From contig JBGFRX010000005.1 of the NCBI GenBank assembly GCA_041694885.1, forward strand, positions 5,291 through 69,290: DNA of 64,000 nt, in the 5' to 3' direction. The notes below the pieces were generated by a model that had not been told where the DNA came from, did not search any database, and was given only the letters and a program-made list of their open reading frames with translations. The translations under genes were made by a program, and so were the position numbers. Of the stretch, positions 1-64,000 are shown piece by piece (position 1 is the stretch's first letter; each line of letters starts with the position of its first letter). The DNA comes from Candidatus Micrarchaeota archaeon. GTDB taxonomy: Archaea > Micrarchaeota > Micrarchaeia > Anstonellales > Bilamarchaeaceae.

Positions 1-159
1 GGAACCCACTCTAAAAATGAAATTACCGAAATGATTGAGTGGAAGGGGAGTTTCGGGATTGCGACCCAGGCGCATCCTGAACTGAAGAGTCGGCTGGAGA
101 AACCAGCTCCGCTTTTTGTCGCGCTTCTGAAAGCTGCGCTTAAGAACAAGAAACTATAA
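1..159 (+). CDS. 3' end of an unidentified gene (C-terminal 52 codons, ...[10 protein letters not shown]), truncated by the window edge
   Basis: Open frame 1 from the window start to TAA at 157-159; product not recognisable. Confidence 0.3.
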
Positions 160-611
160 AATAGCGAATTTTTTCTTCACAAAATTGATCGCCTGCTGTG
201 CGAGCCGGAGCGCCCTCTCAGCATCCGCATCGTCAAATGCCTCGGACGGTATTCCTCCGGGCAGGTCAGCGGGATGGCGCGTCGGAATGTAATTTCGAGA
301 ACACCATGCGACATCACCTCAACCTTGACTTTTGATTTTGCAGTTGGGCGAGGCGAGCATTTAAAAAGTGTTCGTAGCCAAATAAGTGTGGTGCAAAAAT
401 GAAAGGGTGTTTGCTTCATCGGAAATTGTGAATGCGCAGTATCCTTAGTTGCACTTCTGATTTTTGAAACAAGGCATAAGCATTAGCGGATGCGCTTTTT
501 CTGCTTTTTGGCAAGGCGCACGCGCGTTTCCGGCAAGTTGCGGCGAAACCGGAAACTCGAGACAAATTTTCTCTCTTTAGATTTGGTAATGGACGAAGAA
601 AAAAACAAAAA

Positions 612-1664
612 ATGGTGATGAAAATGACTAGGAAAATGGATAACATATCCTTGGTGAAAATAGGGAAATTCGACAAAAGGGAAGAAGTGGTGATAGCCAT
701 ACCGAAGCCGAACAAGATGGGCAACAAAATCGCCTGGAAACTGCTCGAGGAATCCACGCTTATGGGCAGGTCAAAGGAGCGCGGCGGCCTCATCCCGACT
801 TCGAACCCGAAATACAAGGTGCTGGAAATACCCTCCACCGACATACCGCTCTACGTGAAAGGCGGGGTCTGCGACCTCGGAATTTGCGGAACTGACATGG
901 TGGTGGAGACCGGCATGGTGGACATTCTTGCAGCAGAAAGGGCAAGGAAACGCGATTGGAACAAACGGGTTGCAGAAGCTGCTTCCTTCCTCTATAAGCT
1001 CGCGGATATAGGAAAGGAGATAAGGTTTTGCGTGGTTGCAGGAGCAGATAGAGCCGGCGAACCCGTGTTCTGGCTGAATGGCAGGCTCGTGGGCACCACA
1101 TTCCCGAATATAGCCAAGGGATTCCTCACCAACCAGGGAGTCCGGGCAAATTACGTAATGCTCGGCGGCTCGGTGGAGCAGGCATACTTAGAGGGGATAA
1201 TAGATGCGGGAACAGATCAAGTCGAGACAGGAAACTCGCTGAAAAAAGCAGGCATGGGCGTAATAGCGGAAATCCTCAAGACGCAATACTGCCTTTGGGC
1301 AAACAAGCAGGCGTATGGACTGAAAAGTGCGCTCATAGACCAGTTCGTCACCATAACAGCAGGGGTGCTTTCCGCAAAAAGGGACTACATACTGAGTGGA
1401 GGGGACAACGGCAAACTCAACAGCGGCAAAAAACTTCTTAAATTCAATGTGCCGCCTAAGAGCAAAGGAACAATAGATGGAGCTGTAGAAAAGGGCGAAA
1501 TACCATGCAGCAAAAGCCCCACAGAATCTCCGCTCAGAGCGCCCGGTTGGTTCGGCTACGAAGTGGTTGTGGAGACGTCGCAGCTCATGACCACCCTTTC
1601 AACACTGAAAAAGACCGGAGCCCAGGACATCGTCTGGAAAAACCTTGATGGGTATGTGAAATGA
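612..1664 (+). CDS. hisG: ATP phosphoribosyltransferase, long form with C-terminal regulatory domain (HisG). The true start is probably the internal Met at about nt 636.
   Basis: Catalytic motifs 'DIPLYVKGGVCDLGICGTDMVVE' and 'LGGSVEQAYLEGIIDAGTDQVETGNSL'. C-terminal 'SPTESPLRAPGWFGYEVVVE...GAQDIVW' matches the HisG-long regulatory domain. Confidence 0.75.
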   Translation: MVMKMTRKMDNISLVKIGKFDKREEVVIAIPKPNKMGNKIAWKLLEESTLMGRSKERGGLIPTSNPKYKVLEIPSTDIPLYVKGGVCDLGICGTDMVVETGMVDILAAERARKRDWNKRVAEAASFLYKLADIGKEIRFCVVAGADRAGEPVFWLNGRLVGTTFPNIAKGFLTNQGVRANYVMLGGSVEQAYLEGIIDAGTDQVETGNSLKKAGMGVIAEILKTQYCLWANKQAYGLKSALIDQFVTITAGVLSAKRDYILSGGDNGKLNSGKKLLKFNVPPKSKGTIDGAVEKGEIPCSKSPTESPLRAPGWFGYEVVVETSQLMTTLSTLKKTGAQDIVWKNLDGYVK

Positions 1665-1973
1665 AAACTTTCAGCCTATCCGCAGGAGAAAAAGAGCAAA
1701 TTCCTTTTTTTTATTTATGTTTAAATGGGTTGCGAGCGGGAAATCCAGCAGATGCGGCCAAATCCTTAGGATATGCCTCTGTCAAAGAGAACATATTGCT
1801 GCCCGGTTTGCGGCAGCCTGGATAAGGATATAAATGCTGCAATGAATATACTCAACAGAGCTACGGCCGGAATGGCCGGAACTAACGCTTGTGGAGATGG
1901 AAGCAAAATTCCATCAGCGAAGCAGGAAGCCAAGGGCTGAAGCCCTTGGTAATTCACAAACATTGTACGATAG

Positions 1974-3305
1974 ATGATTGCAGGACAAAAGAAAGCGAAA
2001 CCGAAGAGAGGAAACAGGCTGATGATTACTATGGTGGAAAAGCTGACCCCGAAAGGGATGAGGGACTTTCTTCCCGAAGAGATGATTGCGAGAGAGCAGG
2101 TGCTGGAACAGGTAGTTCGTGTTTTCCGGCTTTACGGATTCAGGCCGCTGGACACACCTGCGCTTGAATATATGAGCACGCTCAGGGCAATGAGCGGGGA
2201 GGAAATTGCTGGCCAGATTTTCAAAATAGAGGACGATGAAATAGGGTTGAGATTCGACCTTACTGTTCCACTTGCGCGCATTGCTTCGAACAGCGCGATT
2301 CCAAAGCCGTTCAAGCGATATTGCATTTCAACAGTGTGGAGGAAGGAAGAGCCGCAGAAAGGCAGGATGAGGGAGTTCTGGCAGGCGGACGCGGATATAA
2401 TCGGAAGCAAGAGTATGAGAAGCGAAGCCGAACTTTTGAAGATTGCGAACAGCGCGCTCCTTGCGCTTGGATTCGAAAAGCCCAGATTCCTGCTGAACAA
2501 CAGGAAGATTCTTGATGCGCTTGCAGCGAAAATTGGTTTTGAAAGCGAGAAGGAGATTGTTTTCCGCCTCCTGGACAAGATGGACAAGCTCGGGAAGGAA
2601 AAGGTGCGCGAGGATTTGGAAAAATTGGTTGGAAAGGAGAAAGGAGATATGTTGTTTGATGCGCTTACCGCAGAAGGAACGAACGCGGAAAAGATTGCTG
2701 CGGCGAAAAAGATAAGCGAGGGGGGCGCAGGGGAGCTGGAGGAAATAGTTGCGAATGCGAACGGTTTGGATGTTGAAGTTGATTTCTTCCTCGTGCGCGG
2801 CCTGGGATATTACACCGGCCCCGTATTCGAGATAAAATTAGGAAACGAGATCGGAAGCGTTGGAGGCGGGGGAAGGTACGACAACCTGCTTGCACTTTAT
2901 GGGCAGGGTGATTACGCAACCGGGATAAGTTTGGGAATAGAGCGGCTCATGTACCTGATTGAGAAGATGGATGCGAAAGAAAAGTGTGGAAAAAAGACCT
3001 ACACTAAGGTGTTTGTCGCATCAGTGAAGGGCTTTTACGTGCAGAGCGCTGCGATTGCCGAAGAGTTCAGGAAAAACGGGATTGCCGCTGAAGTTGATTT
3101 GAACGAAAGGAATTTGGGCAAGCAATTTGATTATGCGAACTCGCTCGGAATAAACTATGTTGCAATAGTGGGCGAAAAGGAAGCAAAGGAAGGCAAAATA
3201 ACGCTGCGCGATATGGAAACAGGAGAGGAAAAAATGGTGACTGCGAAGGAGGCAACAGTTATGATTTCCGGCAAATGGGCATATGAGAATGGTGAGGGCG
3301 GTTAG
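1974..3305 (+). CDS. hisS: Histidyl-tRNA synthetase, class II aaRS with anticodon-binding domain. The likely start is an internal Met (MVEKL) at about 2031.
   Basis: Motifs 'PKGMRDFLP' and 'FKRYCISTVWRKEEPQKGRMREFWQADADIIG'. The C-terminal 'YVAIVGEKEAKEGKITLRDMETGEE' anticodon-binding domain argues against the HisZ paralogue. Confidence 0.85.
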   Translation: MIAGQKKAKPKRGNRLMITMVEKLTPKGMRDFLPEEMIAREQVLEQVVRVFRLYGFRPLDTPALEYMSTLRAMSGEEIAGQIFKIEDDEIGLRFDLTVPLARIASNSAIPKPFKRYCISTVWRKEEPQKGRMREFWQADADIIGSKSMRSEAELLKIANSALLALGFEKPRFLLNNRKILDALAAKIGFESEKEIVFRLLDKMDKLGKEKVREDLEKLVGKEKGDMLFDALTAEGTNAEKIAAAKKISEGGAGELEEIVANANGLDVEVDFFLVRGLGYYTGPVFEIKLGNEIGSVGGGGRYDNLLALYGQGDYATGISLGIERLMYLIEKMDAKEKCGKKTYTKVFVASVKGFYVQSAAIAEEFRKNGIAAEVDLNERNLGKQFDYANSLGINYVAIVGEKEAKEGKITLRDMETGEEKMVTAKEATVMISGKWAYENGEGG

Positions 3306-3325
3306 ACAAATAATGCGGGGTTGAC

Positions 3326-4633
3326 TTGATGAAGCAGTTTGGAGAAAAAATATCCCTTATAGTGCCTGCAATAATAATAGGGCTTTTCGTCTTCCTTTTC
3401 ATCTCAATAGTTAGAACGAGCATATTTGGCCAGGTGGAAGGGGAAAAACATTTGTTTTTCGAAATAAGCTTCCTTCTCCTGCTTGCGATGGCCGCTGAGC
3501 TTGCAGTCGTTTACCTTAAACAGCCCTCCGTGGTTCTGCTTCTCTTAATAGGCGTTCTCCTCAGCTCGAGTTTTGTGGAGAGCGTGTGGCCCGCGCTTTC
3601 GCAGACAGTGCCTCTCTTCCCAAAAACCATTCCGAATTTCGTGACAGATGAAAAACTCATTCATGTGTTTGGGCAGCTTGGAGCTATTTTCATACTTCTC
3701 AAGGTAGGGCTGGATGTCAAATTCGGGAAAATATTCAATATAGAGAACGGCGTGGTTGGGCTGCTCGGGGTGGTAATCCCGTTTGTTGCCGGCTATCTCT
3801 ACGCAACGCTCACTGGCGGAAATATTATCTATGGAATGTTCTTGGGCGCAGCGCTCGTTGCCACGAGCATAGGAATCACGGCCGCGCTCCTGAGGGAATA
3901 CGGCCTTCTGAATACGCGGCTTGCGGAGGTGATTCTGGGCGCTGCTATCATAGATGACGTGCTGGGGCTTCTTGTGCTCTCCTTTGTGTCGGTATTTTCA
4001 GGTGGTTCTGCAGATGTTTTTTTGCTTGCTCCTGTGATTTTCAACACCGTGATATTCCTTACAGGAGGGGTGCTCGCAGGAAAATATTTCGTGAGGAAGT
4101 TCGTGGATGCGAACGCTATGGATTCAAAGAATCTGCTTGTGGTTCTTTCCTTTGCGTTCGTTTATTCATACATTTCAGAGTACATCGGACTTTCGAGCAT
4201 AGTGGGCGCATTTCTGGCAGGCATAATACTCAACTCGAGCAAGCACAGGGCTGAAATAGACAAGAAGACGAGCGGAATAGAATTGATTTTTGCGCCCATG
4301 TTCTTTATCTCGCTCGGAATGCTGGTGGATGTTGGCGCGCTAGGAGAATTTTTGGTTCCGATCATAGCAATCACTGTGATTGCGATTGCGAGCAAATTGA
4401 TCGGGTGCGGCCTGGGAGGACTTGCGATTGGACTGAAACAGACTGAAAGCGCTGCGGTTGGGATAGGCATGGCACCCCGGGGGGAAGTGGCACTCATCGT
4501 AGGGCTTATAGGGCTCACGAAGGGAGCACTTGATTCGGAACAATATACGATAATAGCTGCAATGGCTTTCCTTACTGCATTCCTGGTGCCTTTTCTTATG
4601 CAGCCGCTTTTGAGAAAAATTAAGCGTGATTGA
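3326..4633 (+). CDS. Cation:proton (Na+/H+) antiporter, CPA superfamily membrane protein
   Basis: About 12 predicted TM helices. Glycine-rich membrane segments typical of NhaP/KefB-type exchangers. Confidence 0.65.
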   Translation: MMKQFGEKISLIVPAIIIGLFVFLFISIVRTSIFGQVEGEKHLFFEISFLLLLAMAAELAVVYLKQPSVVLLLLIGVLLSSSFVESVWPALSQTVPLFPKTIPNFVTDEKLIHVFGQLGAIFILLKVGLDVKFGKIFNIENGVVGLLGVVIPFVAGYLYATLTGGNIIYGMFLGAALVATSIGITAALLREYGLLNTRLAEVILGAAIIDDVLGLLVLSFVSVFSGGSADVFLLAPVIFNTVIFLTGGVLAGKYFVRKFVDANAMDSKNLLVVLSFAFVYSYISEYIGLSSIVGAFLAGIILNSSKHRAEIDKKTSGIELIFAPMFFISLGMLVDVGALGEFLVPIIAITVIAIASKLIGCGLGGLAIGLKQTESAAVGIGMAPRGEVALIVGLIGLTKGALDSEQYTIIAAMAFLTAFLVPFLMQPLLRKIKRD

Positions 4634-4736
4634 GCTTACTTTTGTACCAGAGTTATTGTTTAGACAATAATAGTGATACCTTTGAGCGACCTGCAGTTTA
4701 TTATTGTTACCGGTGATTTATCTCTCTCAACTACTC

Positions 4737-4835
4737 GCTCCCATAGTCTAGGCCGGTCAAGGACATCGGACTCTCAATCCTGCCAAAAGCAGGAAGGGAA
4801 CTCCGAGAACTCGAGTTCAAATCTCGATGGGAGCG
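4737..4835 (+). tRNA. tRNA-Glu(CUC) carrying a 24-25 nt intron at the canonical 37/38 position of the anticodon loop
   Basis: Acceptor stem GCTCCCA/TGGGAGC + G73. D stem GTCT/GGAC. Anticodon stem TCGGA/TCCGA with loop CTCTCAA interrupted by 'tcctgccaaaagcaggaagggaa(c)', which contains the hairpin cctgc-caaaa-gcagg. T arm TCGAG-TTCAAAT-CTCGA. Upstream T-rich TATA-like 'tttattatt' at about -32; downstream T tract. Confidence 0.65.
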
Positions 4836-4898
4836 TAGATATTACATATCAGATCTCTATAGTAAAACGAACGGTTTTGTTTTCCATTTTCGTTGGGC

Positions 4899-5873
4899 TC
4901 AGTCCAGCCGCACCTTCTTCCCATCCTTCTCGAGCCACACGCCCGCCTCATTTGTAATCTCCCCAATCAGCGACGCGTCCACTCCGTGCCTTTTCGCCGT
5001 CTCGAGCACCTTCTCCTCCCATCTCCTGTCCACGATAATGCACATTCCGATTCCCATGTTGAAGGTGCGGTGCATCTCCCGTTCATCCTTGACTTCGGAA
5101 TAAAGCACCTCGAATATCGGCTTCGCCTTGGGCAGATTATTCAGAAGGAATCCGTATTTCCTGTTCAGCCGCAGCAATTTTGAAAAGGCGCCCCCTGTTA
5201 TGTGCGCAAGACCACATATCCTGCACGAGGATATCATCTCGAGGACCGGCTTCACATAAATTCGGGTAGGGGCAAGCATCTCCCTGCCCCATTTCCTGAT
5301 ATCTAAAATTTTCCTCGCAAGTGTGTATCCGTTGCTGTGCAGCCCAGAGCTTTCCAGGCCGACAATCGTGTCCCCTGGCTTTATCGCATCCCCTGTAATC
5401 ATTTCCTTTATTTCCCCTATTGCCGTGAAAGCAAGGTCAAAGGGCCTTTTCCCTCCGGATATTATCTCAGGAAGTATCGCCGTTTCCCCTCCGACTATGT
5501 CTATCCTGCTTTCCTTTGCGCCGAGCACCAAACCCTTCATTATTTCAGAAACCAAATGTTCATCTTCCTTCGCGAGCGCGAGGTAATCTACTCCAGCGAG
5601 CGGCGTCGCGCCCACGCATATTATGTCATTCACGTTCATCGCGATTGCGTCTATCCCCACACTATCGTATTTCTCGAGCTCCTGCGCAACCAGTACCTTG
5701 CTTCCCACACCATCGGTGTGCATCGCGATTTTCCTTCCTGCGAAATCCACTATGCCAGCATAATGGCCCACGAGCGCGCCTTTCTTCCCTGCGAAAATCG
5801 CCTCGTTTATGCTGTTCTGTATCCTCTTCACTTTGGAAATGTCTATACCTGCTTCCAGGTACGTCTTTGCCAT
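4899..5873 (-). CDS. purM: Phosphoribosylformylglycinamidine cyclo-ligase (AIR synthetase)
   Basis: PurM/AIRS fold motifs 'GVGSKVLVA', 'DAIAMNVNDIICVGATP', 'HITGGAF'. Confidence 0.85.
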   Translation of the reverse strand: MAKTYLEAGIDISKVKRIQNSINEAIFAGKKGALVGHYAGIVDFAGRKIAMHTDGVGSKVLVAQELEKYDSVGIDAIAMNVNDIICVGATPLAGVDYLALAKEDEHLVSEIMKGLVLGAKESRIDIVGGETAILPEIISGGKRPFDLAFTAIGEIKEMITGDAIKPGDTIVGLESSGLHSNGYTLARKILDIRKWGREMLAPTRIYVKPVLEMISSCRICGLAHITGGAFSKLLRLNRKYGFLLNNLPKAKPIFEVLYSEVKDEREMHRTFNMGIGMCIIVDRRWEEKVLETAKRHGVDASLIGEITNEAGVWLEKDGKKVRLD

Positions 5874-5974
5874 GCTGCTATTTGCCTGAAAACCATTAAA
5901 AAACAGCGGTGCAGGAGAGGAGGGTTAGATTCGCCAGTCCGTCAGCGAACCAAAAACTGAAAAATTTTCAGTGA

Positions 5975-6952
5975 TTAAAGAATAAACAACTCTGCAAGCA
6001 TGGATAGTATATATAAGCCAATCAGTATCAATCCATCGGTTTTGCTCATTTTTCCTTTAAGCAAAAATATGAATGAAACTATGGTGACTAGTATAAGAGC
6101 CGGAACAGTAACCAGCCCAAAATTTGCAGGCAGTGCTATCGGCCGTGCAATCGCAATTACCCCAAGCGTGAAAAAAAGAGTGAATATGTTGGAGCCTATG
6201 GATTGAGAGACGGCCAGCTCGTCAAATCCTTTTCTTGCGGCCTGGATCGCTACGACGAAATTTGGCAGGCTTGGGCCTAGTGCGCCAAGAGTAATGCCTA
6301 ATATTATATCAGATATGTTTAGTGCTGTTCCAAACTCTACTAATCCTTGTGTAAACACTTCAGAACCGGCAATAAGCAAGATTCCTCCGATAATAAAAAT
6401 ATGAAAACCGTTTTTGATTGTAGCGAAATCATGCATCTTTCCAAAAGCAATTAAGGTTTTTGAAATTGCTTCTATCTCTTTTTTCTTTTCCTTGTTTGCA
6501 AGTTGTTTCTCCTGAGAATACACGTTTATTATGTATGGAATGAAAAGCAGGATAAATATCATACCATCCATTGCAGTTATTTCCAGATCTTCCAGTGCAA
6601 TCAGTGAAACGACCAGTGTTGCTATCAGCATGAACACCCCGTCTCTGGTAATCACATGTTTTGGTATTCGTATGGGCTTGAGGAAAGCAGTTATGCCAAG
6701 AACAAGGCCGAGATTGACGATTACTGAACCAAGGCTTACGCCAACGCTTATTTGTTCATGGTTCTTGAATAGGGCCGATAATGCAACCAAAAGTTCTGGG
6801 AGGCTTAACATCACTGAAACGAATATAAGTCCGATTGCTATGTTCGTAGTTCCAAGTCTGTTTGCCACGGTGTTGGATGAGTCGGTTACCCATTCTGAGC
6901 CTTTAAGAAGTAGATACGCACCAATCAGCATCAATCCAATTGATAATATCAT
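5975..6952 (-). CDS. Na+/Ca2+ exchanger family (CaCA) membrane protein
   Basis: Two internal repeats with alpha-repeat-like 'GSEW...' and 'GSNIFTLFF' signatures; 10 TM segments. Confidence 0.7.
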   Translation of the reverse strand: MILSIGLMLIGAYLLLKGSEWVTDSSNTVANRLGTTNIAIGLIFVSVMLSLPELLVALSALFKNHEQISVGVSLGSVIVNLGLVLGITAFLKPIRIPKHVITRDGVFMLIATLVVSLIALEDLEITAMDGMIFILLFIPYIINVYSQEKQLANKEKKKEIEAISKTLIAFGKMHDFATIKNGFHIFIIGGILLIAGSEVFTQGLVEFGTALNISDIILGITLGALGPSLPNFVVAIQAARKGFDELAVSQSIGSNIFTLFFTLGVIAIARPIALPANFGLVTVPALILVTIVSFIFLLKGKMSKTDGLILIGLYILSMLAELFIL

Positions 6953-7120
6953 AGATTTGTTTATGTATATGAAATTAAAGATGTTATTGTTCCTTCCTCA
7001 TTTTACACGCTACGTCCCACCCTAAACTATAACAATTATGCAATAATACTGCGTGATTGCTATGAGCAGAAGAGATAAATTTAAATAAGTAATTTCTGAT
7101 TCTAAGAACCGAAAGGAAAG

Positions 7121-7657
7121 GTGATAATCGTGGTTGATGGATTCGGGATGCAGCTCGTCATCGCGCTCGCGCAGCTGCTCATAGGGCTCGTGTTTTCAAT
7201 GGGCTCGGTGTATATAGCGCTCAAGATGTTCGACAGGTTCACTTACAGTCTGGACGAATGGAAGGAGATAAAAAGAGGCAACGTGGCAATAGGCATACTG
7301 CTTGGAGGCATAGTGCTCTCCATCGCGATAATAATCGAGGGCGGCGTCTCGAGTATAACCAAAAGCGTGGTGCCTGGGATGGATCCCACAGTTGCGCTCA
7401 TCGCGTTCGTGATTGGGATACTGAACCTGCTCATAAGCGTGCTCGCCGCTGTGCTCTCAGTGTACGTGGCGATAAGAGTACTCGACTGGATAACTGTCGA
7501 CATAGATGAGATGGCGGAACTGAAGAAGGGCAACGTTGCAGTAGCTGCGATGATGGTAGCAGTATTGCTTGCGATTTCCTTCGTAATAAAAGGCGCAGTT
7601 GCAGGAATAACCAACGTTGTCAATGCAACCGAGATTTTCAAGCTGCTGGGCATCTGA
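7121..7657 (+). CDS. DUF350-like small membrane protein with an internal duplication
   Basis: Two repeats, each ending in an 'E(W/L)KxGNVA(I/V)' motif followed by a TM helix. Confidence 0.45.
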   Translation: MIIVVDGFGMQLVIALAQLLIGLVFSMGSVYIALKMFDRFTYSLDEWKEIKRGNVAIGILLGGIVLSIAIIIEGGVSSITKSVVPGMDPTVALIAFVIGILNLLISVLAAVLSVYVAIRVLDWITVDIDEMAELKKGNVAVAAMMVAVLLAISFVIKGAVAGITNVVNATEIFKLLGI

Positions 7658-7687
7658 GCATCCATTTTCGGGCAATTCGTCGTCCGA

Positions 7688-9202
7688 TTGTTTTTTATTT
7701 ATTTTTTTGCATTCTTATCCCTGGTTTTGCACATGGACGTTAACAAGCAGAAGAATTTTTCCGATTGGTACAACGAAATAATGAAGGCAGCGGAGCTATG
7801 CGACCTCCGCTACAACATAAAGGGCTTCATAGTGATAATGCCCTGGGCGATGAGGAGCATAGAGCAGATATACAGATTCTACGATGAAGAACTTGAAAAG
7901 ACGAATCACCAGCCCGCTTTCTTCCCCTCGCTTATACACGAGAAGTCGTTCGGCGCCGAGAAAGAGCACGTGGAGGGATTCATTCCACAAGTGCTCTGGG
8001 TGACTGAGGCGGGGAACAAGAAGCTGGAAGAAAGGTATGCGCTCAAGCCCACAGGTGAAGCGAGCATCTACCCAATGTACGCGCTCTGGGTGAACGGCCT
8101 TTCAGATTTGCCTGTGAAGATTTACCAGAAGAACTGGGTGTGGAGGCACGAGACAAAGGCAACCAAGCCATTCATACGCGGACGCGAATTCTTGTGGATA
8201 GAGGCGCACGACGTCTTTGCAGCGAGTGAAGATGCGAAGAAGCAGGTAATGGAAGATGCGGGCATGGCGAAAAAGGTCATTTGGAAAAAACTGGGCGTTC
8301 CGTTCATAATGTTCAAAAGGCCGCAGTGGGACAAGTTCGCAGGAGCCCAGGATACATTTGCTGCAGACACGCTCATGCCTGATGGAAGGGTTTTGCAGAT
8401 CGCGAGCACCCATCTCCTTGGCCAGAATTTCTCAAAGGCATACGGGATAAAGTACATGAATGAAAAAAACGAACCGTCGTATGCATGGCAGACCACTTAT
8501 GGGCCCGGAATAAACAGGATTTATGCAGCAATGTTCTCCGTCCATGGCGACAACAAAGGCCTGGTGCTTCCGTATGAAGTTGCGCCTGTGCAGGCCGTGA
8601 TAATCCCCATAATAAGGAAGGGCAGCGAAGAGAAGGTGCTTTTCTCTGCAAAGAAACTGGAGAAAAAGCTCTTGAATGTTGCGCGCGTACAGCTGGATGC
8701 GCGCAGCCAGACGCCTGGATTCAAGTTCAATTACTGGGAGCAGAAGGGTGTTCCGCTCAGGATAGAGATAGGAGAGCTGGACATAGCTTCTGAAAGCGCG
8801 GTATTGGTTACGCGCGACAACGGGAAAAAGAAGAGCGTGAAAATTTCCGATCTGGAGAAAGCGGTGCGGGAATCAGGAAGAGAAATCGATGCGCGGATTT
8901 CCGCAAAAGCGGCCCAGAACTTCTCTTCATCATTGGATTCCGCGGAAAGCGCAGAAGAGATGGCTGAAAAAATAGAGAAAGGAAAAATAGTGAAGGTTGC
9001 GTTCTGCACCGATTCCATGGAAGGGGAAAAGTGTGCGAAGGCGCTGAAAGAGAAGTATTCCTGCGATATCCGCGGCACTATATTCGCATCTTTTGATTCG
9101 GAAAAATGCGAATTCCAAAGTCCGGATGTTCCGAAAAACGAAAAATGCATCAGCTGCGGAAAGTCGGCGAAAGCGCACGTTTACGCTGCGAAGCAATACT
9201 GA
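7688..9202 (+). CDS. proS: Prolyl-tRNA synthetase, archaeal/eukaryotic type. The likely start is the internal Met at about 7733.
   Basis: Class II core motifs. The C-terminal zinc-binding tail 'CISCGKSAKAHVYAAKQY' ending in Tyr is characteristic of archaeal-type ProRS. Confidence 0.85.
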   Translation: MFFIYFFAFLSLVLHMDVNKQKNFSDWYNEIMKAAELCDLRYNIKGFIVIMPWAMRSIEQIYRFYDEELEKTNHQPAFFPSLIHEKSFGAEKEHVEGFIPQVLWVTEAGNKKLEERYALKPTGEASIYPMYALWVNGLSDLPVKIYQKNWVWRHETKATKPFIRGREFLWIEAHDVFAASEDAKKQVMEDAGMAKKVIWKKLGVPFIMFKRPQWDKFAGAQDTFAADTLMPDGRVLQIASTHLLGQNFSKAYGIKYMNEKNEPSYAWQTTYGPGINRIYAAMFSVHGDNKGLVLPYEVAPVQAVIIPIIRKGSEEKVLFSAKKLEKKLLNVARVQLDARSQTPGFKFNYWEQKGVPLRIEIGELDIASESAVLVTRDNGKKKSVKISDLEKAVRESGREIDARISAKAAQNFSSSLDSAESAEEMAEKIEKGKIVKVAFCTDSMEGEKCAKALKEKYSCDIRGTIFASFDSEKCEFQSPDVPKNEKCISCGKSAKAHVYAAKQY

Positions 9203-9349
9203 TTCTTTTGCTGAGGAACATCTTAAACCTCGAAATTACCGGGATGGGAAAATCCTGAACTTTTACCAACATAAATAATCTCTTTTTTAACCTTGTTGGG
9301 CAATATTTTTGCAAATCCCTAAACACAAGATACGAAACAGGGAATTCTT

Positions 9350-11083
9350 ATGTGCGGAATTATCGGCTATATCGGCTTTCGCAAAGCATCCGAGGTGCTG
9401 CTGCGCGGCCTCAAAACCCTTGAATACAGGGGTTACGACTCAGCAGGCATCGCTGTTTCGGAAGGCGGGAAAATTACGATAAAGAAAGGAGCAGGAAGAG
9501 TCGACGAAGTGGCGGACTCGCTTTCTTTCGTGTCTTTAAAGGGAAAAGCAGGTATTTCGCATACCCGATGGGCAACCCATGGCCGGGTATGCAAGGAAAA
9601 TGCGCACCCCCATTCCAACTGTTCCAGGGACATTGCACTTGTCCATAATGGGGTGATTGAAAATTACCTTTCATTAAAAGACGAGCTGATGGAGAAAGGG
9701 CATAAATTCGAGAGCGAGACGGACAGCGAAGTTATCGCGCATCTGATAGAGGAGGAAATGAAAACAAACGAAACAGAGGGTGCGTTCGCAAAGGCGATAA
9801 GGAAACTGGATGGCTCCTATGCAGTAGTTGCGCTCGCATCAGGAAGCGAAAAGCTTTTCGCAGCTAGGAAAAACAGCCCGCTCCTGATTGGAATCGGGAA
9901 AGGAGAGCATTTCCTCGCATCGGACATTCCTGCACTGCTTCCATACACGAACAAAGTGATTCCTGTTGATGACGAGCGGATAGTTTTTGCATCCGCAGAA
10001 GAATACTGCATAATGGATTTCTCAGGCAAAACGCAGAACCCGAAACCAATGGTTGTGGACTGGAGCGCGGAAGTTGCCGAGAAGGGCGGCTTCCAGCACT
10101 TCATGCTGAAAGAGATCTACGAGCAGAAACTCGTGCTGTCAGAATCCCTTGCGACAAACATGGAGGATGCGAAGAAAATGATCGAAAAGGCGAAAAATAT
10201 CCACATCGCCGCGTGTGGAACATCCAACCACGCAGGAGTGCTATTCTCGATTTTGCTGGATAAGCATGCAAACAAAAACACAAAGGCGTTCATCGCTTCA
10301 GAGTACCAGTTCGTTGCGAACCCATCCAAAAACACCCTCGTAATCGCGATTTCCCAGAGTGGAGAAACCGCGGACACGCTGCAGGCAACGAAGTTCGCAA
10401 AGCAGAAGGGCGCAAAGGTGCTTTCGCTCACGAATGTGGTCGGCTCCTCGCTCTCGCGCATTTCCGATTCGGTTGTTTACCTGAATGCAGGACCGGAAGT
10501 AAGCGTTGCGGCCACCAAAACGTTCTCATCCCAGCTCGCTGTAATATTCAGACTGGTTTTTGGAAATGCGGCTGCTGAAATTCCCAAAATAGTGGAGCGC
10601 GCGCTTTCCCAGGAGCAGAAAGTCAGGAAACTGGCGGAAAAACTGAAAGGCAAGGAGCATGTATTTTTCATCGGAAGAGGAGTTTCCTATCCGATAGCGA
10701 TGGAAGGGGCGCTCAAACTGAAGGAGCTCTCGTACATCCACGCTGAGGTATACCCTGGAGGGGAACTGAAGCACGGTCCTCTTAGCTTGATCCATGAAGA
10801 AGTTCCAGTCATAGCGCTCGCTCCTTCTGACGAAACACTTGCGAAAATGCACGGCAACATAAAGGAGGTCAAGGCAAGGGGCGCATTCGTTATCGCGCTC
10901 ACAGACAGCGAGGAAATAAAAAAGGAAGTCGATGCTGTGCTTTATATAGAAAAGACGAAACCGAAGCTTTATCCGTTTGCAGTCCTTCCACTTCTCCAAC
11001 TCCTCGCCTATTACGCGAGCGTTTCAAGAGGAATAGACCCAGATAGACCCCGGAATCTGGCGAAGTCGGTAACTGTCGAATAG
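9350..11083 (+). CDS. glmS: Glutamine--fructose-6-phosphate aminotransferase (isomerising)
   Basis: N-terminal 'MCGIIGYIG' Ntn amidotransferase start; two SIS domains; C-terminal '...KSVTVE'. Confidence 0.9.
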   Translation: MCGIIGYIGFRKASEVLLRGLKTLEYRGYDSAGIAVSEGGKITIKKGAGRVDEVADSLSFVSLKGKAGISHTRWATHGRVCKENAHPHSNCSRDIALVHNGVIENYLSLKDELMEKGHKFESETDSEVIAHLIEEEMKTNETEGAFAKAIRKLDGSYAVVALASGSEKLFAARKNSPLLIGIGKGEHFLASDIPALLPYTNKVIPVDDERIVFASAEEYCIMDFSGKTQNPKPMVVDWSAEVAEKGGFQHFMLKEIYEQKLVLSESLATNMEDAKKMIEKAKNIHIAACGTSNHAGVLFSILLDKHANKNTKAFIASEYQFVANPSKNTLVIAISQSGETADTLQATKFAKQKGAKVLSLTNVVGSSLSRISDSVVYLNAGPEVSVAATKTFSSQLAVIFRLVFGNAAAEIPKIVERALSQEQKVRKLAEKLKGKEHVFFIGRGVSYPIAMEGALKLKELSYIHAEVYPGGELKHGPLSLIHEEVPVIALAPSDETLAKMHGNIKEVKARGAFVIALTDSEEIKKEVDAVLYIEKTKPKLYPFAVLPLLQLLAYYASVSRGIDPDRPRNLAKSVTVE

Positions 11084-11152
11084 CATCCATCTATTTTTAC
11101 ACTCTGGCACACGTTTAAAAACTTTAAGTGTAAATGGAATACAGGTGGGAAT

Positions 11153-12364
11153 ATGGGACAAGAATTTTGCATAAAGGCCAATGACGGCATACATAAAAAA
11201 GGAATAGAGATATTCAACAATCACGGAATAAAGGTAAGCACCAATAAGCTGGACCAATCGGAACTTTTGAAAGAGCTCAAGGCATTCCATGGCATCATAG
11301 TACGCAGTGCAACCAAGGTTACATCAGAAGTAATCCAGGCAGGGTATGACAACGGAAAAGGCAAACTACGGGTGATCGGCCGCGCAGGTAAAGGGCTGAA
11401 CAACATAGATATTCCCACAGCGACCGAACTTGGAATTCCAGTGATCCCTGCCCCTGAAGGCAACAACAACGCCACTGCGGAGTTCACCATAGGCCTGCTT
11501 TTCGACGTGGCGCGTGGAATTTCAGCTGCCAACGTTGCACTCAATAAAGGTGAATGGCAAAAGAAGCGATTCAAGGGGGTGGAGCTCAAAGGCAAGACCC
11601 TGGGGATAATCGGTTGCGGACAAGTTGGCATGGAAGTAGCTGAGAAAGCCGCAGCTCTTGGCATGCGGGTAATAGGTTATGACTTAGCAGCGAAGAAGAT
11701 AAGCACAGTGATAAGCTACAAGGCCTCTTTGGGAGAGGTTCTGCACGAAGCTCATTTCATAACTATCCATACTGGAGGTAAAACACTCATATTAGGCGAA
11801 GAGCAGATCGCGGAAATGCGCAACGGTGCATGCATAATAAACACCTCCCGTGGAGAGAACGTAAATGCGGACGCGCTTCGTGCAGCCCTCGAAAGCGGCA
11901 AGCTCACCGCAGTTGCGGTAGATACGCACCTGAATGAGCCCCAAACAGATTGTACCGGGTTTTCAAGCCCTCTCCAAAACGTCAGGGGGGCAACGCTCAC
12001 TCCGCACATTGCCGGTTCCACCAGAGAAGCGGATGAGGCGGTTTCAGTGGAGATCGCAAAGCTCATTTGCGATTGCCTCGTTCGTGGTGACATCACCCGC
12101 GCAGTTAACATGGGTCCGGAAGCTGCGGAAGTAAAAAGGGAAACGTATACAGTTCAGATTACCCATCGCGACGATAAGGCGGTGTTCAAGGACTTCGACT
12201 CGCTTTTCGGAGAAGCAGGCATAAGCATAAAAGAGACCCGCTCCGGACCGATGGCATCAAAAAAAGGCATCGCCACCACAGTGTACATTCTCTATGCGGT
12301 GCCCTCTGAAGAGGTCCTGGACAGGATTCGGGCGCTCGAATCGGTGTCGCACGTAATCTATTAG
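11153..12364 (+). CDS. serA: D-3-phosphoglycerate dehydrogenase (2-hydroxyacid dehydrogenase core plus C-terminal ACT domain)
   Basis: NAD-binding 'GIIGCGQVGMEVA', catalytic 'TPHIAGSTREA'; C-terminal ACT-like domain of about 70 aa. Confidence 0.8.
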   Translation: MGQEFCIKANDGIHKKGIEIFNNHGIKVSTNKLDQSELLKELKAFHGIIVRSATKVTSEVIQAGYDNGKGKLRVIGRAGKGLNNIDIPTATELGIPVIPAPEGNNNATAEFTIGLLFDVARGISAANVALNKGEWQKKRFKGVELKGKTLGIIGCGQVGMEVAEKAAALGMRVIGYDLAAKKISTVISYKASLGEVLHEAHFITIHTGGKTLILGEEQIAEMRNGACIINTSRGENVNADALRAALESGKLTAVAVDTHLNEPQTDCTGFSSPLQNVRGATLTPHIAGSTREADEAVSVEIAKLICDCLVRGDITRAVNMGPEAAEVKRETYTVQITHRDDKAVFKDFDSLFGEAGISIKETRSGPMASKKGIATTVYILYAVPSEEVLDRIRALESVSHVIY

Positions 12365-12429
12365 CAGCATGCACTCCAGAATAGGAACTGTTTTTAATCT
12401 GAGGGGCGGAATGCAATCCAGGTGCTACA

Positions 12430-12690
12430 ATGACCAACATAACCAAGACGATAAGGTGCATGGGGTGCTCTACTGACTTCCCACTTTCGCTTACCACTGA
12501 TCTCGAGGCATCGGACATTTCCATAGTTGCGAAATGCCCGAAATGCTCAGCAGCGATGCAGCTCCATTTCGGCATAATAGCGCAGCAGCAGGTGGCGCAG
12601 CAGGCGCAGGAGGCCTCGCCTTTGGATACGAGCATGTTCGTTCCGCCCGAGATGCCGAGCGACGAGCTGAAAGAACTCATAGGCGAGTGA
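12430..12690 (+). CDS. Small zinc-ribbon protein (CxxC...CxxC) with an acidic C-terminal tail; its stop overlaps the start of the next gene (TGAATG)
   Basis: 'RCMGCSTDF...CPKCSAAMQ' four-Cys arrangement; stop at 12688-12690 immediately followed by ATG at 12691. Confidence 0.4.
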   Translation: MTNITKTIRCMGCSTDFPLSLTTDLEASDISIVAKCPKCSAAMQLHFGIIAQQQVAQQAQEASPLDTSMFVPPEMPSDELKELIGE

Positions 12691-14412
12691 ATGCGGCGGC
12701 TTTTCTTTGCATTATTCATCTTGGCCAATGCGGCCTTCGCGCTCTACCAGTTTAATATTTCGCTCTCGCGTACCGGCAACATATCCATAGCAGACAGTTA
12801 TCCGAACTCTGCGCCGAACCTCATGTTTTACAGGAACGGGGAACTCTATTTTGCGGACCCGGGCGCCCCAGGCGTATTCAGGTACAAAGACAACGAGACG
12901 CGCCTTCTTTCCGGTGGGTTTTCGCAGCCGCTCGGCGTCTATGTGGACGCGGATGGCACGGTGTATGTGGCAGACGAAGGCAACGGCGTGATAAGGCGTT
13001 CCCCGTATAAAATAATATATAAGTATGCTGCGCCGCACGGAATCTATTTCTTCAACAGCACATTTTACACTACGGACTATCGCAACGGAAAGCTGCTCAT
13101 GATAGCTGAAGATGGTATATTCACTTCGTACTTTGGTTCGAACGGCACACTGAACGGCAACTTCCAGAGGCCGGAAGACCTGCAGATATTCAACAATATG
13201 GTTTACGTGGCTGACGCAGGAAACGGAAGGATAGAGGCATACTCGCTGAATTTCACCTATCTGAAAACGTACGGAAGCGGAAGCGGCAACCTGACGCTCG
13301 TCTATCCCATGGGGATCTTCGTTGACGAAAATTACGTATATGTTGCGGATTCCCAAGGCAACAAGGTCGTGTTTTACACTCGGGATGGTTATCCCGTATT
13401 CGCATATTCCATAAACGATCCGCGCGATGTCGTGATGGCAGAAGGCCGTTTTTATATCTCCCAGGGCCAAAACTCCATCATAAGCATTTTCAACATTTCG
13501 ATCCGCGAACCGCCCTATTATGTCAAGCCGGTTTTCGAGTCGCTCGAGGCCGGATTTTCCAACTATGCTGGCTACGCAGGGCTCGCGCAGGCGTTGAATG
13601 TTTCCTACAACGCCACCATTGGAAGCGAATGGAGCAATGCGAAATTCGCATTCGATATCGGGAATTACGGCGAGGCGTTCTACAAAGCCATGGCGCTGAA
13701 TCAGAGCAACATCACATCGCTTAACGCGGACCTGAAGGCAGCACTATCGTCCCAGCTCAATTCACTATCCCAAAATTCATCTGCGAAGGATGCGATAGAG
13801 GAGCTCGTGCAGCAGGGGAATTATTCCGGCGCATATTCGCTGTTTCTTTCTTCCCCGCAGATAAGCCGAAGCGCAGTTAACGCGTCCAACGCGGCGTCGC
13901 CCAACATCACTCTGCTGGACGTTTCCGTGCTCGAGAGCCGCCTCGCAGAGGCGAAGCGCCTGATTTCCAATTACCGCATGAACGCGGGCGTTTCGGCAAT
14001 AGAGGGTGCAGTAAGGGACGCGGCAGGGAATTCAAGCGCATACGATTCCGCACTGCTCATGCTCGATGCGCTTGACGAGAAAATCAACCTCTGGGCATAC
14101 AAGATAAACACCGCACAGGAAAAAATATCGAAATTGCAAAAAGGAATCCAGGGCAAGGAGCTCTTTGCGGACTATTCCAGGGCAGCGCAATACCTGCAGA
14201 ACGCGACCCTGCTGCTTTATTCCGAGCCGGAAAAGGCGGCGCAGCTTGCAGAAGCGGGCATTCTCGAGGCGCAAAAGGCAAGAGACAGCGCTTCGCTCCT
14301 TTTCATTGCCGTCACAGCGCTTGCGCTTTTGGCGCTTGCCCTGCTCGCGCTTTTCCTCAAAGACCACCTCATTCCGCCTAAGCAGAAATACCATTTCTCG
14401 AGGAAGGAATAA
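12691..14412 (+). CDS. Secreted NHL-repeat beta-propeller surface protein. It has a signal peptide, a C-terminal TM anchor and many N-glycosylation sequons.
   Basis: N-terminal 'MRRLFFALFILANAAFA'. Repeated 'YVAD(E/A/S)GN(G/K)xI' NHL units. At least 17 N-x-S/T sequons. C-terminal 'LLFIAVTALALLALALLALFL' helix followed by basic residues. Confidence 0.6.
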   Translation: MRRLFFALFILANAAFALYQFNISLSRTGNISIADSYPNSAPNLMFYRNGELYFADPGAPGVFRYKDNETRLLSGGFSQPLGVYVDADGTVYVADEGNGVIRRSPYKIIYKYAAPHGIYFFNSTFYTTDYRNGKLLMIAEDGIFTSYFGSNGTLNGNFQRPEDLQIFNNMVYVADAGNGRIEAYSLNFTYLKTYGSGSGNLTLVYPMGIFVDENYVYVADSQGNKVVFYTRDGYPVFAYSINDPRDVVMAEGRFYISQGQNSIISIFNISIREPPYYVKPVFESLEAGFSNYAGYAGLAQALNVSYNATIGSEWSNAKFAFDIGNYGEAFYKAMALNQSNITSLNADLKAALSSQLNSLSQNSSAKDAIEELVQQGNYSGAYSLFLSSPQISRSAVNASNAASPNITLLDVSVLESRLAEAKRLISNYRMNAGVSAIEGAVRDAAGNSSAYDSALLMLDALDEKINLWAYKINTAQEKISKLQKGIQGKELFADYSRAAQYLQNATLLLYSEPEKAAQLAEAGILEAQKARDSASLLFIAVTALALLALALLALFLKDHLIPPKQKYHFSRKE

Positions 14413-14469
14413 GTCAACTACCTCTGATTTGCAAAAGTTCAAGGTTTTCCCATTTCAGCGATTTCGCGA

Positions 14470-14572
14470 TTTAATTTCCGTCCTTTTCGCGTGAAGTCGC
14501 GAATAGCGAGGCCTGCATGATGGGACAAACAACCATCTGCTGACGTGAGGTGGAGGAATTATAAACTCTTAC
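14470..14572 (+). repeat. Copy A of a roughly 103-bp promoter-containing module. Its inverted partner is at 40531-40633, with about 7 mismatches.
   Basis: 'atttaatttccgtccttttcgcgtgaagtcgcgaatagcgaggcctgcatgatgggacaaacaaccatctgctgacgtgaggtggaggaattataaactctta' aligns to the reverse complement of 40531-40633. It ends in the TATA-like 'attataaa' 30-70 nt upstream of the DsrE-like gene. Confidence 0.85.
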
Positions 14573-14593
14573 TCCGATTTCAATCAAAGGTAG

Positions 14594-14944
14594 TTGACAG
14601 CAAATTGGATTATGATTTGTTCAGGTGTTATGATGAAATTGACAGTAATAATAAGCTCGGGCGACTCGGAGAATGCATGGAACGCATTCCGTTTTGCGAA
14701 CCTGGCGCTTGGGAAAGGAGACGAGGTGAAGGTCTTCCTCCTAAACAGCGGGGTGGAGTGCCTCGAGAATAAAGGGAAATACGAAACAAAAACCCTATCG
14801 GAACAATTCGAGGAAAAGGGAGGTAAAATCCTCGCGTGCAGAACGTGCGCGAAAAGCAGGAATATGGGCAATGTCTGTGAAATCTCGAATATGGAAACGT
14901 TATATAATCTGATACGCGAAAGCGAGAGAACAGCTTATTTCTGA
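14594..14944 (+). CDS. DsrE/DsrF-like (YchN-fold) small sulfur-relay-type protein. The probable true start is MKLTVII at 14633.
   Basis: About 103-aa core 'MKLTVIISSGDSENAWNAFRFANLALGKGDEVKVFLLNSGV...ILACRTC' matches the DsrE/DsrF family architecture. Confidence 0.5.
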   Translation: MTANWIMICSGVMMKLTVIISSGDSENAWNAFRFANLALGKGDEVKVFLLNSGVECLENKGKYETKTLSEQFEEKGGKILACRTCAKSRNMGNVCEISNMETLYNLIRESERTAYF

Positions 14945-14973
14945 ATTTGCAAGCCGATTGCAAGTGAAAAAAT

Positions 14974-16134
14974 ATGAGAAAGGTTACGATTATAGGGGCA
15001 GGAATGACGAAGTTCGGCGAGCACTGGGAGCGGGGCTACCGCGAGCTCGTAATAGAGGCGGGAATTATGGCGATAGAGGATGCGGGCCTTCAGGGAAACG
15101 AAATATCAGCCGGATACGTGGGCTGCATGGCTTCAGGCAGCTTGATAGGCCAGGAGCACGCTGGTGCCTTGATTGCTGACCAGATAGGCATCAATCCCAT
15201 TCCGGTCACAAGAGTGGAGGCAGCGTGCGCTTCAGGAGGAGTCGCATTAAGACAGGGCTACTTGGCTGTCGCGAGCGGAATGCACGACTTCGTGGTCGTA
15301 GGAGGCGTGGAAAAAATGAATGATTTGGATACCAATGCGGTTTCAAATATTCTAGGAGGCGCAGGAGACCAGGAATGGGAACTCTTTTTGGGCGCGACCT
15401 TCCCAGGGCTCTACGCCCTGATGGCTAAAAGGCACATGCACGAATTCGGGACAACTGAAGAAATGCTTGCCTCTGTTGCCGTGAAGAACCACGAGCACGG
15501 CTCGCGCAACCCATATGCCCAGTTCCAGAACAGGATTACAATGGATACAGTGATGAAATCCAAAATGGTCTCGGCTCCACTCAAGATGTTCGACTGTTCT
15601 CCCATTACAGATGGAGCTGCTGCCGTTGTTTTGGCTCCCTTGGAAATCGCCAAAAAATACAGCGAACAGCCAATAGAGATTGCTGCGAGCGCACAGGCAT
15701 CAGATACTATTGCTTTGCACTCGCGCGAAAAACTCACTGAAGTGAAGGCAACGAAAATAGCGGCTCAGAAGGCGTACGAAATGGCGAAGATAAAGTCGAA
15801 AGACGTTGATGTTTGCGAGGTGCACGACTGCTTCACCATCGCTGAAGTGATGGCGATAGAGGATTTGGGCTTCTTCAAAAAAGGTGAAGGGGGGAAAGCG
15901 TCCCTGGAAGGGAAAACCGCACTGGGCGGAGAAATTCCGACAAATACTTCCGGCGGCCTTAAAGCAGCTGGCCATCCAGTAGGCGCGACAGGGATAAAGC
16001 AAGCAGTGGAGCTCACTTGGCAATTGCGCGGAAAGGCGGAAGGAAGGCAGGTTGCTGATGCGGAAATCGGCCTTGCGCACAACGTGGGGGGAAGCGGTGC
16101 TACTGCAGTAGTCCATATCTTCAGGAATGCATAG
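14974..16134 (+). CDS. Archaeal thiolase (acetyl-CoA C-acetyltransferase / SCP-x-type)
   Basis: Thiolase fold with active-site Cys region '[13 protein letters not shown]' and C-terminal '[18 protein letters not shown]'. Confidence 0.85.
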
Positions 16135-16277
16135 AGCTATGGGACAATGACGCTTGCAGAGATAGCCTGAATTTACAGGCAGTTTGGACACAATGATGCC
16201 ATAAGAGTCATCAGGATGAAGAATGTCCTGCTCATGGCATCTGAACTGGAGGAGCCGAAAGCGCAGAAGGTAAAAAC

Positions 16278-16679
16278 ATGAAGGAAAGCATCCCGTTGAC
16301 CTGGCGAAGGATTCCGGAAAGGTACCGGCTGAAGGGGAACAGGTGCGCGAACTGCTCCATATATTATTTCCCTCCGCGCATAGTGTGCCCAAAATGCAGG
16401 AGAAAGGGCAAGCTCGAAACGCATTACTTCAAAGGCACAGGAAAGGTTTATTCATTTACCGAGATAAGCAGCCCTGCGACCGGCTTTGAGGAGCAGGTTC
16501 CATACGTATTTGCGATAATAGAAATGGACGAAGGGGCGCGCATAACCGGGCAAATCGTGGATGCGCGCAACGAAGACGTGAAAATAGGGAACAAAGTCGA
16601 AACAGTGTTCAGGAAAATCCAGAGCGAAGATCCGGAAGGGCTCATACATTACGGGTTCAAATTCCGACTGGTGAAATGA
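16278..16679 (+). CDS. DUF35 OB-fold/zinc-ribbon protein, the usual partner of archaeal thiolase/HMG-CoA synthase
   Basis: 'CANCSIYYFPPRIVCPKCRRKG' zinc ribbon followed by an OB fold; immediately downstream of the thiolase. Confidence 0.8.
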   Translation: MKESIPLTWRRIPERYRLKGNRCANCSIYYFPPRIVCPKCRRKGKLETHYFKGTGKVYSFTEISSPATGFEEQVPYVFAIIEMDEGARITGQIVDARNEDVKIGNKVETVFRKIQSEDPEGLIHYGFKFRLVK

Positions 16680-16756
16680 TGACGTGGTAAAATGAGTATG
16701 CAAAAATAAAAGTTCTCAACAAAAAGAAGCGATAGGCACCATATCTTTAAAAATGG

Positions 16757-17038
16757 GTGGTTTATTTGGCCAAAGTGTACATAAAGAACGAAGGAAAAAC
16801 AGTGGAACTTCCTGATGGGAGCAATTTGGTTGATTTGGAGGGGAAAAGCAACGTGATTTTCGCATGCAAGGTTGGCACGTGCGGCGCGTGCATCGCCGCC
16901 ATTGTGAACGGTGCGGAAAACCTCGCTTCACCCACCGAAGTAGAAAAAATCTACTTAGACAATTTCGCTCCAGGGCAGGGCAAGCGGCTTCTCTGCCAGA
17001 CAGTGATAAAGAAAGGGGAGATTACAATAGAATATTAA
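16757..17038 (+). CDS. Small [2Fe-2S] plant-type ferredoxin-like protein
   Basis: Cys pattern 'CKVGTCGAC...LLC' (C-x4-C-x2-C...C) within a roughly 90-aa beta-grasp-sized protein. Confidence 0.5.
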   Translation: MVYLAKVYIKNEGKTVELPDGSNLVDLEGKSNVIFACKVGTCGACIAAIVNGAENLASPTEVEKIYLDNFAPGQGKRLLCQTVIKKGEITIEY

Positions 17039-17994
17039 AACTCCTTCACCTTCCCGACCGCATCCTCAAGTGAAGAATAGTTGTGCTTCTTCAATTCCGT
17101 CTCCAATTCGTCTTCCATGCGGCCGAAGCATTTCACCCCTTCTTTATACAGGGTAGTTGCAGTTGCGAACGCGTCCGCGCCTGCAAGCGCGTATGCGAAA
17201 GCGTCTTTTCCAGTTGAAATTCCTCCACAGCCCACTATTGGAACTGAGCCCTTGAAGAATTCATAATAGCGTCGCACGTTGCCCCACCCAAGCATGCGGA
17301 GCGCCTCTCCCCCCAATCCGCCCCATTTGGGCCTTAGCATTATCCTTTCCCTCTCAGCGTCTATGTACATCGCATTTCCCACAGTGTTTATCGCCACTAT
17401 TATGTCCACGGCGTTCTTTTTCACGATCTCGCAGAATTCGAGCTGCGCATCTGAGTCCATGAACGGAGCTGCCTTTACCGCAATCTTCGCATTTGTGTTC
17501 TTCTTCACAGTCTTCAGCACCTCATTGGTCGCCTCCATATCATAGATTATCTGGGACTTTCCGTGAATGTTCGGGCAGGACAAATTCAATTCGAGCACAT
17601 CAGCAACTTTTCCGAGCACCCTGGCCATTTCCCCTGCCTCGTTCGCATCGAATCCGCTCATGCTCGCGAAAGCCGGCTTCTTCGTCTTTTTCTTCAGTTC
17701 GGAAATTATGTTCGCCATTTCCCTGTAGCCGGGATTTGGAAGCCCCATCGCGTTTATAGTGGTCTCCTCCAGGATGTAGAATCTGGGGCCTGGGTTTCCG
17801 GGACGCGGCAGAAAAGTCGCCGTTTTGGTCGTTATGAAGCCAGCCCTCGAATCAGCCATCTGCAATAATTTCTCAAGCGAATCGTCGTTCGCGCCAGAGC
17901 CATTCGTGAAAACGCCTTCAAGTTCAATATCGCCTAATTTTGCCTTGAGCATAAAATCATCAATGAAATTACCGTAAAACAAATTAAAAATCAA
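17035..17994 (-). CDS. pyrD: Dihydroorotate dehydrogenase family, class 1 catalytic subunit. The likely start is the internal Met at about 17952.
   Basis: 'NGSGANDD', 'FITTKTATFLPRPGNPGPRFYILE', 'INAMGLPNPG', 'GGISTGKDAFAYALAGA' FMN-binding TIM-barrel signatures. Confidence 0.75.
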   Translation of the reverse strand: MIFNLFYGNFIDDFMLKAKLGDIELEGVFTNGSGANDDSLEKLLQMADSRAGFITTKTATFLPRPGNPGPRFYILEETTINAMGLPNPGYREMANIISELKKKTKKPAFASMSGFDANEAGEMARVLGKVADVLELNLSCPNIHGKSQIIYDMEATNEVLKTVKKNTNAKIAVKAAPFMDSDAQLEFCEIVKKNAVDIIVAINTVGNAMYIDAERERIMLRPKWGGLGGEALRMLGWGNVRRYYEFFKGSVPIVGCGGISTGKDAFAYALAGADAFATATTLYKEGVKCFGRMEDELETELKKHNYSSLEDAVGKVKEF

Positions 17995-18464
17995 AGCCCC
18001 CTCACGAAGATCTCGTGAGTCGCGTGTATGTCAAGGGCAAAAGGAATATCCAGTTTCACATATAGTTTCCATACGTTTATCCTGTTGTCGTGCCCGAACT
18101 CGTGGCTCGTGGGGGCAGCATCGGGAGGAAGCGCAAACTTCACTTTGAACTCTGCTTTCAGGTAATCACTCTCTCCTGCGACTTTCTTTTCTTCCCTGTA
18201 AACAATGTGGTCTTCGACCGTTTCGGTCTGGGTGAACGGCACTTCGGTGTAAAGCCCCAATCGTTTTCTTTCCTCTATCTCCGACCGAGGTATGTGCACC
18301 GTGTGCTTCACCTTTTTCTTTTCCATGCACATCAGGGTTGCGAATATTCCCCTTGCCTTCACCACCTTGTCCAAATTCAAAGCTATCGTTGCCTCAATTT
18401 CCTCGTCTGCGTTGTATTCGCTTTTGTTCAGGAAAATTTCAATTGCCATATACAACCAACGCAT
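17991..18464 (-). CDS. Hypothetical protein of about 157 aa. The ORF-track N-terminal extension to 18698 is rejected because it overlaps the upstream gene.
   Basis: Met at 18462-18464 lies 6 nt after the stop of the DUF457 gene; the upstream 78 codons overlap that gene out of frame and are Cys/Arg-rich junk. No family recognised. Confidence 0.35.
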   Translation of the reverse strand: MRWLYMAIEIFLNKSEYNADEEIEATIALNLDKVVKARGIFATLMCMEKKKVKHTVHIPRSEIEERKRLGLYTEVPFTQTETVEDHIVYREEKKVAGESDYLKAEFKVKFALPPDAAPTSHEFGHDNRINVWKLYVKLDIPFALDIHATHEIFVRGL

Positions 18465-18469
18465 AATTC

Positions 18470-18925
18470 CTATAATAATTTTATCTGCCTGTCTGCAAGA
18501 AGATGAGAGATATATCCAATAGCACCAGCAAGCGCGAATTTGAATCCGAGCACGAAATAAACGAACAGAGAGAAAAACGCAGCCAGAGTAAAGGTGTGCG
18601 TTATTCCCCTGTGCTTGGGCCTGAAGTAGGCAAAGACAAGAAAATAGGCGCCTGCGAATGCAAAAGCCCTGAGCAGGAAATTTTCCGTGAATATGCACGA
18701 ATAGTCCGGGCAGTGGAAAAAGTAGGTGAAAATCACAGCTATGAATATTATCAATTTGTCCAGGATTTCCCTCACCTTGGAGTTCACGTGGTCCAGGTCA
18801 GGGAGAAGGGAGCTTCCCCCTGAAAAAAGGGAAAAAACGATTATTTCGTACGGATTTGCGCTCAGGAAATAGAATGCAGTTGCACTTAGCGCAAACCCGA
18901 TTGCAAAGTGTTTTGCCCAGTCCAC
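18470..18925 (-). CDS. Membrane-bound metal-dependent hydrolase family (DUF457/YdjM-like)
   Basis: Four TM helices with 'LLPDLDH' and C-terminal 'ISHLLADRQ' histidine motifs. Confidence 0.5.
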   Translation of the reverse strand: MDWAKHFAIGFALSATAFYFLSANPYEIIVFSLFSGGSSLLPDLDHVNSKVREILDKLIIFIAVIFTYFFHCPDYSCIFTENFLLRAFAFAGAYFLVFAYFRPKHRGITHTFTLAAFFSLFVYFVLGFKFALAGAIGYISHLLADRQIKLL

Positions 18926-18929
18926 ACTA

Positions 18930-19670
18930 TCACTTCAGCGTAAAATAAATCCTCCTGTTCGCAGCACCCTTGTTCTCCAGTTTCAGAATTTCTATTTTTC
19001 CTATCTCCGAGGTGTTCTTAACGTGCGTCCCTCCATCCGCCTGTATGTCCGCTCCGGGAATCTCAACTATCCGCAGAACGCTTATGTCAGGCGGAAGCGC
19101 ATTTACCAGTTTCACTATTCCAGGGATTTTCATTGCATCTTCCCTTGGAAGGGAATAAACTTTCAATTCAATATTTTTTGCGATAAATGCATTTGCTCTC
19201 TGCACCAATTCTTCGAATTTCGTGCGATCGAAGTTTTCTAAAGAGAAATCGAACCTGCTCTTGTCCATTTCGAGCTGATTTCCGGTAATAAGCGCACCTG
19301 TTTCCGAAGCGAACATTCCTGCAAGAATGTGCGCTGCACTATGCATCCTCATCAATGCATGTCGTCTTTTCCAGTCTAATTTGCAAATCACCCTGTTGCC
19401 AGCATCCAGTCCTTCGCGGTCTGATTCGTGTACGATTTTCCCATCCCGTTTCTCCACGCTCAGAACGCGAAACTCCAAACCGTTCGAAACCAGCTTACCG
19501 GTGTCGCCTGGCTGCCCGCCCCCTCTCGGATAGAAAATGTTTTTGTCCAAAATTATTTTTTTCGGCCCGGGCATTTCCAGGATGTTTGCTTCGCATTCCT
19601 GCATATAGGAATTTTGCAGATAAAGCGGCTGATCCATAATGGAAAATGGAAGTAGGGCTTTAAAAAACAA
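18930..19670 (-). CDS. alaX: AlaX-type Ala-tRNA(Pro/Ser/Thr) editing protein (alanyl-tRNA synthetase editing-domain homologue). The start is probably the internal Met at about 19637.
   Basis: 'MHSAAHILAGMF' (HxxxH) and 'GGTHVKNTSEIGKIEILKLENKG' (zinc-site CxxxH equivalent) motifs of the AlaRS editing domain; about 235 aa. Confidence 0.75.
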   Translation of the reverse strand: MFFKALLPFSIMDQPLYLQNSYMQECEANILEMPGPKKIILDKNIFYPRGGGQPGDTGKLVSNGLEFRVLSVEKRDGKIVHESDREGLDAGNRVICKLDWKRRHALMRMHSAAHILAGMFASETGALITGNQLEMDKSRFDFSLENFDRTKFEELVQRANAFIAKNIELKVYSLPREDAMKIPGIVKLVNALPPDISVLRIVEIPGADIQADGGTHVKNTSEIGKIEILKLENKGAANRRIYFTLK

Positions 19671-19750
19671 CTCGAAGAATAACTCTTACGAAGAATAAAG
19701 TAATACTAATCTGGTATCGGAACCCGAAACGCAAAACCGGAAACTCTTCT

Positions 19751-19825
19751 AGCGGGATAGGGTAGCTTGGAGTACCCGCCGGGCTCATAACCCGGAGACC
19801 GTTGGTTCAAATCCACCTCCCGCTA
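19751..19825 (+). tRNA. tRNA-Met(CAU), initiator type
   Basis: A1:U72 acceptor pair (AGCGGGA/TCCCGCT + A73). D stem GGGT/ACCC. Anticodon stem CCGGG/CCCGG with three consecutive G-C pairs and loop CTCATAA. T loop GGTTCAAATCC. There is one U-C mismatch in the T stem. Confidence 0.8.
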
Positions 19826-19967
19826 TTTTTCTTCGCTATTTCTGTTTTTGTTTGGTTAATTTATAAAATACTTTCCCATTCTCAAAAAGGCATTTCACTG
19901 CGATTAGAAATACATCTCATAACACTTTATATAAATGTTTCCTTACATAGAAATATATGTGGGAACA

Positions 19968-21482
19968 ATGGCAATTGCGAAACTTGGCGCATATCCTGAC
20001 TTGAGGCAGCTCAAGACAAAGGCAGTGCAACGGATTGAAACCAACATGAATAGATATTTGGGAAAACCATTCTTCAAATTCTTCGAGAATTTGCCGAAGC
20101 GGCGGCAGAGCGGCAAGAAGAAAAACGGGAAACTGACAGCAGACACGTTCCTGCTCAAAGTCGATGCGAAGCTGGGCGAGGGCGCCATGGACGCAGCAAA
20201 TGCGGCAAGGGGCGTGATAGGAAACCACCTCAAATTATGCCGGCTCGGGAACAAGGAAACGAATAAAATAGATTCCGACCTGGAAAAAATAATCGGCGTA
20301 ATGACAGACGTGCTGACAGCGCGCGAGCTCGGCCTGCTGCAGGTCGTAGGGAACAAGCTGAACCTCAAAGTGATGGACAAGGGCCCTGGCGTCCGCCAGC
20401 TCATCTATTCCGCAGAGCGCGAGGAGGAGGTGCGCGACCTCATTTCAAAATACCGCGTCCCGACTTTTTGGGAGATGGCAAGAGCTGCGCTCAGGCGTAT
20501 ATTGCAAAGTAAAAAAGGACGCGAGGCAACACGGTCAGCAATGGATGGTGCGGTGGGTCCCGAAGCTGCAGAGTCATTGCCCAAAGGAGCAGAAGAAACG
20601 ACAAGCATAATTCCAGGACGCTTCGCCCGGGCAGCGAAAAGAGCAGCTGTTTTTGCAGTTGCAAGTGCCGCTTTTGTAGTGCTTTCTGGGATCATTGCTT
20701 ATATTACATCCCGTTCGTTGGAAGATTATATGCACGAACCAAAGGTAGCTCAGGAGAGCAATGAAGGCGGCAGGCAGCCCTTGCACAAGGAAGAACAGAT
20801 AACTCCAGCAACTCAGCAGGGGAATGCTGGCATAGAAGAAGCCGCGAAGGTGGAAGAGCCCTCGCTGCCGCAGCCAGCCACGCAACCCGCCTCTAAAAGT
20901 CAATTACATCCCAAGGTTTCAGAAGAGCCGGCCAAGGCGAAGATCGAAAAGATGGAAAAGAGCGTTGCGCTCCAAGAGGCGCAAACAAAAAGGCTGGATG
21001 GAGGAAACGAAGTAAAAAAAGCAGTCGCAGATGAAACGCGAAATGCCATGCCTTCGCAGCCGGAGAAAGGAGCGCCTCCTGTGGAAGAATCCAAAGCAAA
21101 AGACGCGGTCAAACCGGAAACGCAAAAAACCGTCCGGACCGAAGAGCGGAAAAAAGCACCGCAGGAAATTCGCGACGAGGAGCGTGAGAAGGCGGAAATT
21201 TACGCGGCGGTGAAGAGTGGGAAGGACTTTATGCACGACCTCAATGAAATGGCGAAGGAGGACGAGGGGCTGCGCACTTTGTACAATTACATAAGGGCTT
21301 ATTTCACAGCGGAGAGTGAAAGCGAAACCGGATTCGTGGCTTCAGCGCACCAGCAGCACCTGGCCGGCTTCATAATCAAAGGAAAAGAGAACGGCGATGG
21401 CATCCAGTTCATGTTGAGGCGGCTCGAACTCACGTACAAAGGAGCTCCGGAAAAATACAAAAAACAACTAAAAAACGACTGA
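19968..21482 (+). CDS. Hypothetical membrane-anchored protein of about 504 aa with a long Lys/Glu/Ala/Pro-rich low-complexity region. The start is moved from 19935 to 19968 because of promoter position.
   Basis: The TATA-like 'ctttatataaa' at 19925-19935 overlaps the first ATG of the tracked ORF, so the Met at 19968 (MAIAKLGAYPDL) fits a leaderless transcript. One TM helix, 'AVFAVASAAFVVLSGIIAYI'. Charged low-complexity stretch at residues 260-430. Confidence 0.45.
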   Translation: MAIAKLGAYPDLRQLKTKAVQRIETNMNRYLGKPFFKFFENLPKRRQSGKKKNGKLTADTFLLKVDAKLGEGAMDAANAARGVIGNHLKLCRLGNKETNKIDSDLEKIIGVMTDVLTARELGLLQVVGNKLNLKVMDKGPGVRQLIYSAEREEEVRDLISKYRVPTFWEMARAALRRILQSKKGREATRSAMDGAVGPEAAESLPKGAEETTSIIPGRFARAAKRAAVFAVASAAFVVLSGIIAYITSRSLEDYMHEPKVAQESNEGGRQPLHKEEQITPATQQGNAGIEEAAKVEEPSLPQPATQPASKSQLHPKVSEEPAKAKIEKMEKSVALQEAQTKRLDGGNEVKKAVADETRNAMPSQPEKGAPPVEESKAKDAVKPETQKTVRTEERKKAPQEIRDEEREKAEIYAAVKSGKDFMHDLNEMAKEDEGLRTLYNYIRAYFTAESESETGFVASAHQQHLAGFIIKGKENGDGIQFMLRRLELTYKGAPEKYKKQLKND

Positions 21483-24400
21483 TATCAGAGCCTCGATTTC
21501 CGAAACTATCTCCTTTTCCTCATCGCTGAGCGCATCGCTCTTCTTCTTCCATTTCTCCAGTTCCGCTTTTGTGATGTAAACGAGGAGCGCATCGCCTTCC
21601 CTCACATCGCTGCCAAGAATTATCTCATCAACTGAAATGGCGACCTGCGTGCCCTTCTTTGCCTCCGCAAGCGATTCTTTCTCCTTCTGTATCGTTTTAA
21701 CTTCGCCCAAGACCCTTCCATCCAGGTTCATGAGGCGCACATGTGGCCTTAATTTTCCGGCAAGAACTTCCACCCCGAAAATAGCCGGCTTACTCACGCG
21801 GAAGAAACAATTGGGTAGCGCCCTTATGCGGCAGGGCCAGGACATCTTCTCAAACACCTGCTTTTTTTCCCTTTCCCTTTCCTCCGCCTTCCATTCCTCG
21901 TACCTGTCCAGAAGCTGATAGACAATATTGCTGTAGATTATCTGCGCTCCTCCTTCGTCCCCTGCTGTCTTTGCATCAGGAAGCACCTGCACATTGAACG
22001 CGAGCACAGCGCCTAAATATTTGTCCTGCGCAGCAACCGTCGCAGCGAGCAGCGCGTCTCCTTTGGTTACATTGCCAACATTCGCCGCCTTCACCGGTAC
22101 GTTCGCATCCCTGAGGAGCTTGACTATCGCCTCCACGCTGCCCAAGCTATCCGCCTTCACCACCACTCCCAAACCGGCGCTCTCGAAAATTATCCCTTTC
22201 ATGTGCGCCTCTATCTCCTTCCTGTCTTTTTCATAGTTCTTTGCGACAATGAGAGGGGAGCCGCTCACCGCATCCTCGAGTCCGGGAGCTGCGATTTTTA
22301 CTCCTGCAGCAGCCACGAGCCGCTCCGCCTTCCTGAACTTCTCCTTTGCGCCTCTTATGTTCGGCTCGAGCAGCGCGCGTATTTTGGTTTTCTTCACTCC
22401 TGCTCTGGAGAGGAACACAATTTCGTCGCCCTCCACGAGTACCCCGTCGTAAATTATGACGTCCACAGTTGGCCCGAGCCCTTTCTCCTCTTTGACCTCC
22501 ATCACGCTGCCTTTTGCAGGGCTTTCGGGATCAACGTGCAGCTCCTTTTCCAGAAATTTCTGGCTGAGCCCTGCTATAAGAAGAAGAAGCTCTGCAAGCC
22601 CCTCGCCCGTCTTCGCGCTCACAGGCACTATCCCGACTTGCTTCGTGAAATTCTTTACCCTGTCAAAACGTTCGGAATCGAAGCCGTATTCGGAAAGTTT
22701 CCCCATCAACCCGTATATCCTTTCATCAACATTGTTTTGCGTACTCTCTGACTGCTTTGCGAGCGATTCGAGGAACGACTCCGTTGCCTGCGATTTCCAT
22801 CTGTCAACCAGATCGACCTTGTTCGCGGCGATGATGAAGGGCGTTTTCGCGTTTTTCAGTATCCTTATGCTCTCTATGGTTTGGGGCTGGAATCCCTGTG
22901 CAATATCCACTACGACTATCGCCATGTCTGCTATGCTTCCCCCCCTCTCACGCAGATTCGTGAACGCCTCGTGGCCCGGCGTGTCTATGAAAAGTATGCC
23001 CGGAACCATGAGCTTTATTTTCATCCTTTCCGCTACTGGTTTGGAAACCGCCTCTATATTCTCGCGCGCCACATAGCTCGCGCCTATCATCTGGGTTATC
23101 CCACCTGCCTCCTTCCCCGCCACACCGGTGCCCCGAACTGCATCGAGAAGGCTGGTGTTGTGCGCGAAAATCCGGTCTGCTACGAAATTGTGGTGCTCCG
23201 GAACCGTGAAATCGTAGACGTAGTCTTTGGATTCGGCATGAACAATTTCCGAAATGCGCACTGCCTGCACGTCCGAGCCGGAGCAGAAACGCGAAATGTT
23301 TTGGAGGCGCGCACGAACGAGTGCCCGGCACTTTCCGGAGTTCGCGCAAAAGTCCGCACCCGTAGCCGTTAGCGAGAATTGCCCATTTTTCATTTTCACG
23401 AGCCCATCCGAATAGAACGACCGGAGTTGATTCACCGTCCAGACCCAGGGAAGCCCGCTCTCTGCCGCAGCTTCTTTTGAGGATAGCGGCCGGCATTTTA
23501 GGGATTTGAGCAGCCGGATTTTCTTTTTCAGAGCGTTGCGGTATTCGGCCGAGGACAAAAGGCGCGTGAGATTTTCCTTAAATGAAGACAGGTATGCCCT
23601 CGAAACAAACGGATATTCCTCGTACTTGCCCTGATAAGGTATTCCGACCTCCATTTTCGCAAGACCAGGCAGATTTCGGATTTCTCTGATGCTGGCGCCG
23701 CTTATGGGGCTAATGTCGCTGTTCCTGTTCGTGCGGGCCTTTTTTAGGAAACGCTCCAGTCTCGCCCCTTTCTTCAGGGACCTTATGGGAATCGCCCTGC
23801 GGAATTTTTCAATGTCCTCGATTCCGCTTATTCTTAGGCTGTAATATCCATTCTTGGAGTAATAAGCAGCCCTTATGCCGAACCTCAGGAGCGCCAGGGA
23901 AAGGTCCTCAACAAACAGTCTGCTCGCGCTCGTAATCTCGAGCGCGCCCTGGTTGCTCGCATAGCCGTCGGTGTCGAATACGCCGGCTATGAAATTCGCG
24001 AGCAGGGAGTCGTCACCTGTCTTCACAAGGTCCGGAATTCGGATGGTCCGGCTTTTTTGCCTTGCGGGAAAATCGAAAATCTCGTTGAGCATGCGGTTGA
24101 GCGTCCTGCCTCCCCTGTGGATGGCCGCTGTGACTGTCCGCTCGCGCCTGACCACGACCTGTACTCCGAACGCTTTCTTCATCGCGTCCGCATACGCAGA
24201 CAGTATCTCCGGGTCGTTCTTGCACAGCTTCGCGACGCCGCCCACGCCGTCGCCGAAAAGCAGCCCGAGCGCATACCCAAGTTCATCCCGCAATTGCGGC
24301 ACAGGGAGCCAGGGGCCCGTGTGCCCTGCCCTCCACTTGTGGGTGGAATTCTTCAATTCGGTCATTTTCCTCACTGAAGCACCACGGGTGCGCGGAAGCC

Positions 24401-25271
24401 AGTGTTGTTCACCAATAGGCATGGCTTCAGTTGTCCATGAGAACGGCGCTCCGTTCTGGGGGTACAAAGAACGATGCGTCGTTCTTTGGCATGGGGGAGC
24501 GCACCCTACGCTATCGGGATGTGGCTTCCGCCTAAAGCCATCAATATCGGAAGCCACGGGCTCCTTCAGCTTTGCTGAAGGGATTGCGGACGAAGTCCGC
24601 AGGATTAGCCCGTGGTGCTTCACAAACCCGCACCCGAGGACGCCTCCGGCTGTCCTTAGCTCGGCCATCTGGAATCTTCCGTTGCTCAAGCAGTCCCGGA
24701 ATCCTGCTGGAAAATCCGCTGGATTGGACAGATAGAGGCCGTGCATTCCGGAAGTGAAATCCTCATCATCAATCCTCGCGACGAACCCTTCCATCGCGGA
24801 CAGCCTTTCAAAGAACCGCTTTTCTGCACGGGCTCTCTGAGTTCGGTTTTTTGTGTACCTCGGAGTGAGCACGAACTCTCCTTCCTTCAGAAAACGGCCT
24901 TCCTTCTCGCTGATTCCGCCTGCTTCATTCACTACGAAGAATTTGTGCTCCGGGGTCGCCTTTATCGCGCTGCCGTCGGAGAGCATTACTGACAGGAGGC
25001 TCTGTGTCTGCCTTTTCCAGACGTGGGAAACTCCTGCCTCGACAATCTCGCATTCCTTTGAGAAAGAGTAGAGTTTTGCATTTTCATTTGAGATGTCTGT
25101 AACCCAGCCGTCACCGCACCACTCGCCTTTTTTGTCTGAAGTCAGCATCTCGTAGAGCTCGTCGGCCCTCATAATCCGGCCATCCGGCAACGGTATGAGA
25201 GTGTCTCCGCTGATGCACTTGCCGTGATCGACGTGCCCAAGCACTGCTATTATTGGAGATCTGATAAGCAT
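21468..25271 (-). CDS. infB: Translation initiation factor aIF5B (IF2 homologue), interrupted by a large intein at the P-loop
   Basis: Exteins read 'AVLGHVDHGK|...|TSLLDAVRGT' then G-domain motifs 'DTPGHEAF' and 'NKVD', domain II and the C-terminal domain. Total 1267 aa versus about 590 aa expected. Confidence 0.9.
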   Translation of the reverse strand: MLIRSPIIAVLGHVDHGKCISGDTLIPLPDGRIMRADELYEMLTSDKKGEWCGDGWVTDISNENAKLYSFSKECEIVEAGVSHVWKRQTQSLLSVMLSDGSAIKATPEHKFFVVNEAGGISEKEGRFLKEGEFVLTPRYTKNRTQRARAEKRFFERLSAMEGFVARIDDEDFTSGMHGLYLSNPADFPAGFRDCLSNGRFQMAELRTAGGVLGCGFVKHHGLILRTSSAIPSAKLKEPVASDIDGFRRKPHPDSVGCAPPCQRTTHRSLYPQNGAPFSWTTEAMPIGEQHWLPRTRGASVRKMTELKNSTHKWRAGHTGPWLPVPQLRDELGYALGLLFGDGVGGVAKLCKNDPEILSAYADAMKKAFGVQVVVRRERTVTAAIHRGGRTLNRMLNEIFDFPARQKSRTIRIPDLVKTGDDSLLANFIAGVFDTDGYASNQGALEITSASRLFVEDLSLALLRFGIRAAYYSKNGYYSLRISGIEDIEKFRRAIPIRSLKKGARLERFLKKARTNRNSDISPISGASIREIRNLPGLAKMEVGIPYQGKYEEYPFVSRAYLSSFKENLTRLLSSAEYRNALKKKIRLLKSLKCRPLSSKEAAAESGLPWVWTVNQLRSFYSDGLVKMKNGQFSLTATGADFCANSGKCRALVRARLQNISRFCSGSDVQAVRISEIVHAESKDYVYDFTVPEHHNFVADRIFAHNTSLLDAVRGTGVAGKEAGGITQMIGASYVARENIEAVSKPVAERMKIKLMVPGILFIDTPGHEAFTNLRERGGSIADMAIVVVDIAQGFQPQTIESIRILKNAKTPFIIAANKVDLVDRWKSQATESFLESLAKQSESTQNNVDERIYGLMGKLSEYGFDSERFDRVKNFTKQVGIVPVSAKTGEGLAELLLLIAGLSQKFLEKELHVDPESPAKGSVMEVKEEKGLGPTVDVIIYDGVLVEGDEIVFLSRAGVKKTKIRALLEPNIRGAKEKFRKAERLVAAAGVKIAAPGLEDAVSGSPLIVAKNYEKDRKEIEAHMKGIIFESAGLGVVVKADSLGSVEAIVKLLRDANVPVKAANVGNVTKGDALLAATVAAQDKYLGAVLAFNVQVLPDAKTAGDEGGAQIIYSNIVYQLLDRYEEWKAEEREREKKQVFEKMSWPCRIRALPNCFFRVSKPAIFGVEVLAGKLRPHVRLMNLDGRVLGEVKTIQKEKESLAEAKKGTQVAISVDEIILGSDVREGDALLVYITKAELEKWKKKSDALSDEEKEIVSEIEALISVVF
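23157..25217 (-). mobile_element. 687-aa intein with LAGLIDADG homing-endonuclease domain, inserted after GHVDHGK of aIF5B
   Basis: Starts 'CISGDTLI' and ends 'FAHN' before extein Thr. LAGLIDADG blocks 'LGLLFGDGVGG' and 'FIAGVFDTDGYAS'. Confidence 0.85.
24374..24621. other. Highly structured, compositionally aberrant in-frame insert inside the intein linker, bracketed by a perfect 14-bp long-range inverted repeat
   Basis: 'tgaagcaccacggg' (24374-24387) is the exact reverse complement of 'cccgtggtgcttca' (24608-24621). Internal hairpins: gaagcca...tggcttc, gaacgg-cgct-ccgttc, tggcttccg...cggaagcca, cttcagc-tttg-gctgaag, gcggac-gaa-gtccgc. The encoded peptide segment is P/H/R/W/T-rich low complexity. 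Confidence 0.5.
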
Positions 25272-25350
25272 TTAAGACACCTAATGACATCATGTAAGAT
25301 AGGGATGGATATATTTTAATTGAGTTGCGAGCGGGAAAAGGGATTCAGGC

Positions 25351-26364
25351 ATGGCGAAAGTCATAATTCCGAAAGATGCTCTGCCTCGCTGGGAAGCGGG
25401 CTACGGGATAATCGGAAACCATTCAGGAATACAGATATGCACCTGGACGAAAAAAGCCCTAAGGGGAAAGGGCGTATGCTACAAGCAGAAATTCTACGGC
25501 GTTGACTGCCACAGGTGCGCCCAGATTTCCCCTGCGCTCGCGTGGTGTTCGGAGAATTGCATATTCTGCTGGAGGCCGAACGAATGGATGCAGGAGACGC
25601 GGCTGAAGAATGACGGGGTTGACGAGCCATCGAAAATAATCGCAGGGGTTCTGGAAAAAAGGAAACGACTCATTTCAGGGCTCAAGGGCGCCCACGATGC
25701 GAGGAAGGACTTGTGGAAGGAAAGCTTCGACCTTTTTCCGTCGCACTGGGCAATCTCTCTTTCAGGCGAGCCCACCCTTTACCCAAAACTGCCCTGGATG
25801 ATAAAAGAATTGGGAAAGCACCCTGAAGTGAGGAGCATCTTTTTGGTCTCGAACGGCCAGGAGCCCAGGATGATTCTGAAATTGAAAAAGGAGAAGGCGC
25901 TGCCCACGCAACTCTACATAAGCGTGGATGCGAGCGATGAAAAAATGTTTGCGAAAGTAAACCGGCCGAAATACAAAGACGGGTGGAAGCGGCTTATGAA
26001 AACGCTTTCCCTTCTTCCGAAACTCGATTGCAGAACTGTGCTGCGCTACACGCTCATCAAAGGAGTGAACGATTCCGAAAATGAAATGGAAAAGTTCGCC
26101 AGGATATTTGAAAAGTCAAAGGCTGATTTCATTGAGATAAAGAGCTATATGTTCCTGGGCGACTCGAGGAAGCGGCTCGTTTTTGAAAATATGCCTAAGC
26201 ACCAATACGTGAAGGAATATTCTGAAAAAATAGCAGGATTTTTGCATAATTACAAAATAATGGATGAGGACGAGCTCTCCAGAATAGTGCTGCTGAAGAG
26301 AACCGGTTCGCCTTATGAAAACACGATAAAAAAATCGAAAGCGGAAAAGCGGCTTCAGATATGA
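25351..26364 (+). CDS. taw1: tRNA 4-demethylwyosine synthase (TYW1/Taw1), radical SAM
   Basis: Radical-SAM 'CSENCIFC' plus an additional N-terminal Cys cluster 'CYKQKFYGVDCHRC'; length and C-terminal region typical of archaeal Taw1. Confidence 0.75.
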   Translation: MAKVIIPKDALPRWEAGYGIIGNHSGIQICTWTKKALRGKGVCYKQKFYGVDCHRCAQISPALAWCSENCIFCWRPNEWMQETRLKNDGVDEPSKIIAGVLEKRKRLISGLKGAHDARKDLWKESFDLFPSHWAISLSGEPTLYPKLPWMIKELGKHPEVRSIFLVSNGQEPRMILKLKKEKALPTQLYISVDASDEKMFAKVNRPKYKDGWKRLMKTLSLLPKLDCRTVLRYTLIKGVNDSENEMEKFARIFEKSKADFIEIKSYMFLGDSRKRLVFENMPKHQYVKEYSEKIAGFLHNYKIMDEDELSRIVLLKRTGSPYENTIKKSKAEKRLQI

Positions 26365-26475
26365 ACGCGCGTCTATATCCTCTCTGTGCAGATAGTAGCG
26401 TAATAAAATTTGCTTAAATGCCCATTTCGCGGGCCACGAACAAATATATAAAAATATTTACTGCAAATCAGTTCC

Positions 26476-27306
26476 ATGAATTCTGGAAAATTTATCTTCG
26501 CGATACTATCTTTCATCTTTCTCTCGGCATTTGTATTGGTTGCCGGCTGCGCGCAACAGCAGCCCGCGGGCGCGAACGAAAGCGCGCCCCTCAGGTTCAA
26601 AGACAGCGCGCTCGTGGACTACATACTTATCGTGGAAATACCCGATAGCGCAGCAAACGGAAGCAGGAAAGCGGTATACGATACGTCCATCGGGGCAATT
26701 GCTAGAGAGAACGGCATCTACAATGAAAAAAGGGCATACGGGCCGCTTGCAGTAGAAATGCAGAACGACAACGGCCTTCTTCCAGGATTCACCCGTGCGC
26801 TTGTCGGGATGAAGGAAGGCGAAAACAAGACGTTCACACTGAACCCGGAAGAGGGCTATGGCATTTACGATTCCAGCAAAGTATTCTCAATAAGCCGGTT
26901 CTATAACATGAGCAGGTACGAGGACATTCCGCTCGCGTATTTCGAGATGAGAAACCTTTCCAGTGCGATCGGCACAAACCTTTCGGGCAAGTTGGGCGTT
27001 GCGCAGGTCGTAAACTCCACGAACGAAACAGTTACGCTGAAATATTTCCCTGCAGAGAACACCACGTTCGTGTTCAACGGGCTTCCACAAAGAGTCGTTT
27101 TCTTTGACAACGACAGCATACTGATCGAGATAACCGTGCAGCAGGGAACGAAATACATAACTGAATCACCTTCAGGGGATAAGTTCAGCGTTATTGCAAC
27201 AGCGATGAACGAAACCGGCATAATGTTCGACGCGAACAACCCCCTCGCAGGCAAGGAGCTCACATTCACGGTGTTCGTGAGGAAAATAGGGAAAGCGCAG
27301 GAGTGA
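26476..27306 (+). CDS. Secreted or lipid-anchored FKBP-type peptidyl-prolyl cis-trans isomerase with C-terminal extension
   Basis: Signal/lipobox 'LVAGCAQQ'; FKBP core 'GLLPGFTRALVGMKEGENKTFTLNPEEGYG'. Confidence 0.55.
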   Translation: MNSGKFIFAILSFIFLSAFVLVAGCAQQQPAGANESAPLRFKDSALVDYILIVEIPDSAANGSRKAVYDTSIGAIARENGIYNEKRAYGPLAVEMQNDNGLLPGFTRALVGMKEGENKTFTLNPEEGYGIYDSSKVFSISRFYNMSRYEDIPLAYFEMRNLSSAIGTNLSGKLGVAQVVNSTNETVTLKYFPAENTTFVFNGLPQRVVFFDNDSILIEITVQQGTKYITESPSGDKFSVIATAMNETGIMFDANNPLAGKELTFTVFVRKIGKAQE

Positions 27307-30300
27307 GTGGTGGAAGAATGACGGACAAGATAAGGAAAAGGGACGGAAGTGTAGTTGCGTTCGACGCTGGCAAGATAAAAGAGGCAATATGGAAGGCAGT
27401 GCAGGCGGTCGGCGGAAAGGACATGGAGGAATCGGACAGGACCGCTGAATTCGCGGTTAAGCTCCTGAACGAGAAATTCGCCAAAGAAATACCTTCAGTA
27501 GAGGATATACAGGACATCGTGGAAAAGGCGCTCATAGAGCGCGGGCATGCGACCACTGCGAAGGCGTACATACTCTACAGGCACAAAAAAAGCGTTGAAC
27601 GGGAAGTTAAGGGCATAATGGGCGTGAAGGATGACCTCAAGCTCTCGCTCAATTCCATACAGGTCCTGGAGCGCCGCTACCTACTCAAGGACGATTCAGG
27701 AAAGATAATGGAAACACCTGGCGGGATGTTCAGACGGGTCGCGAAGTTCATCGCCTCAGGGGAAAAGGCGTTTGGAGGGGACGAAGAGACGGTGAAGGAC
27801 TTCGAGGAGGCGTTTTACGAGGCGATGATAAAGCTGGAATTCATACCCAATTCCCCGACACTGATGAACGCAGGAACAGGGCTCGGCCAGCTCTCAGCAT
27901 GCTTCGTTCTCGGCGTCACGGACGACTTGGACGACATATTCGAGACAGTGAAGAACACTGCATTGATACACAAGAGCGGTGGAGGCACCGGCTTTTCCTT
28001 CTCTTATCTGCGCCCCAAGGGCGACTTCGTGAAAAGCACTGCCGGCGTGGCGAGCGGACCAATTTCGTTCATGACCATCTTCGACGTGGCGACTAACGTG
28101 GTAAAGCAGGGTGGCAAGCGCAGAGGCGCGAACATGGGCGTGATGGAAATATGGCATCCTGACATCGAAGAGTTCATCACAGTGAAGCAGACGCCGGGCG
28201 TGCTCGAGAACTTCAACATCAGCGTGGGTGTGGACAACAGGTTCATGAAGGCGCTCGAAGAGGATAGCGAATATGACCTCATAAACCCAAGGACCGGCCA
28301 GCAGGTGAGAAAGGTGAAGGCAAAGGGCCTGTTCAACCACATCGCCTATTCCGCGTGGAAGTCAGCAGAGCCAGGCATTCTTTTCATGGACACTATAAAC
28401 AATGCCAATCCAACTCCAAAAGAAAGGATCGTTGCGACTAATCCTTGCATTTCAGGAGACACGCTTGTGTGCACGAACGAAGGGCTCGTAGAGGCGTCCA
28501 AGGTACACAATCCTCACCACGTAATCGGCTCCGACGGCAAATACCACCCTGTGCGCTGGGCTGGCCAGACCGGGGAAAAGGAGCTTTTCCTCGTGAAGAC
28601 GAATGCGGGCTACGAAGCCAAGGCAACTGCGGAGCACAAATTCCTCACTGAAGGCGGATGGAAAGAGGTGCGCGAACTAACTTCCGAAGACCGGCTTGTG
28701 CTCCAGAAACAAGGAAAATTCGGAGCAATGCGCATTGACAGGGAGATGGCGCTCGCGCTCGGCTGGCTTGTTAGCTGCAACCATATGTCCAAAGACGCAC
28801 AGGACGTGATATTTCATTTCGGGGAAGAGGAGAAGGCGGAGCTCCTCCCTGTGTTCAGGGAATATTTCGACCGCATAAACGGAGTGAAAGTGAAGCCGCA
28901 GAAAAGCAGGACAGGAACGCGGCTTAAATATTCGTCCAAAATAGCTGCGAAATTCCGTGAATTCGGGTTCATGCACCTCAAAGCGCGCGAGAAGGAAGTG
29001 CCTTCAGCTGTCTTTTCAATGAACGAGGAATCAGTGGGGAATTTCCTTTCCGCATTGTTCGGCGCAAGCGGCTCTGTGCAAAGCAACAGCGAAAAGGAAG
29101 TAAGCATACGCCTCTCATCCAGCTCCATCAAGCTGCTCAAGCAGGTGCAGGTGCTTCTCCTTCAGTTCGGCATCGTTTCCAGGGTGTACGAAAGAAGGCG
29201 GGGCGGGCATGCGAAAATCCTTCCTGATTCGAAAAGACAAAGCAAGGAGTATTCATGCAAGGCCCAGCACGAACTGATGATAAACAGGGCGAGCATGTTC
29301 CTGTTCATGAACAAGGTTGGTTTTGCGGTTTCATCCAAAAACGAAAAATTCGCGGAGCTTAAGCCCAAAAAGGCATATTCGGATGATATGGATAGTTCGG
29401 TTGCCTCTGTCACGAGCGCAGGATTCGCGCCTGTATACGACCTCACCGAGCCGCAAACGCATTCATTTTCCGCGAATGGCCTCATAGTGCATAATTGCGG
29501 CGAAGTCCCGATGCCCAATTATGAGTCATGCAACCTCGCGAGCATAAACCTCGCGAAATTCGTGGAAATCGACTGGAGCAGGAGCGACTGGAAAAGGAAG
29601 ATCAACTGGAAGCGCCTGCGCTACATAGTCCGGCTCGGCGTGCAGTTCCTCGACAACGTCATCGAGCTGAACAAATACCCGATTCCGAAAATAAAGGAGA
29701 AGACGCTCTACAACAGGCGCATAGGGCTCGGCGTGATGGGCTTCGCGAAGATGCTCTTTAAGATGGGGATAAAGTACGATTCCGACGAGGCGTTTAGGAT
29801 AGGGGAAGAAGTGATGAAATTCATAACCGAGGAGGCGAGAAAGATGAGCCATGAGCTCGGAAGGGCGCGCGGCTCCTTCCCCGGCTTCGCGGACTCCGTG
29901 TGGGCGAAGAAATACGATGGGATGCGCAATGCGACCGTGACCTCGATAGCTCCAACAGGGACCATTTCGATGATTGCGGACACTTCAAGCGGTATAGAGC
30001 CGGTGTTCTCGCTCGCGTACGTGAAGATAGTGATGGATGGCACCCGGCTCTATTATTCAGACGACACGTTCGAGCACGTGCTCAAGGTAAGGGGGCTGTA
30101 CTCGCCAGAGCTGATGCAAAAGGTAATAGAAAGCGGGAGCATCGCAGGGATGGAGGAAATCCCGAAGGAAGTGACGGAAATATTCCGGGTCGCGTACGAC
30201 GTGCGGCCAGAGGCGCACGTGCGCATGCAGGCCGCGTTCCAGAAATACACGGACCTGGCGGTGAGCAAGACCATAAACCTGCCTCCGGACGCCACAGTCG

Positions 30301-30470
30301 AGGACGTGCAGAGCGCGTACATGCTTGCATGGAGAACCGGGTGCAAGGGAATTACCGTTTACAGGGAAGGAAGCAGGGGCGAGGGCGTGCTCGCGAAGGT
30401 CAAGCCAGTTCCAAAGGCAGCGCCTGCTCCTGAAAATCCGAACCCTGTGCAGGAGAGGAACGGACAATAG
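27303..30470 (+). CDS. nrdJ: Adenosylcobalamin-dependent (class II) ribonucleotide reductase with N-terminal ATP cone, interrupted by an intein at the catalytic NPCGE motif
   Basis: ATP cone 'KIRKRDGSVVAFDAGKIKEAIWKA'. Exteins give 'ATNP|CGEVPMP' (NPCGE active site). C-terminal 'TINLPPDATVEDVQSAYMLAWRTGCKGITVYREGSR'. Confidence 0.85.
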   Translation: MSGGRMTDKIRKRDGSVVAFDAGKIKEAIWKAVQAVGGKDMEESDRTAEFAVKLLNEKFAKEIPSVEDIQDIVEKALIERGHATTAKAYILYRHKKSVEREVKGIMGVKDDLKLSLNSIQVLERRYLLKDDSGKIMETPGGMFRRVAKFIASGEKAFGGDEETVKDFEEAFYEAMIKLEFIPNSPTLMNAGTGLGQLSACFVLGVTDDLDDIFETVKNTALIHKSGGGTGFSFSYLRPKGDFVKSTAGVASGPISFMTIFDVATNVVKQGGKRRGANMGVMEIWHPDIEEFITVKQTPGVLENFNISVGVDNRFMKALEEDSEYDLINPRTGQQVRKVKAKGLFNHIAYSAWKSAEPGILFMDTINNANPTPKERIVATNPCISGDTLVCTNEGLVEASKVHNPHHVIGSDGKYHPVRWAGQTGEKELFLVKTNAGYEAKATAEHKFLTEGGWKEVRELTSEDRLVLQKQGKFGAMRIDREMALALGWLVSCNHMSKDAQDVIFHFGEEEKAELLPVFREYFDRINGVKVKPQKSRTGTRLKYSSKIAAKFREFGFMHLKAREKEVPSAVFSMNEESVGNFLSALFGASGSVQSNSEKEVSIRLSSSSIKLLKQVQVLLLQFGIVSRVYERRRGGHAKILPDSKRQSKEYSCKAQHELMINRASMFLFMNKVGFAVSSKNEKFAELKPKKAYSDDMDSSVASVTSAGFAPVYDLTEPQTHSFSANGLIVHNCGEVPMPNYESCNLASINLAKFVEIDWSRSDWKRKINWKRLRYIVRLGVQFLDNVIELNKYPIPKIKEKTLYNRRIGLGVMGFAKMLFKMGIKYDSDEAFRIGEEVMKFITEEARKMSHELGRARGSFPGFADSVWAKKYDGMRNATVTSIAPTGTISMIADTSSGIEPVFSLAYVKIVMDGTRLYYSDDTFEHVLKVRGLYSPELMQKVIESGSIAGMEEIPKEVTEIFRVAYDVRPEAHVRMQAAFQKYTDLAVSKTINLPPDATVEDVQSAYMLAWRTGCKGITVYREGSRGEGVLAKVKPVPKAAPAPENPNPVQERNGQ
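28446..29495 (+). mobile_element. 350-aa intein with degenerate LAGLIDADG blocks, inserted at the RNR catalytic Cys
   Basis: Starts 'CISGDTLV' and ends 'IVHN' followed by the +1 Cys of NPCGE. Blocks 'LALGWLVSCNH' and 'GNFLSALFGASGSV'. Confidence 0.8.
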
Positions 30471-30504
30471 GCATTTCCAGTTCCGTATTTTGGGTTCCAT
30501 CCAT

Positions 30505-31929
30505 TCAGTCCGCACACTCAATTATTTCCCTTATTATTTTCTCCACTTCCTTCGCGTCCACAGTTCCCTGCGCTTTCCCCAACACCTTTCCAACCAAAAA
30601 GAAGATGGATTTGGCATTTCCGGCTTTATAGTCCGCAACAGCTTTCCGGTTCTCCTTCACTGCATCTTCGCATGCCTTCCTGAGCGCGCTGGCATCGGAG
30701 CTCTTCAGCAGCCCCAAATCACCAGCTATGTCGTGCGGCATCTCCTTGAGTTCAATATAGCTGCTGCTTTCCCGCACCTTGACCAAAACATCACTATCGA
30801 GCATCCTTATCAGTATCATGTCCGCTGCCCTGTCGGTAATTTTTCCGGATGAAAGCATCCCGTAAAGCTCTCCAAGGTGCTTTCCGTTCAGCCCGCTGCT
30901 CCTGAATAGAAGGTTCCGATAATTGAGCTGCTTTCTCAAAGGTCCCCGCATCCAGTTTGCCAGCTTCTGCGGCTCGAATTTTCCTGATTTCGCAAGCAAT
31001 TCGTAAACGTCGGCGAATTCCCTTTCAATTACCAATACTACTGCATCAACAGGAGTTATCCCGTAATCTTTCGCAATGCGTTTCGCCCTGTCATCAGGCA
31101 ATTCCGCAACCTCTTCCCCGGCGGTTTTCCATTCAACAGCAGAAACGACGAGTGGAGGAATGTCCGGGTCAGGCACGTACCTGTAATCATCAGCCGTCTC
31201 CTTTTTCCTGAGCCGCACAGTTATTCCACTGTTCTCGTCGAAGTGCCTTGTTTCCTGCGTTATCCTTGCACCCTGCTCAATCTGGGTTTTTTGCCTCTTC
31301 AGCTCGAAAGAGAGCGCATCATATACGTTTGAAAAGGAGTTGATGTTCTTTATTTCCACCCTTGCACCCTCCCCGATACTCACGTTCGCATCTATTCTCA
31401 TCGTTCCCACTTCGTCCTTTATCGCGTTGAAATAGCGCAGATACCATTCGAGCTTACCCAAAAACTCCTTCGCGTCCTCAGGACTCCGCATGTCCGGCGC
31501 AGTGACTATTTCCACGAGCGGGACCCCGCTTCTGTTGTAATCGACAAAGCCCTTCCTGAGCTCGTACCTTCCCGGATCTTCCTCGAAATGCACCTCCCAG
31601 ATCCCGATCCCATTGAGCGTTCCGCGTTTTGCCACCGGCTTTGAGGTGCGCTGGTAGCCCGAAGGCAGATCAGGGTAAAAATAGTGCTTCCTCTGAACGA
31701 AAATTTCCTTTTCGAGCTCGGGCTCAGCGCCGAGCATTTTCGCAATCCTCAGGACATGCGAAAGCGCCTGCTTGTTCACTGCCATGGGCTTTGCTCCGGG
31801 CTGACCGGTGCATATTGGGCAAATATTCGCGTTCGGCTCAGCATGCCCGTAGTTCGTTGGGCACTCGCAGAACATTTTCCCTTCACTGTTGAGCTGGACG
31901 TGGATTTCGAGCCCTATTACTGCGTTCAT
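30505..31929 (-). CDS. gatB: Asp-tRNA(Asn)/Glu-tRNA(Gln) amidotransferase subunit B
   Basis: 'MNAVIGLEIHVQLN...KMFC' start; GatB/YqeY C-terminal domain. Confidence 0.9.
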   Translation of the reverse strand: MNAVIGLEIHVQLNSEGKMFCECPTNYGHAEPNANICPICTGQPGAKPMAVNKQALSHVLRIAKMLGAEPELEKEIFVQRKHYFYPDLPSGYQRTSKPVAKRGTLNGIGIWEVHFEEDPGRYELRKGFVDYNRSGVPLVEIVTAPDMRSPEDAKEFLGKLEWYLRYFNAIKDEVGTMRIDANVSIGEGARVEIKNINSFSNVYDALSFELKRQKTQIEQGARITQETRHFDENSGITVRLRKKETADDYRYVPDPDIPPLVVSAVEWKTAGEEVAELPDDRAKRIAKDYGITPVDAVVLVIEREFADVYELLAKSGKFEPQKLANWMRGPLRKQLNYRNLLFRSSGLNGKHLGELYGMLSSGKITDRAADMILIRMLDSDVLVKVRESSSYIELKEMPHDIAGDLGLLKSSDASALRKACEDAVKENRKAVADYKAGNAKSIFFLVGKVLGKAQGTVDAKEVEKIIREIIECAD

Positions 31930-33284
31930 TTCTTATCCAACCTCTCTATCTCTTCCATCACTCCGAATACCTTTCCTTCCTCAAACCGGCTTCCCAAAAC
32001 CTGCATCCCGGGCCTGAATTTACCTATTTTCCCAAAAGGCACGGAACCAGCAGGGATTCCTGCAAGGTTTGCAGGAACAGTCAATATATCAGCGAGGTAC
32101 ATTTCCAACGGATTCCCCATCTTCTCCCCGATCTTCCAGGGCAGCGTGCTCATAGTGGGCCCGAGCAAAACATCGTGCTTCCCGAGCACGGCCTCGATTT
32201 CCCTCTTCAGCACTGCTCTTGCCCTGAGCGTTTTCCCATACCATTCCTCCTGGTACTCCTTCGTGGTTATGAACGTACCGAGAAGAATCCTCCGCTTCAC
32301 TTCCAGTCCGAATTTGTCGCCGCGCAGTTCAGCAACCGCTTCTGCAAAATTCTCGAATTCGCGCCCTGTTTTCCCATACCTCAAGCCATCGTATTTCTGC
32401 ATTGCGCTCGAGAATTCCGCGAAAACGGTCAGGTAATAGATCGGAATCGCATGCCTTATTGCCGGGATCGAAACCTCGGAAATTCTGTAGCTCTCAGCAC
32501 CCAGTTTATCCGTGAGCGAATGGAAAATTTTTGAAATACGTTCATCACAGCCATCCAAAAATTCCTTTGCAACTGCGATGCCCGGCTTTCCGGAATAATC
32601 CAATTCGACTTTCCCAACTGCATGTGTGCTCTGATCCCGCTCATCCATTCCCCCAATTGCCGAAAGCATGAGTTTGGCATCCTTCACGCTTGAAGCGAGC
32701 GACCCAATCTGGTCCAATGACATTGCCATGTCCGTAAGCCCATAGCGCGAAACCAGCCCATAAGTGGGTTTCATGCCCACTGTTCCGCAGAACGAAGCCG
32801 GGCACCTTATCGAGCCGCCCGTATCCGAGCCAAGAGCCATATCAGCAAAGCCAGCAGCAACCGCAGCAGCGCTTCCTCCACTACTCCCCCCAGTCACATA
32901 TTCGCTGTCAAGAGGGTTCCTGCTCGGGAAAAACGCGCTTTTGGTGCAGTCGCTTCCGCACGCGAACTCGTCCATGTTCGCGCTTCCCATGAGTATGCCG
33001 TCTTCCGCCTCTATGCGTTCTATTACCGTAGCGTTGTAGGGTGCGATATATTTCTCGAGCATTTTCGAGCCGCACGTGAGCCGCTTTCCTTTTACTGCGA
33101 TATTGTTCTTCACTATGATTGCTTTTCCTGCAAGCACCCCTGGTTTCTTCCCTTCCTTCGCCTTTTCGTCCAGTTCCCTTGCCTTTGCGAGCGCCTCTGC
33201 TTCGTAAATTTCGAGGAAAGTGTGCAGCCGGGCGTCTTCCTTCTGTATTTTGTCCAGCAATTTGGAGATGCGCTCGTAGTGCAT
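31926..33284 (-). CDS. gatA: Asp-tRNA(Asn)/Glu-tRNA(Gln) amidotransferase subunit A (amidase signature)
   Basis: Amidase signature 'GGSSGGSAAAVAAGFADMALGSDTGGSIRCPASFCG'; overlaps gatB by 4 nt. Confidence 0.9.
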   Translation of the reverse strand: MHYERISKLLDKIQKEDARLHTFLEIYEAEALAKARELDEKAKEGKKPGVLAGKAIIVKNNIAVKGKRLTCGSKMLEKYIAPYNATVIERIEAEDGILMGSANMDEFACGSDCTKSAFFPSRNPLDSEYVTGGSSGGSAAAVAAGFADMALGSDTGGSIRCPASFCGTVGMKPTYGLVSRYGLTDMAMSLDQIGSLASSVKDAKLMLSAIGGMDERDQSTHAVGKVELDYSGKPGIAVAKEFLDGCDERISKIFHSLTDKLGAESYRISEVSIPAIRHAIPIYYLTVFAEFSSAMQKYDGLRYGKTGREFENFAEAVAELRGDKFGLEVKRRILLGTFITTKEYQEEWYGKTLRARAVLKREIEAVLGKHDVLLGPTMSTLPWKIGEKMGNPLEMYLADILTVPANLAGIPAGSVPFGKIGKFRPGMQVLGSRFEEGKVFGVMEEIERLDKK

Positions 33285-33288
33285 GAAA

Positions 33289-33591
33289 TCAATCCAGCGT
33301 TTTGGGCGCTACAAGAAGGCGGCTGCTCTTTTGCGTGAAATTCTCCACTATTGCGTCAACTTCGCCCTTTGCCCTGACTTTCGCTGAGTCGCTCCGAAGC
33401 CCGCCCTTTGCTCCGGTTACGTAGAAAAGCTGCCCGCCTTTCCCGCAGATTTCGCTTATACGCGAGAAATAGCCGAAAATGTCTGCGAACTCCTTTTCCA
33501 ACTGCACGATTTCCAGCTCGCTGAGTTTCACGCGCGAAAGCTCAGCCATTTTTCCCACAAGTTCCTTATCAACTTTCATGGCAAATCCCAA
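33289..33591 (-). CDS. gatC: Amidotransferase subunit C
   Basis: About 95-aa protein directly upstream of gatA and co-oriented; GatC-like 'LSRVKLSELEI...EFADIFGYF'. Confidence 0.7.
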   Translation of the reverse strand: MGFAMKVDKELVGKMAELSRVKLSELEIVQLEKEFADIFGYFSRISEICGKGGQLFYVTGAKGGLRSDSAKVRAKGEVDAIVENFTQKSSRLLVAPKTLD

Positions 33592-33597
33592 GAATAT

Positions 33598-34188
33598 GTG
33601 TTTATGTGTTGGGCGGCAAATAAATTAATAATTGTTCTATGCGAATGCCGGATGAGCAATATGGAAGTGCATGCATTCAAGGAGCAGCCAATCTGGCCGC
33701 CTTTTCCTGCGCGCCGCACCCATATCCCCATGAAGAAAGTACTTGATGTGAGGAACGCAAAAAATGCAAGGAATGCGAGGCCGCGTATAGTGGACCGCAC
33801 CGAGACGCTGGAACTCGTGCACTGCTTCGCATGCAACGGGCACATCAGAAAAAGGCATGGCGCAAAGCCCAAGACACGGGTGCTGTTCAGGATCTGGAAC
33901 AACGCCATTGAAAAGGTGAAGTACGTGCGCCCGAGATATTACTGCCCGAACTGCAAAGCAGACGTTTTGCCGGAAATCCGCGATGCCCTTCCAAACATGA
34001 AATTCGACTTCGAGATAATAGGGCTCATCCTTGCTTTGAATGCGGACCGTGGCATGGGGTGCAGGTGCATAAGCAAGGCATTTTCGTCCCTATTCGGCAT
34101 CGGCATCTCACCTGCAAGCGTGAGCAACATCCTCAAGAAGATGAAGGCATTTTCCAGCTGCCGCGGCTTAGAAAGGAAAAGAAAATAA
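33598..34188 (+). pseudogene. ISL3-family transposase remnant: N-terminal zinc-finger plus HTH only, with the DDE domain missing. The real coding part is probably about 33730-34188.
   Basis: 'HCFACNGH...(25 aa)...VRPRYYCPNCKADVLPE' matches the zf-ISL3 pattern C-x2-C...RRY-x-C-x2-C-x4-L/F-x-E, followed by the HTH 'GISPASVSNILKKM'. The ORF stops after about 150 aa, where a roughly 300-aa DDE domain would follow. Confidence 0.5.
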
Positions 34189-34290
34189 GAAGCTCTTATC
34201 TTTGCAAACCACGCCTGAGAGTTCAACAACCCGGAAAATTTTAAACACTCTGAAAGAAACCCTTATAAACTCACTTGATAAAATAGAGGC

Positions 34291-35127
34291 ATGGTTTTCT
34301 ATCCAGCCATTAGAGAGCTTTTCAACCCGGGCTTGCAGGAAGTGACAGGGCTTCTCATCCATCTTGTGGTCCTTTTCGCGAGCATAATGCTCTCCTTTTA
34401 CGGACTGCGCAACTTCGCGCGCTACACAGTTACACTATCCAAAAATACTCATCTTCTCGGAATCGCTTTTGCGCTCATAACTTTCATACCCATAGGGGAC
34501 ATGTTCGAGCACCTCGAGCTGTTTCCAGGCACAAGTTTCTGGCACCACATGCACATCTTCACCAATGTCGCGGCATTCTATTTCATCTACCGCTTCGTGC
34601 AGCTCATAGATGCGAAAGAGCGCGAAGATATGGGAAAAAGCGCAGCACTGCTCGTCGCCATTACAGTGTTCGGAATAGTTTTTTCGGAAAGCGAGGAAAT
34701 GTTCAAGGCAGGACTCTTTGGTACTCTCCCGTACCATTACGTCATAGGTACAACCTACATCGCCCTGTTTATCGCCATATTCTGGCTTTCATGGAAGTTC
34801 CTGGATCAGATAAGCAATCTCGGAAAAATGGAGAGCGCGTTTTCGCTGAAGAGCTTCGCGATTTCCATGATACCGATAATTTCAGCATGCCTGCTCGCAA
34901 CCGGCGCCACCTCGCTTACCGCGGAGTTCATAAGGGACATCATCCCCAGCATTAAGAGCCATCCGTTTGTTCTGCTCATGGTCGCGTCGGTGAACGTGTT
35001 CTACCTGTCGCTCGCCATGACCCTCGTCGGCTTCGGCTACATGGCGGAAAAAATACACGGCTTCTACGCGCCCATAGAAAAATTCGTGGCAAGGAAAAAG
35101 ACAGAGACCCGCTACTTCAAAAAATAA
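34291..35127 (+). CDS. 7-TM membrane protein, paralogue A of an unassigned family with a conserved F-E-H...F-W-H-x-M-H motif
   Basis: 'DMFEHLELFPGTSFWHHMHIF', 'FSLKSF', 'FYAPIEKF' align with 'ELFEHTNMPPAGHFWHYMHLA', 'FSLKTF', 'FYTPIARF' of the ORF at 39598-40506. Confidence 0.5.
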   Translation: MVFYPAIRELFNPGLQEVTGLLIHLVVLFASIMLSFYGLRNFARYTVTLSKNTHLLGIAFALITFIPIGDMFEHLELFPGTSFWHHMHIFTNVAAFYFIYRFVQLIDAKEREDMGKSAALLVAITVFGIVFSESEEMFKAGLFGTLPYHYVIGTTYIALFIAIFWLSWKFLDQISNLGKMESAFSLKSFAISMIPIISACLLATGATSLTAEFIRDIIPSIKSHPFVLLMVASVNVFYLSLAMTLVGFGYMAEKIHGFYAPIEKFVARKKTETRYFKK

Positions 35128-35136
35128 CAAAAGGGG

Positions 35137-36384
35137 CTATAATATGTTCCCTATCATTTCAAATGCCCGCTTTATTATCTCAGGTGGCGGAAGGAACGTG
35201 GTGCGGAAATACGTTCCATCAGTTTGCTTTCCAAACCCGGAGCCAGGAACAAGAACAACTCCTCCTTTGTCCGTTGCCTTCAGGGCAGCCCTTATGAAGT
35301 CCCAGTCGCGCTTTCCTTCCCATTTTCCGCTCTTTATCTTCATGAACGCGTAGAAAGCGCCGTTTGGCTCAGGATAGGAAAGAGGAAGCCCAGAGGTCGC
35401 TTTTTCCAGCGCCTTCTTCCTTTCGATGAGCGTTTTTTTCACGTCCACAAGATAAGGGTCAACATCCTTCACGAGCGTTGCCGCAACGCCTTCCTGGAAC
35501 TCCCAGTTCAGCGCAAGGCGCCTGTTGCATTCCTTCTGCACCGCCTCCTTTATCATCCCCCATTCGTCCTTTCCGCCTTTTCCCATGGAATGGAAAGCGA
35601 GCCAGCCCACCCTTGCACCAGGGTAGAAGTAAATCTTCGAGACCGAACTTCCATAGATGTATGGAATTTTCCCATCTGCGATTTTCCTGAAATCTACTGG
35701 CTCGCCGAACGTGAGCCGGTCATAAGCGCCGTCGTAGAAGACCGGCACTTCGTGCCTTGCGCACACTTCGACCGCAGCCCTGAGGTTGCCTTCCGAATAG
35801 ACCGAGCCAAGAGGGTTGTTAGGGTTTATTATGACCGCGAATTTCGCGCCCTGGATTTTCTTTTCCAAATCACCTATATCTATCTGCCCGTTCTCATCAT
35901 GCCTGTAAAAAGCGGAATTCGCGCCGTTTAGGTTCGCCTCGGTTATGTAAATCGAGTATGTGGGATTAGGAAGCACAGCCTTGTCCCCTGGGTTGACCAT
36001 CGTGGAAAAGAGGAACTTTATCCCTTCCGTGAGCCCGTGCATCACGAAAACGTCGTCAGGAGTACAATTTCCGCCCTCAATTTCCGCTGCCTTTTTCCTT
36101 AGCGATTCAGTGCCCTGCGAGGGCGGATAGCCCTTGAGTTTTTTCCCGAGCGCTGCTTTCACGTTTTCCGCGATCGCGTCAGTCAGCCCCATTTTCAGGT
36201 CGTAGTTGGATTTCGCAGGGTCGCCTATGTTTAGCCAGATCATCTGCCTTCCCTGCTTCTGGAGCTGCACCGCTTCGATCACTACATCGCGTATCGCGTA
36301 TTCCACAAATTCCATTCGTTTGGATGGCCCGAATGCCACATTATCGCTTTTTCGTCCAGTGTCCATAATACCCCCTCTGTTCAT
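35137..36384 (-). CDS. Class I/II PLP-dependent aminotransferase (aspartate/alanine aminotransferase-like)
   Basis: Aminotran_1_2 fold; 'NPNNPLGSVY' and 'SVSKIY' (PLP Lys) motifs. Confidence 0.8.
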   Translation of the reverse strand: MNRGGIMDTGRKSDNVAFGPSKRMEFVEYAIRDVVIEAVQLQKQGRQMIWLNIGDPAKSNYDLKMGLTDAIAENVKAALGKKLKGYPPSQGTESLRKKAAEIEGGNCTPDDVFVMHGLTEGIKFLFSTMVNPGDKAVLPNPTYSIYITEANLNGANSAFYRHDENGQIDIGDLEKKIQGAKFAVIINPNNPLGSVYSEGNLRAAVEVCARHEVPVFYDGAYDRLTFGEPVDFRKIADGKIPYIYGSSVSKIYFYPGARVGWLAFHSMGKGGKDEWGMIKEAVQKECNRRLALNWEFQEGVAATLVKDVDPYLVDVKKTLIERKKALEKATSGLPLSYPEPNGAFYAFMKIKSGKWEGKRDWDFIRAALKATDKGGVVLVPGSGFGKQTDGTYFRTTFLPPPEIIKRAFEMIGNIL

Positions 36385-36672
36385 ATGAAGAAATTATCCG
36401 GAGTATGTTTAAATAATGTGTGATGGCGCAGACCTTGCGCATGCTTTACTGACATTGTGTGGCGATGCAGTCAAACGCCGTGGATTGGCCGCAAAAAGGT
36501 TGCGCATGCAACGATGTTTGACGGCATCGGGCGAATGCCACCTGCTTCAGCTGGTTGATGAAACTACTAACCATTGCATTTTTTCTGGTGACGCCTTTGA
36601 GCGAGTGCTGTTGTTTGGCGACGGCACGCAGTCCCTCGACTTCATGAGTCGTGGGTTCGCCACACGGTGTCA

Positions 36673-38079
36673 CTAACGATGCTCCCTTGCATGGCTGTCA
36701 ATTATTTTTGCAACGTTGACAGGATGCATTGGGGGCCTGACCATAGCAACCCTTGCTCTTGTTTTCTCGCCAAAAGGTTCACTTGGAGTTATACATACTC
36801 CTTTTTCATCCACCAACGCTGCGGTCAGCGCATTGCTGTTTACGCCCTTTACATATTCGAGGTAGTGGTAAAATGGGATTTCAGGCTTGCCGAATGGATA
36901 TTCAAGAACTTTGCCATAGCGTTTTTGAAGCCTCTCGATTTCGGTTCCGAACTGCATGCTCCAGTTCGCGAACGTTTTGAAATTCGGCGCAAGTTCCTTC
37001 ATAATAGTTTCGTACTCCTCGTAGTACGGCAATGAAGCATACTGCGTGAGCGTGTTTTCTCCAAGGTACATTGCAAAGGCGGTTCCCAGTGCATCGTGCA
37101 ACGCGTCGTTCACCAGTTTTGCGGTTTTCAATGCGTCCGGTATGTATGGTGTGAAGAAGCCGCCGTGGAAACCAGTTCCCAGCGTTTTGTCTATTCCACT
37201 CATGAAAAGCAGGGGCACGCCGGTTTCCTCGGAGATTTTGAAAAAGTCGATCCTCTGTGCAGAAGGTATGTAATCCCTGTAAATGTCATCAATAATAAGG
37301 AGCACTGCATTTCCAGTTTCCAGCATGTGAAGCTGCAAGCCATCGGCAATCTGTCTGGCCGTTTTCGCCTTTAGTATAGTGCCGGTTGGATTATCTCCAG
37401 ATATAACAACAACAGCGCGCGTATGCTCATCCAGTTTGGAAAGCACTGATTTTACGTCAGGTGAGCCGTTGTCCTCCCCACCTCTTATTCTTTCAGCACG
37501 CTTCACCTCCACACCATACAGAATCAAAATGCCTGCCCATGGTGCATAGACGGGGTTCACACACACAACGTTGCTCTTCAGATTTGATACAAGAAGCCCG
37601 GTGAACTGCAATCCTTCGGTCACGCCATTGACGCCATAAATATTTTTTGGATCGAGACCATATTGTGCCGCAATCGCCCTGCGTAATCGCAGCATTCCCT
37701 GCGAGTTCGTATAAACTATACGAGCAACTTCGCCATTTATCTCCTTTCCATTCAAGACATCGTGAAGAACACTTGTTACTGAGGGTGCACCCTCTATCGA
37801 CTGGTCAATGTGCGTGTTTCCAATGTCGTGGCGCAGTACACCATGCTTTACGCCATCATTGATCCATTCAGTGCCACTGTCCGCGTGTGCCTGCCCTTTC
37901 TTCACTGAGTCGCTTCCGCGCAGCGTGCACTTCGCCGCTTTCTCGAACCTAGAGATATCCAGATTCAACGTGAGCACGCCCGCTTCGCCAAGCTTCTTCA
38001 CTTCTGCGAGCCGTTCCTTGGAACTAAGCTTCAAAAATTGTTCTTTGTTCATAGTTCGTTGCGCCAAATTCATAAACAA
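36673..38079 (-). CDS. Class I/II PLP-dependent aminotransferase paralogue with an N-terminal extension of about 70 aa
   Basis: 'ISGDNPTGTIL' and 'SGIDKTLGTGF' fold signatures; extra N-terminal helical region of unknown function. Confidence 0.6.
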   Translation of the reverse strand: MFMNLAQRTMNKEQFLKLSSKERLAEVKKLGEAGVLTLNLDISRFEKAAKCTLRGSDSVKKGQAHADSGTEWINDGVKHGVLRHDIGNTHIDQSIEGAPSVTSVLHDVLNGKEINGEVARIVYTNSQGMLRLRRAIAAQYGLDPKNIYGVNGVTEGLQFTGLLVSNLKSNVVCVNPVYAPWAGILILYGVEVKRAERIRGGEDNGSPDVKSVLSKLDEHTRAVVVISGDNPTGTILKAKTARQIADGLQLHMLETGNAVLLIIDDIYRDYIPSAQRIDFFKISEETGVPLLFMSGIDKTLGTGFHGGFFTPYIPDALKTAKLVNDALHDALGTAFAMYLGENTLTQYASLPYYEEYETIMKELAPNFKTFANWSMQFGTEIERLQKRYGKVLEYPFGKPEIPFYHYLEYVKGVNSNALTAALVDEKGVCITPSEPFGEKTRARVAMVRPPMHPVNVAKIIDSHAREHR

Positions 38080-38129
38080 TCCCCAATTTTATTCTTTGTG
38101 GTAGTATATTTAAATATATTGGTTTAGTT

Positions 38130-39410
38130 CTATGGCTTCACCCTCTGCCTGTCCCTTGGGAACATCACCGCATCGCGTATGTTCCCGAGTTCACAGAGTG
38201 CCATGGTCATCCTGTCCAAGCCCATGCTCCAGCCAGCGTGCGGAGGAGCACCGTACTTGAATGCGTCTATGTACGACTTGAAGCCCGCGGGCTCCATTCC
38301 CTTTGCCGAAATTTGTTTTTCGAGCAAATCCGGAATGTGAATCCGCTGCGCTCCTGAAGCGACCTCCATCCCGCGATAAATCAAATCATAAGCCCTGCAC
38401 ATCTTAGGATTGTCTTCGTAAGGCATAGAGTAGAAAGCCCGAACAGCAGTAGGGTAATCCTTCACAATAACGACATCGCTCTTCGCGGTTTCGCAGATTT
38501 TCACCTCCTGCTCCCTGGAAAAATCCTCTCCCCACCTTATCCTTTCTCCGTCTGCATTAAGCGCTTTCACCAGATCGGAATAAGCGTATACAGCTGCCTT
38601 TTCCGGCACTTCGAGTTTCGCGTTCAGGGTTTCGAGTTCAGCCCTGTTCCTTTCATTCACGCTGTTCAGCATTTGCAGGAACACTTCTCCCAGGACAGCA
38701 ATCGCGTCTTCATCATCAGCAAAAGCCATCTCTATGTCCATCTGGTGTATTTCGTTTATGTGGTAGGGACCTTCGTGTTTCTCTGCCCTGAAAACAGGAG
38801 TGGTCATGAACACACGCTCCATTCCTCCAATTACTGCCAATTGCTTGTAGAACTGCGGGCTCTGCGCTAAAAACGCCGGTTTATCAAAATAATCGATTTT
38901 GAAGAGCTGCGCCCCCCCTTCGGTGGAAGAGCCGACTATGCACGCAGGATTTATCTCCTCGAAATCCAGCGAAAGGAGCGCCTCGCGGAACGCACTTTCC
39001 AGAGTTGCCCTTATGTCGAATATCGCCCTTGTTTTCTCCCTTCGCAGATCCAGTGAACGGTTGTCCAGCCGCACGTTCAGGTTTGGCTCTTTCTTTTGCA
39101 CAGGGTAAAAAGGGAGTGGGCTGTAAATTTTTCCAACGACCTTAATGCTCTCCGCTTCCAATTCCACTCCGTTTGGAGCCCTCGGCTCCTTCCTGACAGT
39201 TCCTTTCACCTGGATTGCGCTTTCCTTTTCTATTTTTTCTTCAGGTTTCGAGGAAAGTTTCACCTGTATCTTTCCGCTTCCGTCTCGCAGGGTGAGAAAT
39301 GTAAGCGTGCCCAATTCCCTTATATTGTGCACCCAACCCGCGAGAACTGCAGGTTTTCCGTCAAAGATTCCGGATTCGGAGAGCACAGATGCTATGCTCC
39401 GTTCCTTCAT
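38130..39410 (-). CDS. aspS: Aspartyl-tRNA synthetase, archaeal type. It is probably non-discriminating given the gatCAB genes 5 kb away.
   Basis: N-terminal OB fold 'VLAGWVHNIRELGTLTFLTLRDGSG'. Class II motifs 'FRAE', 'GAPPHAGWSMGLDR'. Confidence 0.9.
   Translation of the reverse strand: MKERSIASVLSESGIFDGKPAVLAGWVHNIRELGTLTFLTLRDGSGKIQVKLSSKPEEKIEKESAIQVKGTVRKEPRAPNGVELEAESIKVVGKIYSPLPFYPVQKKEPNLNVRLDNRSLDLRREKTRAIFDIRATLESAFREALLSLDFEEINPACIVGSSTEGGAQLFKIDYFDKPAFLAQSPQFYKQLAVIGGMERVFMTTPVFRAEKHEGPYHINEIHQMDIEMAFADDEDAIAVLGEVFLQMLNSVNERNRAELETLNAKLEVPEKAAVYAYSDLVKALNADGERIRWGEDFSREQEVKICETAKSDVVIVKDYPTAVRAFYSMPYEDNPKMCRAYDLIYRGMEVASGAQRIHIPDLLEKQISAKGMEPAGFKSYIDAFKYGAPPHAGWSMGLDRMTMALCELGNIRDAVMFPRDRQRVKP
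39333..39380. repeat. Copy 1 of a perfect 48-bp direct repeat. It lies inside aspS codons 14-29; its partner is at 39559-39606.
   Basis: 'atattgtgcacccaacccgcgagaactgcaggttttccgtcaaagatt' is identical at both positions. Confidence 0.9.
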
Positions 39411-39558
39411 GGAAGTGGAAGAAGCGAGCAGCTCGCGGCTGCGCGTCCGTTTTTGTGCAGAATCAGATCCTTTGAAAATGGTTTCACCTGTGCTGCTGTT
39501 ACAGTTCGGCGTATAGTTGGACGTAACCGCTTAAAAATCTACCGCGAAACTTTTTAAG

Positions 39559-39606
39559 ATATTGTGCACCCAACCCGCGAGAACTGCAGGTTTTCCGTCA
39601 AAGATT
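39559..39606. repeat. Copy 2 of the 48-bp direct repeat. It overlaps the last three codons and the stop of the 7-TM paralogue B gene.
   Basis: Identical 48-mer. In this copy the 'tca' within 'gtcaaagatt' is read on the minus strand as the TGA stop of the membrane-protein gene, which uses a different frame from aspS. Confidence 0.9.
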
Positions 39607-40506
39607 TTTCAAATTCATCCAACCTGAAAAGGAGCGTTCTGTGACTTTCCCTGAATGAGCTGATGAGGCCTTTTTCTGCCTTACGACCCTCGTACTCCTG
39701 TTGGTGCTGAGGAAGCGTGCTATAGGCGTGTAGAACGCCTCGGCACGCATGGTCGCGAACACGAAGAACATTATTGTAGTGGTAAGCACGACGTACAGCA
39801 TGTTCTGGAAGATGCGCGCCAGCGTGGTTATCTCGTTGTGCCCGAACAACACGAGCGCTGTTCCCATTATATCTATGTTTATGGTGAGCAGGAACAGTAT
39901 ACCGATGAGCGAGTAGAGCGCAGAAGTGAGTATGAACGTCTTCAGCGAGAACGTGTTCCTGGTGACTTCATTCATATTCGAGATGTTCTTCCATGTTTTG
40001 AGCAATATAACCAGTGTCAGGAGCGAAAGTACGAGGAACAGCAGCGCGTCAAAATTTACCTCTATTATCAATTCGATATGATACAGCGCATAGAGCGGAA
40101 CAAACATCGCAAGGAGCACGAGAACGGTTTCGCGCACCACATGCTCTGCGCGCTCGGGCGTTTTGCTCTCCCATGTGGAGGTGAAAAGATATACAAAATA
40201 AATCGCCGCGATTCCGGACGCGAGGTGCATGTAATGCCAGAAATGCCCTGCCGGAGGCATGTTGGTGTGCTCGAACAGCTCGAATATGCCTATGCTGCTT
40301 ATGAAAGCGAACACCATTGCGAGCCGCATCCAGCGCACGAATAGTTTGCTGTAATGCATTATCACGCTCCTCAGGCCCAAAATACCTGCAATTATCAGGA
40401 ATATTATGAACACGATGTGCATGTCGAACGCGCTTATTACGAATGAATCAGTATCCTCCAGATCCGGAAACAAGGGGATTATGCCCTGAGTCTTCCCGGT
40501 CGCCAT
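39598..40506 (-). CDS. 7-TM membrane protein, paralogue B of the F-E-H...F-W-H-x-M-H family
   Basis: See paralogue A. Its own promoter lies inside the 103-bp module (40531-40633), with TATA about 32-39 nt upstream of the ATG. Confidence 0.5.
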   Translation of the reverse strand: MATGKTQGIIPLFPDLEDTDSFVISAFDMHIVFIIFLIIAGILGLRSVIMHYSKLFVRWMRLAMVFAFISSIGIFELFEHTNMPPAGHFWHYMHLASGIAAIYFVYLFTSTWESKTPERAEHVVRETVLVLLAMFVPLYALYHIELIIEVNFDALLFLVLSLLTLVILLKTWKNISNMNEVTRNTFSLKTFILTSALYSLIGILFLLTINIDIMGTALVLFGHNEITTLARIFQNMLYVVLTTTIMFFVFATMRAEAFYTPIARFLSTNRSTRVVRQKKASSAHSGKVTERSFSGWMNLKNL

Positions 40507-40530
40507 TACAACACCGCAATATCGTCAATA

Positions 40531-40633
40531 TAAGAGTTTATAATTCTTCCACCTCACGTCAGCAGATGGTTGTTTGTCCCACCATGCAGGCCTCGCTATT
40601 CGCCACTTCACATGAAAAAGACGAAAATTAAAT
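40531..40633 (-). repeat. Copy B (inverted) of the roughly 103-bp promoter-containing module
   Basis: The reverse complement aligns to 14470-14572 with about 7 mismatches; the 56-nt core 'gcgaatagcgaggcctgcatg(a/g)tgggacaaacaaccatctgctgacgtgaggtgga' has a single mismatch. Confidence 0.85.
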
Positions 40634-40726
40634 GGATTTTTTACGTGCCGCGTCATTTATTAAAATTTTGCACGCATCTTATCATACATCGCTGAAACCA
40701 TGCGACTTAGTTAACAGGGTGGGAAA

Positions 40727-41842
40727 ATGAAAACAACTCTTACAGTAATAAAGGCGGACGTGGGCGGCTTCACTGCGCATTCGGACGTCCATCCGCGGCT
40801 TATCGAGAGCGCGCAGAAGTCCTTGGAGGTGGGAAAGAAGAAGGGTATAATACTGGACTATTACGTGACGAAGGTGGGCGACGATCTCCAGCTCATAATG
40901 ACGCACGACAAGGGCGTTGACTCGAAGGAAGTGCATGCGCTCGCGTGGGACGCGTTCATTGCAGCTACTGCGATTGCGAAGGAACTCAAGCTCTACGGTG
41001 CTGGCCAGGACCTTCTCGCAGATGCGTTCAGCGGGAACATAAAGGGCATGGGGCCCGGATGCGCTGAGCTCGAGTTCGAGGAAAGGAAGAGCGAACCTGT
41101 GATAGTATTCATGATGGATAAGACCGATCCAGGCGCGTTCAACCTGCCGGTTTTCAAAATGTTCGGGGACCCGTTCAACACAGCAGGGCTCACGATAGAC
41201 CCGAACATGGTTTCCGGCTTCGCGTTCGAGGTATGGGACATCTACGGGAACAAAAAAATTGTGCTTAACAGCCCGGAGGAACTCTACGCGCTCCTTGCAC
41301 TGATAGGCACGAAGAGCAAATACGTAATAAAAAGGGTGTTCCCGCGCACAGGAAACAAAGTTCCCCAGACCGAAGCAGTTGCGGCCATAAGCACGGACAA
41401 GCTCCACCTCATTGCCGGAGAATACGTAGGCAAGGACGACCCGGTGGCCATAGTGAGGTGCCAGTCAGGGCTCCCGTCGCAGGGAGAGGCGCTCGAGCCA
41501 TTCGCGTTCCCGCATTTGGTTGCCGGATGGATGAGGGGCTCGCACAACGGTCCCCTTATGCCAGTTGGGCAGAAGGATTCCATGACAACCAGGTTCGACG
41601 GGCCGACGAGAGTGGTGGGGCTGGGCTTTCAAATCGCCAACGGAAAATTGGTGGGGCCAGCAGACCTTTTGGGAGACATCGCGTTCGACAACGCGAGGAA
41701 AAAGGCGCTCCAGATTGCGGATTACATGAGAAGGCACGGTCCGTTCGAGCCGCACCGGCTCTCAGCAGAGGAGATGGAGTACACGAGCATGCCCAAAATA
41801 ATGAAGAATCTGGAGGGCAGGTTCGAGAAGATAGAGAAGTGA
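40727..41842 (+). CDS. fbp: Fructose-1,6-bisphosphate aldolase/phosphatase (class V FBPase)
   Basis: Hallmark N-terminus 'MKTTLTVIKADVGG'; about 370 aa, conserved throughout. Confidence 0.9.
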   Translation: MKTTLTVIKADVGGFTAHSDVHPRLIESAQKSLEVGKKKGIILDYYVTKVGDDLQLIMTHDKGVDSKEVHALAWDAFIAATAIAKELKLYGAGQDLLADAFSGNIKGMGPGCAELEFEERKSEPVIVFMMDKTDPGAFNLPVFKMFGDPFNTAGLTIDPNMVSGFAFEVWDIYGNKKIVLNSPEELYALLALIGTKSKYVIKRVFPRTGNKVPQTEAVAAISTDKLHLIAGEYVGKDDPVAIVRCQSGLPSQGEALEPFAFPHLVAGWMRGSHNGPLMPVGQKDSMTTRFDGPTRVVGLGFQIANGKLVGPADLLGDIAFDNARKKALQIADYMRRHGPFEPHRLSAEEMEYTSMPKIMKNLEGRFEKIEK

Positions 41843-41859
41843 TTTTCGGCTAGTGCGGA

Positions 41860-42462
41860 TTAGTAAAACATGTTGCCGTGCATGATTATCCAGTTCTTTA
41901 TTTTTTTCTCCTCAGCATTTATCGCAAGAAGAACTTCCCCATAATCAGCGAACTGCGTCATCAGCCGGTTTCCGAGCCATTCGTCGCGTTTAAGCCTGCG
42001 CACTGTTTCCAGATCCGCGCCTGCAAGACCTGCTGCGATGGATTTGCGTTGTGCCTGCCCTCCATTGGAATATTCCAAGGCAATGCCTGCTTTTATGGCA
42101 TTTCTTACGTTCTCCTCCATTTTTTCCCTGGCAAGCGCCATGCCGAGGAAATAAGCGCTCAAGTATACGGAATAGCCCTTCCCGTGCTTCAGGATTTTGA
42201 GCACTACATCTGCATTTTCCCTGGAGAGCGCCGCTCCTTTTCTGAGTTTTTTTTCAAGCCCTTTGAGGGATGAAACAATGTCCATGTTTTCTTCCGCAGA
42301 CCGTGCAAACTTTCCGAAGTCCTTTATATTAGCCGGCGTTGTTCTGGTACTGTGCCAATATTTCGTTCCTTGCGCACTGGCTTCTGACCCCTTTAGCGCA
42401 ACAATAACCGGTTTTGCATTGTCGGTCTTCAAATGCCGTTTTATCCGTGCCATGGAATTCAC
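41860..42462 (-). CDS. Hypothetical alpha-helical protein of 200 aa
   Basis: Protein-like composition, no recognisable motif; convergent with fbp. Confidence 0.3.
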   Translation of the reverse strand: MNSMARIKRHLKTDNAKPVIVALKGSEASAQGTKYWHSTRTTPANIKDFGKFARSAEENMDIVSSLKGLEKKLRKGAALSRENADVVLKILKHGKGYSVYLSAYFLGMALAREKMEENVRNAIKAGIALEYSNGGQAQRKSIAAGLAGADLETVRRLKRDEWLGNRLMTQFADYGEVLLAINAEEKKIKNWIIMHGNMFY

Positions 42463-42548
42463 TTGTGCGTGTTCTGCTTATTTCGCGCAGGAGTCCTTTA
42501 TTAATCTTTTATTTCAACCTTTTTCCACTATTAGCCGAGAAAACGAAT

Positions 42549-43952
42549 TTATGCGAGTTTCCACAGGGTCGTTTCGATGCGCCCTCTCTCGCTGCTTATT
42601 CTCTTATCCCATTCGGGGTTAATTTTGACTTTTCTGGAAAGCCGCGCTTTTTTTATTTCAATTGCCTTATCCACTTCCGTTGCCGCGATGTCTGTTCCAA
42701 GCATCTTGTTGATTTCAGATGATTTCAGGTCCTCTATGTATTTTCCTTCCTTCGAAAGCAGTGCAACCATTTTCCCCACTCTTTCGTGCGCATCCCGGAA
42801 AGGGACTCCGTTCATTGCAAGCAAGTCCGCAAGCGCAGTAGCGTTCGCATAGTTCTTCTTTATCTCCAACACCATCTTCTTTTCATCGAATTCAAGTGTG
42901 GGCACGAGCTCAGCCACCATCGCAAGCGCCTCCTTCGCACTATCCAGGCCGTTCATTAGCGCAAATTTCGTCTCCTGCGAATCCGCATTGTAGCCGTTCA
43001 TGAGCCCCTTCTGCACAACGAGCGTGTGAATGAGATTGCCGTAAAGCCGTCCTGTTCTCCCCCGCACCAGTTCCAGCACATCGGGATTCTTCTTGTTCGG
43101 CATTATCGAGCTGCCGGTCGTATATTCATCCCCCATGAGTATAAGCTCCTTCTGCGACAGCCAGATTATCTCCTCTGCAAACCGCGAGAGTTTTGCCATA
43201 AGCTCGCTCAGCGCAAAAAGAACTTCCGCCTCAATCTCTCCGCGCTGGCTTATGGCATCCATCTCGTTTTCAATTATGGAATCAAAGCCGAGCAGTGCCG
43301 CTGTTCTTTTTCGGTCTGTTTTCCAGTCGGTTCCGCTTATCGCGCACGCGCCCAAAGGACTTCTGTTCACCTTTTTGTACGCATCGAATATCCGCTCCAA
43401 ATCCCGCTCAAAGGACTGCACATATGACTCGCACCAGAAGGAAACCATTACGGGCTGCGCAACCTGCGTATGAGTGTAAGACGGCATAGCAAAATCGTTT
43501 TCAGAGAGCGCTGCGAATGATTTCTGCAACTGCACAACCAAATCAGCGACAGCGAGCAGTTCGTCCCTAAGGTAAAGCCGCGTGTCCACAGCTACCTGAT
43601 CGTTTCTGGAGCGCGCTGCGCGCATCTTCTTCCCAAAAGAAGTGATTTTCGTAACCTCGTTCTCCACATTCATGTGCACGTCTTCCAGTTCCTTTTTCAG
43701 ATTGAATTTCCCCTCTTTGCGGGACTTCAGGACTGCTTTCAGCGCGGAAACAATAACATCTGCCTCCTCTTTCTTCACTATGCCCCGCTCGCCCAGCATT
43801 TTCACATGAGCAATCGAGCCCAGAATATCGTATTTGACGAGCCGGGAGTCCAACTGCACGTTCTCGCTGCTCATGTAATCGAGCACTTTTTCTTTCGGGC
43901 TTTTGGAGAATCTTCCTCCCCAGAGCATTTTTTTGCCTTTCATTTCTTCCAT
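42549..43952 (-). CDS. argH: Argininosuccinate lyase
   Basis: Fumarase/aspartase family 'GSSIMPNKKNPD' signature; about 467 aa. Confidence 0.9.
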   Translation of the reverse strand: MEEMKGKKMLWGGRFSKSPKEKVLDYMSSENVQLDSRLVKYDILGSIAHVKMLGERGIVKKEEADVIVSALKAVLKSRKEGKFNLKKELEDVHMNVENEVTKITSFGKKMRAARSRNDQVAVDTRLYLRDELLAVADLVVQLQKSFAALSENDFAMPSYTHTQVAQPVMVSFWCESYVQSFERDLERIFDAYKKVNRSPLGACAISGTDWKTDRKRTAALLGFDSIIENEMDAISQRGEIEAEVLFALSELMAKLSRFAEEIIWLSQKELILMGDEYTTGSSIMPNKKNPDVLELVRGRTGRLYGNLIHTLVVQKGLMNGYNADSQETKFALMNGLDSAKEALAMVAELVPTLEFDEKKMVLEIKKNYANATALADLLAMNGVPFRDAHERVGKMVALLSKEGKYIEDLKSSEINKMLGTDIAATEVDKAIEIKKARLSRKVKINPEWDKRISSERGRIETTLWKLA

Positions 43953-44017
43953 CCCGTTTTCAGGTGGTTTTCAGTTCCCTCTTTTCTCTTTCCCGCATTT
44001 TATTTCGGGTTCGTTTT

Positions 44018-45277
44018 CTATTTTTTTCCGTACTTCATCTTATACGCAGTTGAATATTGCATGAGCCAGAGCTTTGTGAACGCCCCTCCTTCCTTCTGGT
44101 CGAAGCTGCTGCCCTTTCCATACGTTGCGACATTGTGACTATAGAGTGCGTTCGGGCTCTTCCGCGAGGCGACAGTGGCAGCTCCTTTGTACAATTTCAT
44201 CTTCACAGAGCCACTAACCTGGCTCTCCACCTCGTCGTTGAATTTGTCCAGCGCAACTTTCAGGGGGGAGAACCATTTCCCCGTGTAAATAATATCAGAG
44301 TACAAGTTGTCGGTGTAATTCTTGTGAAATAGTTCATCCTTTGTGAGCACGTATTTTTCCAAGTCCCTGTGTGCGGGAAGAACAACGAGCGCAGCAGGTG
44401 CCTCGTACGCCTCCCTGCTCTTGAATCCGATTGTTCTGTCTTCCATGTGCTCTATCCTTCCGACCCCATGTTCACCCGCTGTTTTGGTGAGCTGCCTTAT
44501 CATCTCCACTTCATCCCTGTAAACTGTGCCATCAATCCCGATCTCCACAGGCACGCCTTTCTCAAAGACGATGTCAATGTACGCGGGTTTGTCAGGTGCC
44601 TTTTCAGCCGGCTTTGTCCATTCGTACGCATCTTCAGGAACTGCCTGCTCTGGAAATTCTATAGGCCCTGCCTCTATGCTTCTTCCCCACAGATTCTCAT
44701 CAATGGAATAGGGGTTATCCCTCGTAATCTTCACTTCCAATCCCCTTTGCTTCGCATATTCTATCTCTTCGTCCCGCACCAGTCCCCAGTCCCTTACAGG
44801 CGCAATCACTTTCATGGAACTTAATGCAGCAACCCCTGCATCTATGCGCACCTGATCATTTCCTTTCCCAGTTGAGCCGTGGCAGACCGCCTGCGCACCT
44901 TCCTTCTTTCCCACCTCCACAAGCTTCTTGGCAATGAGCGGTCTTCCGAGCGCGGTGAAAAGGGGATAATTGCCCTCGTACATAGCGTTCGCCTTTAGCC
45001 CAGGCCAGATGTATTCCCTGACGAATTCCTTTTTCGTCTCCAAACAGTAATGCTTCTTCGCACCTATCTTTTTCGACTTTGCTTCTACGCCCTTGAGTTC
45101 CCTCTCCTGGCCCAGGTCCAGCGTGCAGGTAATAACTTCCTTGCCCATTTCCTGCAAAAGCGAGGCGATAACCGTGGTATCCACCCCACCTGAGAATGCG
45201 AGCACGACCTTCTCTATGTCCTTGTATTCATTCTTTGTTTTCGTCTTGATTTTTTCAAATAAATCCATAAGCCCCAC
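44018..45277 (-). CDS. argG: Argininosuccinate synthase
   Basis: PP-loop 'AFSGGVDTTV'; about 419 aa. Confidence 0.9.
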   Translation of the reverse strand: MGLMDLFEKIKTKTKNEYKDIEKVVLAFSGGVDTTVIASLLQEMGKEVITCTLDLGQERELKGVEAKSKKIGAKKHYCLETKKEFVREYIWPGLKANAMYEGNYPLFTALGRPLIAKKLVEVGKKEGAQAVCHGSTGKGNDQVRIDAGVAALSSMKVIAPVRDWGLVRDEEIEYAKQRGLEVKITRDNPYSIDENLWGRSIEAGPIEFPEQAVPEDAYEWTKPAEKAPDKPAYIDIVFEKGVPVEIGIDGTVYRDEVEMIRQLTKTAGEHGVGRIEHMEDRTIGFKSREAYEAPAALVVLPAHRDLEKYVLTKDELFHKNYTDNLYSDIIYTGKWFSPLKVALDKFNDEVESQVSGSVKMKLYKGAATVASRKSPNALYSHNVATYGKGSSFDQKEGGAFTKLWLMQYSTAYKMKYGKK

Positions 45278-45287
45278 CCTCTTCGTT

Positions 45288-46211
45288 CTATTTCTCCAAT
45301 ATTTTTAACAATATTGCCTTTTGCATGTGCAGTCGGTTCTCCGCCTGGTCAAAGACGACGCTATGTTTGCCATCTATTATCTCCGCAGTCTGCTCATAGC
45401 CGCGCATCGCAGGAAGACAGTTCATGAATATGAATTCCTTTTTCGCGTATTTCGCTATTTCCGGATTGACCTGATAGGGCATGAGCTGCTTTATGCGCGC
45501 TTCCTTTTCAGAAGCAGGTACATGGTAGCTCATCCACGAATCAGTATACGCAATATCCGCATCCTTTATCGCCGACTTCGCATCACTTGTAATGGTTACT
45601 TTTCCGCCCGTTCGTTTTGCAATCTCCACATACTCCTTTTTGGGCATCATTTCAACAGGGCATCCAATGGAAATTTCCATCCCCACTATCGCGCAGCCCA
45701 GGATAAGAGAGTGCGTGACGTTGTTGTTTCCGTCTCCCAAATAGCAGAGCTTGAGCCCTTCCAATCTGCCCCTCTTCTCTTTAATGGTAAGGAGGTCTGA
45801 AAGAACTTGCACAGGATGCTCATCGTTACTCAGCCCGTTTATCACGGGTATTCCGGAATTCTCATCCAATTTTGAAAGTTTCTCGTGCTCAAAAACCCTT
45901 GCCATTATGCAATCCACATATCTTCCATACACCTTCGCAGTGTCTTCTATGCTTTCTTTTGCGCCAAGAGGCGTTTGCGACGTTTCAATCACAACCGCAT
46001 CTCCACCGAGCTCCTTTATCCCAACCTCGAAGCTCACCCGTGTCCGCAAGGAGGGCTTTTCGAAAAGCATGAGCAGCGTCTTTCCATCCAATTTCTTCCT
46101 GTACTTCTTGGGATCTTTCTTCACTTCAGCAGCCAAATCGAGCAGCGCTTCCACTTCTTTCCTGTTCAAATCAGCAATCGAAAGCAGGGACTTTCCCTTC
46201 ATATTGTTCAT
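45288..46211 (-). CDS. argF: Ornithine carbamoyltransferase
   Basis: 'STRTR' carbamoyl-phosphate motif, 'HCLP'; sits inside the arg cluster. Confidence 0.85.
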   Translation of the reverse strand: MNNMKGKSLLSIADLNRKEVEALLDLAAEVKKDPKKYRKKLDGKTLLMLFEKPSLRTRVSFEVGIKELGGDAVVIETSQTPLGAKESIEDTAKVYGRYVDCIMARVFEHEKLSKLDENSGIPVINGLSNDEHPVQVLSDLLTIKEKRGRLEGLKLCYLGDGNNNVTHSLILGCAIVGMEISIGCPVEMMPKKEYVEIAKRTGGKVTITSDAKSAIKDADIAYTDSWMSYHVPASEKEARIKQLMPYQVNPEIAKYAKKEFIFMNCLPAMRGYEQTAEIIDGKHSVVFDQAENRLHMQKAILLKILEK

Positions 46212-47215
46212 GACAATCCCTCTTTTTCCTCAAACCCGAACATGATATTCATGTTCTGCACTGCCTGGCCTGACGCGCCCTTGAGCAGGTTGTCAAGGAC
46301 AGCGACTATCACGAGCCGGTTGTTCTCGTCAATCTCAAAGCCGCCGAGCAGCAGCTTGTTCGTGTTCTGCACCGCATGTATATCAGCTATCCCTTCAACC
46401 ACCTGCACAAAAGGACTGCCTTTGTAGAACTCTGCGTACATCTTCTTTATTTCGGCGGCGTTGTGCTTTTTTTTCAGGATTACATGGCTTACAATCATCA
46501 TCCCCCTGAATGTGTCCATTACCTGAGGAGTGAAGCCCACTTTGGTTTTTATGAACTGCTCAATCTCGTATTTGTGCCGGTGCCTGGTTAGGTTGTAGGC
46601 GATTATATTGTCCTTCGTGAGCGTCTTGTCCTTCGCATACGCGGATTCCTTTCCTGCTCCGCTCCAGCCGGACTTGCAGTCAAAGATTACGTATTTGGCA
46701 AATTTTTGCACGGGGTAGGAACTCGCTATCATTCCAGTTGCATAGCAGCCCGGATTTGCAACGATCTTTGCCTTCTTTATTTTTTCCCTGAACAGTTCAG
46801 GAAGCCCGTAAATCGCCTTTCTTTCTTTATCTTTATGCCCGAAACCGTAGACCTTCTCATAATCCTCCGGCTTTTTGAAGCGATAGTCCGCGCTCAGGTC
46901 TATAATCCTGCATTTCAGCTTCGGCACGAATTCCATTGCCTTGGTGTGCGGAAGAGCAAGGAACACAACATCCAAATTCATTTCGTTTATTTCATCAATA
47001 CTGAAGCCAGTGTAAGCAAGCTCCCCTTCAAAGTCCGGATAAAGTTCCTTTACTTTTTTCCCCGCATTGTGCCCGCTGTTCAGAGCCAGAAGCTCAACTT
47101 TCCCATGTTTGGAAAGCACTTTCACGAGTTCGTGGCCCGTATAGCCACTCGCACCTATTATTCCTGCCTTGATTTTCATTGCATTGCCCCCAACACTTTC
47201 TTTCATCCCGTTCAT
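46208..47215 (-). CDS. argC: N-acetyl-gamma-glutamyl-phosphate reductase
   Basis: 'KAGIIGASGYTG' NAD(P)-binding start; catalytic Cys region 'NPGCYATG'. Confidence 0.9.
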   Translation of the reverse strand: MNGMKESVGGNAMKIKAGIIGASGYTGHELVKVLSKHGKVELLALNSGHNAGKKVKELYPDFEGELAYTGFSIDEINEMNLDVVFLALPHTKAMEFVPKLKCRIIDLSADYRFKKPEDYEKVYGFGHKDKERKAIYGLPELFREKIKKAKIVANPGCYATGMIASSYPVQKFAKYVIFDCKSGWSGAGKESAYAKDKTLTKDNIIAYNLTRHRHKYEIEQFIKTKVGFTPQVMDTFRGMMIVSHVILKKKHNAAEIKKMYAEFYKGSPFVQVVEGIADIHAVQNTNKLLLGGFEIDENNRLVIVAVLDNLLKGASGQAVQNMNIMFGFEEKEGLS

Positions 47216-48370
47216 CTACAGCCTCTTCAATACCTTTTCGAGTATTTTGATCGCTTCGTCTATTTCCTTTTTCCTGACAGTGAGCGGAGGAAGAAAGCGC
47301 AGCGTGAATTCGTTCGGCGCGTTTGCAATGAGCCCGTTTTTCAAACATTTTTCCACCACTTTCTTCGCATCAGCTTCAATTTCAGCGCCTATCATGAGCC
47401 CCTTTCCCCTGACTTTTTTCACTTTTTCGAGTGCGGAGAGTTTTTTCAGGAAATAGGCGCCTGCTTCAGACGCGTTTTCCATAAACCCCTTCCGCATAAT
47501 GCAATCAATAGTGGCGTTTGCAGCAGCGCACGCGAGCGGATTCCCTCCGAAAGTGGATGCGTGGTTTCCCTTCCCGAATCCGTATTTCGAAATGCAGGCG
47601 CCTATCGGAACTCCATTCGCGAGCCCCTTCGCAGTAGTTATTATATCAGGGGTTATTCCTTCATGCTGGTATGCGAAAAATTTCCCTGTTCTTCCGTTCC
47701 CTGTCTGCACCTCGTCCAAAATGAGCAGGACATTCTTTCTTTTGCATATCCCGCTCACTTCAGCGAGAAAGCCCTCTTTTGGGACTATTACCCCCCCTTC
47801 GCCTTGTATGGGCTCGAGCATCACTGCTGCCGTATTACTGTTTATCGCATTCTCTATTGCCTTGGCATCCCCATAGTCCACGAAAACGAAGCCCTCGACA
47901 AGAGGGAAAAACGGCTTCCTGAACGCCTTCTTCCAGGTTGCGGAAAGCGCGCCGTGCGTCCTTCCGTGGAACGAGCCCTTGCACACCACGAACTCCTTCT
48001 TCCCGGTTATTTTTTTCGCGAGCTTTATCGCCGTCTCGTTCGCCTCCGCACCCGAGTTGCAGAAAAAGCACTTCTTCAGCCCGGATATTTTCACGAGTTT
48101 TTCCGCAAGCACGACCTGCTGCTCAGTATAGTAATAGTTGCTTATCTGAAGAAGCGTTTTCGCCTGCTTTGCAATCGCCTTTCCGACTTCCTTGTTGCAG
48201 TGCCCTATGGCAATGCATCCGAGCCCGCCCAGCATGTCAAGGTATTTTTTCCCGTCCTTGTCGTAAACAACGCATCCGCTGCCCTTCTCAGCCACCAAAT
48301 CGAACCGGCTGTAGGCATGCATTATGTATTCCGAGTCCTTTTCCTTCACTTCATCAGCGTTCATTTCCAA
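47216..48370 (-). CDS. argD: Acetylornithine aminotransferase (class III PLP)
   Basis: 'LILDEVQTGNGRTGKFFA' and 'TTAKGL' (PLP Lys) motifs. Confidence 0.85.
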   Translation of the reverse strand: MEMNADEVKEKDSEYIMHAYSRFDLVAEKGSGCVVYDKDGKKYLDMLGGLGCIAIGHCNKEVGKAIAKQAKTLLQISNYYYTEQQVVLAEKLVKISGLKKCFFCNSGAEANETAIKLAKKITGKKEFVVCKGSFHGRTHGALSATWKKAFRKPFFPLVEGFVFVDYGDAKAIENAINSNTAAVMLEPIQGEGGVIVPKEGFLAEVSGICKRKNVLLILDEVQTGNGRTGKFFAYQHEGITPDIITTAKGLANGVPIGACISKYGFGKGNHASTFGGNPLACAAANATIDCIMRKGFMENASEAGAYFLKKLSALEKVKKVRGKGLMIGAEIEADAKKVVEKCLKNGLIANAPNEFTLRFLPPLTVRKKEIDEAIKILEKVLKRL

Positions 48371-49199
48371 CTACCTCAGTCCCTATTCCTTCCTCGGTGA
48401 ATATTTCGAAAAGCAGGGAATGCGGCACAGTGCCGTTTATCAGATGCGCCTTCCTGCAGCCCGCTTCCACTGCTTCCATGCATGCCTCCACCTTTGGTAT
48501 CATACCCTTGGTTATCACTCCATTCTTTATCAGCCTGCGCGCCTGCGCAATAGAGAGGTGGGGGATAAGGGCTCCGTTCTCCATTACTCCGTCAACATCC
48601 GTCAGAATGGTGAGCTTCACCGCTTTGAGCGCAACGGCGACCTTCACTGCAGCACTATCAGCGTTTATGTTGTACGTCTGCCCGTCCTTTGTCCCGAGCG
48701 GAGATATGACCGAAGTTATTCCCCCATCAAGCATCTTCTTGATTTTTTCCACATCCACCTTCTTCACTTCGCCCACGAACCCCAGTTTTTCGTCCTTCTG
48801 CTCCACGTGCATGCAATCGTAAAGCGCCTCGCTCCTGCAGTGCATTTTCTTCAGGGCTGCCCTTATCTCATCGTTGATTTTCGCGAACACCTTTCGTATT
48901 ATCTCCACTGTTTCCGCATCAGTCACGCGCAGGCCGTTTACGAAAACCGGCTTTGCGCCCAATTTCTCCATCTCCCTGGTGACTTCAGGCCCGCCGCCGT
49001 GTACTATAACCGGCTTTATCCCAACCGCCTTCAGGAACGCAACGTCCTTCATCACCGATTCCTTCACTAAGTCGTTCACCATCGCTTTCCCGCCGTACTT
49101 TATCACCATCACTTTGCCCCTGAACTTGTGGAGATAAGGCAGCGCCTCGTCTATCAGGATTTTTGCTTTTTCAATATGGTTCATTTTCATCACATCCAT
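48354..49199 (-). CDS. argB: Acetylglutamate kinase
   Basis: Amino-acid kinase fold 'VIKYGGKAM', 'VHGGGPE'. Confidence 0.85.
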   Translation of the reverse strand: MDVMKMNHIEKAKILIDEALPYLHKFRGKVMVIKYGGKAMVNDLVKESVMKDVAFLKAVGIKPVIVHGGGPEVTREMEKLGAKPVFVNGLRVTDAETVEIIRKVFAKINDEIRAALKKMHCRSEALYDCMHVEQKDEKLGFVGEVKKVDVEKIKKMLDGGITSVISPLGTKDGQTYNINADSAAVKVAVALKAVKLTILTDVDGVMENGALIPHLSIAQARRLIKNGVITKGMIPKVEACMEAVEAGCRKAHLINGTVPHSLLFEIFTEEGIGTEVVGNER

Positions 49200-49232
49200 T
49201 TTGTTCGCTTAAGCGGTGAATCTGCGACATCT

Positions 49233-50402
49233 TCACGTAGGATAGTGCGCATTTATTTTCACGTACTCCTCGCTCATGTCGCATCCGTACGCAGTCGCTT
49301 CCTCCTTTCCTGAATTCATATCTATCGTTATCTTCAGCTCCTTTTGATTCATTATTCCCTTCACCTTTCCATAATCGAAATCCACAGTAACCCCGTTCTT
49401 CACTATCTGCATGTTCCCGAAATGCACATCCACCTTCAGTTCGTCGAACTTTGCTCCGGAATTGCCCAGGGCGCAGACTATCCTTCCCCAGTTCGGGTCG
49501 TTTCCGTAAACGGCGCATTTCACCAGATTCGAACTCACGACCGATTTTGCAAGCGCTTTTGCGGAATTTTCATTCTTTGCGCCTTTCACATGCACTTCGA
49601 GCAGTTTAGTCGCCCCTTCTCCATCCGCAGCTATTTTCTTCGCAAGCTGCGTGCAGATCTCATCCATCGCCTGCTGGAATCTCTTCCCATCAACCTTTCC
49701 GGCATTTCCGTTCGCCATGGCTATGCACATGTCGCTCGTGGAGGTATCCATGTCCACAGTCAGCATGTTGAACGACTTGCCCGCTGATTTTTTCAGGGCT
49801 TTCTGCAGCGCATCCGGTTGCACGTCCGCGTCAGTGCAGATGAATGCGAGCATTGTAGCCATGTTCGGGTGCACCATTCCTGCGCCTTTTGCTATTGCAC
49901 CTATGGAGAAATTATCCATTTTCACAAAGACCTCTTTCTTCACCCTGTCGGTTGTGAGTATTGCCTCCGCTACCTTTCCGTCCTTTGAAAGTTCCCCCTT
50001 TATTCCCCTGATGCCATTTTCTATTTTCTCCATGGGCAGGTAATGGCCTATTATGCCAGTCGAAGCCACGAGCACGTGCTTTTCATCTATCCCAAGCTCC
50101 TGTGCAGCAAGTTTGGCGGTCTTCTCAGCAGCTGCAATTCCCGGTTTCCCCGTGCACACGTTCGCGACTCCGGAGTTTATCACTATTGCCTGCGCTTTTC
50201 CTCCTTTAAGGTGCTCCATCGTAACATAGAGCGGAGCGCCTTTCACCCTGTTCTGCGTATAGATTGCAGCCGCGCTGCACAGGTGCTCCGAGAATATCAC
50301 CCCGAAGTCCAAATTGCTTTTTTTTATACCGATATGCTTACCCAGCGCCGTGAATCCATCAACTTTGCCTATCGCGTTTTCGTCCATGCTTTCATCGCGC
50401 AT
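49233..50402 (-). CDS. argJ: Bifunctional ornithine acetyltransferase / N-acetylglutamate synthase
   Basis: ArgJ autoproteolytic 'ATML' threonine site ('HPNMATMLAFICTDA'); about 389 aa. Confidence 0.9.
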   Translation of the reverse strand: MRDESMDENAIGKVDGFTALGKHIGIKKSNLDFGVIFSEHLCSAAAIYTQNRVKGAPLYVTMEHLKGGKAQAIVINSGVANVCTGKPGIAAAEKTAKLAAQELGIDEKHVLVASTGIIGHYLPMEKIENGIRGIKGELSKDGKVAEAILTTDRVKKEVFVKMDNFSIGAIAKGAGMVHPNMATMLAFICTDADVQPDALQKALKKSAGKSFNMLTVDMDTSTSDMCIAMANGNAGKVDGKRFQQAMDEICTQLAKKIAADGEGATKLLEVHVKGAKNENSAKALAKSVVSSNLVKCAVYGNDPNWGRIVCALGNSGAKFDELKVDVHFGNMQIVKNGVTVDFDYGKVKGIMNQKELKITIDMNSGKEEATAYGCDMSEEYVKINAHYPT

Positions 50403-50447
50403 TTTCGCCTATTTAATCGTTGCGCTCCATTCCTGCAAAAATATTTC

Positions 50448-50463
50448 AAAAATGTTCCATTTG
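50448..50463. promoter_or_regulatory. Perfect 7-2-7 palindrome TGTTCCA-TT-TGGAACA between the divergent argJ and regulator promoters; candidate operator
   Basis: Direct read. It sits between the TATA-like 'aaatattttt' for argJ (minus strand) and 'ttaaattttaaaa' for the gene at 50567. Confidence 0.4.
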
Positions 50464-50566
50464 GAACAAATTAGTTAAATTTTAAAACCTTGGCGCATAT
50501 TCATGGCAAGCGGACCGGAAAATCAGGGCGAAATGAAGCGGAGCAGCATGGAAAGGGCGGAACGAA

Positions 50567-51178
50567 ATGAAAAGAAAGAATGGGAATAAGACGAGCGAAC
50601 TCGTGTGGCTATACGTGAAGAGAAGACCTTTCATAAAGGAGATGCTGAAATATGATTTGGTGAACTACAGCCGCCTCGCGCGTCGGCTCTGCAGGGATAT
50701 TTTTCGTTCGCAGGACTATTTCCACGCAGTGAAAGTAGCACTCATACGCCTCAGCTCCAGGATAAGGAAAAAGGAAGGGGAGATGGAAGGAAAGGTGCTC
50801 GAAGTACTGAAGAAGAGCACGATTACGATAAGAAACAAAGTGGTCGTATTGATTTCCTCTGCTCCGCTCCAGCTCAATGCGATATCATCGGTGAAAAGCG
50901 GCAACTTCTACACTTACATAGCCGAGTGCGGCGAAACGCAGAAGGCGATGCGCTCTAAAAGTGTAATTTCCGCAGAGGAGAACCTCAACCTTTTCGTACT
51001 TTCGAGTTCTCCAGATATTGAAAATACACCTGGAGTGATTTCCACCGTGCTGCACATGCTCGCTGCGGAAGGCATAAACGTTAACGATTTCATCTCTTCC
51101 TATACTGACACTTTGCTCGTAATAAGGGAATCGGACACTTCGCGCGTGTACGAGCTTTTGTCTTCGCTTACGAAATAG
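50567..51178 (+). CDS. Predicted amino-acid-metabolism regulator: N-terminal winged-helix-like segment plus C-terminal ACT domain(s), COG2150-like
   Basis: 'ELVWLYVKRRPFIKEMLKYDLVNYSRLARRL' helix-turn-helix-like. C-terminal 'NLFVLSSSPDIENTPGVISTVLHMLAAEGINVNDF' ACT-like ligand-binding fold. Divergent from argJ. Confidence 0.45.
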   Translation: MKRKNGNKTSELVWLYVKRRPFIKEMLKYDLVNYSRLARRLCRDIFRSQDYFHAVKVALIRLSSRIRKKEGEMEGKVLEVLKKSTITIRNKVVVLISSAPLQLNAISSVKSGNFYTYIAECGETQKAMRSKSVISAEENLNLFVLSSSPDIENTPGVISTVLHMLAAEGINVNDFISSYTDTLLVIRESDTSRVYELLSSLTK

Positions 51179-51193
51179 CCGACAAATATACGA

Positions 51194-52000
51194 ATGATGA
51201 ATATGGAAGTTATTGCATTGTCTTTCTTCGCAGTGCTCCTGCTCTCAGGCATATTCGCGCTGCTCGGGCTTGGGGGCGCCTCGATATACGTGCCGGTATT
51301 CTTTTGGCTCGGAATCCCGCTCGAAAGCGCGATAGCAGCAGGGCTTTTCATGAACGTCGTCTCAACAGGAATATCATCGCTCAACTACCATGCAGGAGAC
51401 CTTCTGGACTTCAGGGCCGCATTCTGGATCCTTGCAGGCGCGCTGATTGGCTCGCCAATAGGCGTATGGCTCTCCCATTCCCTTCCCCACAAAGCAATAA
51501 TCGGGCTGTTTTCCCTTGTCTTGCTGCTCGCAGCCCTGCGCATGGCATTTGCTAAAATAAAAACGAAAAGAAAAGATGGTGCGCTTGAAGAAGGCGGAGC
51601 AGGTCTTTTCGAGGAGTTGGGCGCTTCGGTTCTCGGTGTTTCCATTGCAAGGAGTGCAGCAGGAGGCACCACTGGAATAGTGAGCGGTACTCTGGGAATA
51701 GGCGGAGGCGTCTTTCTGGTTCCATTCCTCATGGAAACCGGTTTCAGCCCCAAAAAAGCAGCTGTTCTTTCCACATTTGTGGTGTTCTTCGCCTCGCTCG
51801 TGGGCCTTCTCGGCCATGTGGTAGTGCAGCAGCCGGATTACCCATTCATGCTCGCAACTGGTTCAGCTGCGCTGATAGGCGCCTATTTCGGCTCTAAGAG
51901 AATGGCAGAGGGGAAAATACCTGACGAACTGGTGAAAAGGGCGTTCGCGCTCCTCCTTTTCATATTCGGGCTGAAACTCGCGTACGACTTTTTTATATAG
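51194..52000 (+). CDS. TSUP/TauE-SafE family anion exporter-like membrane protein
   Basis: Two 4-TM repeats with 'GLGGASIYVP' and 'LGIGGGVFLVPFL' glycine motifs. Confidence 0.7.
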   Translation: MMNMEVIALSFFAVLLLSGIFALLGLGGASIYVPVFFWLGIPLESAIAAGLFMNVVSTGISSLNYHAGDLLDFRAAFWILAGALIGSPIGVWLSHSLPHKAIIGLFSLVLLLAALRMAFAKIKTKRKDGALEEGGAGLFEELGASVLGVSIARSAAGGTTGIVSGTLGIGGGVFLVPFLMETGFSPKKAAVLSTFVVFFASLVGLLGHVVVQQPDYPFMLATGSAALIGAYFGSKRMAEGKIPDELVKRAFALLLFIFGLKLAYDFFI

Positions 52001-52024
52001 TATATAAGTCACGAAACTTCGTTT

Positions 52025-53497
52025 TCAGAATTTGAGCCAGGGAATGAAATTTATTATGAACGCGAGCACAGTGAGCCAGGAAACCGCCTTCATTATCTCC
52101 TTGCTTCTGAAATTGATTTCGAGCAACCGGTAACCGTCGAAGAATGGAAGGGGGAGAAGGTTCACAACCCCTATTACGAAATTGAGCGAGAATGCGAGCC
52201 CGAGGAGATTGTACAGGAACTGGAGCGCAGGGTTCGGGTACTTGGCTATGAAGAAGAGCGAGGAGAGGTCGTAGAGCGTCCCCTTCGTTATCGTTCCCTC
52301 ATAAGTTCCAGCACTCGTTTCGAAAACGTGCGTCTTGCTGTACTTCGTTTCGTTGTCCGCGCTCTGGAGGAAAGCCATCGCATCCTGGCCGTTTATCCTG
52401 TAAATCACCGCACCGCTCTCGTTCCCCCCAAGCACGAGCAGCCCTGTTTCCTTGTATTGCTCTGTGGAGACGAGGAACGCGAGGAAAACCGCGAACATCG
52501 CAAGCGAAGTGAGGAGATTTGCAGCGCTTCCCGCAGCCAGCACCCGTGTCTGCTTTTCATTATCCAGTTTTTTCAGCTGCCTATCGTCAGGTTCCACGAA
52601 TGCTCCAATCGGAATGATTCCGAACAGCACCACTCCTGAAGATAGTATCTTCACTTTCCCTACGCGCGCGAGCACCGCGTGCGCCCCTTCATGCACGACC
52701 AAAATGAGCGCAAGAGCAATGATGCCTTCTGCGAATGGTATGTTCACTCCTGGAAGTATGAGCGTGGCTCCAGGGGCCGTTTTCGCAAGCTGTCCTGTAC
52801 CGAAAAACAATGTCCCTATTATCGCTGAGACGATTACCGCGCTGTATGCAAGCAAGCTCGCGAACACTGCAAACGCCAGCCCGCCTAAATAAAGCAGCGC
52901 AGCGCCTAAAACCGCGTAGCTTCCATCGCCGCCTTTTGCAGCAAGTCCCTCCTCCCCCAATGTGCCGAGCAGAAAAGGGAAAACAACGGGTGCAACGAAG
53001 AAGGAAATGATGCTGAGTAGCACGAGCCCGAAGAACACCATGATCGCACGCTCAGCAGCTTTCCTTTTTATTATGAAGAACGAGGCGGCCCCGTATGCAA
53101 GCACCGTTCCTATGTCGGCGAAAAGATTCCACAACCCGGCATCCTTCGCGAGCCGCTCCACTGTGGCGAGCCCTGCATTGCTCTTCACCATGAGCATGCC
53201 CCATTCGTCCTTTATGTTCAGCTTTCTTGCGAGGACTTTGCTTATGCAGTACATCCCGGCCATCGCGAGGCCAAACTTGAGAGCAACGTGCATCTGCAGG
53301 TTTATCACGAGCAGCAGGAACGCTATTCCAATAAGGACAATGAGCGGGACGTAAAACATAAAGAATAAAAGGATGAGGAAATTTATATAATTGCCTGTAT
53401 CAAAGTGAAGAAAAAATGGACTGTGAAATTTGCGGCAAAAGGGAAGCGTTCTGCCTCGTGTATCTGGAAGGCGCGGAAATCGGCGCATGCGCCCCAT
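52025..53497 (-). CDS. Site-2 protease family (M50) intramembrane zinc metalloprotease. The true start is probably the internal Met at about 53359, which removes an 82-nt overlap with the MBF1 gene.
   Basis: 'LVVHEGAHAVLAR' HExxH in a TM helix; multiple TM segments. Confidence 0.7.
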   Translation of the reverse strand: MGRMRRFPRLPDTRGRTLPFCRKFHSPFFLHFDTGNYINFLILLFFMFYVPLIVLIGIAFLLLVINLQMHVALKFGLAMAGMYCISKVLARKLNIKDEWGMLMVKSNAGLATVERLAKDAGLWNLFADIGTVLAYGAASFFIIKRKAAERAIMVFFGLVLLSIISFFVAPVVFPFLLGTLGEEGLAAKGGDGSYAVLGAALLYLGGLAFAVFASLLAYSAVIVSAIIGTLFFGTGQLAKTAPGATLILPGVNIPFAEGIIALALILVVHEGAHAVLARVGKVKILSSGVVLFGIIPIGAFVEPDDRQLKKLDNEKQTRVLAAGSAANLLTSLAMFAVFLAFLVSTEQYKETGLLVLGGNESGAVIYRINGQDAMAFLQSADNETKYSKTHVFETSAGTYEGTITKGTLYDLSSLFFIAKYPNPALQFLYNLLGLAFSLNFVIGVVNLLPLPFFDGYRLLEINFRSKEIMKAVSWLTVLAFIINFIPWLKF

Positions 53498-53901
53498 GCG
53501 CGCGGGGCGGCAAAGTAATTCATTATTTCGAAAATCACAAAATCGGAGCAGGAGAGGCAGGAAGCGGCACGCCTCATTTTTCCCCTAAGCCGAAAAGCGA
53601 AGAAGAGATAGTCGAGGGCTACGGTAAGAAAATAAGGGATGCGAGGGTAAAGTCGGGAATCGGACTCGAGGAGCTGGGAATGAAGATAGCTGAAAAAGCA
53701 AATTATTTGGACCATATAGAGCGGGAGGACATGCTCCCGTCGCTTGCAATTGCCCGGAAGCTCGAGAAATTTTTCGGGATACGGCTTGTGGAGACGGAGA
53801 CGAATGCGCAGCACGAAATGAAGTTCGCGGGTGGGAAAAGGGAGCTCACCCTCATAGACGTTGTGGAAATAGAGAGGAAAGGGGGCAGAAAGAAGAAATA
53901 A
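53416..53901 (+). CDS. mbf1: Archaeal multiprotein-bridging factor 1 (zinc ribbon plus XRE-type HTH)
   Basis: 'CEICGKREAFCLVYLEGAEIGACAPCAR' zinc ribbon; 'ARVKSGIGLEELGMKIAEKANYLDHIERE' HTH. Confidence 0.8.
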   Translation: MDCEICGKREAFCLVYLEGAEIGACAPCARGGKVIHYFENHKIGAGEAGSGTPHFSPKPKSEEEIVEGYGKKIRDARVKSGIGLEELGMKIAEKANYLDHIEREDMLPSLAIARKLEKFFGIRLVETETNAQHEMKFAGGKRELTLIDVVEIERKGGRKKK

Positions 53902-53954
53902 AAACCGGCGCAGAAGAGATAAAAACAAAAAAAAACAATCTGCAAGGTGGTCCC

Positions 53955-54596
53955 ATGGGCGAAGGCGCTAAAAAAATGAAGAGTTTCGTACCTGACATCA
54001 GCGTTCCAAAAGAAGTGAAATTCGGCATCGCGGGCAAAAAGGGCGAAGAATATATTGCCAAGCGGTTTTCGTCCATGCTTTCAGATGCAAGAAAGCAGCT
54101 TCGCAGGATATTCTCCTTCAAATGCATGGATGAGGAAAAGCCGCTTGCAGCGCTCCGCTCAATCGCCGAGTCGTCTCCTGAAGGCGCCGAAGCAGTTGCA
54201 CTGGCGATAAAATACTTCTATGACAGCTGCGAATACGCGAAGAGAATTACCAAGATGAGTACCTCGGTCATAAACGCCCGCAACAAAAAAGTGAATCTCA
54301 TCAAACAGCAGGTAGAGAACATGCCAAATGAGGAGAGGTGCGTTCGTAAGGACGTACGCAAATTAGTGGAAGGCATGCTCTGCACAAACGAAGTACTCGG
54401 CACCATGTACAAAAAACATCTTCTCGAATTCCTCAACTCAAACTACAATAAGGTGGAAACCGTGGCAGATGTTCTCAAGGGCTATCCGAAAACGTTTGCG
54501 GAAAAATTCGGCGAAGCGGCGAAGGTGAACTTAGAGCATGTGGAAGCTGCCATCCGGAAAATCAGGCGAAGTAGGGGCAGGGAAGAGATTGTATGA
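53955..54596 (+). CDS. Hypothetical alpha-helical protein of 213 aa, immediately upstream of the FEN1 gene
   Basis: Protein-like composition; no family recognised. Confidence 0.35.
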   Translation: MGEGAKKMKSFVPDISVPKEVKFGIAGKKGEEYIAKRFSSMLSDARKQLRRIFSFKCMDEEKPLAALRSIAESSPEGAEAVALAIKYFYDSCEYAKRITKMSTSVINARNKKVNLIKQQVENMPNEERCVRKDVRKLVEGMLCTNEVLGTMYKKHLLEFLNSNYNKVETVADVLKGYPKTFAEKFGEAAKVNLEHVEAAIRKIRRSRGREEIV

Positions 54597-54674
54597 TTGG
54601 CCAGGTCGAGGAAGAGAACGCGAAACAAAAAACCTGGTAAAACCGAAACCAGAAATTGAAAACAGGTAACTTCC

Positions 54675-55703
54675 ATGAGCGTGGACATAGGTGACCTTGT
54701 TCCGAGGCATCCCACGACGCTGGAGAAGCTCGGCGGAAAGATAATCGCGTTCGACGCATTCAATGTAATCTACCAGTTCCTCGCATCGATAAGACAGGAG
54801 GACGGCACGCCCTTAATGGATTTCAAGGGGCGGCCCACAGGCCATCTTTCCGGCCTTTTCTACCGCAACGCACGCCTCATGGAGAATGGAGTAAAGCCGG
54901 TTTATGTCTTCGACGGCGAGCCGCCTGAATTCAAGAAAAAAGAAATAGAGAGAAGGAAGGAAGCGAAGAAGGAGGCAGAGGCGAAATGGAAGGAGGCGCT
55001 CGATTACGAACGTTTTGAGGATGCAAAGAAGTTCGCGCAGGCAACCTCGAAGCTCACCCCCGAAATGGTAGAGGAATCGAAGGAACTGCTTTCAGCACTC
55101 GGCATCCCCTGCGTGCAGGCGCCGAGTGAGGGCGAGGCGCAGGCAGCCTACATGGTGAAGAAGGACATCGCGTACGCATCCGCCTCGCAGGACTACGACT
55201 CCATACTCTTCGCTTCCCCGCGCCTTATCCGCAACCTTTCCATAACCGGAAAAAGGAAGGTGCCGAGGCAGAACCGCTACGTGCTCGTGGAGCCGGAAGA
55301 AATAATTTACGAAGAAGTACTTTCCTCTCTTGGAATAAGCCGCGAGCAGCTAATCCTTATAGGACTCCTCTGCGGCACCGACTTCAACAAAGGGGTGAAG
55401 GGCGTTGGCCCGAAGACAGCGCTCAAGATAGTGAAAGAGAACAAAACCCCTTCCGAAATCAAAAAATACATCAAGGCGAAATACGATTACGGGTTGGAAG
55501 AGGAAATTTTCGAATTCTTCCTCAATCCACCTGCAATGGATTTGGGAAAAATCAGATCCGGAAGCCCGAATGTGGAAATGGTGCGCAAAATTCTGGTGGA
55601 GGGGCACGATTTCTCGGACGAAAGGGTTGACAGGGTGCTTTCCGGGCTGGAAAAGATCATGAAAGAAAAAAGTGCGCAGAAGAAGATCGAAAATTGGTTC
55701 TAA
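54675..55703 (+). CDS. fen: Flap endonuclease 1
   Basis: XPG N and I domains, 'GIPCVQAPSEGEAQAAYM', and a C-terminal PCNA-interacting tail '...QKKIENWF'. Confidence 0.9.
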   Translation: MSVDIGDLVPRHPTTLEKLGGKIIAFDAFNVIYQFLASIRQEDGTPLMDFKGRPTGHLSGLFYRNARLMENGVKPVYVFDGEPPEFKKKEIERRKEAKKEAEAKWKEALDYERFEDAKKFAQATSKLTPEMVEESKELLSALGIPCVQAPSEGEAQAAYMVKKDIAYASASQDYDSILFASPRLIRNLSITGKRKVPRQNRYVLVEPEEIIYEEVLSSLGISREQLILIGLLCGTDFNKGVKGVGPKTALKIVKENKTPSEIKKYIKAKYDYGLEEEIFEFFLNPPAMDLGKIRSGSPNVEMVRKILVEGHDFSDERVDRVLSGLEKIMKEKSAQKKIENWF

Positions 55704-56461
55704 ATCCTGAAGAATTTCCTGGCTACTTTCACTGCGCCGTGCACTCCCAACATCGTCGGCCTTGCTTCGCCGCATATTTTCCCGTTCCTTAGGGCATTTA
55801 GCAATTCCTTCGGATTTTCGACATCAAATTCCTTCATTTCTATCCAGCATCTTCCGAATTCAAACAAAAGATGAGCGTCGCTTCCAGCGCCTTTCAGCTT
55901 CCTGTTTCTTTCGGCGAATTCGAGTGCATTTGCATTGCATTCCTTTGTGCAGTGGCCGTTCAGCACCTCCACCACATCGACCTTCTTCGCCAATTTTTCA
56001 TCGGAAACACCATGCCTTCTCGCATCATACATGTGCGGAAGGTAGGAAATAGCACCCTGATCCTTTAGCTGGTCCAGTGTTTCAAGGAAGTCCAGCTTGT
56101 CCGGGATCAGTTCGTTCAGGTAAAGCCCTATAAGATCGCCCTGCAGCGTCTTCATTTCCTCCCCAGCTATAAACCTAAAGCCCATTTTCCGCAGCTCTGC
56201 ATGTGATTTGATGTTCCCGTGATCAGTTATCGCAGGAATTATGCCAAACTCCTTCGCCTTCGCAAAAATCTCCCTAAAGCCACAGAGCGAATCAGGAGAA
56301 TAATTTGTGTGCACATGCAGGTCTATCTTCATGCAAATTCCTTTTCTTTTTGAGGTGAATAACTTGGATGTTGTGCTGAGGCGGTTAGTTCGTCTTAGGT
56401 ATTGCGTGACATTTGACTCAGCGGGGTAAACCCTTGCATCCTTGGCGATTGGCAGCGGCAT
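55700..56461 (-). CDS. PHP-domain phosphoesterase. The likely true start is the Met at about 56332 ('MKIDLHVHTNYS').
   Basis: PHP motif 'DLHVHTNYSPDS' and later 'HP..D'. The 43 upstream codons of the tracked ORF run through a structured non-coding-looking region. Confidence 0.65.
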   Translation of the reverse strand: MPLPIAKDARVYPAESNVTQYLRRTNRLSTTSKLFTSKRKGICMKIDLHVHTNYSPDSLCGFREIFAKAKEFGIIPAITDHGNIKSHAELRKMGFRFIAGEEMKTLQGDLIGLYLNELIPDKLDFLETLDQLKDQGAISYLPHMYDARRHGVSDEKLAKKVDVVEVLNGHCTKECNANALEFAERNRKLKGAGSDAHLLFEFGRCWIEMKEFDVENPKELLNALRNGKICGEARPTMLGVHGAVKVARKFFRI

Positions 56462-56661
56462 TTCATCTTCTTTTCAACAGCTCCCTTCTTCATCGCGAAA
56501 GTTGAAAGAAGTTTTTTTTCTGTATCGCTGCCAGGCCCCTTAAAGGCCCTTTATCTAGGATGGACGGAACTTCCTCACCCAAACCGGTTTCCCCCTTCCA
56601 GTTCCGAAACGGAAAACCCGAAAGAGGAAACTTCTGTGGGCGTAGCCACTCCGCCTCAGCA
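56369..56661. ncRNA. Candidate structured RNA of about 290 nt, closed by a 10-11 bp terminal helix; class and strand unassigned
   Basis: 'tgctgaggcgg' (56366-56376) pairs with 'ccgcctcagca' (56651-56661). Internal helices: ggcagcg...cgctgcc enclosing cttcttttcaac/gttgaaagaag, and ttccg-aaa-cggaa. It sits in a 435-nt gene-free gap. Confidence 0.35.
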
Positions 56662-56767
56662 AAAATAATTGCTCTTTTCGCCTTTATATAATGCGCAGTC
56701 GTTCTGGTACGAATTCAGGATTTCCTCATCCCAGCGAGTTCGCAGATTAAGACATTTTTCAGCGAAT

Positions 56768-57256
56768 CTATCTGATTTTATAATGAGCGATTATTCCCCG
56801 CGCCCGTGCAACTGTCCTGAACATGTTTTTCCAGTGGCCCCCTTTCCAGTATATTTTCCCGCATTTTCTGCATATCCAGAATTTCCTTTTTCTTCTATAT
56901 ACGTCAGGCGGGGCTTCGGTTCTGGAGACTTTCCCCGCGATTTGAAAGGTGCCGTTGCATTTCGGGCAGCGGGTGTTTTTTGGGAAAGTTATTTTGTAAC
57001 TATAGTTACAAAAGACCTGTGCAATCTGCTCCCCTATGTCAACGGAGTTGATGAGCAAAAATTCCGCCTTCCTTTTCCTAAGAGAGGGAAGCATTTTCGC
57101 ATCGCGGGTAAGAAGGACGAGGTTGTGCCTTTTGACGTACGAGATTATGCGCGAATCCGGCTTTCCCCTCGAATAATCGTATTCGCAGTAAACGCCGAGT
57201 ATGCGCAGCCATTCCGCCAATTTTTTCAGCATCGCATCAGCAAGGAACTTTTGCAT
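56768..57256 (-). CDS. Mut7-C RNAse domain protein (PIN-like plus C-terminal zinc ribbon; DUF82)
   Basis: 'MLKKLAEWLRILGVYCEYD' N-terminus; 'CPKCNG...CRKCGKIYWKGGHW' zinc ribbon. Confidence 0.65.
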   Translation of the reverse strand: MQKFLADAMLKKLAEWLRILGVYCEYDYSRGKPDSRIISYVKRHNLVLLTRDAKMLPSLRKRKAEFLLINSVDIGEQIAQVFCNYSYKITFPKNTRCPKCNGTFQIAGKVSRTEAPPDVYRRKRKFWICRKCGKIYWKGGHWKNMFRTVARARGIIAHYKIR

Positions 57257-57375
57257 GAATGGATTTGCGACGGCTTTATATATAAAGTGTGGAATGAGCA
57301 GCTTAGGGTGCCGCTCTGGGCAGCAGGCCTTCAGGAGGTGATAAAGGAAGAAAATAAATTAAAAAACAAAAATGA

Positions 57376-57684
57376 CTAACTGAGCAGGATCTTCACGAAG
57401 ACGTCGTCAGGGACCTTTATCCTCATGATGTTCCTTATGCTCTTCTCGTCCGCTTCCACATAAAGCAGGCGCTTGGAGATTCTCTTCTGCCAGTGCTCGT
57501 AGGTATCGCTCCCATCCCCGCACGGAGTCCTTCTTGTGGTTATGGAAAGGATCCTTCTCGGCATAGGAATCGGTCCGCGGATTTTCATTCCGAAGCGCTT
57601 CGCGAGCTCCTTTATCTGCGCTATCACGCTGAGTATGTTCTTCGGCTTCTCTCCGCTGAGCGTTATTTTTACTTTGCTTGCCAT
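57376..57684 (-). CDS. rps10: 30S ribosomal protein S10 (uS10)
   Basis: About 102 aa, 'KVKITLSGEKPKNILSVIAQIKELAKRFGMKIRGPIPMPRR'; immediately downstream of the EF-1alpha gene. Confidence 0.9.
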   Translation of the reverse strand: MASKVKITLSGEKPKNILSVIAQIKELAKRFGMKIRGPIPMPRRILSITTRRTPCGDGSDTYEHWQKRISKRLLYVEADEKSIRNIMRIKVPDDVFVKILLS

Positions 57685-57723
57685 CAGCTCACTGCATTCT
57701 TACCGCATGCCATTCTGTTGTCG

Positions 57724-59028
57724 CTATTTCTTCTCCACCACGTCCAAGACCACTCCTGCTGCAACGGTCTGGCCCATGTCCCTGATCGCGAACCTGCCGA
57801 GAGGAGGGAATTCGGAGAATTTCTCGACCACTGTTGGCTTAAGCGGCAGTATCTTCACCACTGCCACATCTCCTGTCTTGAGGAAGTCCGGCTTGCCTGG
57901 AACCGGCTGGCCTGTCTTCGGATCCTTCTTCTCCACCAATTCCGTGAACTTGCCCGCAAAGTGCGTAGTGTGTATGTGTATTACCGGTGTATAGCCAACA
58001 GAAACAGCTGTCGGGTGGTTGAGCACCACGATCTGCGCGGTGAATTCCGACGCGACCTTGGGCGGGCTGTTGCTTGGGCCAATCACTTCGCCCCTCTTTA
58101 TATCCGCCTTCTCCACCCCTTTCACGTTGAAACCTACGTTGTCGCCTGGAAGCGCCTCAGCGAGTTCCTGATGGTGCATCTCTATCTTCTTCACTTCGCC
58201 CTTCTTGCCAGAAGGCATGAATATCACAGGCATGTTGATCTGCAGTTTTCCGGTCTCCACCCTTCCCACAGGCACGACGCCGTGGCCGGTGATCAGGAAC
58301 ACGTCCTGAACCGGAAGGCGCAGTGCTTTGTCAACTGGCTTGGGTGGTAGAACCATGTTGTCGAGCGCTTCGAGAAGGGTGTTGCCGTTGTACCACGCCA
58401 TCTTGTCCGACTTTTTGGTTATGTTGTCCCCGTTGTAGGACGATGCGGCAATCCACTGCACGCTTTCCATCTTGTAGCCCATTCCCCTAAGCAGTTTTTC
58501 CGCCTCCGCCTTCACTTCGTTGAACTTGTTCTGGTCGTAGCCCACTGCGTCCATTTTGCTCAAATTTACTATGAGCTGGTTTATTCCCAGCACTTTTGCG
58601 AGGAACGCGTGCTCCTTGGTCTGCAGCTGTATTCCGTCCTTGACGGAAATGACGAGCACCGCCGCGTCCGCTTGGCTCGCACCTGTGATCATGTTCTTGA
58701 CGAAATCCTTGTGTCCCGGCGCGTCAATAATCGTGTAGTGATATTTCTGGGACTCGAATTCCCTGTGCGAAATGTCTATCGTAACCCCCTTTTCCCTTTC
58801 CTCCTTCAGTTCGTCCATAATGAACGCGAACTCGAATGTCGCCTTGCCGACTTTTGCTGCTTCGTCCTTGAGCTTGTTCAACATCTGCTCGGAAACGGCA
58901 CCGGTCTCGTAGAGCAAACGCCCCACTGTGGTGGACTTTCCTGCGTCCACGTGCCCAATAAACACGATATTCATGTGCGGTTTTTTCGTTGCCATGTTTT
59001 TCACCTTTGTTTTTTTGCTTCTACGCAT
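57724..59028 (-). CDS. tuf: Translation elongation factor 1-alpha
   Basis: 'GHVDAGKST', 'DAPGHKDF', 'NKMD' GTPase motifs; 434 aa. Confidence 0.95.
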   Translation of the reverse strand: MRRSKKTKVKNMATKKPHMNIVFIGHVDAGKSTTVGRLLYETGAVSEQMLNKLKDEAAKVGKATFEFAFIMDELKEEREKGVTIDISHREFESQKYHYTIIDAPGHKDFVKNMITGASQADAAVLVISVKDGIQLQTKEHAFLAKVLGINQLIVNLSKMDAVGYDQNKFNEVKAEAEKLLRGMGYKMESVQWIAASSYNGDNITKKSDKMAWYNGNTLLEALDNMVLPPKPVDKALRLPVQDVFLITGHGVVPVGRVETGKLQINMPVIFMPSGKKGEVKKIEMHHQELAEALPGDNVGFNVKGVEKADIKRGEVIGPSNSPPKVASEFTAQIVVLNHPTAVSVGYTPVIHIHTTHFAGKFTELVEKKDPKTGQPVPGKPDFLKTGDVAVVKILPLKPTVVEKFSEFPPLGRFAIRDMGQTVAAGVVLDVVEKK

Positions 59029-59157
59029 TGCAGATTAGCGATTCTAACCTAAGATTTTTTCTCTTAGAAAAGAGTATTACCTTTTATGTCGAGGGGTTTT
59101 TAAACATTTCGCCTGCAAAAAGAAAGAATACGAATTGTCAGTGCAATTCACCGGAAT

Positions 59158-59829
59158 GTGGCTAATCAGTTCCCGGTTTCGCGTCTCCAGTCTTGTGCTG
59201 GAAACCGGAGACCGAATACTGATATGCTGAACGGAAAAATGGCGTTAAGTCGAAACTGGAGACCGGAAACGGCCAACGGCCCAGCGAGACGCTCATGGGT
59301 GAATAAAATGGGTGCATACAAATACATACAGCAAAACCTCGAAAAGGAATACAGCGAAAGGAACGAACTCTATAGGCAGAAAGTAATCGGCTGGAAGAGG
59401 GGAAACGCGATAGAAAGGACTGAATACCCATCGAATCTTCCACGTGCGCGGGCCTTGGGATACAAAGCGAAAAATGGCTTTGTTGTCGTGAGGGTGCGCA
59501 TAGAGAAGGGAAGGAGGAAGAGGCAGAAGACGTGGGGCGGAAGGAAGCCAAGGCACAATTACCGATTTGTGCAGCCGCAGCTCTCGCACCAGGCAATGGC
59601 TGAGCAGAGAGCGAACAGGGTTTACAAAAACCTCGAGGTCCTCAACTCCTACTGGGTGGGCGAGGACGGGAACTATAAGTTCTTCGAGATAATAATGGCT
59701 GATCCGGTATTGGTTAAGGACCTTGCCGCAATAAGGGCTAAAGGAAGGGCTTTCCGCGGTCTTACTTCGCAGGGAAGAAAAGCAAGGGGCTTGCGGGCAA
59801 CGGGCAACCGGATGCAGAGGGGCTCCTAG
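59158..59829 (+). CDS. rpl15e: 50S ribosomal protein L15e. The likely start is the internal Met at about 59308 ('MGAYKYIQQ').
   Basis: 'KYIQQNLEKEY...GYKAKNGFVVVRVRIEKGRRKRQ...RFVQPQ' L15e signatures. Confidence 0.85.
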   Translation: MANQFPVSRLQSCAGNRRPNTDMLNGKMALSRNWRPETANGPARRSWVNKMGAYKYIQQNLEKEYSERNELYRQKVIGWKRGNAIERTEYPSNLPRARALGYKAKNGFVVVRVRIEKGRRKRQKTWGGRKPRHNYRFVQPQLSHQAMAEQRANRVYKNLEVLNSYWVGEDGNYKFFEIIMADPVLVKDLAAIRAKGRAFRGLTSQGRKARGLRATGNRMQRGS

Positions 59830-59913
59830 GAGAGGGCTAAGCACCAAAGAAAGCAGGCACAGGAAAATAAGATCCTTAGAACCCAGAGGCATAAGCTGCC
59901 AAGCAGGTAAAAT

Positions 59914-60375
59914 ATGTACGACATAATACGGGCGCGCAATATCGCGCCCGAACCCTTTCATTTTGCCAAACTCTATTTTCTGGACGAAGTTAAAGGCAGG
60001 ATAAGCAAACTACCGAATCTGGACGAAGCGATGAAAATGAAGAACAAAAAGGGGCTCATCCTTCTGGACAAATACAGTGAGGACATAGGGCTCATGAAGA
60101 AATTTGCTGAAAAAAGCTCCGCTGCATTCCTCATTGATTTGGGACGGCTTATTGAAACGAACGGGTTCGGCCGCGCTGTGGAAATGGCGAAGATGCGCCG
60201 CTTTCTCCGCACGTGCGTAAAATACGATATCCCCTTTGCGCTCGCTTCATTTGCAAAGGACGAATTTTCCATAAGGAATGCGAAGGAGCTCTGCCACATC
60301 GCCACTTTGGCAGGGTTGAACGTGGGGCAGGCGAAGTTCGGGTTGGAGAGATTGAGGGGCTATCTGGAGCATTAA
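59914..60375 (+). CDS. rnp3: Probable RNase P protein subunit Rpp30 (Rnp3), unusually short (153 aa versus about 210-240 aa typical)
   Basis: C-terminal 'KYDIPFALASFAKDEFSIRNAKELCHIATLAGLNVGQAKFGL' resembles the Rpp30 TIM-barrel C-terminus. The position directly after rpl15e matches the archaeal exosome/RNase P superoperon order. Confidence 0.4.
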   Translation: MYDIIRARNIAPEPFHFAKLYFLDEVKGRISKLPNLDEAMKMKNKKGLILLDKYSEDIGLMKKFAEKSSAAFLIDLGRLIETNGFGRAVEMAKMRRFLRTCVKYDIPFALASFAKDEFSIRNAKELCHIATLAGLNVGQAKFGLERLRGYLEH

Positions 60376-60461
60376 CGAGATATTATTCTTATCCTGGGAC
60401 TTCTGTGTTTCGCGATAAGCTCAAAACTATTTGGAAACCAGACGGTTTCACATTGCAGAGA

Positions 60462-61322
60462 TTAGCGCAGGGTTGCTCCAGTAATCATCCTGTAAGCCAT
60501 GAGGTACCTTTCCGAGGTCTTATCCACGATTTCCTCTGACAAAGATGGTGCAGGCGGCTCCTTGTTCCATCCGCTTTTTTCCAGATAGTCGCGCAGGAAC
60601 TGCTTGTCCATGCTTTCCAGAATTCCCTTATCGTACTGCTCCTTGAGCCAGTAGCGCGAGGAATCAGGGGTAAGCGCTTCGTCCACCAGAATTATCTCGT
60701 CGCCTACTTTTCCGAATTCGAATTTCGTGTCTGCAAGCACTAGCCCTCTTGGAAGGAGATATTCGTGCGCGAATTTGTAAAGCGCTATCGCCTTCTGCTT
60801 TATGTAATCAACATCTTCTTTTCCGAACATCCGCTCTGCCTCTTCCACGCTGATGTTAATGTCGTGTCCTGTTTCCGCCTTTGTGGAAGGGGTAAACACC
60901 GGCTCCGGCAGGCGGGAGCCGTTCTTGAGCCCCCCAGGCAGCTTTATTCCGGCGAGAGTTCCCTTTTCCCTGTACTCCTTCCAACCGCTCCCTGTCAGGT
61001 AGCCGCGCACCACTGCTTCCATCCGGATCACGTTCGCGCTTTTTGCGATCATCGCGCGGCCATCCATCGCCTTCAGTTCCCCGGGCATCGCATCCGTTAT
61101 GAAATGATTTTCAATTATGTGCTCCGTTTTCCTGAACCAGAATGCGGAGAGTTTGTTGAGTACTTCCCCTTTTTTCGGGATCCCCTCTTTGAAAACTGAA
61201 TCAAAAGCGCTTACCCTGTCCGTTGAGATTATCAAACGGTTTCCTTTGTATTCGTAGGTGTCGCGCACCTTGCCCCTGTGCAGGAATTTGTGCTTTAATT
61301 CGGTATGAGTTATCGTATCCAT
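60462..61322 (-). CDS. purC: Phosphoribosylaminoimidazole-succinocarboxamide synthase (SAICAR synthetase, long form)
   Basis: 'GKVRDTY', 'ISTDRVSAFD', 'LVDEALTPDSSRYW' motifs. Confidence 0.85.
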   Translation of the reverse strand: MDTITHTELKHKFLHRGKVRDTYEYKGNRLIISTDRVSAFDSVFKEGIPKKGEVLNKLSAFWFRKTEHIIENHFITDAMPGELKAMDGRAMIAKSANVIRMEAVVRGYLTGSGWKEYREKGTLAGIKLPGGLKNGSRLPEPVFTPSTKAETGHDINISVEEAERMFGKEDVDYIKQKAIALYKFAHEYLLPRGLVLADTKFEFGKVGDEIILVDEALTPDSSRYWLKEQYDKGILESMDKQFLRDYLEKSGWNKEPPAPSLSEEIVDKTSERYLMAYRMITGATLR

Positions 61323-61353
61323 CGTCCCACCACAAAAAATTTGTCGGTTTGGT

Positions 61354-62268
61354 TTATAAACCTACTTTTCCATTTTCCCCAAACATCTTCAACATCTGCT
61401 CGAGCATATCCGGATTGAGAATGGGCTTTCCGAACAACTCCAGGTCATCAACTATGCGCGGGCACGCTGCGTTCACGTACGCCTCGAACAGTGCGAAGTT
61501 CGCTATCGAATGCGGATTGAATTCGCTTCCCACTATTATTTCCGCCCTTTTTCCCTTTTTCTCTAACTCTCTCTTCGCCCATTTCGCTATTTCCGGATGG
61601 AACTGGCCCGGCTTGGTGGAAAGCAAAATTCCGAAAACGTTCGCTGAAAGCGCTGCTGCGAGTGCGCCCTTTCTTTTTCTCCCTAATTTTTCAATTTCCT
61701 CATTTATCTGTCTGAAGTCCTTCGTGTACGGATTGAAGATGTAGACAGCTTTGCTTTCCTCCATCACGAGCGGATGGAACATTCCATCCCCTATGTAAAG
61801 AACCGCTTCCGCTTCCGGGATTTTTATCGCGCTCGCATCGCATCCCAGCACCTGTCCTTCGTGGGCTGCAAGCACCCCTTTTTTCGTGAGCGCCTCTATT
61901 CCGTTCGATCTGAAAAAATCCCTGATTTTCTGGAGTTCGTGCGTGTGCTGCACCGTGGTCGCGAGCGCTATTCTTTTGTATTTTTTTAATTCGCTCAAAA
62001 TTGCGGCCAAATCTTCTGTTTTTATATCCACCTTCCACTCAACATATTCAACAGGAATTTCAACTACACCTGCGATTGGGAACTTCGCATGGCCAAAATG
62101 CACTATTTCATCTGCATGAATCGCTTTTGCCTCGTCTAACGCGAGGTCACAGGCGCCATAAGAGGGGCTGGAGGAAAGGAAAACCTCGTGTCCGTCTGCT
62201 TCCAATTTCTGCGCGTGCTGGAGGGCATATTTCTTCAGTCCTTCCGGAAACTGGAGCAGTATCTTCAT
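61354..62268 (-). CDS. dph2: Diphthamide biosynthesis enzyme Dph2 (2-(3-amino-3-carboxypropyl)histidine synthase)
   Basis: Three-domain Dph2 fold with conserved Cys at 'YGACDL', 'GCYAT'-like and 'AACPRI'. Confidence 0.7.
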   Translation of the reverse strand: MKILLQFPEGLKKYALQHAQKLEADGHEVFLSSSPSYGACDLALDEAKAIHADEIVHFGHAKFPIAGVVEIPVEYVEWKVDIKTEDLAAILSELKKYKRIALATTVQHTHELQKIRDFFRSNGIEALTKKGVLAAHEGQVLGCDASAIKIPEAEAVLYIGDGMFHPLVMEESKAVYIFNPYTKDFRQINEEIEKLGRKRKGALAAALSANVFGILLSTKPGQFHPEIAKWAKRELEKKGKRAEIIVGSEFNPHSIANFALFEAYVNAACPRIVDDLELFGKPILNPDMLEQMLKMFGENGKVGL

Positions 62269-62384
62269 TCAGCAACACCTTTGGGCAAAGCAATTTCCGG
62301 AATTTTGCCCGATTCATCGAACGAATATTCCGGAAGCGGTAATGGGATTCGCATGATTAGATTGCTTAAAAGAAAAATAAAAGA

Positions 62385-64000
<1,616 letters not shown>

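Follow-up and report, generated by a model that had tools for sequence, protein, structure and literature searches.

Here we report that the minus-strand segment 56661..56374 of a 64,000-nt stretch of Micrarchaeota DNA (hereafter the window) very probably encodes the RNA subunit of RNase P, the universal ribozyme that trims the 5' end of tRNAs, in an archaeon of the DPANN group. The RNA is slimmed-down and unusually decorated, and is an ordinary housekeeping gene of a known family; our literature search turned up no earlier account of RNase P RNA from Micrarchaeota. A preliminary description of this DNA, which quoted the plus strand, had read the region as a structured RNA, about 290 nt long and closed by an 11-bp helix, and had likened it to RNase P or SRP RNA. 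Size and closure were right, since the gene measures 288 nt and the closing helix is P1; the likeness to RNase P RNA stood and that to SRP RNA did not.

The gene and its surroundings

The gene lies in a 435-nt gap (56333-56767) that, as previously claimed, holds no supported open reading frame and is bounded by two minus-strand genes, one for a PHP-domain protein, whose start codon is the ATG at 56332-56330, and one for a Mut7-C protein, which ends at 56768. The features of the locus are as follows.

55700..56332, minus strand: PHP/PHP_C-domain gene, 210 aa (Pfam PF02811 and PF13263)
56374..56661, minus strand: very probable RNase P RNA gene, spanning 288 nt between the outer ends of P1 (RF00373 match, homologues, covariation); the mature ends are inferred from P1
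56683..56692, minus strand: TATA box, AUUAUAUAAA, recognised from its sequence, its centre lying about 27 nt ahead of the point where P1 begins

The public record of an identical contig reads part of this region differently, starting the PHP protein at 56461 and giving a 253-aa product with an N-terminal extension, a start that the preliminary description had named as one that would overturn an RNA. An open reading frame does run from 56461. However, the closest homologues are 210 aa long and the others mostly 208-240 aa, and an alignment of 30 sequences shows them starting at the conserved MKIDxHxHT, as the shorter product does; moreover, the DNA upstream of this motif carries compensatory changes and hairpin insertions of 23-55 nt that would be intolerable in a reading frame. 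The 56461 start is a mis-call, a coding role for the region is extremely unlikely, and at least one public record wrongly assigns the 3' third of the RNA gene to the beginning of a protein. A copy of the RNA identical to that of the window is present in a second assembly, GCA_041695005.1.

Identification as RNase P RNA

At gathering thresholds, Rfam reported only two tRNAs across the whole window and missed the RNase P RNA. When both strands of 56200-56900 were searched against Rfam, as the preliminary description had proposed, now in E-value mode, a full-model match (model positions 1-288) was obtained on the minus strand to RF00373, the archaeal RNase P family that covers types A and M, with E=1.3e-7 and a score of 32.7 bits, well short of the 84 bits set as gathering cut-off. 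This was the only significant family and no other came near it, although within the RNase P clan Rfam keeps the best match only, here RF00373. The further matches, at E >= 1, were to C/D-box sRNAs and reflect the GAUGA K-turn-like motif in P12.

All eight of the full-length relatives tested (see below) also matched RF00373, with E-values from 2e-3 to 9e-20 and scores of 24.4-76.8 bits, each below the cut-off. Scores fall with insertions and with the loss of P8 and P16/17: relatives free of insertions reach 58-77 bits, the lowest score (24.4 bits) belongs to a relative with an insertion in P3 (L084), and the window, second lowest in its family, scores poorly because of its own P3 insertion. The missed gathering cut-off is thus a fault of the threshold and not of the fold. 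The chance that the gene is instead an SRP (7S) RNA, or another known structured RNA of like size, is practically negligible: the similar length and closed terminal helix would fit, but no SRP family matched at E <= 10 on either strand of 56200-56900.

The coding strand is the minus strand, opposite to the one first quoted, and the characteristic motifs of RNase P RNA (GAGGAAGUUCCGUCC, AUACAGAAA, GAUGAAAUG, AGUCAAAUG and ACCUAAGACGAACUAA) read correctly on that strand only, which is why they were missed in the preliminary description. On the minus strand the whole fold has a free energy of -109.9 kcal/mol (z = -3.6), a value equalled by none of 100 shuffles, and the unconstrained minimum-free-energy structure recovers P1, P3, P4, P5, P9, P10/11 and P12. 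We also considered the plus strand as the functional one and rejected it: its fold is weaker (z = -2.5), it lacks the conserved motifs, and A.C mismatches would replace the G.U pairs found in 39 of 571 aligned cells.

The TATA box is likely to be the promoter of the RNA gene. In archaeal promoters the spacing of this element is an established rule, and in all nine relatives (U)AUAUAAA or GGUAUAAAAG stands 25-30 nt upstream of P1. Transcription from this promoter of its own would begin at or next to the first P1 nucleotide.

The helices noted at the outset are all present. The terminal helix, tgctgaggcgg/ccgcctcagca (56374-56384 / 56651-56661), encloses 266 nt, where about 270 had been estimated, and can be extended to 14 nt at 93% complementarity; nested within it are ggcagcg/cgctgcc (56451-56457 / 56526-56532), cttcttttcaac/gttgaaagaag (56467-56478 / 56501-56511) and the ttccg-aaa-cggaa hairpin (56603-56613). 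By themselves these helices prove little, because one inverted repeat of 7-8 nt is expected by chance in 435 nt; better evidence comes from the whole fold, from the motifs of the minus strand and from the compensatory changes that keep the terminal and nested helices in the nine relatives, save that the P3 extension is itself specific to the window. The supposed G/C-rich blocks and poly-U stretch are nothing unusual for RNase P RNA: they correspond, seen from the wrong strand, to P9, P10/11 and the A-run that follows CR-II, the 'poly-U' being T8 at 56513-56520 on the plus strand and A8 on the strand actually used.

Homologues and covariation

Nine full-length homologues were found in related Micrarchaeota, each just upstream of a PHP gene, and once lineage-specific hairpins are removed every member of the family has a core of 230-239 nt. 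Covariation across homologous intergenic regions, another check suggested beforehand, bears out the fold. In a curated core alignment of 10 distinct sequences, with 60 pairs in 10 helices, 99.6% of 571 cells are paired and 36 of the 60 pairs (89 cells) show compensatory changes, counts that are biased upward by curation by hand with the structure in mind and by excision of the lineage-specific insertions. Controls in which the 3' partners were slid by 1-3 columns, where pairing falls to 36-47%, and junctions anchored by sequence limit this bias without removing it. None of 500 shuffles reached any of five covariation measures. Of the 52 pairs outside P4, 35 are changed on both sides, and pairing is 98-100% in each helix; the window sequence forms a standard pair at all 60 positions, L087 and L084 accounting for the two unpaired cells.

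A plain MAFFT alignment misaligned P7, P12 and part of P3 and was replaced; the final alignment was segmented by hand and returned through MAFFT with N as padding. Two loci were left out, L086, which is cut by a contig end and looks rearranged, and P0011. L084 and L085 are nearly the same sequence, and L089 does not differ from the window.

The gene lies 41 nt upstream of the PHP gene on the same strand, and the PHP gene directly follows the RNA in nine of nine relatives. Among 80 Micrarchaeota loci fetched by way of the PHP protein the RNA was present in three only (L001, L003 and L005), and Rfam in E-value mode found no RNase P RNA near the PHP gene in 14 of the others, which are more distant; the linkage is therefore specific to the clade, and the PHP gene, which lacks the RNA at these 14 loci, does not need it. 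This bears on whether the structure might belong to the PHP mRNA, as its 5' leader or a cis-regulatory element, rather than be an independent RNA gene. The shared orientation, the short spacing (21-48 nt in several relatives), the lack of an oligo-U terminator between the two genes, and the Shine-Dalgarno-like GUGA or AAGGA before the ATG, which suggests a shared transcript, would all suit such a leader. Yet the element has a complete RNase P core with family-specific conserved regions, co-transcription is compatible with its identity as RNase P RNA, and its absence at the 14 distant loci speaks against a regulatory role; we consider the leader reading highly improbable. The PHP gene is the conserved neighbour of the RNase P RNA gene and is possibly co-transcribed with it.

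A metagenome collection scanned for a CR-IV/CR-V pattern, in which 22 bases were specified, gave no hits, and the clade of the window appears to be absent from it. A scan with a CR-I...CR-II pattern returned 19 loci, none of them RNase P RNA by nhmmer or Rfam, and these were set aside as chance matches.

Architecture of the RNA

The elements of the RNA, all on the minus strand, are these.

56651..56661: P1 5' strand, UGCUGAGGCGG, pairing with 56374-56384; 11 pairs, 7 changed on both sides, 100% paired
56645..56649: P2 5' strand, GUGGC, pairing with GUCAC at 56406-56410; 5 pairs, 4 changed on both sides
56576..56642: P3, with a covarying base helix CGCCCA/UGGGUG (56637-56642 / 56576-56581)
56563..56575: CR-I, comprising J3/4 (AGGA) and the P4 5' strand AGUUCCGUC; aligns to GAGGAAAgUCC of RF00373
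56437..56562: P5-bounded region including the specificity domain; motifs align to RF00373, helices 98-100% paired
56411..56436: J5/15 (CAA), the P15 hairpin GGG-UUUAC-CCC, and J15/2 with CR-IV, GCUGAGUCAAAU
56387..56405: CR-V, comprising J2/4 GCAAUACCUAA and the P4 3' strand GACGAACU; aligns to ACAGAAGGgGGcUUA of RF00373

P2 appears in the family as GUGGC/GUCAC, CCGGC/GCCGG, GGGAU/AUCCC, AGGGC/GCCCU, CUGGC/GCCAG and GGGGC/GCCCC, and crosses P4, giving the pseudoknot topology. P4 itself joins CR-I to CR-V over a long range in 8 pairs with one bulged nucleotide; its pairing is complete (100%) in a bulged-C register and falls to 98.8% in the canonical bulged-U register, in which a C.A mismatch occurs in the window sequence alone, and one of its pairs changes on both sides (C-G / U-A / U.G). 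CR-I is invariant in all 10 sequences apart from one Y position. In the P5-bounded region, P5 is CAUCC/GGAUG, P7 is GAU/AUC, P9 is GGCC/GGCC with the loop UUUAAGG, and P10/11 is GGCAGCG/CGCUGCC, while P12 carries a K-turn-like GC-GAU-GA...GA-GC; CR-II is AUACAGAAA and CR-III is AUGAAAUG. Pairs changed on both sides number three each in P5 and P7, one in P9 and five each in P10/11 and P12. P8 is absent from the window, where only AAAG (4 nt) separates P7 from P9. P15 is a bare 3-bp hairpin with a 5-nt loop (4 pairs in the alignment, all changed on both sides) followed directly by a 12-nt J15/2 with CR-IV, and the L15 internal loop, P16, P17 and P6 are all missing. The five conserved regions, GAGGAAGUUCCG, AUACAGAAA, GAUGAAA, AGUCAAAU and AAGRCGRACUAACC, are present in order and near-invariant in the 10 sequences.

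Could this nevertheless be a decaying RNase P RNA pseudogene, with a working copy or a protein-only RNase P elsewhere in the genome? The low Rfam score, the single G-to-A change in the P4 3' strand (at 56390) that creates the C.A mismatch in the canonical register, and the 55-nt insertion in P3 could be taken as signs of decay, and, the surveyed part of the genome being 64 kb, a second and more canonical RNA might lie elsewhere. Against this, the score is explained by the P3 insertion, all 60 pairs form in the window, the nucleotides of the conserved regions and the TATA box are intact, the G-to-A change preserves pairing in the alternative register (U.G to U-A), and an identical copy exists in the second assembly. 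HARP, the protein-only RNase P, has been reported absent from all DPANN genomes examined (PMC6380272). A pseudogene is accordingly very unlikely.

The P3 extension of 55 nt (56582-56636) is made up of a 5x5 internal loop followed by 12 bp of helix and, at the tip, a short hairpin, and folds on its own at -34.4 kcal/mol (z = -4.0). Seven relatives have a P3 loop of just 3-5 nt at this point, and L084 and L085 hold a different insertion at the same spot; the extension is a lineage-specific peripheral decoration outside the core. Its tip, CGGAACU, is complementary over 7 nt to AGUUCCG of the P4 5' strand, a match that we judged to be chance, as about six such 7-mers are expected per 435 nt. Eukaryotic nuclear RNase P and MRP RNAs have a P3 laid out as helix, internal loop, helix, and the window P3, with its helix, symmetric 5x5 internal loop and long helix, looks like it in layout only; the window's extension occurs only in its own lineage, whereas relatives have a plain hairpin or another insertion.

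Other lineages have decorations of their own. A P8-like hairpin is found in L081, L087 and L088, and two hairpins follow P15 in L003, L005 and L087. Hairpin modules capped by UUCG or GNRA loops occupy helices that differ between lineages; one 50-nt two-hairpin module is shared by L084, where it sits in P3, and L083, where it sits in P12. The sequence CGATTCGTC, typical of insertions in the relatives, is absent from the window.

Comparison with known types of RNase P RNA

The RNA shares with the type M RNAs of Methanocaldococcus jannaschii and Methanococcus maripaludis the helices P1-P5, P7, P9, P10/11, P12 and P15, as well as CR-I to CR-V. Type M is defined by two changes, the loss of P8 and the loss of L15, P16, P17 and P6 (PMC3001054), and both losses are found in the window RNA. 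There are also clear differences. The window comes from Micrarchaeota (DPANN), and type M from Methanococcales; in the window's clade P4 reads AGUUCCGYC / GRCGRACU against a consensus of AAGUCC / GGCUU; L9 is a near-invariant 7-nt UUUAAGG instead of a tetraloop; the window P3 is extended by 55 nt; and the Rfam scores of the window and its relatives fall short of the gathering cut-off. The RNA is type-M-like in architecture and not a member by descent from the Methanococcales RNAs. Because close relatives keep P8-like and post-P15 hairpins, the losses of P8 and of the elements after P15 look recent and independent.

The window RNA has the universal core of the type A RNAs (Pyrococcus, Methanothermobacter), their P7/P9/P10 junction and P12 and all five conserved regions, but lacks their P8, P15-L15-P16-P17 arm and P6 pseudoknot. 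The RNA of type T (Thermoproteaceae, RF02357) is likewise a reduced archaeal RNase P RNA; its specificity domain is abbreviated, in contrast to that of the window RNA, which is complete apart from P8 (P7, P9, P10/11, P12, CR-II and CR-III, which covary). By description only, the RNA can further be likened to that of the nanoarchaeon Nst1, a reduced RNA from a lineage with streamlined RNA processing; the Nst1 RNase P RNA is smaller and Pop5 was not found there (PMC4919917).

Protein partners and proposed mode of action

The fold supported by covariation suggests how the RNA would work. P1, P2, P3 and P4 (CR-I/CR-V) would form the catalytic centre, and P5, P7, P9, P10/11 and P12 with CR-II and CR-III would constitute the specificity domain, recognising the tRNA elbow; together with its protein subunits the RNA would, as expected from its family, cleave the 5' leader from pre-tRNA. 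Neither of the two tRNA genes in the window encodes a 3'-CCA, which is consistent with the missing L15. From the type-M-like reduction it follows that pairing with the tRNA 3'-CCA is probably impossible and that a strong dependence on protein is probable.

Of the five protein subunits to be expected, the window yielded one, weakly matched:

59914..60375, plus strand: short homologue of Rpp30 (RNase P protein component 3), an ORF of 153 aa immediately following the gene for ribosomal protein L15e

The ORF matches Pfam PF01876 with E = 1.4e-4, below the cut-off of that family, and the NCBIfam Rpp30 equivalogs with E = 8e-8. In the PDB it finds Rpp30 chains only, and the profile of its family matches 6k0a_C with E = 6.8e-5. 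Fifteen homologues were found, most of them 149-153 aa long and six with a precomputed PF01876 assignment. Judged from sequence, this protein, encoded 3.3 kb away, is a putative partner of the RNA. A Pfam search of 14 ORFs of the window did not turn up Pop5, Rpp21, Rpp29 or L7Ae.

Type A and type M RNAs bind L7Ae in P12, and in type M P12 has a double K-turn bound by two copies of the protein (PMC5499556). At this place the P12 of the window has one GA-type K-turn-like unit, seen in all 10 sequences (with AA-GC in L005), and a second, overlapping unit could not be drawn. L7Ae is probably a partner at this motif.

Implications

It is possible, though doubtful, that this Micrarchaeota clade has a distinct class of RNase P, marked by an independently acquired type-M layout, modular hairpins, co-transcription with the gene for a PHP-family phosphoesterase or nuclease, and an Rpp30 of about 150 aa. 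If so, the complete enzyme would be an archaeal RNase P minimised by nature, unlike type M and type T. The known role of RNase P is unchanged by the present findings, whose importance is modest and concerns annotation and the evolution of the enzyme. An essential gene is missing from annotation because no member of the clade reaches the gathering cut-off of Rfam, and a clade-specific covariance model would correct this across Micrarchaeota genomes. The type-M layout extends beyond the Methanococcales and can arise again in a streamlined DPANN lineage, in which close relatives keep the intermediates. They provide a natural series for asking which RNA elements protein subunits can replace, and the conserved half-size Rpp30 nearby points in the same direction.

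The gap upstream of the PHP gene encodes an RNase P RNA

The gap at 56333-56767 is flanked by two minus-strand genes:

55700-56332, minus: PHP/PHP_C-domain gene
56768-57256, minus: Mut7-C gene

The sole long ORF entering it is a 253-aa version of the PHP protein that starts at 56461. Its homologues place the true PHP start at 56332-56330 (ATG), leaving the gap non-coding: the closest are 210 aa long (others mostly 208-240 aa), and those aligned begin at a conserved MKIDxHxHT. The preliminary description, which saw no credible ORF in these 435 nt, was thus right, and the start at 56461 that would have contradicted it is mis-called. We therefore rejected the 253-aa reading frame, although it is carried in the public annotation of contig JBGFRQ010000108.1 of GCA_041695005.1, which is identical to the window; the first 43 codons of that call (56333-56461, minus) overlap the 3' third of the RNase P RNA gene described here.

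All of the helices first listed for the gap occur in its sequence: an 11-bp terminal helix (56374-56384 / 56651-56661, with 266 nt between its arms), ggcagcg / cgctgcc, cttcttttcaac / gttgaaagaag and a ttccg-aaa-cggaa hairpin. It should be noted that any single short inverted repeat of such kind is expected by chance within 435 nt. The minus-strand fold of the segment beats shuffled sequences (-109.9 kcal/mol, z = -3.6), and the plus-strand fold gives z = -2.5.

The window was scanned against Rfam at gathering thresholds, which returned two tRNAs only, and in E-value mode, where the minus strand of the gap matched the archaeal RNase P model RF00373 over model positions 1-288 (E = 1.3e-7, 32.7 bits). 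No other significant family was found for the gap in this mode; SRP RNA, with no family among the matches, was rejected, so that of the two likenesses originally suggested only that to RNase P stands. The RNase P diagnostic motifs had seemed unmatched, but all conserved regions (CR) are present when the minus strand is read:

CR-I, minus: GAGGAAGUUCCGUCC
CR-II, minus: AUACAGAAA
CR-III, minus: GAUGAAAUG
CR-IV, minus: AGUCAAAUG
CR-V, minus: ACCUAAGACGAACUAA

P1 corresponds to the 11-bp terminal helix; the 288-nt RNA extends over 56661..56374 (minus). Sequence and structure place it in the RNase P RNA family, and its strand and conserved position are likewise established.

Conservation and covariation in relatives

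The PHP homologues carry names that put the organism among the Micrarchaeota, a DPANN lineage. Loci were fetched via the PHP protein (80 genome loci and seven more contigs) and contained nine distinct full-length copies of the RNA (L001, L003, L005, L081, L082, L083, L084, L087 and L088). In all nine it immediately precedes the PHP gene in the same orientation, P1 is preceded at 25-30 nt by a TATA box, and the core measures 230-239 nt in every member once lineage-specific hairpins are removed. All eight relatives tested match RF00373 (E 2e-3 to 9e-20, 24.4-76.8 bits), each below its gathering score of 84 bits; the lowest two values come from the RNAs that carry a P3 insertion, L084 and that of the window. 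No RNase P RNA was found beside the PHP gene in 14 of 14 loci from more distant Micrarchaeota scanned in Rfam E-value mode, nor further members in two pattern scans of a metagenome collection.

For the covariation check on homologous intergenic regions that the preliminary description had proposed, ten cores were hand-split into helices and junctions and aligned with MAFFT, using N padding to hold register. The proposed structure comprises 60 pairs in 10 helices. Standard pairs fill 99.6% of 571 cells and 36 of the 60 pairs show compensatory, both-sided changes (89 cells), counts to be read in the knowledge that the alignment was curated with structure in mind; set against this, the helix-anchoring junctions are conserved sequence blocks. 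None of 500 shuffles attains any of five measures, and pairing falls to 36-47% once the 3' partners are shifted by 1-3 columns. The 39 cells holding G.U pairs would be A.C mismatches on the opposite strand, and therefore point once more to the minus strand. Also to be set against the curation, P1, P3, P4, P5, P9, P10/11 and P12 emerge when the window RNA is folded on its own without constraints.

Examples of compensatory change

P2: GUGGC/GUCAC, CCGGC/GCCGG, GGGAU/AUCCC, CUGGC/GCCAG
P7: GAU/AUC, GGC/GCC, UGC/GCA
P10/11: GGCAGCG/CGCUGCC, GGAAACC/GGUUUCC, GGCCGCG/CGCGGCC
P15: GGG/CCC, GAU/AUC, GAG/CUC, AACC/GGUU

The data are compatible with two registers for P4. Bulging a C leaves the helix 100% paired, a G-to-A change unique to the window converting U.G to U-A; if the canonical U is bulged instead, pairing is perfect in nine sequences and the window shows a single C.A.

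Putative promoter and linkage to the PHP gene

Upstream of P1 lies a putative promoter element at the normal archaeal spacing:

56692..56683, minus: TATA box AUUAUAUAAA, centred ~27 nt before P1 begins

The low RF00373 score of the window might suggest a pseudogene, but it is accounted for by the P3 insertion, and with all 60 pairs, all conserved regions and the TATA box intact in the window's row such decay is unlikely.

Because the spacer is short (21-48 nt from the RNA 3' end to the PHP start codon in several members: 56333-56373 in the window, L001, L081, L082 and L088), lacks a U-tract terminator and carries, just ahead of the ATG, an SD-like GUGA or AAGGA, the RNase P RNA and the mRNA of the PHP protein (a TrpH-like phosphoesterase or nuclease) may plausibly form one transcript. 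The same features would suit an RNA that is simply the leader of the PHP mRNA, but that explanation leaves the complete RNase P core unaccounted for, and we retain its assignment as RNase P RNA. The upstream gene varies: the window has Mut7-C, most relatives where it is visible have ThiF, and L088 has no called gene there. In L083 (~1305-1500), L084 (1167-1364) and L085 (489-686), though not in the window, a small ORF separates the RNA from the PHP gene; it is called as 65 aa in L084 and L085, with no Pfam match.

A type-M-like layout with modular insertions

The window RNA contains P1, P2, P3, P4, P5, P7, P9, P10/11, P12 and P15. P8 is absent, since the P7-P9 interval is only four nucleotides, as are L15, P16, P17 and P6, since P15, a hairpin of 3 bp, leads straight into CR-IV. 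Exactly these losses distinguish type M from type A archaeal RNase P RNAs (PMC3001054); the window RNA shares both, yet its host is a member of the Micrarchaeota and not methanococcal. Among relatives, a P8-like hairpin (AAAACC-GNRA-GGUUUU) and an extra hairpin lie between P7 and P9 in L081 (~1245-1300), L087 (~975-1015) and L088 (~1195-1295), and two GNRA-capped or long hairpins lie between P15 and CR-IV in L003 (~925-975), L005 (~3655-3700) and L087 (~1145-1195), a position similar to that of bacterial P18. Precisely the elements separating the two types are polymorphic in this clade and, because the host is not methanococcal and sister sequences retain extra elements, the type-M-like state looks like a recent, independent reduction.

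A K-turn-like unit in P12 (GC - 3-nt bulge - GA ... GA - GC) is conserved. It lies in the region that L7Ae contacts in RNAs of both types, where a double K-turn has been described (PMC5499556); in the window one K-turn-like unit is seen and the double form could not be drawn. The 7-nt P9 loop UUUAAGG (56538-56544, minus) is near-invariant in the ten RNAs (variants UCUAAGG, UUCAAGG) while its stem covaries, which suggests a conserved tertiary or protein contact replacing the usual tetraloop.

The window's 55-nt P3 extension (56582-56636), found in none of the relatives, consists of a 5x5 internal loop, a 12-bp helix and a tip hairpin (-34.4 kcal/mol, z = -4.0). Its tip CGGAACU (56600-56606) perfectly complements the P4 5' strand AGUUCCG (56565-56571, minus), mimicking the P4 3' strand; about six 7-mer complementarities of this kind are expected by chance in the gap, and if real this one could compete with P4 formation. 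A different, ~50-nt two-hairpin module, GUUGAACGGCARCGUYCAACAGACRGCCGCCGAUUCGUCGGCGGGYGGA, lies in P3 of L084 (~880-932) and P12 of L083 (~1155-1204), and occurs also in L081, L086 and L088. Its tip motif CGAUUCGUC, absent from the window, has eight copies inside RNase P RNA insertions versus only two elsewhere in 88 loci, and the module behaves like one that moves between helices.

Proposed function and protein partner

By analogy with established RNase P knowledge, the RNA would be the catalytic subunit removing pre-tRNA 5' leaders, P4 with CR-I, CR-IV and CR-V forming the metal-binding active centre and CR-II and CR-III, within the P10/11-P12 junction, recognising the tRNA elbow. Since L15 is absent, pairing with the 3'-RCCA end would not occur and, as for type M, the RNA is probably inactive without Pop5-Rpp30 (PMC3001054). 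Neither of the two tRNA genes (4737-4835 and 19751-19825, both plus) encodes 3'-CCA, which fits an RNA lacking L15; in the former, a 26-nt intron immediately follows the anticodon loop.

A candidate for RNase P protein component 3 is encoded in the window:

59914-60375, plus: Rpp30-like ORF, 153 aa, directly after L15e (59308-59829, plus)

In four comparisons Rpp30 is the only protein it matches (Pfam E = 1.4e-4, NCBIfam 8e-8, PDB chains 0.007, and a profile of its family, against chain C of the M. jannaschii holoenzyme, 6.8e-5), and it corresponds to the C-terminal half alone. Of 15 homologues most measure 149-153 aa, about two thirds of normal Rpp30 (solved proteins 212-236 aa), and four are shorter at 123-134 aa; it looks like a conserved, truncated Rpp30. 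Its presence fits an RNA dependent on Pop5-Rpp30. No Pop5 gene directly follows; the next ORF (60462-61322, minus) is SAICAR synthase-like by eye.

RNase P RNA is universal and a copy in DPANN archaea is expected. In a full-text literature search of incomplete coverage, no RNase P RNA from Micrarchaeota was found described, and a reduced form has been noted for the nanoarchaeon Nst1 (PMC4919917). What sets the present RNA apart is a type-M layout that looks convergent, together with insertions of modular hairpins and Rfam scores below threshold. The finding matters mainly for annotation, and also offers a natural series for how archaeal RNase P RNAs get trimmed.
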